Shown here one piece after another: positions 1-64,000 of a stretch of 64,000 nucleotides of DNA. Origin of the DNA: Camelus ferus (Eukaryota); NCBI RefSeq assembly GCF_009834535.1, contig NC_045696.1, forward strand, positions 496,001 to 560,000, written 5' to 3'. The notes beneath the pieces were generated by a model that was not told where the DNA came from, did no database searches, and saw nothing but the letters and a program-made list of their open reading frames with translations. A program made the position numbers and the translations under genes. Numbering within the stretch: the first letter of the stretch is position 1; each line of letters begins with the position of its first letter.

Positions 1-688
1 GTCAGGTAACTGAAATGGCTGGCCAGCCATTTTGGGGGGACCCCCAGATGTCAGGATCTGGGTGTCTATTCCCTGGGTTATTTGGTTTCTCTGGAAGGAC
101 TTGTCTCTTCCTCAGGCAGCTGCTGGCACTCTCAGGGTGCCTGCTGCCAAGTCCCCTCCTCTGTGCCTGACAACGCCCTAGTGTCTGGAGCCTCAGGACA
201 GGACGCCGGCCCAGGGCCCAGGGGCAAGGCTGTGCTTACAGGCCACCTGCAGGTGAGTGGACGACCTGTGGGCCACTGCAGCATGTGTGACTCTTCCTCC
301 GGGCCTGGAGCCTTGGGCACGAGGCCTTCTGCAGCCCTAGCCGGCCTGGTCCTTCCTCACTGTGGCTGCAACCAGTCAGTGTGGCTTCCTCGGCGTCCTT
401 GCCCCAGTGTGATCGTTCTGTCTCTGCACAGCTCTCCAGGGGTGGGTAGGAACCCCTTCTCGGCTGCTGGCTTGCCTCTCCGCTTCCCTGTCATTATGGG
501 CTTACCTGTTTGTACTCTTGTTTAACGTAACGGTTAGATTAAGTTGCTCAAACACAATTCCAGCCAGGGGCTGAATTACCTGTGGACCCACCAGTTTCTT
601 GTACTACTTTTTGGCCTTCTGGGGGGAGGCTGGCCCAGAGTGCAGTGAGCATTTGGCTGTGTGCGCTCTGGGGCTGAGGTTCACTGTT

Positions 689-1222
689 TTTTTGTTTTAA
701 TTAATTTATTTTTTATTGAAACATAGTCGATCTACAGTGTTATGTTTGTCTCTGGTGTACGTGGTGTACAGCACAGTGATTTAGTTATACACACGTGTGT
801 GTGTTCTTTCTCGCTGCAGGTGTTGAACGTGGGCCCCTGTGCTCTGCAGGTGGCCTTGTTGCTCATCGGCAGGCTCGCGGCTCGGGCTGGGGAGCACAGC
901 GGGCCGTCTGGGGTCCTCTCTGTTTTGCTGTGCTCTCCTCTGAGCCTCTGAAGCTCCCTTTCCGTCCTGGCTGGTCTTCCCGCTGGTGAAGCGGCTTCCC
1001 AGCGTGAGGGATCATTCCCTCCTTCATCACTCTTTCCCTGGGGTGCAGGTCCCGTCCCAGCTCTTTCCATGGGGATTCCTCTTGTCTCCCTGCTAGTATA
1101 AGATCCTCTGCCAGAGTGCAGTGGATTTTCTGCTAAAATTGTTCCCTGTGTAGTTGTTTTTGATATATTTGTGGGAGGAGGTGAGCTCCACATCCTTCTA
1201 TTCCACTGTCCCGAAGCCCCGC
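689..1222 (-). mobile_element. Internally deleted L1: 5'UTR start joined directly to the 3' end/poly(A)
   Basis: T-rich tail plus L1 3' terminus (ttttattgaa.catagt..tctggtgtacagcacagtgat) at ~689-866; L1 5'UTR start (gtgggaggaggtgagctccacatccttctattccac) at 867-1222; degenerate 15-bp TSD at 674-688 and 1223-1237 (12/15). Confidence 0.7.
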
Positions 1223-1273
1223 CTGATGGCCACTGTTGACCTGTCCCTGGGTGCGTCTATCTTGATGTTCCAG

Positions 1274-1532
1274 GTGGCCCGTGGCGCTCTTAGCGACTGT
1301 GTCCTCGATGCGGCAGAGACACAGAAGGAGCTCCTGGGAGCCAGTGGGCTCATGCTGCTGCTTCCGCCCAAAGTGAAGAGCGAGGACATGGCAGAGGAAG
1401 ACGTGTACTGGCTGTCGGCACTGCTGCAGATCAAGCAGCTCCTGCAGGCCAAGCCCTTCCAGCCTGCGCTTCCGCTGGTGGTTCTTGTGCCCAGTCCGGG
1501 AGGGGCCGCCGTGGAGAAGGAAGGGGAAGATG
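1274..1532 (+). CDS. MCM3AP: MCM3AP coding exon (VARGALSD...EKEGEDG)
   Basis: ttccag|GTGGCC acceptor; GATG|gtttgt donor, phase 1. Confidence 0.93.
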
Positions 1533-4500
1533 GTTTGTGAAAGCTGCCCCGTTTATGGACCGGCATGTTTACTAAGTGGGTGGAGCCCAGGGTCTGAGAA
1601 AGTGAGGTGTCGGGAGTCTCGTGACAGCAGCCACTGCAGTGACGGGAGCTGGGCAGGGCAGGGTCAGGGCAGTGAGATGCCTCAGCGTGTGTACAGGCTT
1701 GCGAGCAGAAGATAGGTGACCTCCATCTGTTTCTCTTAAAGGTCTAATGCTACAGGATTTGGTTTCAGCTAAGCTGATTTCAGATTATAGTATTATCGAG
1801 ATCCCTGATTCCATTAATTTGCAAGGCACAACTAAGGTAAGATTTCATCTTTTTTTTTTTTTTTAAATGTTCGTTTTTTTAAATTGAAGTACAGTCAGTT
1901 ACAATGTGTCAATTTCTGGTGTACAGCAGTGTCCCAGGCATGCGTATACATACATATATTCGTTTTCATACTCTTTTTCGTTAAAGGTGTTACAAGATAC
2001 TGAACATAATTCCCTGTGCTGTACAGAAGAAACTTTTATTAAAATCTATTTTTATATATAGTAGCTAACATTTGTAAATCTCAAACTCCCAAATTTATCC
2101 TTTCCCACCTGCTCTCTCTCGTAACCATAAGATCGTTTACTATGTCTGTGAGTCGGTTTCTGTTTTGTAGAAGGTTTCATCATTTTTAAAGGTCCAACAA
2201 GGTATTTTAGTTTTTCCTCTTTTGCTTTATCTTGAATTTAGTGTATGTTACTGCTTGCATTTTTAATTTTATATTTTGATAGGTAACTTTCTAAAAACGT
2301 AAGCAGAAATCAAAATAAAAGATAAAATTTGCCCACAGTCCTGCTATCTGCAACAAATTAAATTGTTCATGTACATTATCTTTTAGTGGCTTTGTTGTTA
2401 CGGATTTAAAATACGACGGTTTTTGTCTTATATCTGAAGGTCAGATATGTAATTATTTTTGTAGGGTGATTGTTCTTGGAATACGAAGAAATTATGTTAT
2501 CAGAAGTTTTCTTTAAAAAAGGAAGTCTGTGCTGACAATTACATTTAGGGAAAGAAGTCCTGGGAATTAAAATAAAAGTCACTGAAAGAGGAAAGATAAC
2601 TACAGGGTGTGAGCAGCCAGGCACATAGCGAAGCTGTTGATCCTACTAAGAACGGGGAGATGTGGTTTCCCTTTCTGTTGTGGTGAAGGGGATGTGCAGG
2701 GCTGCTTTCCCTTACGTCCGCGGCCCTTCCGGGGGGATCCTGTAGGCCACACTCCTCGGGGATGGGGGAACGTGAGCCCCAGTTGGGTCCCCCCCCACCC
2801 CCATGTGGGTCTCTAAGGCTCTGGGAGACCAAAGGCAACTGCAGCAGACGCTTCTGCCCCGCTTCCTGGAGCGGTTGAGATGCTGGTGCTCCGGTGGCAC
2901 TGCTGTGGCAGCAGTGGGGTGGGGGGGGCACTCCTGGAAAACAGCATGAATTGTTCACCCAGATCTTTCCAACTGTCTCTGCTTCTCAGGTTTTGCAGGC
3001 TGTGCAATGGCTGGTCTCCCACTGCCCCTGTGCTCTTGACCTTTGCTGCCAGACCCTTGTTCAGTACGTGGAAGACGGGGTTAGTCGGGAGTTTAGTGGC
3101 CGGTTTTTCCACGACAGACGAGAGAGGCGGCAGGGCGGCCTGGCCTCGCAGGAGCCCAGCGTGGTCATCGAGCTGTTCAACAGTGTGCTGCACTTCCTGG
3201 CCTCTGTAGCGTCCTCCGAGCAGCTCTGTGACCTGTCCTGGCCTGTCCCCGAGTTTGCTGAGGCAGGGGGCAGCCAGCTGCTTCCTCACCTCCACTGGAA
3301 CACCCCGGAGCATCTGGCCTGGCTGAAGCAGGCCGTCCTTGGCTTCCAGCTTCCGCAGATGGACCTTCCGCCCCCCGGGGGTGCGTGCTTGTGCCGAGGG
3401 TTACCGGGTGGGAAGGAGTGGAGGGGCAGCCGAGTTCCCCATCTCCTTTCTTGCTGGAAAGACAGTCTGGTGGGTGTTGGGCACCAGCATGAGGTTTGTA
3501 GCCCCACCGCCACCACTGTGCACCCCGCCCACACTACACCGTTCTCACTGGCCTTGGGGTTCAGGGGCTGGGCTTGTGGAGTGGGAGCTGTTGGCCCTTC
3601 ACCACCCACCACAGTCTGTGGGTATCTGCTCAGCCTCGGCGGGGAGGTGGCAAGTGGTGTCAGGAAGAGTGCCGAATCCAAGGCCTGGAGTTTCTGAATT
3701 AACAGCAGTTCCCATCCTGTCTGCACCACAGGGTTTGGGAGCAAAAAGCATGGGGACGGGGCAGCGCTGTCCTCACGCTGCTGGCTCCGGCGGGGCCACG
3801 GCACTCGGTGCTGCCTTAACACTGGGTTTCCTTCTCCGTCAGAAGCTCGTTCTCTGGCTCTGGCTGTGCCCGAGTCAGGCCTTTGGGCTGTTCTGATGCA
3901 GACTCTGTGGATCCCTGTGCCGTGAGGAAGCTGCCCCTCCCCTTGCTGATGCTGTTAGGAGGGAACAGGGCTGTTCATGCTCACCTGGCACGGCATGTGG
4001 CCTTGGCAGGGCCATTCTCCTTCAGACTGCGTAAAACAGAGGCCTCGGGCATCTTTCAGAATTTTGAGGGGCAGTCTCCTATAGTTCTGACAGACATTTG
4101 TTAACTGAAGGAGCCCAAAGGGAAACAGACCACACCATGCACATCCTCGGCTGTGAGCTGGGTCAGGGCTCCCCAGTGCCTCTGGGACCAGACCTCCCTG
4201 GGTGCTCGGTCAAATACAGATTATTGGGTGCAACCACAGGACTGTGCAGTCAGAGCCTCTGGGACGGACCCTCTGTTGTGAATTCTGACCTGGGTGACTG
4301 TTTGCATCCCTTACCTGGATGGTAAGGGAGCGGGAGATGCTTTTCCTCAATAGCTGTAGTTTGTTGTATTCAAAGTTGAAGGCAAACTTCTCGATTTCAC
4401 AGTTGCTTTTTCCTAGGAAGATAGAGGGTGAAGAACATTTTACACAGGTTTCCACTTGTACTTTGGCCAAAGTGTGACTCACCAGGTGCTTTCTCTCCAG

Positions 4501-7500
4501 CTCCCTGGCTCCCTGTGTGCTCCATGGTTGTCCAGTATGCCTCCCAGATCCCCAGCTCTCGCCACACGCAGCCCGTCCTCCAGTCCCAGGTGGAGAGCCT
4601 GCTTCGCAGCACGTACCGCAGGTGGAAGAGCAAGAGCCCCTCACCGGGCCCGGGGCCAGGGCCCTCCGTTGCCGAGATCCCATGGGATGACATCGTTGCC
4701 TTGTGCATCAACCACAGGCTGAGGGACTGGACACCCCCCAGGCTTCCTGTCACATCAGGTGCTTAGCGCTCGGCACTGCAGGGCTGGCTCCTCGTGAGAC
4801 TTTCCTGGTCCAGTTTTAGCTAAGAAAGATGTTTACTTGATGTTTGTTTCTTTCCTATGGATCCCCACCCTTCCTTTCCTTAGGACTGCCTCTTCAGGCC
4901 AGTGACTTCCAGGTGACTTATAAACATTGGGAAGAGCTGAGAAGGTTCTGGGAGAGCCTGGACTCATCTCCTTGAAATGGGTCCCCTGGGTTGATTTTAA
5001 GTTAGAGCAACTTCTGAAGCTCTGAGCAGTCACACCGGCTGTGCCCGTCTGGACTTGAGCCTCTCGGGACCTTGAATGACCATGGACACTTGGAGCATAT
5101 TTAGCTCAAGTGTGGGAGAAACAGAATTGTGTGACTTTAATTAATCAGAAGGGCTTGTCCTTAAGTCGGTGAATTTAAGCAAACGTCAAGTGGTCACTTA
5201 CTGCTCTTTTGATACTCTTGTCTCTTCTTATTTTTGTGTTGTTTTCTCAGAGGCACTGAGTGAAGATGGTCAGATATGTGTGTATTTTTTTAAAGACGAC
5301 TTGAAAAAATATGACATTCCTTTGTCGTGGGAACAAGCCAGAATGCAGACGCAGAAGGAGCTACAGTTGAGTCACGGCCGGTGAGATCTGTGTTCATTGT
5401 GTGTTTCTGTCATCCCTCAGTCAAGACAGTGAACTATATTCTCTTCCAGAGTTCACAACCGAAATTCACTTTCTATACACAGAATCCAACCCATTGTGGG
5501 ACAGTTCCCACAGTTGCTCAAAGAACAGATCATTCCCATGTAGTAGAAACTGATCTAGAGCTAGGAAAAGCAAGCATCTCATTTTGTTTATCAGATGAAC
5601 CTGACCCTGAAATCCATAATATAACCACAGACTGCAGAAAGTTGACATCTTATCTCACTTATAAACCTGGGTCAGAAATACCAAGTAAAATGTTAGCATA
5701 CGCAGTCATGCAGTACATAAAAAAATTCACAAGCTCACTTAAAAAAACTCACAAGCTCGGTTTATACCACACTAAACAATGTCAAGAATAGAAATGTGTT
5801 CGTGTAATTTGCTGCTGTAAGAGAAAAATAAATGATCATTTCAGTAGGTGTTGAAATGCTTTCCTTGAGATTTATACACATTCCTGCCCCCTCTCCCCGA
5901 GAAGAAAATTGGACACCCTTTCCTGATAAAATTTCTTATCAAATTTGAGTAAAAAATTCCTTAGCTTGATAGGGCTATCTACTGTAAAACTACCAAAAAA
6001 AAAAAAAAAAAAAAAAAAAACCCCAACAGAACATGCTTCTTGGTATTCTTGGTAAAACAGGAGAAACACTAAAATTTTAAGTTGAGCTCCCTGACATCAC
6101 TGCTGTTCACTGTTGTCCTGGAGACCCTGCCCAGTGTAGGGACACAGATACAGTGGCATAAATTATCAAGAGGAAGGACAGACTGTCATTTCCAGACAGT
6201 AAAATTGTCAGTTCAAGATAATCAACAGTCACACCCTTCGAACTATTCAGCATTCAGCAAGATGAACAGACAGATCAACCTACAACGTACAAAAATTCTC
6301 ATTTACAGCAGCAATAAAACTAGAACATATGGACACAAACTGACCAGGGGAGGTGCTCAACCCCTGTGAAAGTGATTCTCAGGGCCCTGAAGGTGCAAAG
6401 GAAACCAGAATAAATGAGGGGCAGGCTAGGCTTTGTTGATGGGAGGACACAATGCTATAAAAATGTCAGTTCTCAAACTAAAGTCAGGGCATTTCTGCTC
6501 AAAAACCCAAAAGAATGTTTTATCCTGATCTGGACAAGTTAATTCTAAAATTCATCAGGATGAGAAAATGTGTAGCAGTTGCTGAGAAAATTTTGACAAG
6601 AAAGGTTACTGTAATAGTTACTGTGGCCAAATGGGTCAGAATAGGAATAGAACCGTATGTGACACAAGTGCCACTCCAAATTAATTGGTGGAGGGAGGAC
6701 AGACATTGGCACCTGTTTAGAAAAAACATTAGACCCCTGTCTCCTGCTGCTGTAAACTTTACTTCTAGATGGATTTAGGAGCTAGATGCAAACATAAGAA
6801 CCATGCCAACGTTAGGGGAAAACAACCTGCTGATGACCCTGGAATGGGAATCAAAACTCAGCACAGAGAAGCTCTGAGAGCCCAGCTGCCCGGAGAGCAG
6901 AAAGTCTTGGAAAAGCAGAGGCTGCCCACCCTCTGCGCCCGTGCCTGACCCCGAAGCACCCCACTCTACCTGATGCCAGAGGAACCCTTCCTCCCTCTCC
7001 TGTTCTTACAGTTTCGGGATAAGGCCTCTTCATCCTTCTGCAAACAAGCTTTCCACCCCGTCTCTTCACATGCCCCGCCAAGCGAAGAGGAACGTGGAGC
7101 GTGGCCGAGAGGGGCGGCTTCCTAGCGCGGAGGAGCTGACGCAGGGAGCCTCTGCCCAGGAGCTCCTGGCCCAGTGTCTGTCTAGCGGTCTGCTGCTGGA
7201 GAAAGAGGAGAGCAAGAGGTGAAGCCCGTTCCCTGGGGTTCGTTGTGTCCTTTGGGCTGCTTCATGCTGGGTTAGCAAGGACGAGACTGTTTAAAAAAGA
7301 AGGCAAGTCAGACACGTGAAGTGTAAGCTCTCGGAGGACAGATGCAGTGCCCTCGGTGGTATGGCTTAAACTGTTGTTATTTGAAATCAGTTTCATTGAT
7401 GGTTTATTCCTGAAAGTTTAAAGTTTCCTAGAGAGAAGTGAGTGCGGCTGGCTGGCTAAGCCCCTGGGTGGGCGGGGAGCGCTGGCACCTGCCCGCTCCC

Positions 7501-10500
7501 CCTCTAGGCTAGCCTCAGGGCCTCGATGCCACCCCGAACAGCAGGCCAGACCCTCCCTGCCTCTTCTTCCACCCTTGTTTATGGTTTTACTGAGAAAGAA
7601 CCGGCCAGAAGGGAGTTTGCTGGGTCCTCATGCCCCCTTGCCCCTCCCCTCCACCAGCCTCCCTGTGTCTAGCCTGTGGGCAAAGTCAGTCTCTCCCCTT
7701 GGCTGGAATCTCATCTGCACCTGCTCAAGGACATTCGTCCAGTGAGAGTCCTTCATGTCCCCTTCAGCACACAGACGTGAAAACATGCTGCCATGTCTCC
7801 CTGTCTTGGCCCCATCTCCCTCCGTAGTCACCACCCCCATGTTTCTGCTCCCTCAATAGTCAATTCAAAAACAGTCTGATTCTCACTTCTTCGGTCCTCT
7901 TTCCTAGTCTCCTGCAGCCCGTCCCTGCTGCTCATATCTCCTCTGGTCAGGGTCACTGCAACCTGCAGCTGAACTGACCATGAACCCGAGGCTCCAGCAG
8001 CCCCACATGTCCTCTCCCACCCCCCACCTCCCTTGGCTAAGTGTGTTATCTGTACCCAGTCCCCAGTGATTTCATCCAGTTTGATGGATTTTTAAGTAAC
8101 ATCAATATTCTGACAACCCCAAATTTATATCTCAGATCCTAAGATCACTTCTGAACCCCAGATCTCAGTATCCTAGTCCTCCCTTAAAATCGTCATTAGA
8201 CATCTATTAGATGCCTGGCAGCCATCTCAGAGCTAACATACCCAAATCTGATTGCCAGTTTCCCCCAACCAGCCCCTCCTACAGCGGTCTTCTCAGTTGA
8301 TGGTGGCTCCACCCTTTCAGCTCCCCAGGCCAAATGCCTTGGGACCATCCCTCTACTTCCAGTCCACCCACAAACCCTGTTGGCTCTATTCAAAATGTAT
8401 TCAGAATTGGACCATTTTTGCAGTAGTCTGTAGTCTAGTCTCAGCAGACTGGTATAAGCCTTTCAAGTGTAAGGCAGAGGTCGTGGTTCTCCTTTGCTCA
8501 CAACCTCCCGGTGGCTTACTCTCACCAGGTCAAAGGCAGAATCCTCACAAGTGGGCAAGGCCCTGTGTGGTCCACCTCCCGTTTCCTTTCTGATCTCTGC
8601 TCCCTCCAACCGCCAGGTGGTGCCCAAGCAGGCCTTAGGATTAGCTTTTCCTTTTGCCTGGGACTCCCCAGCCACCCCAGTAGCCCCTTGGCTCACCTTG
8701 CACCCACTTCTGGTCTCTAGTCATATCTCCTCAGCGAGGACTTCCTTACTGTCCCTGTAGTCCCGCCTGTCTCCACGTCTGCTTGGTCTCTCTCGTCTTC
8801 AGACATCTCCCTTGTCGTATGTTCCTTGTCTGTCTCCCTCACTAAAGTGTAAGTTGCCTACAGCTGGGCCTTGTCTGTTTCTGTTTTTGTTTTCAGTGCT
8901 GTATCCCTGGTATGCAGAATGGCTCTAGTGTTTGGTAGGGGCTTGATAAATACATGTTGGAAGAGTGAATGAATGTGTCATGATTTCTAAAAGTAGATTT
9001 TCCTAGGTCTGTATCATTTAAGCAGTTTGGATCAGATTGTTTTTCTTGAAAAGACTAGTATTTGGAATGGACAGCTCTGGAGTGTGTGGGGTGGCAGTGA
9101 GATGTTACTTTGAGTTAATTTTAAATTGTAAAGATCAATCCATACATTTGGATAATCCAAAGAGACACAAATTAATTATAGACACACAATACCAAAATAA
9201 GCTGGAGAAGATAAACCAAATGAGAATATTACAAGCAATGTTAAGTAACATGTAAAAGCAATTGTTTTGGATAAATGCCACCTTTCTCATTAAATATAAA
9301 TAGGATTTATAAGTTAAAGAGAAGATATTAATTTTTTAAGAGTACATTTCTGCTTCTCAGTTGATGTCATAACTTAGTTCCATCCTTAGTATAAAGCAAA
9401 GCTTTAAAAATTTAAAGTATACATAGGAGAAAAGTGAGTGATAGTTAAATTTTTGCTTCCTAATGCTCAAATGTTTCAGGTTTGAAGATCAGCTTCAGCA
9501 GTGTTTGTCAGAAGACTCAGGAGCATTTACAGGTTCGGTGTCCCTTCCGCTCTACCTTCCTCAGACTCTGGTGTCTCTGCCTCAGACTGCTGAACCTGTG
9601 ATGAGAGCGTCTACGACCACCAGCCCTCAGGTGAGAAGAAAGTGCATTTGGCATTTGTATTCGAGTTAAAGACTGAGAGAATGGCTGGGGAAAATGTCAT
9701 GTCTTGATTCATCGTATGCTATGATGACCAATAAATTATTATCTTAAATTAGATTTTTTCTTTAACTTAATCTGTCAATGTTAAGGTGGCTCAACGAATT
9801 CTGAGTTTCTGCTTATGAAATGAATGAAGAACGGAATTGAAACATGTTTAAGAGTTGAACAAAACCCATAGTCCTGTGCTGACACGCAGCAAAGCACTGA
9901 GGAGAGTAACAGAGGTGACCACAGCAATCCAGTTTCCGGAGCCCTACTGTCCAATCTGGGGCATTACACATCTCTCCTTTTCTGGGGTTAACTTTCCCTG
10001 AGGAAAATTAATGAGTGAGGAGGGTACGCTTATTGAAGTCAAGGGCCTCACCCATGAATGTTCAGTGGGTCAGTGGCAAAGCTACTTTTCAAAGCCAGAC
10101 CCGACTGGCTCCAAAGCTCGAGGTCTTTCTACCTCAGCACCCTTCTTTCACTGGTAAAAGAAGCAAAAGCAGAGTTTCACTCATAGGTACGTGTACAGCT
10201 CTGGACAGGTCAAATGTGTGCTCCTGGAGTGGCTTTTAGGAAGCCCTTCATTGGGGAGAAAAACACATTAAGATGACATACTGTTTCCAATTCTTAGTTG
10301 GGCAGATACCTTAAAAATATTTGTATGCTTTGACTTAACAGTTCTACCCTAAAGAAAATACTATATATGACAAAAATTACTGTATTTTTGTTCACTGTAG
10401 AGTTAATTATGCATGAAAGTGGAAACTAAATATCCAAAGAGGGAAGTTTGGTTCAGCAGTTACAATATATATGATGTAATAGTTCCTAGCCTTTGAGAAT

Positions 10501-10920
10501 GATATTTTACAAAAATGACTGGAAGTTGTTCATGGTAGAATCAGAAGAGAGGCATTCCATGTGCAGATGATACCAGCTGTACGTATACGTCCTGGAAGAC
10601 ACTGGCAGGATGTATGATAGATGCCAAGAGAGGGGTTTGTTGAGCCCAGCAGGTCCCAGCAGAGGTTTCTGACATGAGCCAGATTTAGTGCCTTTAAAGA
10701 GAATTTATCTTGGTTTATGGATATCCCAAAACTATTTTTAGTTTCTCTTTTGTTCAAATAGAATAAAAGGACAGGGGAGCAACTGCAGTTGTCAGAGGTA
10801 ACAGGCACATCTCTGACTGAACGGCTGAAGCACCTAGAAGGGCTGATCCGGAGTTCAAGGGAAGAGGAAGTTGCCTCTGAGCTCCATCTCTCGGCACTGC
10901 TGGATATGGTGGACATTTGA
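1274..10920 (+). CDS. MCM3AP: MCM3AP/GANP (germinal-centre associated nuclear protein, TREX-2 scaffold / MCM3 acetyltransferase), 3' part; join(1274..1532,1742..1836,2990..3380,4501..4758,5251..5380,7012..7218,9480..9630,10762..10920)
   Basis: Spliced translation matches the recalled human GANP C-terminus ([83 protein letters not shown]). All junctions are GT-AG with consistent phases. The 5' part lies upstream of the window. Confidence 0.97.
1742..1836 (+). CDS. MCM3AP: MCM3AP coding exon ([16 protein letters not shown]...LQGTTK)
   Basis: ttaaag|GTCTA acceptor; AAG|gtaaga donor. Confidence 0.93.
1850..2170 (-). mobile_element. 5'-truncated L1 3' end (cetartiodactyl/camelid type)
   Basis: Poly(T), then aaattgaagtacagtcagttacaatgtgtcaatttctggtgtacagc; similar to the L1 end at 11172-11470; TSD aag[a/g]tttcatc at 1839 and 2171. 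Confidence 0.85.
2990..3380 (+). CDS. MCM3AP: MCM3AP coding exon ([12 protein letters not shown]...QMDLPPPG)
   Basis: ctcag|GTTTTG acceptor; GGG|gtgcgt donor. Confidence 0.94.
4501..4758 (+). CDS. MCM3AP: MCM3AP coding exon ([13 protein letters not shown]...PPRLPVTS)
   Basis: ctccag|CTCCC acceptor; CAG|gtgctt donor. Confidence 0.94.
5251..5380 (+). CDS. MCM3AP: MCM3AP coding exon ([15 protein letters not shown]...ELQLSHGR)
   Basis: tctcag|AGGCA acceptor; CCG|gtgaga donor. Confidence 0.94.
5640..6840 (+). mobile_element. Ancient L1 (L1M/L1ME-type) ORF2 remnants
   Basis: Degenerate ORF2-like A-rich sequence (ORF 6515 [10 protein letters not shown] resembles L1 ORF2); boundaries approximate. 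Confidence 0.55.
7012..7218 (+). CDS. MCM3AP: MCM3AP coding exon ([11 protein letters not shown]...[10 protein letters not shown])
   Basis: ttacag|TTTCG acceptor; GAG|gtgaag donor; not in the ORF track, read manually. Confidence 0.92.
7850..8975 (+). mobile_element. L2 LINE remnant
   Basis: Typical L2 3' end: gtgctgtatccctgg...gcttgataaatacatgttggaagagtgaatgaatg; start approximate. Confidence 0.7.
9480..9630 (+). CDS. MCM3AP: MCM3AP coding exon ([16 protein letters not shown]...TTTSPQ)
   Basis: tttcag|GTTTG acceptor; CAG|gtgaga donor. Confidence 0.94.
10762..10920 (+). CDS. MCM3AP: MCM3AP last coding exon ([10 protein letters not shown]...LLDMVDI*)
   Basis: aaatag|AATAAA acceptor; TGA stop at 10918-10920. 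Confidence 0.94.
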
Positions 10921-11027
10921 GCTGCTGTGAGAGAGGGAGGGTCTCTCCAGAAGATTTTCTTTTACTCAAAATAATGTTATTCTCAGATGCTTGATGCATG
11001 TTGGAAATACGATTATTAATCATGCAA

Positions 11028-11033
11028 AATAAA
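11028..11033 (+). terminator. MCM3AP polyadenylation signal AATAAA
   Basis: Canonical hexamer ~110 nt after the stop, followed by U/GU-rich sequence. Confidence 0.75.
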
Positions 11034-14000
11034 CCACTGGAATATCTAGTGAGGTCTTCCTCAGTTTCCAGAATGAAAGGCTGTTTCATCCTGTGTAATG
11101 TCTTTGATACTCTTACCTGTTGTCATGACCTCTTCTGACTGATGTCTGCCAACTCGTGTTTCTGTGTGTAACATTTATTTATTTATTTTTGAGTTATAGT
11201 CAGTTTACAGTGTTGTCAGTTTCTGGTGTACAGCACAATCCTTCAGTCATACATGAATATACATATATTCATTTTCAAATTCGTTTTCACTGCGAGCTAC
11301 TACAAGATACTGAATATATTTCCCTGTGCTATACAGTGTAAACTTGTTTATCTGTTTTATATATACCTGTCAGTATCTGCAAATCTTGAACTCCCAGTTT
11401 ATCCCTTCCCACCCCCCTCTCCCCCGGCAACCACAAGTCTGTATTCTATGTCTGTGAGTGTATCTGTTTTGTTTTGTTTTTTATATAAGTTCATTTGTCA
11501 TCTTATTTATTTATTTTTTTTTTAGATTCCACATATTAGCGATCTCATATGGTATTTTTCTTTTTCTTTCTGGCTTCACTTAGAATGACATTCTCCAGGG
11601 ACATCCATGTTGCTGCAAATGGCATTATGTTGTCATTTTTATGGCTGAGTAGTATTCCATTGTATAAATATACAATAACTTTTTGTCCAGTCATCTGTTG
11701 ATGGACATTTAGGTTGTTTCCATGTCTTGGCTATTGGAGATAGTGCTGCTATGAACATTGGGGTGCAGGTGTCTTTTTGAATTAGGGTTCCTTCTGGATA
11801 TATGCCCAGAAGTGGGATTGCTGGGTCATATGGTGTCTATTTTTAGTCTTTTGAGGAATCTCCATACTGTTCTCCATAATGGCTGCACTAAACTGCCTTC
11901 CTGCCAGCAGGGTAAGAGGGTTCCCTTTTCTCCACATTCTCTCCAGCATTTATCATTTGTCGACTTCTGAATGATGGTCATTCTGACTGGTGTGAGGTGA
12001 TACCTCATTGTAGTTTTATTTTGCACTTCTCTGATAATTAGTGATATTGAGCATTTTTTCATGTGCCTATTGGCCATTTGTATGTCTTCACTGGAGAATT
12101 GCTCATTTAGGTCTTCTACCCATTTTTGAATTGGGTTTGTTTTTTTCTTATTAAGTGGTATAAGCTGTTTATATATTCTGGAGATCAAGCCCTTGTCAGT
12201 CTCATCTTTTGCAAATATTTTCTCCCATTCTATAGGTTGTCTTTTTGTTTTGCTTATGGTTTCCTTTGCTGTGCAGAAGCTTGTAAAGTTTCATTAGGTC
12301 CCATTTGTTTATTCTTGCTTTTATTTCTTCTAGGAGAAAATTTTTGAGATGTATGTCAGATAATGTTTTGCCTATATTTTCCTCTAGGAGATTTATTGTA
12401 TCTTGTCTTATGTTTAAGTCTTTGATCCATTTTGAGTTTATTTTTGTGTATGGTGTGAGGGAGTATTCTAACTTCATTGATTTACATGCTGCTGTCCAGT
12501 TTTCCTAACACCATTTGCTGAAGAGACTGTCTTTATTCCATTGTATCTTCCTGCCTCCTTTGTCAAAGATGAATTGACCAGAAGTTTGTGAGTTCATTTC
12601 TGGGCTCGTGTATTCTGTTCCATTGATCAATATGTTTGTTTTTATACCAATACCATGCTGTTTTGATTACTGTAGCTCTGTAGTATTGTCTGAAGTCTGG
12701 GAGGGTTATTCCTCAAGCCTCTTTCTTCTTCCTCAGTAATGCTTTGGCAACTCTGGTCTTTTGTGGTTCCATATAAAGAAATTGTGATTTGATCTAGTTC
12801 TGTGAAATATGTCCTGGGTAATTTGATAGGGATCACATTAAATCTGTAGATTGTCTTGGGCATTTTAACAATATTGATTCTTCCAATCCAGGAGCATGGG
12901 ATATCTTTCCATTTTTTTAAGTCTTCTTTAATTTCCGTAATCTTTTGTAGTTCTGCATGTATAAGTCTTTCACTTTCTTGGTCAGAATTATTCCTAGTTA
13001 TTTTATTACTTTGGGTGCTATTTTAAAATGGATTGTTTCTTTGCTTTCTTTTCCTGTTGATTCATTGTTAGTGTATAGAAATGCAGCTGATTTTTATACA
13101 TCAATCTTGTATCCTGCTACCTTGCTGAATTTTTTTTTATTAGTTCTAGTAGTTTTTGCGTGGAGCTTTTAGGGTTTTCTATATATAATATCATATCATC
13201 TGCATATAGTGATAATTTCACCTCTTCTTTTCCAATTTAGATCCCTTTTATTTCTTTTTCTTGCCGGATTGCTGTGGCTAGGACTTCCAAGACTATGTTG
13301 AATAGAAATGGTGAGAGTGGACAACCTTGTCTTGTCCCAGATTTTAGTGGCAAGGTTTTCAGTTTTTCACTGTTGAGTACTATGCTGGCTGTAGGTTTGT
13401 CATAGATAGCTTTTATTATGTTGAGATATGTTCTCTCTATACCCACTTTGGTGAGGGTTTTTTAAATCATAAATGGGTGTTGAATTTTATCAGATGCTTT
13501 TTCTGCATCTATTGAGTTGATCATATGGTTTTTGTCCTTTCTCTTGTTGATGTGGTGTATTACATTGATAGATTTGCATGTGTTGAACCATCCCATGTTC
13601 CTGGGATGAACCCAACTTGATCATGGTGTATGATCTTTTTTATGTGCTGTTGGATTATGTTTGCTAATATTTTGTTGAGGATTTTTGCATCTGTGTTCAT
13701 CGGTGATATTGGTCTGTAATTTTCTTTTTTGGTAGTGTCTTTGTCTGATTTTGGTATCAGGGTGATGGTGGTTTCATAGAATGAGTTTCTGAGTACTCCC
13801 TCCTTTTCAGTCTTCTGGAAGAATTTGAGAAGGACTGGTATGATTTATTCTTTGTATGCTTGAAAGAATTCCCCAGTGAAGCCATTCGGTCCTGGACTTT
13901 TTGTTTGTAGGGAGGTGTTTTACTGCTAATTTGATTTCATTTCTAGTGATTGGTTTGTTCATGTGGTCAGTTTCTTCTTGATTTAGTCTTGGTGGACTGT

Positions 14001-14128
14001 ATGTTTCCAGAAACTTGTCCATTTCTTCTAGGTTATCCGTTTTGTTTTCATATAGTTGTTGATAGTATTCTCATATGATAATTTGTATTTCTGTGGTATT
14101 GGTTATAACTTCTTCATTTTCCTTTCTT

Positions 14129-14911
14129 TCTTTTTTTAAAAATAGACTATTCTTCTAGATCAGTTTCAGGTTCACAGCAGAACTGAGTTGAAAATACAGA
14201 GAGTTCACCCATAACCCTCCCTACCCACACATATGTACTGCCCTTCCCTCAATATCCCTCATCAGTGTGGCATATTTGGTACAGTTGATGAACCAACATG
14301 GGCACATTATTATCAACCAAAGTCCATAGTTTACATTAGGGTTCACTCTTGATGTTGTACATTCTATGGCTTTTGACAAATGCATAATGACATGTATCCA
14401 CTACTATAGTATCAAACAATAATTTCATTGCCCTAAAAATCCCTTGTGCCCCATCTGTTCATTCCTGCCTCCCTCCATCTCCCCAAACCCTTGGAAACCA
14501 CGATCTTTTTATTGTTTCTGTAGCTGTGCCTTTTCCAGAATGTCATTTGGCTGGAATTGTACAGTTTGTAGCCTTTCCAGACTGGCTTCTTTCATTTAGT
14601 AATATGTCTTTTAAGTTTCTTCCATGTCTTTCATGGCTTGCTAGATCTTTTTTTTTAACTGCACATATATTTTTAAATTTATATATATGTACTGTTCATT
14701 GTTTCTAAGAAACTTTAGAGCTTTAGCTTTTTAAACTTACATAGTTATCAAAGGAATAAAGCCAACCACAAAATAAGAATTAATTCAAAAAGATACACAC
14801 ACCCTATTAACAACTATTAATTATTAACTATTTATAATTGCCAAGATATGGAAGCATCCTAAGTGCACATCAATTGTTGAATAGATAATGAAGATGCAGA
14901 GTGTGTGTGTG

Positions 14912-14947
<36 letters not shown>

Positions 14948-17208
14948 TGGAATACAACTCACTCATAAAAAAGAAAGATATTTTGCCATTCGTGGCCCTT
15001 CATTCACTTTTTTTTTTCACTTCAAAAAGCAGAATTTTATAACTCACAGAGACATTTCCATTACATCAAAAACAACAAAATGTGTAGATATAAACTTAAA
15101 CAAGGAGGCTACCTATACTCCGAAAACGGAAATGACACAAAGAAATGGAAAGCTTTCTTGTGCTCTTGGATTGGAAGAATCAATACTATCAAAATGGCCA
15201 CACTACCCAAAGCAATCCACAGATCCAACACAACCCCCACCAAAATACTCACGACACTCCTTGCAGAACTAGAACGAACAATTCCAGAATTTATAAGGAA
15301 CCACAAAAGACCCCCAACAGCCAAAGCAATCTTATGTTGATCTCTTTTTTTCTCTTTCTTCTTTCTGTTCTCTTTTCTTGTGGTTTGATGACTTAGAGAA
15401 GGTCCTTCAACATTTGTTGTAAAGCTGGCTTGGTGGTGCTGAAATCTTGTAGCTTTTGTTTATCTGTGAAGCTTTTGATTTCTCCCTCAAGTCTGAAGGA
15501 GAGCCTTGCTGGACAGAGTGTTCTTGGCTGTAGGTTTCCCCCTTTCATCACTTTAAATATACCGTGCCACTCCCTTCTGGCCTGCAGAGTTTCTGCTGAA
15601 AACTCAGCTGATAACCTTGTGGGAGTTCCCTTGTATGTTGTTCGTTGCTTTTCTCTTGCTAATTTTAAATATTTTCTCCTTATCCTTAATTGTCAATTTG
15701 ATGACTGTGTGCTTTGGTGTGTTCCTCTTTGGGTTGATCCTGTGTGGAACTCTCTACGCGTCCTGGACTTGGGTGACTGTTACCTTTCCCAAGTTGGGGA
15801 ATTTTCCAGTGATTATCTCTCCAAAAATTTTCTCAGGTCCTTTCTCTCTCTCTTTTCTTCCTGGAACACCTATAATGTGAATATTAGTGTGCTTCATGTT
15901 GTCCCAGAGTTAACTTCATTTCTTTTTATTCTTTTTTCTTTTTTCTGTTCTGAAGTAGTGATTTCCACTAATCTGTCTTCTAGCTCACTGATCTGTTCTT
16001 CTGCTTCATTTAGTCTATTCTTGGTTCCTTCTGGTGTATTGTCCATTTCAGTGATTTTATTCTTCAACTCTGGGTATTCTTTTTATTTTCCAACTCTTTG
16101 CTAAAACTTTGTGCATCTATACTCCTCTTGAGTTCTCTGAACATCTTGGCCATCATTAAACTTTAAATCATTAAACTCTTTCTCAGATAAATTACCTATC
16201 TCCTGATCACTTATTTCTTCTTCTGGGATTTTATCTTGTGCCTTGGCCTGCGAGATATTCCTTTGCCACCTCATATTGTCTATCTTTCTGTGTATTTGTG
16301 GATTTCCTTCCACAGGCTTTGGGATTATTGTTTTCTTATTTCTAGTATCTGCCCCTGGTGGATGAGGCTGGACTAGAGGCTTATGCAGGTTTCCTGACAG
16401 GAGGAACCAGTGCCTGCCCACTGCTGGCTGAAGCTGGGTCCTGGGCCTCTGGTGGGTAGGGCCGTGTCTAGAGGCCTCTGTGGCTTGGGAAGTCTGCTGA
16501 TGGGTGGGGCTGTGTTCCCACCCTGTATGTTGTTTGGCCTGAGGCTTCCCTATAGGCTGTTGGATGGGGCTAGGTCTTGGTGCTGATGATCCAATCAAGA
16601 TGTCAGCCTCCAGGAAAGTTCATGTAGATTAACACTCCTGGAATGTCCACCACCAGCTTTTATGTCCCCTGAGTGAGCTGCAGCCATCCCCCACATCCCC
16701 AAGAGACCCTCCAAATCCAGCAGGCAGGCCTGGCTCAGGTTCCTATGAAATCACTGCCTCTGCCCTTCGACCCGGTGCACGTGAGTTTCTGTGTATGTTT
16801 CCCAAGCAAATGGAGTCTCCATTTCCCCCAGTCCCGTGAGGCTCCCAGAGCCAAGCCCCCCTGGCCTTCAAAACCAGATGTCCTGGGGGTCTCCTCTTCC
16901 CAATGCTGGAACCTGGGTTTGGGAGCCTGACGTGGAGCTTACAGCTCTCCTGTGGAAGGGCCTCTGCGACTTAACAAATCTTCAGCTTGTGGCTTGCCCA
17001 CCTGAGGGGTATGTGGCCCAATTATATCGCAAGCATGCCCCTCCTACCGTCCTGCTGTGGTTCCCTTTTTGTTTCCAGTTGCAAAGATGTTTTTTGCTAG
17101 GTTCCAGTCTTTTTTCGATGGTTGTTTAGCATTCAGTTGTGGTTTTGTTGTAGTCACAAGGAGAGGCAAGCTCGTCATCCTACCACTCCAGCATCTTGAC
17201 TGGAAATC
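14129..17208 (-). mobile_element. Nested composite retro-insertion (L1 5'UTR+ORF1 / antisense L1 fragments / L1MC-like 3' end) interrupting the host L1 ORF2
   Basis: Exact 14-bp direct repeat CATTTTCCTTTCTT at 14115-14128 and 17209-17222; host ORF2 resumes collinearly after it. Confidence 0.85.
14900..14946 (+). repeat. (GT)n microsatellite
   Basis: Interrupted GT dinucleotide run inside an L1 fragment. Confidence 0.9.
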
Positions 17209-20200
17209 CATTTTCCTTTCTTATTTTGTTTATTTTTGCTCTCTCTTTTCTCTTCCTTGTGGGCTTGGCCAGAGGTTTCTCAATTTTGTTTACTCTTTCA
17301 AAAAACCAGCTCTTGGTTTGATTGATTTTTTTTCTATTGTTTTTTTTATTTTCTATTTTACTTATTTCCTCCCTGATCTTTATTATTTCCTTCCTTCTGC
17401 TGACGACTTTTTTTTTTTTTTTTTTGGCTCCTCTTTTTCTAATTCTTTTAGCTGGTAGGTTAGATTGTTTATTTGAGATTGTTCTTTTTTGAGGAAAGCG
17501 TGTATCACTATAAACTTCCTTAGCACTGCCTTTGCTGCACCCCATAGACTCTGTGTGGTTGTGTTTTCATTGTCATTTGTCTCAAAGTATTTTTTAATTT
17601 CTTTGATTTCATCATTGACTCATTGGTTTCTAGTAGCATGTTGTTTAATCTCCATGCTGTCATTTTTTTCTCCTTTGTTTTTCTATACTTGATTTCTAGT
17701 TTCATGGCATTGTGGTCAGAAAAAATGAAATAATTTCTATCTTCTTAAAATTGTTGAGGCTTCTCTTGTGCCTGACTACATGATCTATCCTAGAAAATAT
17801 TCCATGTGCACTTGAAAAAAATGTATATTCTATTGTGGGAGGATGTAGTGTTATGAAAATATCAACCAAATCTAATTGTTCTATTGTATCATTTAATTTC
17901 TCTGTTGCCTTATTAATTTTCTGTCTGGAAGATCTGCCCAGCGATGTTAATGGGGTGTTAAAAGTCTCCTACAACGATTGTATTCCCATCAATTTCTCCC
18001 TTTATATCTGTTAGTATTTGCTTTATGTATTTGTTTAGCTGCTCCTATATTGGGTGCATATGTTAATGAGTGTAATATCCTCATCTTGTATTGCTACTTT
18101 AATCATTATAAAGGCCTTCTTTCTCTTTCTTTATGGCCTATATTTTAAAGTCTATTTTGTCTGAAATCAGTATTGCTACTCCTGCTTTCTTGTCATTTCC
18201 ATTTGTGTGGAATATCTTTTTCCATCATCTTACTGTAAATCTGTGTGTGTCCTTCTTCCTAAAGTGGGTTTCTTGTATGCAGCACATTGTAGGTTCTTGT
18301 TTTATTATCCAGTCTTCCACTCTATGTCTTTTGATTGGAGCATTTAGTTCATTGGCATTTACAATAACTATTGATAGATGTGTGTTAATTTTCATTTTGA
18401 ACTTGGTTTTGCAGTTGATTTGGTATTTCTTCTTTGTTCCTTTCAGTTTTCTTTTTGTGGCTTCATAATTTTCCTTTGTATTATCTTGGTTTCTTTTTAG
18501 TGCTTGTAACTGTATTGTAAGCTTTCGGTTTGTGGTTACCCTGTTTTGCACATATATTAACCCATTACTATATCTGTTTGTTTTAAACAGATAGTAATAT
18601 AAACTCAAACCCATCCTACCAAGAACAAAAAGAAAAAAGAAAAAAAGAAAAGAAAAAACTCCATTATATTTTCTTGCTCCCCTCTCCCACCCTTAATGAT
18701 TTCGATGTCCTCTTTTACAATTTCGTGTTTATTCTGTTGTAATTCATTGTAGCAATCACCTTTCCAATCATGGTTTTCTCCTTTTTGTAGCATCCTGCTT
18801 CTTTTCTGTTTAGAGTAGAACTTTCAATATTTCTTTTAGCATAGGTTTAGTGTTGCTAAATTCTTCTAGTTTTTCTTTGTGAAATTCTTTATCTCTCCTT
18901 CTATTCTAAAGGATAGCCTTGCTGGATAAAGTATCCTAGGTTGCATCTTTTTTTTCATTCAGGACTTTGAATATATCTTGCCACTCCCTTCTGGCCTGCA
19001 GTATTTGTGTAGAGAAATCACCTGAAAGCCTTATGAGGGTTCTTTTGTAATTAAGTCTTTGTTTTTCTCTTGCTGCCTTTAGAATCATTTCTTTATCCTT
19101 AACTCTGGCAATCCTGATTATAATATGTCTTGGTGTGGGTTTGTTTGGGTTCTTCTTGTTTGGGACCCTCTGTGATTCCTGTACATGGATATCTGATTCC
19201 TTCTTTAGGTTTGGGAAGTTTTCAGTCATGATTTCTTCAAATACCTTTTCAATCCCGTTTGGCTCTTTCTTATCCTTTTGGGACCCCTATTATGCCTAGG
19301 TTGGCACGCTTTATATTACCCCATAGGTCCCTTATATTGTTTTCATTGGTTTTTGTTTTCCTCTCAGCTGTTCTGATTGGGTGATTTTGTTGTCCTGTCT
19401 TCTAAGTCACTTATTTGTTCCTCTGCATTATCTAGCCTACTTTTTACAGCCTTTAGCTCAGCTCTCATCTCAGCAAATAAGTTTTCCAATTTTAATTGGC
19501 TACTCTTTATAGTTTCAATTTCCTTTTTGACATATTCTCTGTCTCTATATACAGTCTCTTTTAGTTCCTTCAGTATTTTGATCACTGCTTTTTTGAAATC
19601 ATGATCTAGTAGACTATCAAAGTCTGTTTTATTGATTATTCTTTCAGGGAATTTCTCTTGTTCTTTTAATTGGGAGTGGCTCCTCTGCTTCTTCATTTTA
19701 CTTACATCTCTCTGATACTATGGCTTATGGAGTATCAGTTATCTACTGTGGTCATTAAGGGGTTTATTTATTTATTTATCTAAAGTGGATGCAGAAATAA
19801 AACAAAAAATAAATTTAAAGAAAAAAATATTTAAAAACAATATAATCTATAACAGAAGAACAAATTGAAGAGACATAAAAATCGAGTTGAGAGCAAATTT
19901 TATAAAACTTAAAGGAGGAAAAAAACGTGAAAACAGTGTAAACAGTAACAGAAGAACAAAACAAAAATAAAGATCAAATTGAGACAAAAGAATAATAAAA
20001 ATATTTTAAAAAGAAAAATTTAAAGGGATTAAAAAATAGAAAAAAAATTTTAAAAGTAAAAATTTAAAAAGTTAAAGAAAAAAGAAAAGAAAAAAAGTGG
20101 ATGTATTCCCATGGAGATTGTTCACTCTTAATCATTTTGTTGAGGGGTCCTTCTTAAGTTTGGGTGGTTGCCAAGTCTTCCTTCCCTGCCTTTTGCCTGT

Positions 20201-21513
20201 TATCCCTTTGGTTGGGGGTGTAGCTGGTGATCTGGTAGCCAGAGCCTGCCCTGGCTATTGAACAGGGCCTCCTTTGTGTTTTGTGGTTGTTGCCGATCCT
20301 GCCTTTTCCCTGCTGTGAGAACTTCACTCACTGGTCCCAGAGGCCCTCTGGTTGTGCCCCTGGTCTGTGCTGCTCCCAGTGTTGGTAGGGAGGTGGGTCA
20401 CATCCCCCTTTGCTGAACTAGTGCATGGTAGGCAGGTGGGTTGCTCCCCCGCTCCAAGCAGCTCCCTGCACCATGTCAGGTCCGTGCTTCATAGGTGGAC
20501 TCAGAAAATGGCTGCACCAGCCCTTGCCCTTGCTCTGTGCCAGAACTCTGCTCCTTGTTCATTTGTCTTAGAGGCATGAGTTCACAGAGGCACCGGGGCA
20601 GAACATTCCTATCTGCCTGGGGCTATAAACAAATCAGTCCAGCCTATGAAGTTGCAGACCCCCCTAGGTACAGGAGCCCCTACATTCAGGTTTCAACCCT
20701 GCCTCTGCCTGGGTGGCACGCAGCAGAGGATATGGTTGCTGTAGCTGAGCTCCGCCTCTTTTCTCCCGAGAACACGCCAGTAATCGTGCCACAGGTCTGA
20801 AGAGACAAAGGCTTTAGTACCCCTCCCCTCACAAGCACACCAGCAATGTCACTTTACTTTTTTTTTCTTTCATATTTTATGAGGGACCCAGGTTGTTCTG
20901 ATCTGTATACCCTCCCAGCAATGGCACACAGCACACTGCAGTCCCCCAAGGTTGCCTCTGTACAGACTGCTGGAGTCCTCCACCAGGCTCGAGCAGTCTA
21001 TCTCCTCCCACACCTGCCAGTTCGCATCTAGGGCTGGGAGCCGTGGGGATCCTTAGTGCCCGTTTAACTTAGTTCTGTCAGTCAAGGGCTATTCTGTACA
21101 GATCCAAGCCTAGGAGATTCCCCCTCCATCCTGCTGACTCTTCATTGGAGAAGGGGAGACCCAGGGAATGAGGGCTATTCTTCCTTTGCCGCTCCCTCCC
21201 CATGGGACCAGTCCTGCACTATTTTCCTTTTTCTTCTTTTTCACTTTTGTCCTATCAGATTAGTGGCATATTTTGTCTTTTGAAGAAGGCAATGTTCTGT
21301 CAAAGTTCAGCAGGTGTTCTGATTGGATGGGTGGGTCTGTGGATGTCAGTCTTGGTGTATTGGTGGGAGAGGGTAAGGTACGAGCATCCTTCTACTCAGC
21401 CATCTTGACACTTCTCTTTTCAATTTTTAATATCTTTATCTTTTTATTCTACTGTCCTAAAATTCCTCTATTTTATCTCCCTGCTCTAGTGACTTTAAAA
21501 CTGCTGCCACATT

Positions 21514-21599
21514 ATGAATCACTATATTGTACACCTGTAACTTATATAATATTGTACACCAACTATATTTCAATTTAAAAAGTTAAATTTTTTTTTTAA
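21514..21599 (+). mobile_element. Very short L1 3'-terminal fragment
   Basis: gaatcactatattgtacacctgtaacttatataatattgtacaccaactatatttcaat; TSD aaaactg[c/a]tgcca[c/t]att at 21497 and 21600. Confidence 0.75.
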
Positions 21600-21664
21600 A
21601 AAACTGATGCCATATTTTTAATTTTTGAGTTTTTTCCCATAATGTTTCTTATTTAGAGAACCCT

Positions 21665-21880
21665 ATTCATTCATTCACTCAGTATATAATTTTGGAGTAT
21701 TCACTATGTGCCAGGCATTATTGCAAGTACTGGGGATATGGCAACAAATGAATAGAGCTTATATTCACAGAGTTTATATTTTAATGGAGCGATAGTCAGT
21801 AAACAAGATAAATATGCAAAACACTTGGCATGCTAATTGATGATAAGCAGAAAAATAAGGCAGGGAGGGAAAGAGTATGT
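21665..21880 (-). mobile_element. L2 3' end
   Basis: attcattcattcactca...actatgtgccaggcatt..tactggggata motif. Confidence 0.7.
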
Positions 21881-22779
21881 CAGATGGTTCTTGTTTCATG
21901 TGTATAACATCCAAAACATGTGAGGACGTGTTTCGCCAAAATCGTCTTCCATAACTTTCAATCGCCTCCATTTTAAAAAAATTTCCTTTTTCTCTGTTTT
22001 CTTGTCTTTCATGGTAGAGATTTTCCTCAAATGTCTGGCTCCTGTTGATGATGGGGCTCTGAAGAGCTTGCTGGATGCTCTAAGCTAACAGATACAGCCT
22101 GCCAGCTGATAGGCTTCTCTGCTTTTCTGCTGGGTCCCAGTTGCCAATGTTTGCAGGTCTTTTGGGGGAGCCATTTTCACCAGAGAAATCCTCCTCCTAT
22201 TGCCTGAAGATATATAGCTGAGTGGGAGAAGTGGGACTCCCACATGAATGTAGACTTTCACTCAACTCCCCTGCTTTCAGTGGCCCTCAGCTGTGCCTTG
22301 TGCCTGAGTTCACACCTGCTCTACTCAACTGTTGTAGGCTTCCACACAGGTAGGGGAAGGGATCTATTGTCACACTGCTTCTTATTCAAACTTTTCACCA
22401 GTTCTTCTAATTTCTGCACCTTCCTGGGGTTCACTTGCAAGAAGGGTCTCTTTTCTTAATCGCTTCATCCCTACACATGGGTTTCAGCTTTCTCTGGCTT
22501 GTTAAGTCAGTTATCAACTCCTCCTTACATTTCCAGCCTCTGTATTTTGTTGACCTCTCTTGTTTACTGGTGCTTCCACTCTCATTCTTTCACTGTGTGT
22601 TTTTATCTCTTTTATTACTTTACGTAAGTCTAGTTTAGGTGGGAAATAGAAGTCAATGCCTGTGCTCAGTCTAACATGTTTAACTGGAAATCCTCCCCAC
22701 CCTTTTTAACTGCCACTAGGATTTTCTCCTCACATCTCCTGAGATGCTCTTGTCAGTCACTAGTAAACTGTCTTTCCAC

Positions 22780-23230
22780 ATCTAGTCACCAATTCTCTGA
22801 CCTCATTTTACAATCCTTTTAAAACCTCTGCACAGATCACCTTTGTCTTCACTGGCTTCCCTGACTCCACATTCCCCTACTTTTTCTCTTCTCTCTGGCC
22901 ACTCCTTCCTCTCTAGACTGGAAATGGTTGGTGCCCCAAGGCTCATCCTGGAAATTCTTCTGTTTGGAATATTCACTCCCTAGTTGAGTTCATCCAATAC
23001 TGTTTTCAAACATCACCTGAAAACAGATGACTCTCAAATTCCTCTCTCTAGTCTTGTCCTCTCTCTCTTGAACACCAGTATACTCAACCTGTCTACTTAA
23101 ATGTTTTATGGGTATCTCTGTCTTAACATGTTCCTAATCTAAGTTGACAATTTCCTCCAAACCTCTATTTTAGTAAATATGCCCAGTTGTCCATGCCAAG
23201 AACCTCAGAGTCTTCTGTGTCCTGTTTATT
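22780..23230 (+). mobile_element. L2 fragment
   Basis: ggcttccctgactccacattccc...gatgactctcaaatt..tctctagtc L2-like motifs; boundaries approximate. Confidence 0.55.
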
Positions 23231-24477
23231 GAACAAGTTGGAATTGGTAGGGTGCAAGTAGAGAGAAGCATTATTTTTTCTCATGACTGTCCCCAGAAAA
23301 TCTTATCTGTGACTTCTCAGATAGATTTTACAGTTTTTCCCTTTTCTTCTTAGAAATTAAAAAAAGAGAATCATCATTTTGCTCATAAAAGTCCAGTCCA
23401 GTAAAATACCCAAACTCAAACTCTGCTTCAGTTGAAACCTCTTTCCTTCCTTAGCTCTGCCAGAGTCAAGAGTTTGAGATGTCCACGTGGAACCCTTATT
23501 CCTACGCTTTGTGTTTCCACATGGTGGGACATCCCTGGAGAAAAACTTCCAGCCTTTTTTACACTCCCAGGGAAGTGTGAATTGGTGAATTTTGGAGAAC
23601 AGACAAGGTCAAGTGTGCTCAGTCTCCTCTTGGTACACTCTCTGGGGTCAGCAGGCTGACAGGCGTGTTCCCATTTGCACTTGGCTGCACGTGCTTGATG
23701 CAGCAGCTCTGTGGAGGCTGCAGTTTTCCCCCTGGGGCAGAGACTAGGAGGTATCTGTGTCTGATTTATGGGTGGAAGTAACTAGTGCTCTTGATTGTCC
23801 ATCTAAACCACATCCTCCAGACTAGCCTTTTTTCTGTAGCAAGGCTGGTATTTGCTATATATTCATCTTATTGCTGTATCTTCTTCATTGGTTTCTGAAC
23901 TAGGCTAAGTAGAGGAAGTGTCCTTTACTGATCATCTAACAGCCTGATATTCTACTAGGGGGAAGATGTACATGTGTTTTCCTTTGCAAGCCCCCCTTCC
24001 CCTCTGGCTTTCTTGGGTTCCTGGCATGGGGATAGGACTCAAGGGATTGATACAAAAACACTCACCTGACTGGGAAAGCTGTGACCTGATGTCAGGGCTT
24101 CTGTGGAAGATGAATATATGAGGCTGTCTGTGGGTTTCTGGAGAGCCACTTTCAGGACCTCAATGTCCACACTGTTTCCTCCAACTCCGCTGAGTCCCTG
24201 GATCCTGCTGCACACCCTTTGACCACTTTACCTGCCCCCCAATCCCAACCCGTCCTATAAGCAGGGTCTCCAACTTTCTTTCCCTTCCCATAGAGTTCAG
24301 GCCTTCCACCTTTACTTATACCAGGGACCTCAAAATTGCTGGGTCTCCTCTAAGTGGCCCAAGCTCTCCCAATGTGGGTCCCTCCCCTGGGCTGGCAGGT
24401 GCTTGGCACCTCAGCCTCCCAAGTCCCACAAGTGAAGCCCTCCCTAGACTCAGCCTCCCTGAAGATACACTGACCCC

Positions 24478-25022
24478 TAACCTGTCACCTTCCCTCCTGT
24501 CAGCCCCTCTCCTGTCACCTCCTCTCCTGTCATCTCCCCTCCTGTCACCTCCCCTCGTATCACTTCCCCTCCTGTCAGCCCCTCACCTGTCATCTCCCTC
24601 CTGTCACCTCCCCTCCTGTCACCCTCTCCTGTCATCTCCCCTCCTGTCACCTCCTCACCTGTCACCTTCCCTTCTGTCAGCCCCCTCCTGTCACCTCCCC
24701 TCCTGTCACCCTCTCCTGTCATCTCCCCTCCTGTCACCTCACCTGTCACCTCATCTGTCACCTCTCCTGTCAGCCCCTCTCCTGTCATCTCCCCTCCTAT
24801 CACCTCCCCTCCTGTCAGCCCCTCTCCTGTCACCTCCCCTCCTGTCAGCCCCTCTCCTGTCACCTCCCCTTCTGTCAGCCCCCTCCTGTCACCTCCCCTC
24901 CTGTCACCCTCTCTCCTGTCATCTCCCCTGTCACCTCCTCACCTGTCACCTCATCTGTCACCTCCTCTCCTGTCAGCCCCTCTCCTGTCACCTCCCCTCC
25001 TGTTAGCCGCCCTCCCGTCATC
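24478..25022. repeat. Minisatellite/VNTR, ~15-bp unit (CCTGTCACCTCCCCT and variants), ~35 copies
   Basis: Visible tandem array of cctgtca[cct/gcc/tct]cccct variants; explains the low-complexity ORFs 24374-25006 and 24477-24863. Confidence 0.95.
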
Positions 25023-25614
25023 TCTCTGCCTCACTTCCTCTCAGGTGCCCCCCAAGAGCCCCTTATCCCCCAGGCCTTCCCCTCTCGCTGCCAAGTCTCC
25101 CGTCACACTCACCCAGAGCCGCCAGTCTCTGGCTCTTCTTCAAGGGAACTTGCTGCTCTCCAGACCCCCTGCCTTCTGGCCTTGGGAGGGACCCTCCTCA
25201 AGGGTCAGTCTTCCTCAGGAGCCCCTTGGTGGCCTCGCCCTGAAACTTTGCTCCATAGGTAGCTCGGGGCTGACGGACTACGGCGTCTGGCGCGACTGGA
25301 AGTCGCGCTCCTCCTGGCCTCGCCCAGCCGCCAAGCCCCGCCCCGCCCCGCCCTCAGGCCCAGGCCTCGCCCCAGACCACCCAGGCCCCACCCAAGCACC
25401 GCCCACCAACACTGGCCCCGCCTCCCGCTCGGGGGCGCGGCGCGCTCCGCCTCTGAGGTGGCCGGGCTCGGCGTTCTGATTGGCCGCGCGGGCATCTGCC
25501 CATCGCGCTCTGGTGTCGGCCGAGGCGCGCGCCTGCGCAGTGCGCTCGGTGTCGGGCCAGCGGCGGTACAGGTCCCGGTACAGGCGGCGAGGAACCCGGA
25601 GCGCGGCGGTGGTC

Positions 25615-45425
<19,811 letters not shown>

Positions 45426-47949
45426 GAGCACATCTGTGGGGCTTGGGGGGCTGGTCAGTTCTGGGCGAGGTTGGGGGTCTCGGCTGGGCCGCGCCAGCCC
45501 CCACACTGCCCACTTCAACAGGAGTCCTGAGACCTGCCTGCGGCGGGGATGGGGCAGCTGGCCGTAGACACTGCTTTTTTAGGTTTATTTCTGAGAACAG
45601 CTGAGGGAGGGACGGGATGAGCTGTGACCCTGCGTAAAGTGGTGCACGTCCTTGCTGTGGGCGCGACCGGGATGGCTCTCTGGACCAATGACTGAGTTCC
45701 CGGGAGAGGAGCAGCTAGGCGTCATCCGTCTCCTGCCTCTTCTGAGTCTCCGGCTGAGGGACGTGACCTCCCCCAGACAGCCCTTTGGGGAGAGGCTGGG
45801 CGGCCCTGGTCACCGTGGCTGCTCAGAGGGGAGCCAGACCCTGCGGGTGGCCCTGCCCCGGCTCTCCAGCCCACCCACACCCGCCAGCATTGCCACATCC
45901 AGAGGTTACAGTTGTCTGGTAATGACAGAAATGCACCCAGGAGGCCACACGTAGCAAAGGGGGACATTAGTGGTCTGATGGTTACCCCAGGGGTCACCAT
46001 TGTGTGCCGGGGGCAGCCCATCACTCACCACCTGCTGCAGACAGCCAGGCGGGCATGTCACCTGGACCCAGGCCACTGCCCCAGGGCACCCTCGTGGCTG
46101 CCTCTGACCCCCTTTGTGCTCTGGCTGACGTGAGGGTCCAGTCTCCATGGTGCTGCCTGTCAGGTAGTAAGCCTTCAATTCCCTTCTGGCTTCTAGACCC
46201 TCTGGTTTGGCGTGTGTGGCCTTGGAACTTAGGATGGAAAATCCAAGTTCTGGAATTGCGTCTGACCCACGAGGATGAGTGGTTCACATTCTCAGGGCTC
46301 GCGGGGTATGGCTGTGAGGGGTCACCAGGAGCTTCAAAGAGGGCCAGACCTAGGCCTGATGTCGCCCCAGGGCCCCCACCTGCTTCTCGTGCACTCGAGG
46401 GTCCCCACGTGGTCTGGCGGCCCTGGCTATGCTCCCGTCCAACTGTCCTCTCTCAGGCAGCCGGAGAGACCTCTGGATGCTGTTCTGCTCCGCCTTCCCT
46501 GCCCGGAACCCCCAGCGTCAGGCCATCTCCGAGGCCGTGCACCATGTGGCCTTAACTCCCGCAGCTCCCTGTCTCTTCTCTGCGTGGGGTTCACCTGCTG
46601 CAGGGCCTTCACCTGAGCTGACCCGCCCCAGGGTGGCGCTCCTGCCTGCTCTGAGTCCTCAGGGCCTTGTCTTGGCTCCACTGGCTGCCACACCGTGTGG
46701 CACGTGGTGGGTGCTCAGCCAGCGCGAGTTGAATGCCACCTATTCCCTGGCATCTTCCTCTGGGGTCTGTTCTGCTGAGGGACCTGTGCTGGGGCCCCTG
46801 TGAAACCTGGGGGGTTGCTCTTGCACGTCCTCTCTTGGCCCGTGGCCTCCCCAGCCCCCGGGAGCCAGCAGCGCAGACGGTGAGTTACCAGTCTGCTCCT
46901 TGCAGTGGCCGCTGCCCCTTGCTGGCTCCCAGCCATGGGCAGAGCCCTGGATGGAGCACAAAGTTTCCAGAAAAGAAATGAAAATCTCCTTTTATACAGA
47001 AAACGTTATTGAAAGTCACTTACCTGACCGGCTACCTTGACAAGCGGACGTTGAGTCCCTTAGGCAGAAGCCCATCCTGCTTGTGTGTTGTCTCCTCATG
47101 GAAACGGTCACGGTCCCTCAGGCACCACACCGGACGCTGGCCCACTGTCCCTGAGTCTCAGGGAACAGGAGAAGCTGTTCAAAGACGGGCAGTTGCACCT
47201 CCAGTTATCTGAGGGGAAACTATTTGCCTCGACCTGATTAAAAATCAAGTTCTCGCTCCTGGGGTGAATGAGTGAAGATTCTTGAATTCAAATCATTTTA
47301 TTTTTGATTATGGGGAGCAGGTTTTGAACGTGTGGGAAATTCTCTCTGGAGCCATGTTGGCTTTTCTGTGTTCACCGGGATGTAAACTTGAGGTCTGAGC
47401 CTGTATGGGTTCTTTCACTCACAGTGGAAACTTGCCTCAAGGAGAACACTTCCTTACTGAATGTAACCGATGTTGTTACGTGATTTGATCTTATTCAGGC
47501 AACAAAAGTGTTTAAAAAAAAAATCAATGCCGTCAACTGTTGCTTCCTCATTTTTCTCGTTTCTTAGCAACTAATGGTAGGTTAATTGGTTGGCTTGATT
47601 TATTTTCATCTCTCCATCTGCAGTGTAAAGTATTACTAATAATTCCCATTGTTTCAAAAGGAAATTAAGGTTGAAAATAGACAAGGGGACGTGAGGGCAA
47701 GAAGGTCAGGTGGGGCTGGGAGGGACGTCAGGACACGGGGTACGTGCCGGGGTCTTGCTCACTTGCTGTTGTCGGCCTCCAGACACAGTGCTGGACTTTC
47801 TAGGAGGCAACTGGAGAGGGAAACAGCGTGAGACAGGCCCCTGTGGCTTAGGAGATGCCCGTCCCACTGCCTGTGGGGTGGGTCTCAAGAACGGGGCATC
47901 TCGGCCGCTCCTTGCAGCGCCCTCCACCAGGCGCTGGTCACCGCGGACT

Positions 47950-49250
47950 CCACAGGGACCGCCTAGTAACAGGGCTTCAAAACACATGAAGCAAAAGCTG
48001 GTGGAACTAAAGAGAGTTAAAGTGGGAGATTTCAATAATTGTCTCAGCAACTGTAGAGAAAATCTTCAACCAGCTTGCGTGGTTGACATTTGTGTAACTG
48101 CTCACATTCTTTCCAAGCGGCCACGGACGGTTCACTTAAGATAGGCCGTGCTGGGTCATGACACAAGTCTCAAGAAATTCAAAAGGATTGAAACCATACA
48201 GAGTGTATTCTCTGACCACAATGGAGTTAAATTAGAAATCAGTAACGAGATTTGGAAAGTCCCAAATTTTTGAAAATGAAAGGATACACTTCTAAGCCGT
48301 CTATGGTAAAAAATGGAAGCACGAGGAAAATTAAAAAATATTTCAACCTGAATGAAAATAAAAACATGACTTCAAAATTTGTGTATGTAGCAAAAGCAGA
48401 GCTTAGAGAAATGTTTACAGCCTTGTTATTAATGCTGTAAGTAAGGTTTAAAATTGGTGTTCAAAGTGCCCACCTTAAGAATCTTAAAACCGAAGTAAGT
48501 AGAAGGAAGGAAACACTGGATAAAAGAAATCAAATGCTCCAGAAGACGTGGTGGAGAAGATCAGTGCAACCGAAGTGAGTCCTCCAGTCAGGGGAGGTGA
48601 GAAAGCTAACCACTTAGGTTGAGACTGAGAAAGGGCGCACCGCCACCCACCCTGCGGAAGAGAGCCGGCCAGACTGCGCCCGCCTCGGGGCCACGGCTCC
48701 CACTGCTCTGCTTTACATCCTCCTGCAAAAGCCTGCTGACGGCACGCTGGGTCTGCATGGCCACAGTGTGGCTTCCGCCTTGACTGGACTGATTAGTCTC
48801 AGAGGTCACAGAGGGGTGATAGGGAGCTGTGAACTATGTGATGCCAGCATTCCAGGCTTGCACCATGGGGATGACGTGGACAAACTCCTTGAAAGATAGT
48901 TGTTATCTAGATGGGCGTGAGAGAAAATGGAAATTTTAAGTAACTTTACATCTATTTGAGAAATTGAATTAGAAGTTAAGAAATTCCCCAGAAGAAAACT
49001 CTAGGTTCACACGGATTTGCTGGTGAATTTATCAAACATTTAAGAGAAATAACAGTCTAACACAAATATCCAGAAAATGGAGGAGAGAACCCTTTGCAAG
49101 TCACTTTATAAGGTCACTATGACCTTGATAGCAAAACCAGACCAAGTCATGGCCAGAAAAGGAGACAGATCAATTTCTCTCACGAACATAGAAAAAGCCT
49201 AAACTGTTAGCACATTGAGTGTATTAAAAGAGCATTACATCAGGACCAGA
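47950..49250 (+). mobile_element. Old L1M ORF2 (endonuclease region) remnant between LSS and SPATC1L
   Basis: ORF 47710 ends PSNRASKHMKQKLVELK..VGDFN; ttctctgaccacaatggagttaaattagaaatc (SDHN motif). Confidence 0.8.
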
Positions 49251-50576
49251 AAACAGGAGGGATGTTGGCAGGTCCCCGGCTGGCAGGACCCTGGAGAGGG
49301 CTTTCTTGGGGTGGGAAAGAAATGTGAGGGTTGGAGGCAGCAGAGGGAGCCGTTCGCAGCGCCCTGGCCTTGTCCTCAGGGTCCTGGAGGCCCCTGCCTG
49401 CCTTCCTCAGTGGGCGCTGTCCGCGTTCCCGCTGTCTGCATTCCCGCTCTCCCGGGATGCAGAAGGGATGGCTGGGACTTAGGGATCCTTTCTCTGCCAG
49501 CCAACCCGAGGATTTCTGCCCTGAGGTGACTACCTGAGCGGTTGGTCTGGGGGACCTAAGGGCTGTGCTCCGCCTGGAGGCTGCTTCTCCTCCCTGGGTG
49601 GGCATCAGGGCTGAAGGGGAGGGAGGACGTGCTGTTCCTTTTCTGGGCTCTGTTCTTCCTCAGGATACAGTGCTGAGTTTACCTTACGGGTAGTGAGTGA
49701 AAGGGTAGGGGTGGGATTCACGGTGGTCACACCAACGGGACTGGAGTCTCACTTTGGTGGGACTGCGTGTGTGGTTGGTCCACACGACCCCGTGCCCTGG
49801 CTGGGGGCCCTCAGGTCCAGTAACGGTCAGTGTCCCAGACACTCAGTGCTCGTGGTCCGTGTGAGGAGGCTGAGGTGCTGCCTGGATCCTTCGGGGAGTG
49901 CAGTCAGCAGGTGGCCTCCCCGGAGTCCACCAGAGCTCCGTGGGCTGTGGGAGCTGTCGGGGGGCACCCTGGGCCTGCCTCCCTCTGCACCCACTGTCTC
50001 CTCCTTCCTCAAATGTGCATCCCAGGGGTGCACTGGAATAAGAGTCTGCAGGCCAGACACTCACTGCCCAGCTTCTAGGGGACAACCACCTGCCTCTGTG
50101 GGCTCGGCTGGCCCTGCGGGGGGAAAGGGTCAGGGAGCCGCACTGCAGGGCTGGTGGCTGACAGGGTCGCTCAGTGAAGGCAGGAGCCCCACCAGGCCTG
50201 TGGACGTCTCCCTCAGCCCTGGGTTCCCAGAATGTGCTGGAAAGCTCCTGCCTCGGGCCTTGGCACCTGCTGTTCCCTCTGCTGGGGTGCCCTCCCTGCG
50301 TGAGTCTCAGCCCCCACCCTGGAATCTGCCAGGCCCCACTGCTCACAAGCCCTCCTCTGCTTGCTCGTGGGCGGTGCTCCGTGTGGCCAGGGGCCAGGAG
50401 CCAGGGGAAGGCGGGAAGGACACCATTGCTGCCTCTTTAAGGCGACATCACAAGGCTGCGGAAGGCCGGGCCGCTGGAACTCCGTGGTCTCGGCATTTCT
50501 GGAGCATCTTGGGCTCCGATCTCCACCGCCATGGGGCGGCAGGCCCGCACGTGAGCGCCTGTGGACGGACACGGCC

Positions 50577-50778
50577 ATGGCCGAGGGCAGCGAGCTGCTC
50601 AACAGGCTCGTGAGCGAGAACGCCGACCTCAAGAAGCAGGTGCGCCTCCTGAAGGAGAACCAGATGCTGAAGCGCCTGCTCCGGGAGGGCTGCCAGGAGA
50701 GCGGGGGGCCAGGGGCCCACGACCCCCTCTTCCCCAGGGCGCCCGCCTACCCTGAGGACTGCTCCCCCGGGAGTGCAG
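50577..50778 (+). CDS. SPATC1L: SPATC1L first coding exon (N-terminal coiled coil)
   Basis: gccATGG start; GCAG|gtgagc donor, phase 1. Confidence 0.92.
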
Positions 50779-53700
50779 GTGAGCCCCAGGCCTGGGTGGA
50801 CCGGGGCCGAGCTGCTCACCCCGCTGTGTGTCCTGTGTGTCCCCTGTCTCTAGGCCACCAAGGCCACCCCTGCAGAACGGGTGGCAGGTTACTCACGTGC
50901 GCGGGCGAGACTCTGTCCGTAGTGGCCGCTGAGGGCCACAGTCCTGGGGGGTCGGGCGGGCCCGGCAGCCTCCTCCTCCTCTGGGCCCTGAGGGCCTCGC
51001 CCCCCTGGGCCCCGCATGCTCGTCCCAGCCATGGCATCTTGTGTGCCAACCGCACCAGCCGTCCACCAAGGCAGTCACGTGGCTGAGCTGCACCGGGGCG
51101 GGAAGCAGCCATTGGTGGAAGTAAGTGTAGAAGCCACTCAAGCCTTCTGTGACTTCACAGGAAAGACAGACTTTGGTCACTTTCTGCAGAAGTCGTTGGT
51201 TCTGCTTTAAACTTTTCTGTGAGAAAACGCTCTCTTCACGTGTGGAGAGTGTGAGCTGGGGCTTGGTGGTTGCCATGAACCTGGTCTCTGTGTGGTTGGG
51301 GTGTGGACTCCAGACAGGGCCCCTGATGCCGGAGGAGCACTGGGACCTGGCGAGCGCCATGTGCCCTGGAGCAGGTGGTCACTCGCACTGCCTGGCCACC
51401 CAGCAGTGCGATGGTGAGGGTGGGTGGATGCTGCTCCGGTGCCCTGTGGACTTGGGTGTGAGGTGTTTTTCCATTGTAGCAGCTGCTCCCAAAGCTGCCG
51501 GTTCCCCAGTGGGATGTCCGGGTGCTCTGAGGACTGGCCACTGGGATCTGCATTGGGTGTGGTCACTCCCTGGAGTCCACCCAAACGCCTGCATGGCCTC
51601 TGAGCCAGCATGGCAATGGCCTCCCAACTGCGGTCAGTGTCACCCATCAGGCCCCTGCACAAAGCTTGTGGGCGCAGAGCCCCGAGGGCGAGCATGTCCC
51701 AGGTTGTGAGAGTCCCTCACAGCATCTCCACGCCTCCAGCCTCGAGGGGCCCTTGAGGAGGGAGCTCAGACCAGCAGGGGGTCCTGTGGGGGGACGGTGG
51801 GAAGAGAAGTGGCAGCTGGAGAAACCCTGGGGCCCATGCTCTGAGCCCCCACTGGTGGCCAAGGCACAAGCTGGCATCGGGCACCTGTGGAGGAGCGACT
51901 GGCCTCATGGTGCTGTGTCCTGGATGTGACGTCTTACAAAGGGTCAGGGCTGCTTCTCAGCCTGCAAGGGACACCTAGTGGACAGTGGCTGAAAAAGCAC
52001 TTGTCCCCAGGCCTCGTCTATGCTGTGACAGCCTCTGAGTCACGTGCCTCATGCTGCTTTGTCACCCTTTGTCCCAAGAACTGAGTCTTTCTGGGTCCTC
52101 CCCTCCAGGCTCAGATCCAAACATGTGGTCAGCAGGGGACAGGCTCTCTGGGCTCCCTCACTCCTAGCCTCCCTAGGCTGGAAGGGTGGGCTTTGGGCGA
52201 GGTGTAGGCCCTTGCTCAGGCCAGGCTGTCCCTGTCAGGGTCCGAGTCAGGGCAGAGTCTCTGGGACTGTAGCCAGCACCCCTGCCCGTGGGCAAGCCTA
52301 GAGCCTGCTGGACACCAGTCTTGGGAGGAGCCCCAGCCCCTGGCCAGCCCGAGGCCACCAAGCCTTCCGCAGAGAGGCCGTGGGGCCCCAGCCACAGGGT
52401 GTGGGCCAGGGTCACCGTGGGCCACCTCCATGCCCAGGGTTCAGCCTTCTGCAGAAGGTGCAGCCTAGGCCTTGGCCTTGGCCCTGGAGTCTGGAGAACC
52501 AGCAGGGGTTCTTGGAGCAGCTCAAGGTCACAGACAGAAGGTGCCACTGCACAGCAATGGCTCGTGGTCCACCAGTCCCTTTGTGTCTGCACTTGAAACA
52601 GAATGTGCTTTAAAAACCGTTTTTTCTCTTTCAAAAGCATCACTCAGGGCAGACTGATAAACACCCCAAGGCCGAGCCTGTGCTCCTGGCCCCATGCCCA
52701 AAAGCAGCCACCGTCAGTGTTCTCTCGGGTTCCTCTCCAAGGGTTTTGGTGGATATTCACGTGGTGCTATGGGTCCTTTGGTGCCTAAACGGGGCCCCTG
52801 GGGGGCGGACTATCCCGGCGGTTCACTGCCACCCTCTGGTCCGGACCCCGCCACAGGCAGTGCCCTTGCGCTCCCGTGACCACAGACGGCCTCCTGCCTG
52901 CGTGCTGCTGTGGGCTGTGGCTGGCTAGCCGTTGGGGAACCCTCGAGTCAAAGGCTGTGTGCAGCTGAAAGTTAAAACAGACCCAGAATGCTCTTCTGGG
53001 GAGGCTGCGGCCTCTACACGCCGCAGCGAGGCCTCCCTGCCGCATCTCCCAGCCCCACGTCACCAGATAGACGTCTGTTTCCGCCGAGGGTGAGACAGCC
53101 CCGCCGGGGTCTCTGGGTCCACAGCTGACGCATGTCCTCAAAGGGACGGAGGGGATGAGCAGGGCCCTGGTGTCACCAGAGCCTTCACTGTCCCCTCGGC
53201 TCTGGTGTCCTGGGTGGGCCGTCTGCTAATTTTAAGTAGTTTTGAGTATTTCCTTTGCCTCTTTCTCTGTTACATCTCAATACAGTTATTTCTGTATAGT
53301 TATAAATGTGCTTTTAAATGGCTGTGTAATGTTCCAAAATCACATGAGCCTGTTTAATGAACTCTCTCCTTATGTCTGAAATTCCGTTCTTCTTTCTTAC
53401 CCTGAGATAAACGCCAATGCAAAAAGCACTTTATAGCAGGTTTCCTTCCTTAGGAGGCGGAATCACTGGCTCAGGAGACAGGGCGATTCCTTTTCACGTT
53501 TCTTTTCTCACATTTACCCAGAGGACGATTTCCCCACTGTGGTTTCATTAAGCTGCTCTGGCTCTCGGCTTCTTCGAGTCTCTTTAGCCGTTTCTCACAA
53601 CTAGCTCTTCCACACTGATCACTGAGTCTGCCCCTGAGCACTTTGTCCCGCGGGAGGGGCTGGCCCCTCTCCCGCTTGTCTCAGGTGCCAGCGCGGCTGG

Positions 53701-56700
53701 ATTCTGGGAAGATTCGTCCTGTGTCCAGCCTCTACATAACTGTTTTATTCTACTAAGGTTTTCAATTTGTTCTCCGACGTTTTCTGAGTCTGTAGCTGCT
53801 CTATTTACAAACGTTTGTTTTAAATGAGATTTTAAAAAATTGAGGTATGGTCAGTTTAAATGAGCTTGACAGCACACATGCTCGCTATTTTTTCCTCTGT
53901 CTTTTTCCCCATACTCCCAGGACCGCTGGCGTCGGCGGCCTGTCCCCCTTCCTCCTCGGCGTGGTGTGCAGTGACAGCCCCGTCTGCCCCGGGGTGCAGG
54001 CTGGGTGCTGGGGACGTCTTTCTAGTCCTTACTTTTAAAGAACAAAAATGTTGAGAAACGGCTCGTTTTGTTCAATCTTTATGACCTCGTTTCGGCATCA
54101 GTGGCGGTGCCTCTGCTACTCCCCTCGGGTTGTTGGTGGGTCTCATTACGCAGTTTCCTGGTGAGACCCCTGGGCCCTGGGCCTGCATTGGGCCTGTGGA
54201 GCCATCTGTTTGGTGGGGCTTCAGCTGGGGTCTCTGGACTCTGTTCCCATGTGCACGTGGGCTCGGTTTTCTTCCTGTGGGTTATCCTTGCAGTGATCTG
54301 ATGCTGGAGCTGTGGCAAATTTATGACCTTAATAATCAAGCATCTTTTGACTGTTCAGTGTTCCAACCTCATTTATACGATGTAGGGGTTATGAATAAAC
54401 AGTTCATACTTACTGAACTTGAAAGAAGTCATCCACGAACCACGCAGGCCTGCAGACCTTTGGGTCATTGTGAGTCTGTAACTTCCAGGTTTTTCTTGTG
54501 CTCACTGGTCCATTTAGGTTATCTCCTTCTTACTGAGTCATTTAAAAATAATTTCCCAGAAAATGTCTCCTTTTATTAAAAGTTTCAATTAATATTCACA
54601 TGTAAAGAATACTTTCATAATTTGAACATTATCTTTCTAGTCATTCTTTTATCACTTTTCTCAGTTCCAATTTAATTCATTTTTTTAAACACCTCTACTG
54701 AGGTAAAATTTAATTCCTTTATGTTTTCTGTTTCTCTAAAGTAGCTTCCCACAGCTCTGCTGTCTCACAGGATGCTCCGTGGAGCTGTTTCAGGTTCATT
54801 TCTGCTGTCTTTTTTGTCATTTTCTAGCTTTTCTTTCTTTAAGAATTCATGTCCATGTGAATGTTTAATTTTTTGATGTTTTAAAAGTAATTAAAGGATT
54901 TAAGTTGCTAATTTTACTCTACAATTTAAAATATACTGGTGTCTTAATACATAGTGTTCTGATTTTAATTATTTCTCAATAATTATTTTTTCCTATTTTT
55001 ATATTCTCCTTGATATGATCATTACTGAAGAGAATGCTTTTAATTCTGAGATGGAATTTTGTATTGACTCTTGTTATTCTTTTATAATTTTATTATAATG
55101 TAACCTGAACATTTGGACTTGACTGGGGATTTTAAAAATTCTTTTTAATGTTTGACACAACTTTATTAAGGCTTGGGAGCAACAGAAGGGAGTTACAATT
55201 CACTAAATAGAAACTAAAAGCAAAGTGCAAACCACCTGGCCACACAACAGTCCGTTTAAAACTGGGTCATGGATGTGGCTCTTCCATGAGGCAAGGTTGT
55301 CGAGCCCTCAAGCACTGCTGGGACAGCCCACCTCCCCTTGGAGAATCTGTGTCCTGGGCACAGGGCTCCAGTCTTCTTTGGGGCCCAATTGCGGGGAGAG
55401 CCCAGCTCTGGGGATCTTTGATCCAAATGCTTGGTGACTCCTGAAAGGTGTCTCGCTGACAGTTTCTGGGCCGTGTGGTTGGCTGGGGCAGGAGGAGGTG
55501 ACGCCCTGAGAGGGGCCGCCAGGATCGACTGTGCTGGCCTTGTGGACAGAAGGCAGGACACGGGGGAGGGAAGAGCTTGGTGGTAGAGCATGTGCTTAGA
55601 GCATGGGCTCAATCCCCAGTACCTCCGTTGCAATAAATAAGTAAATAAATAAGCCTAGTTTCCTCTCCCCCAAAATAAAAACAAAAACAAAATTAAAAAA
55701 AAAAGGCACACATTCTGACGACTTTCCTTCTTTTGAACATTTGTTTTCCCCTGGGGAAGTATCGTGGGGATAGATCAATTTGTTCCTGAGTAGGCACATT
55801 TTAGGATATAATTTTTCAGTATAAATCTTAAAAAACAGTTGCTCAAATATATATTTGCATTATTGCTAGGAGAACAAATTTATGACATGGAGATAGAAGA
55901 GGATTTCATAAACCACGAAAGAATCGATATGTTAAAACTTATTTTAAAATTTGTTAAATCAGATGAAAATTTAGTGAAACACATTAAAGCTTTAAAAATT
56001 CCACATGAGAATAATTAGCATTAAAAAAGGTTGAAGTATAAACAAGGCACCCGCTGGGAGAAGACACAAGGCATTTCATCAACAAGGGATTAGTACGCAG
56101 AATACAAAAAGAACAGGTGTGTGTAACCCTAAAAGACCAGCCAGCCAAAACAGGGAGCACACGGAGTTCATGGAGACGAAGCCTGAGAGGCCAGAGAACA
56201 CCTGAGGAGGTGCTCGACGCCACCAGGGACCGGGCAAAAGCCACGGGTCACCATTAGCCTGGCCCGAGCTTGCCACGCCCTGGTGAAGTGGCTGGTGGTC
56301 GTGGAGATACCACCGTGGCTGGAGAGAGCAAGAAGGTTGAAGCACACACACCCCTGGGCCCAGGTGCCCTCAGCGGACGGCACTCGCCGTGGCAGGGAGG
56401 CCCACGAAGGCTGCTGAGCACGGCTTTGCTTTGCAAGACCTGGAAACAGCCTCGTGTGCATCAGTAGGGCGATGGGTAAAAAATCTGTGTGGGTGTGTCT
56501 GTGTGGGTGTGCACATGTGTCAGGAAATGGTTAAGTGAACCATCCAGCTACCGAATGACCCACTCACCATGGGTAAATATCGAAGAGAAATCTACAGCTA
56601 AAAGGTATGTTTCAGAGTAAAACGCGTCAGATGACACCATTTGGGCAAGATTTCGGAGCGTAAACAGTCACAGTGCAGTACAGAGTGTGTGGGTGCATGG

Positions 56701-57232
56701 GCGGCAGGGGGGGGAAGCGTCTGGAGTGGGCGGGGCGTCCCCCACCCCTTCCCCTCCCTGGGGAGCGTGCGCAGGTGTCAGAGCTCGGGCTGGCTCGCGA
56801 GTGCTCCCAGAGCCATCTCCTCGCTTCTCGGCTGTTTCAGGGACATCAGCTGACCTCTCCCCCCTTTCCTCCCTGCCTCAGTTCCAGACTTTGGAAGGTT
56901 CACCGGTGTCCCCGAGGCCCCCTCCCAGCTGCAGACGTCCTCCCTGGAGGACCTGCTGTGCTCACACGCCCCCCTCTCCAGCGAGGATGACGCGTCCCCG
57001 GGGTGTGCCACCTCCGCCCAGGCGCCCTTCAAGGCTTTCCTCGACTCGGCGGAGCTACGTGTGCCCCGTGGCTCCAACAGGAAGCTGTCCCCGCTCCTCA
57101 GCCCCTCGCAGGACCCGCTGGTGGACAAGACCCTGCTGGAGCCCAGGGAGGTGGTCCGGCCCAAGAAGGTGTGCTTCTCGGAGAGTAGCCTGCCCTCCGG
57201 GGACCGGACCAGGAGGAGCTACTATCTTAACG
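50577..57232 (+). CDS. SPATC1L: SPATC1L (speriolin-like protein, C21orf56), first two coding exons; join(50577..50778,56882..57232); remainder not found in this window
   Basis: [31 protein letters not shown]..; [53 protein letters not shown] matches recalled human SPATC1L; synteny with LSS. Confidence 0.93.
55562..55704 (+). mobile_element. tRNA-derived SINE, Vic-1-like (camelid), with small internal deletion
   Basis: GGGGGAGGG..GCTTGGTGGTAGAGCATGTGCTTAG..GGGCTCAATCCCCAGTACCTCC (A/B-box-like), then (AAAT)n, cctagtttcctctccccc and an A-rich tail. Confidence 0.75.
55800..56640 (+). mobile_element. Ancient L1 (L1ME-like) ORF2 end/3' remnant
   Basis: caacaagggattagtacgcagaatacaaaaagaac..; gcaagacctggaaacagcctcgtgtgcatcagtagg. 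Confidence 0.55.
56882..57232 (+). CDS. SPATC1L: SPATC1L second coding exon
   Basis: cctcag|TTCCAGAC acceptor; AACG|gtacac donor; 351 nt, frame-preserving. Confidence 0.92.
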
Positions 57233-58570
57233 GTACACCGCCGGGGGCAGGCGGGGCGGCCGGCAGCTGGGAGGGTGGTCGGGGCGCGGGTCCTCCACCC
57301 TCATCCGTCCACAGCAGGAGGAGAGTGTGCCTGGGAGGCCGGGTCTGGTGCTGTGTCTGTTCAAATCGTTGGCCATTTGAAAAAATGAGTTGCTCATCTT
57401 ATGACTGAGTTGTGAGAGTCCTTTGTGTATTCTGGACACGGCCTTTTGGGAGTCTATGTTTTGCAGACGTGGGCTCCCAGTCTGGCTGCTCCGTCTTCTT
57501 AACGGTGGTTTTTGAAGAGCAACACTAGTTTGATGAAGTTCAGTTTACTGGGTTTTTTCTTTCATATGCATTCTTGCTTTCTGTGTCCTACTCAAGGAAT
57601 CTTTGACAAACCGGAGGTCACAGACATCCTCTCCAATACCCTCTTCCGGAAGTTTTATAGTTTTTGGCTTTACATTTAGGTTTCTGCTCAATTTCAAGTT
57701 AACTTTCGTGTGATATGAGGTTTGCATTAGGTATCCACTTCCCCCAGCACCAATGTTAAAATTTTTTTTGCCATATGCCTTTATTATTTTTAATAAGATT
57801 ATGTATTTTATTATGAAAACAGAATTCCAGCAGAGGCCGCGTTCTCGCCATGTCTGGGGGTTTCACTGACTGCGCAGTCTTTATCTCCCACCTTGCTATG
57901 ACCAGAGGGTGCTGATCACTCTCTAGCCCCACGTCCCTCTCTCTCCCTCCCCAGCTCAGCACAAGGCAGCCCCTGCTAAGACCCAGTATACAGGACTCCG
58001 GTGGGTAATAAAAGTCTCCCAAAGGCCATGGTTCCTGGAAGGCTGAGGCCCCAAATTCTAAAGATTGATACTTACAGATAGGTTCACAGTAATCACCACT
58101 AGGACCTTTTAAAGATAAATATTCAGTGGCCGCATCTCTGGAAACTCTGGTCCCGGATGCCTGGGAAAACCCAGTGTTTTAGAAGATTATTCTCTTCCCA
58201 TTGAATTGCGTTGACGCCTTTATCACAAATCGTTGTCCTTGTGTGTGTGTCTCTGGATTCCCCAGGCTGTCCCATTTATCTGTGTCCATATTGGTTCCAA
58301 CACACACTGTCTTAGTCACTGTGGTTTTATAGTAAGACCGCAAATCAGAGGATCTAAGTTCTTCAACTTTGTCCTTTTCCTCAAAGTTGTTCTGGCTATT
58401 CTAGGACCTTTGCATTTTCATACAAATTTTAGAAACGACTCGCCCATCTCTACAAAAAAAGCTTCCTGGGATTTTGATTGGCATTGTCCCAGACCTCCAG
58501 GTCACGTAGATCAACTTTCAGAGAAGTGGCATTTTGACAATATTGCATCTTCAGAGCCATGAACACCGCC

Positions 58571-60092
58571 CAGGCACGTCTTATTTTATAGCACTTCGCT
58601 TCACTGTGCTTCACAGATACTGCATTTTTCACAGATGGAAGGCCGTGGGAACTCTGCCTCGAGCAAGTCTGTCAGTGCCGTTTTTCCAACAGCATTTGCC
58701 CCCTTCACATCTGTCACGTTCTGGTAACTCTCGCAGTGTTTCATACTTTCCCATTATTACTGTCTTTGTTATGGTGATCTGTGATCAGTGACCTTTGATG
58801 TCTCACCTGGTGACTCTAAGTTGAAGCCAGTGCTCATCTACCACTCTGAAAATCCTCGGGCCCTAATAGCGATGCCCAGTCCACTCTGCCTGTGCTCTGC
58901 AAACGGAACCGCAAAGCCCGGAGGACAGCACGTTTGTGTACAACGCGGTTTACTGAGTATTTTAAGGTCACTATTGAGGTCTCTTGCTCAGAAAAAAAAG
59001 ATTCCTTTGAAAGTATGTCTGCTCACTGACAACTCACCGGTCTCCCCAGAGCTCTGAGGGAGACGGACAGTGGATTCATGTTGTTTCTGAGCTGACACAA
59101 CACCCCCTCTGCAGCCCGTGGATCAAGGAGTCCTGTGGACCGTCGAGCCTTGTTATTTAGGAGACGCACTTCATGAACCTGTAGCTGCCATAGACAGCGA
59201 TTCCGCTGATGGGTCTGGGCAAAGTAATTGGAAAACCTTCTGGAAAGGATTCACCAGTCCAGATGCCATTAAAACATGGTTCGAGGGAAGAGGTGCAAAT
59301 GTCAACACCAGCAGGAGTTTGGAAGAAGAAGAAGTGGATTCCAAGCCTCGTGGGTGACTGGAGGGTTTAAGACCTCAGTGGAGAAAGGAGCTGCAGACAT
59401 GGTGGAAGCAGCAGGGGAACTGGAAGTGGAGCCTGAAGATGGACCCTAACTGCTCCAGTCTCAGGACAAAGCCTCAGCAGAGGAGGAGCTGCTTCTTACG
59501 ATCAGCAAAAAAAGTGTTTTCTTGAGATGGAACCTACTCCTGGGGAAGATGCTGTGAAGACTGCTGAAGTGACAACAAAGGATCTAGACTACTACATACA
59601 CTTGGTTGATAAAGCAGCGTCAGGGTTTGAGAGGACTAACTTTAATTTTGAAAGAATTCTACCAGCGGTTAATTGCTACGAAGCAGCATTGCATGCTACA
59701 GAGAAGTTGTTCATGGAAGAGTCAATCGATGTGGCAACTTCACTGTTACCCTTTTAAAGAAATTGTCGCAGCCACTCCAGCCTCCAGGAACCACCACCCT
59801 GATCAGTCAGCCGCCATCAACACTGAGGCAAGACCCTCCACCAGCAAGAAGATTATTACTCACTGAAGGCTCAGAAGATGATTAGCATTTTTTTTAGCAA
59901 TAAAGCATTTTAAAATTAAGTTATGAACATGTATTTTTAGATACAATGCTATTGCACATGATAGACGACAGTATAGTGAAACTTCATATGCCCTGAGAAA
60001 CAAAAACATCCATGTGACTTGCTTTTTTTTGTGCTATTTGCTATATTGTGGTGGTCTGGAATGGAACCTGCAGTATCTCCAAGGTTTCCCTC
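58571..60092 (+). mobile_element. Tigger1 DNA transposon (TcMar-Tigger), internally deleted
   Basis: Left end CAGGCA..ttattttatagcacttcgcttc..., right end ..cagtatctccaaggtttccc; transposase pieces [28 protein letters not shown]; deletion junction near 58803. Confidence 0.9.
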
Positions 60093-60301
60093 TATATTTC
60101 TCCATTTATTTAGTTCTTTAAAAATGTCTTTCAGCAGTATTTTATGGTTTTCTATGTACAGACATCACACAGTTTTGTTGAATTTACCCCTTAATATTTC
60201 ATGGTTTTGATGCTATAATAAATAGTATTTTTTTGTTAATATGAATTTATGATTATTTGTTTCTGGCATACAGTAACACAATTGATTTTGTATGTTGACT
60301 C

Positions 60302-60812
60302 TATGATGGTTAATTTTATTTGCCAACATGACTGAGCCATTAGGTGCCCAGATATTTGGTCAAACATTATTCTGGGTATTTTTGTGAGAATGTTTTTGGA
60401 TCAATTTAATATTTAAATCAATAGACTGAGTAAAGCAGATTTGCCTCCTTAATGTGGGTGGGCCTCATCCAATCAGTTGAAGGCTTGAGCAGGACAAAAG
60501 GGCTGACTCTCTTCCAAGTAAGACAGAGTTCCTCCTCCCTGACTGTCTTTGGATTGCAACTGAAATAACAGCTCTTCTTGGGTCTCAAGTCTCCGGTCCT
60601 TTGGACTATAATCACACTATTAGTTCTTTTGGTTCTCAGGCTTTTAACTCAGACTGGGGCTATAACAACTTCCGAGCCTCCAGCTTGCTGATTCCCCCTC
60701 ACAGATCTTGGGACTTGTTCGTTTTCATAATCATGTGAGTCAAGTCCTTATAATAAACACATACATGGTTCTGGTTCTGTTTCTGTTTCTCTGAAGAACC
60801 CTGACAAATACA
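60302..60812 (+). mobile_element. MLT2-type (ERVL) solo LTR
   Basis: tgatggttaatttt..ggtgcccagatatttggtcaaacattattctggg...ctgtttctctgaagaaccctgacaaataca. Confidence 0.85.
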
Positions 60813-60943
60813 ACCTTTTATCCTGTAACTTAACTGAACCCACATATTTGTTCTAGTAGCTCTTTGTGTAGATTCCTTAGGATAGATGATCATGTCATTT
60901 GTGAATAAAGGCAAACTCATTTTTTCATTTCTAATCTGTACGC

Positions 60944-61104
<161 letters not shown>

Positions 61105-62329
61105 TTGTTGTCTTATTGGCTAGAACAGTGTTGAATAGAAATGGTGACAGTGGGCACTGCTGTCTTTCCCTGACTTGGGGGGAGCGTCAGTCTGCCACCA
61201 ACACGCATGGTGTTAGCTGAGTTTTGTAGATGCTCTTCATCTGTTTGAGGAAGTTCCTTTTAATTCCTTGTTTGCTTTGAGTCGCCACGAATGGATGTTG
61301 GATTTTGTTGAATGCTTTTTCTGCATCTACTGAGATGAGCATTTGGTTTTCATTTGTAGTCTGTTAACATGGTAAATTACACTGATTGATTTTTGAATTG
61401 TAAACCAACCTTACATTCCTGAGATAAATCTCATGATATATTAGTCATGATATATTATAGTTTTTGTATTGTTGGATTCAATTTGCTAACTTTTTGTTAA
61501 GAATTTTTGCTGTCTGTGAGGAACACTGGTCTATACTTTTCTCATAATGTCATTTTTTGTGTGTGTTTTGGTATCAGGTTAGTGTTAGCCTCAATGAATG
61601 AGGCAGAAAGTGTCCCTTCCTCTTTAATTATCTAGAAGAGTCTGTGTAGAATTGGCACTATGTATTCCTTGGGTGTTTGGTAAAATTCACCAATGAAACC
61701 ACCCGAACCTTGAGCTTTCTTTGTAGGGACACACCCCTCTGCCCCAACAGCTTCAATTTCCTTGGTTGGTATAAAGCTATTCAAATGATCTATTTCTTCC
61801 TGAGTGAGCTTTGGTAGTTCACTGACAAAAGCAAACTTTAATATCTTTTAAAGAATTGGTCTGTTTCATTTAAATTGTTAAATTTATTGGCATAAAGTTG
61901 TTCTTAATATTGCATTATTATCCTTTTAATGTCTGTAAACTCTGTGGTGATGCCATCTCTAATTTCTGACAGTGGTAATTTTTGCCTTTTCTCTTCTTCT
62001 GTAGTAAGTCTGGCTAGAACTTTATCAATCTTATTGACTCCTTTCTTTGAGGAATAGATTTTTGGCTGGATCTTGGAAGATCCAGGTTGGGTGACAAATG
62101 ATTTCTAGATCATTTCAGGTGTAGCTTGTTTCTTCCACCTAATTTGTGCTTTGGAGTGGGGGGCAGGGAGAGAGACTGAGTCCTGATAAGAGAAACGTAC
62201 TAACTTCGAAGGAGGAGTTTGTGCCCTGCCCCTCCATGCCCCCTTCTCTAACGTGGTTCTGTGCGACGCATCTGGTTCTCAGCTTTAATTCCTGGGTGAT
62301 TTCTGTGGCCTTGCAAAGTGATTAAGGAA

Positions 62330-63962
62330 GGAGTACACTAAAAACTGCAAAACATTGTTGAAATTAATGAAAGAAAACCTAAATAAATGGAAAAACACCT
62401 TCTGTTCATGGATTAGACTTAATATTATCAAGATGACAAAACTCCCCAAATTGATCTATGAATTTCAATGAAATCCCATTCAAAATCCCACCTAGCTTCT
62501 TTGAAGAAATTGACATGCTGATTGTAAAATCTGTGTGGAAATACACGGAACTCAGAACAGGCAAAAATCTTGAAAAAGGAGAACAAAATTGGAGGATTCA
62601 CGCTTCCCAGTTTCTATGAACTTTGCTATGAAGCCACAGTAACTGAGACAGCACGGTACAAATAGGTCCAACCCCAGCGCCTACATTTAAAAACATGCAT
62701 TTACAGGGTTGGTGCTTGACAAGGCACCAAGACAATCCAGTGGAGAGAGAACAATCTTTTCAACACATTATGTCGTTATGTTGGGAAAGCGGAAATCCAC
62801 ATGCAAAAAAATGAAATTGGACTTCACACCACATATGAAAATTAAAATGGATCAAAGACTTAAAAGACCTAAAGGAGCTAAAACCATAAAACTCTTAGAA
62901 GAAAACATAGACATAAATCTTATGACTTTGGATTTGGGAATAGATTCTAAGCTGTGGCACCAAAGGCACTAGCAACAAAAGGAAAAACAGACACATCAGG
63001 CACTTTGATGTATTTTGGTGAAATGAAAGGGACATTTCAAGAAAGTGAAAAGTCAACCCACAGCATGGGAGAAAATATGTGTATATCATGTGTCTGATAA
63101 GGAAATAGTATCCAGAATATATGAGAACTCTTACAACTCAACAGTAAAAAGACAAACAATGCAATTAAAAATGGGCAAAGAACTTAAAGAGACATTGCCC
63201 CAAAGAAGACATAGCAAGCCCCATAACCACATGAGAAGATGTTCAGTACTGTCAGCCATCAGTGAATGCAAATGGAAACCACAGTGAGACACACGCACAC
63301 CCACTAGGGCGCTTGCAATACGAACGACAGACAACGGCAAGTGTTGGGGAGGATGTGAAGGAGCTGGAACCCACATACATTGCTGCTGTGGAAAACAGTT
63401 TGGCAGTTTCTGAAAACGCTGCACATAGGGTTATCTTGTGTCTGAGCAATTCCATTCCTAGGTATGTTGCCTAAATAATTGAAAGCATTTATCCACACAA
63501 AATGAATGTTTCTATATGAATGTTCACAGCAGCATTATTCATAATAACCAAAAAGTGGAAATGGCCCGAATGCCTGTTCACAGAGGACTGGATAAACAAA
63601 ATGTGTTGTACTCACACGCTGGAATGTTATTCAGCCGTAAATAGGGACGAAGTTCTGACACACGTGACAATGTGGATGGACCATGAAAGCATGATGCTGA
63701 GTGAATGAAGTGGTCACAAAAGACCACATATTGTGCGAGTCCACTTCTATGAAATGTCCGGAATGGATAAATCCACAGGGACAGAAAGCAGATTTGAGGC
63801 TGCAGGGGAGAGACTTGTGAGTGGCTGCTGATGGCTACGGGGGTTTTGCTGGGTTATAAAGCTGTTTTCGAGTTAGATTGTGGTGACGGTTGTACAACTT
63901 GGTGAATATACACACTGCATACCTGAAAAGAGTGAATTTTGTATCTCATAAAATATTTAAAA
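62330..63962 (+). mobile_element. L1MB-type ORF2 end and 3'UTR
   Basis: ORFs 62709, 63045 and 63520 (MFTAALFIITKKWK..); 3'UTR motifs gatggtgacggttgtacaact..gtgaatata. Confidence 0.85.
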
Positions 63963-64000
63963 GTGCTTGGGAAGTGGTGTTACAGCCTCAGATCCTTTGT

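Follow-up and report, generated by a model that had tools for sequence, protein, structure and literature searches.

A Probable Lineage-Specific HAL1-Type Family With Antisense ORF2 Fragments in Camelus ferus

In the window of Camelus ferus DNA that was analysed (64,000 nucleotides of contig NC_045696.1), the insert at 14129-17208 (minus strand) is very probably a fixed copy, no longer active, of a HAL1-type ("half-L1") family that is lineage-specific and approximately 3.06 kb long. A search of the 2.09-Gb genome with the whole insert recovered 29 other near-full-length loci on many contigs, and each of the 29 aligned with the insert from end to end in one HSP (84.4-87.7% identity), indicating that the internal junctions are common to all of them. 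The 30 copies analysed are the window copy and the 29 most similar to it, and they may represent one subfamily. The features are those of a HAL1-type element: an L1-derived 5' region is followed by an L1 ORF1p-type ORF1, ORF2 is missing in the sense orientation, and the L1-type 3' end carries a poly(A) signal in the family. The features of retroposition were also found, namely dispersed copies, one common 5' nucleotide, A tails, differing target-site duplications (TSDs), and 5'-truncated members.

Results

The insert interrupts the ORF2 of a host L1

The window contains CATTTTCCTTTCTT at just two places, 14115-14128 and 17209-17222, and two matches were obtained in 0 of 100 shuffles. The insert of 3080 bp lies between these two copies, with the element on the minus strand. 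The host L1 and the two copies of the duplication are as follows.

11525..19705, minus strand: host L1, with ORF1 at 19705-18813 and ORF2 at 18395-17207 and 14139-11525 (tblastn with young-L1 ORF1 and ORF2 of the same genome)
14115..14128, no strand: TSD copy adjoining the A tail of the element (exact, only two occurrences in the window)
17209..17222, no strand: TSD copy adjoining the 5' end of the element (exact, same duplication)

When the ORF2 of a young L1 from the same genome was used as the tblastn query, one host HSP stopped at aa 397 at position 17207 and the next began at aa 389 at position 14139, showing that the minus-strand host ORF2 was cut at a single point, at approximately codon 396. 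The few codons that overlap between the two HSPs are the duplicated target. On the plus strand, the target site reads TCTT/AT. The original prediction had claimed an exact 14-bp TSD, a host ORF2 split at one point, and an endonuclease-like target, and each of these was confirmed. Rfam matched nothing in the 64-kb window.

Anatomy of the insert

The insert starts with GATTTCCAGTCAAGATGCTGGAGT at 17208 and finishes in an L1-like 3' end whose short A run (AAAAAAAGA) adjoins the TSD. From the 5' to the 3' end of the element, the following features were delimited.

16275..17208, minus strand: L1-type 5'UTR with a putative internal promoter, starting at the family's common 5' terminus
15393..16274, minus strand: L1 ORF1p-type ORF1 with a disrupted frame in the window copy (ATG at 16274, stop at 15393-15395)
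15331..15365, minus strand: junction where the ORF1 module meets fragment B (30-copy alignment and junction motif count)
15113..15334, plus strand: fragment B, L1 ORF2 aa 787-860, antisense within the element (tblastn; phmmer against PDB)
15008..15017, minus strand: internal A10 run (T10 on the plus strand) where one antisense fragment borders the other (approximately 6-17 A in other copies)
14780..15012, plus strand: fragment A, L1 ORF2 aa 1177-1240, antisense within the element (tblastn with young L1 ORF2 of the same genome)
14661..14739, minus strand: spacer kept across the family, origin unproven (alignment of 30 copies; identity among copies 0.915)
14129..14660, minus strand: L1-type 3' end module, comprising an ORF2 C-terminus remnant and 3'UTR, with a short A-rich tail at 14129-14137

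Element length ranged from 3020 to 3130 bp across the 30 copies, and 27 of the 29 other copies began no more than 12 nt from the 5' terminus of the window copy. The motif AAGATGG was present within the first 30 nt in 24/30 copies and was mutated in the window copy; the 5'UTR had a GC content of 0.53 and a CpG o/e of 0.17. At the opposite end, AATAAA or ATTAAA occurred in the last 45 nt of 23/30 copies, and the window copy has lost the signal. The TSD, the 5' terminus, and the tail support the earlier reading of the insert as one retroposed RNA that extends from an L1-type 5' terminus to an A tail and that would have been moved in trans by L1 machinery.

No ORF2 (endonuclease or reverse transcriptase) was detected in sense orientation, and the ORF2 similarity was limited to the two antisense pieces, both of which were present in all 30 copies examined. 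Fragment B corresponded to aa 789-861 of human ORF2p in a phmmer search against PDB chains (8sxt_A and others; E 3.4e-17) and reached aa 760 in other copies. Fragment A contained a (GT)23 tract at 14901-14946, as detected by TRF. Just upstream of the junction between ORF1 and fragment B lies an A/GA-rich tract whose length was highly variable among the 30 copies, and the spacer ends in a variable-length A run where the 3' module begins.

Origin of the 3' half

Read-through into older L1 debris may have been the source of the family founder. An L1 transcript with ORF1 only, polyadenylated prematurely, was probably that founder; it most likely gained flanking old-L1 debris by read-through (3' transduction) before the family amplified, and probably in more than one step. 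Variable-length A runs precede both antisense fragments; the evidence for a serial-transduction origin is confined to these runs at two module borders, and the length of A runs varies by slippage anyway. A genuine, if not favoured, possibility is that the 3' half was made in one step, either by a single read-through into old-L1 debris that was already rearranged or by reverse-transcriptase template switching or twin priming during one insertion. A single read-through is the simpler history, and the end of fragment A (ORF2 aa ~1234-1240) lies near the apparent start of the 3' module, which is the geometry of a twin-primed inversion. However, fragment B breaks this pattern, and the order of B and A is unlike that of one inverted block. 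A search of the 30 copies for an inverted duplication linking fragment A to the beginning of the 3' module found none (low-complexity matches only, in 2/30 copies), and the variable-length A runs at both borders also argue against a single step.

The search for a donor lineage of the 3' module came back negative; a young L1 from the same genome has a 3' end that matched it weakly and patchily, in 7/30 copies. The 8 best extra genomic matches to the module all belonged to the same family, 5 with the same architecture upstream and 3 truncated at the 5' end, and a sense ORF2 lay upstream of the module in 0 of these 8.

The retention of both antisense pieces in 30/30 copies could be taken to mean that they are functional, as could the conservation of fragment B, which is the best-conserved module among copies (0.909; spacer, 0.915). 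They would then base-pair with autonomous L1 mRNA along its ORF2 region, forming a device that tethers half-L1 RNA where ORF2p is made, and so reaches nascent ORF2p, or that provokes silencing of the partner. We regard such a function as very improbable. Among dead copies, conservation amounts to neutral decay and not selection, and the complementarity with resident L1 lineages is just 71-74%. If it were true, an antisense tether would be an undescribed HAL1 route around the cis-preference of L1.

The composite architecture is shared genome-wide

A probe over the 15335/15336 junction was searched against the genome, and 40/40 scored matches (of 2240 first-look candidates) spanned the junction. 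When at most 3 mismatches were allowed, a 27-nt motif spanning one junction was counted 696 times (346 + 350), compared with 0 + 0 for the reversed control. Exact TSDs of 11-18 bp, all different, were identified for 13 of the 29 other copies, and 11 of the 29 also satisfied a stricter positional rule. The flanks of different loci were unrelated, except for one L1-to-L1 match. Misassembly and segmental duplication were ruled out, as the same structure was found in unrelated flanks at 29 other loci. The search for other copies with the same junctions and different TSDs thus returned 29 loci, 13 of them with TSDs of their own, and the conditional part of the original prediction, that a multi-copy insert would be an ORF1-only, non-autonomous composite element, is borne out by these shared junctions, TSDs, and motif counts.

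Identity among copies was 0.87 in the 5'UTR, 0.90 in ORF1, 0.91 in fragment B, 0.885 in fragment A, and 0.887 in the 3' module. Pairwise identity was even over all modules (0.82-0.92), with the copies differing by approximately 11%, which indicates that the composite arose in the family founder, before amplification, and not in the window copy. The earlier proposal that the chimera had formed at a source locus of the window copy is therefore refuted, the architecture being standard for the family, and the notion of an older repeat inside a younger element fails for the copies, whose modules diverge evenly. A one-off chimeric retrocopy, that is, a transcript from an L1 promoter through a rearranged source locus that was retroposed once and left a unique insert, would leave the terminal features seen here (TSD, 5' terminus, and A tail), all of which are consistent with one retroposition event. 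It is nevertheless extremely unlikely, as the same junctions recur on other contigs in each of the 29 other full-length copies and the motif has hundreds of matches, and the differing flanks and TSDs make it unlikely that these copies are assembly duplicates. Serial independent insertions, in which the insert, once landed, received the antisense ORF2 pieces and the 3' end separately, can practically be dismissed: the internal A runs at two module borders would fit them, but the same pieces and junctions recur in all 29 other copies, the antisense pieces lack 3' ends or poly(A) in their own orientation, and divergence is even across modules.

ORF1 is open in the family frame and broken in every copy examined

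In the Pfam search, ORF1 matched Tnp_22_dsRBD (E 6.6e-26), and the Transposase_22 and Tnp_22_trimer matches were weak and below the cut-off. Compared by tblastn with the ORF1 of a young L1 from the same genome, it showed 39.5% amino acid identity over 306 aa (aa 4-300; E 1e-52). The predicted ORF1 starting from the ATG at 16274 is present, but its frame is broken: relative to the family frame, the window copy carries 7 frameshifting indels and 2 in-frame stops. An intact ORF1 was found in 0/30 full-length copies, the window copy included, and the longest sense ORF was 57-259 aa. Among the 149 other best matches to the ORF1 C-terminus, only 3 had open frames of at least 290 aa, each bearing a stop inside the match. 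As no intact copy was seen, ORF1p expression is argued solely from the family frame.

The majority frame of the family is open over 297 codons, with a terminal stop common to 29/30 copies. Premature stops were mostly private, and any one of them was common to at most 7/30 copies. Variants present in at least 3 copies were 33 synonymous and 43 non-synonymous, compared with 128 and 371 for singletons (Fisher p = 0.002), a synonymous excess that is modest and that recurrent CpG changes could inflate. The open family frame and the synonymous-enriched shared variants, set against 0/30 intact copies, would fit a founder whose ORF1 may have been coding.

Partner and parent L1 lineages

The genome also contains an autonomous L1 lineage whose ORF1 and ORF2 are long and open, and a partner is thus available. 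The best 12 of 150 scored Transposase_22 matches belonged to a different, younger L1 lineage, and these 12 loci showed approximately 70% nucleotide identity to the ORF1 of the element, in the C-terminal half only. This young resident lineage was rejected as the ORF1 parent on the basis of that low and partial similarity, and no autonomous parent or partner of the element ORF1 was identified among the best 12 matches. Because the ORF1 is only approximately 40% identical to that of the resident L1, the lineage to which it belongs may be a parasite of a distant L1 lineage.

Discussion

The proposed mobilisation is that of an L1-derived RNA served by another element. The RNA would be transcribed from the putative internal promoter of the 5'UTR and polyadenylated at the 3' module, and ORF1p made from the element RNA would coat that same RNA. 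ORF2p, with its endonuclease and reverse transcriptase, would be supplied in trans by an autonomous L1; we infer this dependence from the fact that the element has no ORF2 and that the genome holds autonomous L1s. ORF2p would then nick a TTTT/AA-like site (TCTT/AT here) and copy the RNA by target-primed reverse transcription.

HAL1 ("half-L1") elements were reportedly recognised as non-autonomous L1 derivatives by Smit in 1999 and by Bao and Jurka in 2010. Mammal-wide HAL1 is much more diverged than the approximately 11% seen among the copies of the camel family, which therefore looks younger. In the passages of the literature that concern HAL1, the element is stated to encode only ORF1p and to have arisen several times (PMC5753468), and HAL1 non-autonomous L1 derivatives also appear in PMC4859970. 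The original prediction was therefore wrong in calling the element undescribed as a kind, since ORF1-only L1 derivatives form the known HAL1 class (PMC5753468, PMC2241872, PMC3342881). Elements of this kind have been recorded from rat, guinea pig, marmoset, pig, and bats. As described, HAL1 and the camel family are alike in having an L1 5'UTR and ORF1 only, without ORF2, in their TSDs and A tails, in their dispersal, and in belonging to a type of repeated mammalian origin. The camel family differs from HAL1 as described, the comparison being by description only, in having a 3' half pieced together from an L1-type 3' end and two ORF2 fragments in antisense. No description of antisense ORF2 modules in any HAL1 was found in the passages around HAL1 terms, which is weak evidence of absence.

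Rat RNHAL1, with approximately 7500 copies, is given a proposed rationale in the RNHAL1 passages of PMC2241872, whereby ORF1p bound to its own RNA would make that RNA a good template for L1 reverse transcription. RNHAL1, in its thousands of copies, and the camel family are alike as ORF1-only L1 derivatives; set against RNHAL1, the camel family has an ORF1 only 39.5% identical to that of the resident L1 and showed no intact copy. Several other families are named in PMC3342881, PMC3183009, and PMC6501411, including HAL1-1A_ML, HAL1-1B_ML, and HAL1-3_ML of bat and the HAL1 families of guinea pig, marmoset, and pig. Likened by name only, these are lineage specific, as is the camel family, and are given among the most abundant genomic repeats.

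Composite growth has a counterpart among hominid retroposons. SVA is a composite, pol II-transcribed, non-autonomous element that is mobilised by ORF2p in trans and carries antisense retroelement fragments, and both SVA and L1, through 3' transduction, have grown by read-through. The camel family resembles SVA in being composite and non-autonomous, in its antisense retroelement fragments, and, conditionally, in a mobilisation by ORF2p in trans; SVA has no ORF1 or L1 promoter, whereas the camel family modules are L1-derived. SVA is mentioned in PMC11260458, in a part of which an ORF1-containing reporter RNA (ORF1mneoI assay) is mobilised by ORF2p in trans.

What appeared to be a one-off chimera has become a documented repeat family. 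For annotation, the element should be masked as one unit and not as five L1 scraps of mixed orientation. Because every copy examined is dead and the kind is a known one, the practical value of the finding lies in annotation and in the evolutionary history of L1 and HAL1, not in a new mechanism. The family is one more instance of ORF1-only L1 parasites arising repeatedly and independently, and its 3' half, made of modules with A runs at their borders, offers a readable record of possible assembly by read-through transduction.

Insertion site of the element

The 64-kb window contains exactly two copies of the 14-bp sequence CATTTTCCTTTCTT, one at 14115-14128 and the other at 17209-17222, and a two-match result was obtained in none of 100 dinucleotide-preserving shuffles. 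The host L1 around this duplication was mapped by tblastn using the ORF2 of a young L1 from the same genome as the query. The features of the insert and its host are as follows.

19705-18813, minus strand: host L1 ORF1 (tblastn)
18395-17207, minus strand: host L1 ORF2, aa 1-397 (tblastn)
14129-17208, sense on the minus strand: insert, 3080 bp, bracketed by the 14-bp duplication
17208-16275, minus strand: 5'UTR, 934 nt, beginning GATTTCCAGTCAAGATGCTGGAGT; GC 0.53, CpG o/e 0.17
16274-15393, minus strand: ORF1 of the element (Pfam and tblastn)
15365-15331, minus strand: A/GA-rich tract and 12-nt linker (30-copy alignment)
15113-15334, plus strand: fragment B, ORF2 antisense in the element (protein matches)
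15008-15017, minus strand: A10 run of the spacer between fragments B and A
14780-15012, plus strand: fragment A, ORF2 antisense in the element, broken up by (GT)23
14901-14946: (GT)23 microsatellite inside fragment A
14739-14661, minus strand: spacer conserved across the family (30-copy alignment)
14660-14129, minus strand: 3' module, an L1-type 3' end finishing in a short A-rich tail
14139-11525, minus strand: host L1 ORF2, aa 389-1265 (tblastn)

Because the two tblastn ORF2 blocks meet there, the host ORF2 is split just once, near codon 396, and the few codons by which the blocks overlap are the duplicated target. The empty site on the plus strand reads ...CCTTTCTT/ATTTTG, placing the nick at TCTT/AT, a site similar to the TTTT/AA favoured by the L1 endonuclease. 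The exact duplication and the single cut in the host ORF2, both described in the original prediction, were thus recovered. Since the insert is nested in the host L1, the host L1 is the older of the two. The host (11525-19705, minus strand) is itself a decayed, near-full-length L1 of the resident lineage in which ORF1 and the entire ORF2 are recognisable, and its 58-81% aa identity to the young autonomous L1 lineage makes it a member of that lineage.

For mammalian DNA rich in repeats, the whole window has an unusual base composition, with 50.7% G+C and, on the plus strand, a clear surplus of T (18046) over A (13495). An abundance of A-rich retroelements on the minus strand would be consistent with the surplus of T, and the high G+C may be due to the window lying about 0.5 Mb from a contig end.

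A dispersed multi-copy family

The 2.09-Gb assembly, in which the window lies at C1:496001-560000 (C1, contig NC_045696.1), was searched. With a 281-nt probe over the 15335/15336 junction, all 40 places scored from 2240 first-look candidates spanned the full probe at 89-98% identity. The whole-insert search (40 scored of 11900 candidates) matched 29 further places at nearly full length, spread over many contigs, each of which aligned with the window element in one end-to-end HSP at 84.4-87.7% identity; therefore, every internal junction is common to all copies. Copy length was 3020-3130 bp (n = 30, including the window copy), and 27 of the 29 other copies start within 12 nt of a common 5' nucleotide. 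The 27-nt motif joining the ORF1 module to fragment B, with at most three mismatches, occurred 346 + 350 times in the genome versus 0 + 0 for the reversed control. The insert is thus multi-copy with shared junctions, a case that the original prediction had raised as a condition.

Exact flanking repeats of 11-18 bp were found in 13 of the 29 other copies, repeats of only 8-9 bp in 5, and none in 11; under a stricter positional rule, 11/29 passed. The 11-18-bp repeats all differ from one another, and 11/14 (window copy counted) are A-rich at the start. The flanks of different loci were unrelated except for one L1-to-L1 match. Eight more top-scoring genomic matches to this module of the 3' end were compared: five had the same architecture upstream, three were 5'-truncated, and sense ORF2 upstream of the 3' module was found in none. 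These features are typical of a defined unit of about 3.06 kb that is retroposed by L1.

Sequence features of the copies

The ORF1 of the element matched the Pfam domain Tnp_22_dsRBD (E 6.6e-26), with weak, sub-threshold matches to Transposase_22 and Tnp_22_trimer. In tblastn, it aligned with a resident L1 ORF1 over aa 4-300 (39.5% identity, E 1e-52), which, judged by amino acid sequence, places it far from the ORF1 of the resident autonomous L1. Translation of fragment B on the plus strand matched human ORF2p residues 789-861 (E 3.4e-17) and young L1 ORF2 aa 787-860, and fragment A matched ORF2 aa 1177-1212 and aa 1219-1240. Sense-orientation ORF2 was absent from the element, all ORF2 similarity lying in the two antisense fragments. 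AAGATGG, which resembles the YY1 box of the human L1 5' end, lies inside the first 30 nt of 24/30 copies and is mutated in the window copy; AATAAA or ATTAAA lies within the last 45 nt of 23/30 copies and is lost in the window copy.

At the microsatellite region of fragment A, (AC) runs of at least six units were present in 7/30 copies; a proto-microsatellite appears to be part of the family and to have expanded independently in some of its members. In one family copy, L029, the A/3' spacer contains 50 inserted nt (element sense ~2490) flanked by a repeat of AAAGCTAAAGCTCT, probably a local duplication.

Age of the modules

Compared pairwise, the 29 other copies had a mean identity of 0.871 for the 5'UTR, 0.900 for ORF1, 0.818 for the short post-ORF1 tract, 0.909 for fragment B, 0.903 for the B/A spacer, 0.885 for fragment A, 0.915 for the A/3' spacer, and 0.887 for the 3' module. 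Identity is even over the modules, and the composite is older than its amplification. The earlier proposal of older sequence inside a younger element therefore fails for the copies, all parts of which have aged together since insertion. A pairwise divergence of ~11% corresponds to ~5-6% per copy; at an assumed rate of 2.2-2.7e-9 substitutions per site per year, this gives a rough copy age of the order of 20-30 My, an estimate inflated by CpG decay.

A tract of ~400 bp (window 15309-15708, element sense 1501-1900) was 96-100% identical among four C1 copies, namely the window copy, L002/L010 (C1:~330 kb), L003 (C1:~229 kb), and L004 (C1:~2.10 Mb). Outside the tract, these copies, all in the first 2.1 Mb, are ~85-93% identical and their flanks are unrelated; the tract looks like ectopic gene conversion among dispersed copies near a chromosome end. 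In the ORF1 C-terminal search, a high score was also obtained at a fifth place in the vicinity, C1:1896970.

Coding history of ORF1

The family frame, defined by the majority-occupied columns of the 30-copy alignment, stays open for 297 codons and then reaches a stop common to 29/30 copies. Relative to this frame, the ORF1 of the window copy is broken by seven frameshifting indels and two in-frame stops, and none of the 30 copies has an open ORF1 (longest sense ORF, 57-259 aa). At the 149 other genomic places that best matched the C-terminal 99 aa of ORF1, open frames were mostly 92-264 aa, and only three were open for at least 290 aa, each with a stop within the match. Premature stops fell in 34 codon columns, of which 23 were private, 7 were seen in two copies, 2 in three, 1 in five, and 1 in seven. 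Because the majority frame is open and the premature stops are mostly private, the founder ORF1 was probably open.

The three codon positions were equally diverse (0.096, 0.105, and 0.100), as expected under neutral decay after insertion. Variants in at least three copies, which likely arose in active lineages, comprised 33 synonymous and 43 non-synonymous changes versus 128 and 371 among singletons (Fisher p = 0.002). This is modest evidence, subject to recurrent CpG changes, that ORF1 may have been under coding constraint during activity.

Proposed mobilisation

The structure of the element, its retroposition hallmarks, and the common 5' start are read directly from the copies. Beyond these, we infer that Pol II would transcribe the element from its 5'UTR, that ORF1p would be translated and then bind its own RNA, and that the ORF2p of an autonomous L1 would carry out target-primed reverse transcription. 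Of the Transposase_22 matches in the genome, the best 150 all scored at least 104 bits, many with open frames of 300-330 aa, and one of three L1 copies examined had an open ORF1 (300 aa) together with an open ORF2 (1265 aa). L1 may have been recently active in the source species. This young lineage was seen genome-wide (loci L039-L053).

The literature supports this putative mechanism as a known one. Passages in the cited papers describe HAL1 as coding for ORF1p only, with several independent origins (PMC5753468), and state that 3'-truncated L1 RNAs with ORF1 may be retrotransposed, as for HAL1 (PMC4859970). For rat RNHAL1, with ~7500 copies, ORF1p binding is suggested to give a superior RNA template (PMC2241872), and an ORF1-containing reporter is described as requiring ORF2p in trans and functional ORF1p (PMC11260458).

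Origin of the 3' half

In the 30-copy alignment, a very variable A/GA-rich tract (~8-35 nt) lies just upstream of the 12-nt linker and fragment B, and an A run of ~6-17 nt separates fragments B and A. The 3' module also opens with an A run of variable length, which may be no more than a piece of the ORF2 remnant. Fragments B and A are both inverted, and one inverted block would have them in a different order. The most economical reading, to which we give a little less than an even chance, is a stepwise origin: a prematurely polyadenylated, ORF1-only L1 RNA would have been the seed, successive read-through would have added flanking old-L1 debris, fragment B first and fragment A next, and the last addition would have been an L1 3' end carrying a good poly(A) signal.

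Formation of the 3' half in one step is nearly as likely, either by one read-through event into debris that had been rearranged before, essentially the idea of the original prediction shifted back to the founder, or by template switching or twin priming. The geometry of fragment A and the 3' module fits twin priming, but no inverted duplication was found, with only low-complexity matches in 2/30 copies.

Relation to known HAL1 families

By its structure, the element is a non-autonomous L1 derivative of the HAL1 type. The catalogued mammalian families, compared with the present one by name alone, include, in the cited tables and passages, HAL1-1A_ML, HAL1-1B_ML, and HAL1-3_ML of bats, which rank with the top repeat clusters (PMC3342881, Table 3), and lineage-specific families of guinea pig and marmoset (PMC3183009), pig (PMC6501411), and rat (PMC8535693, PMC2241872); the dog genome annotation also includes HAL1 (PMC13756887). 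The sole unusual feature of the present family is its readable modular 3' half.
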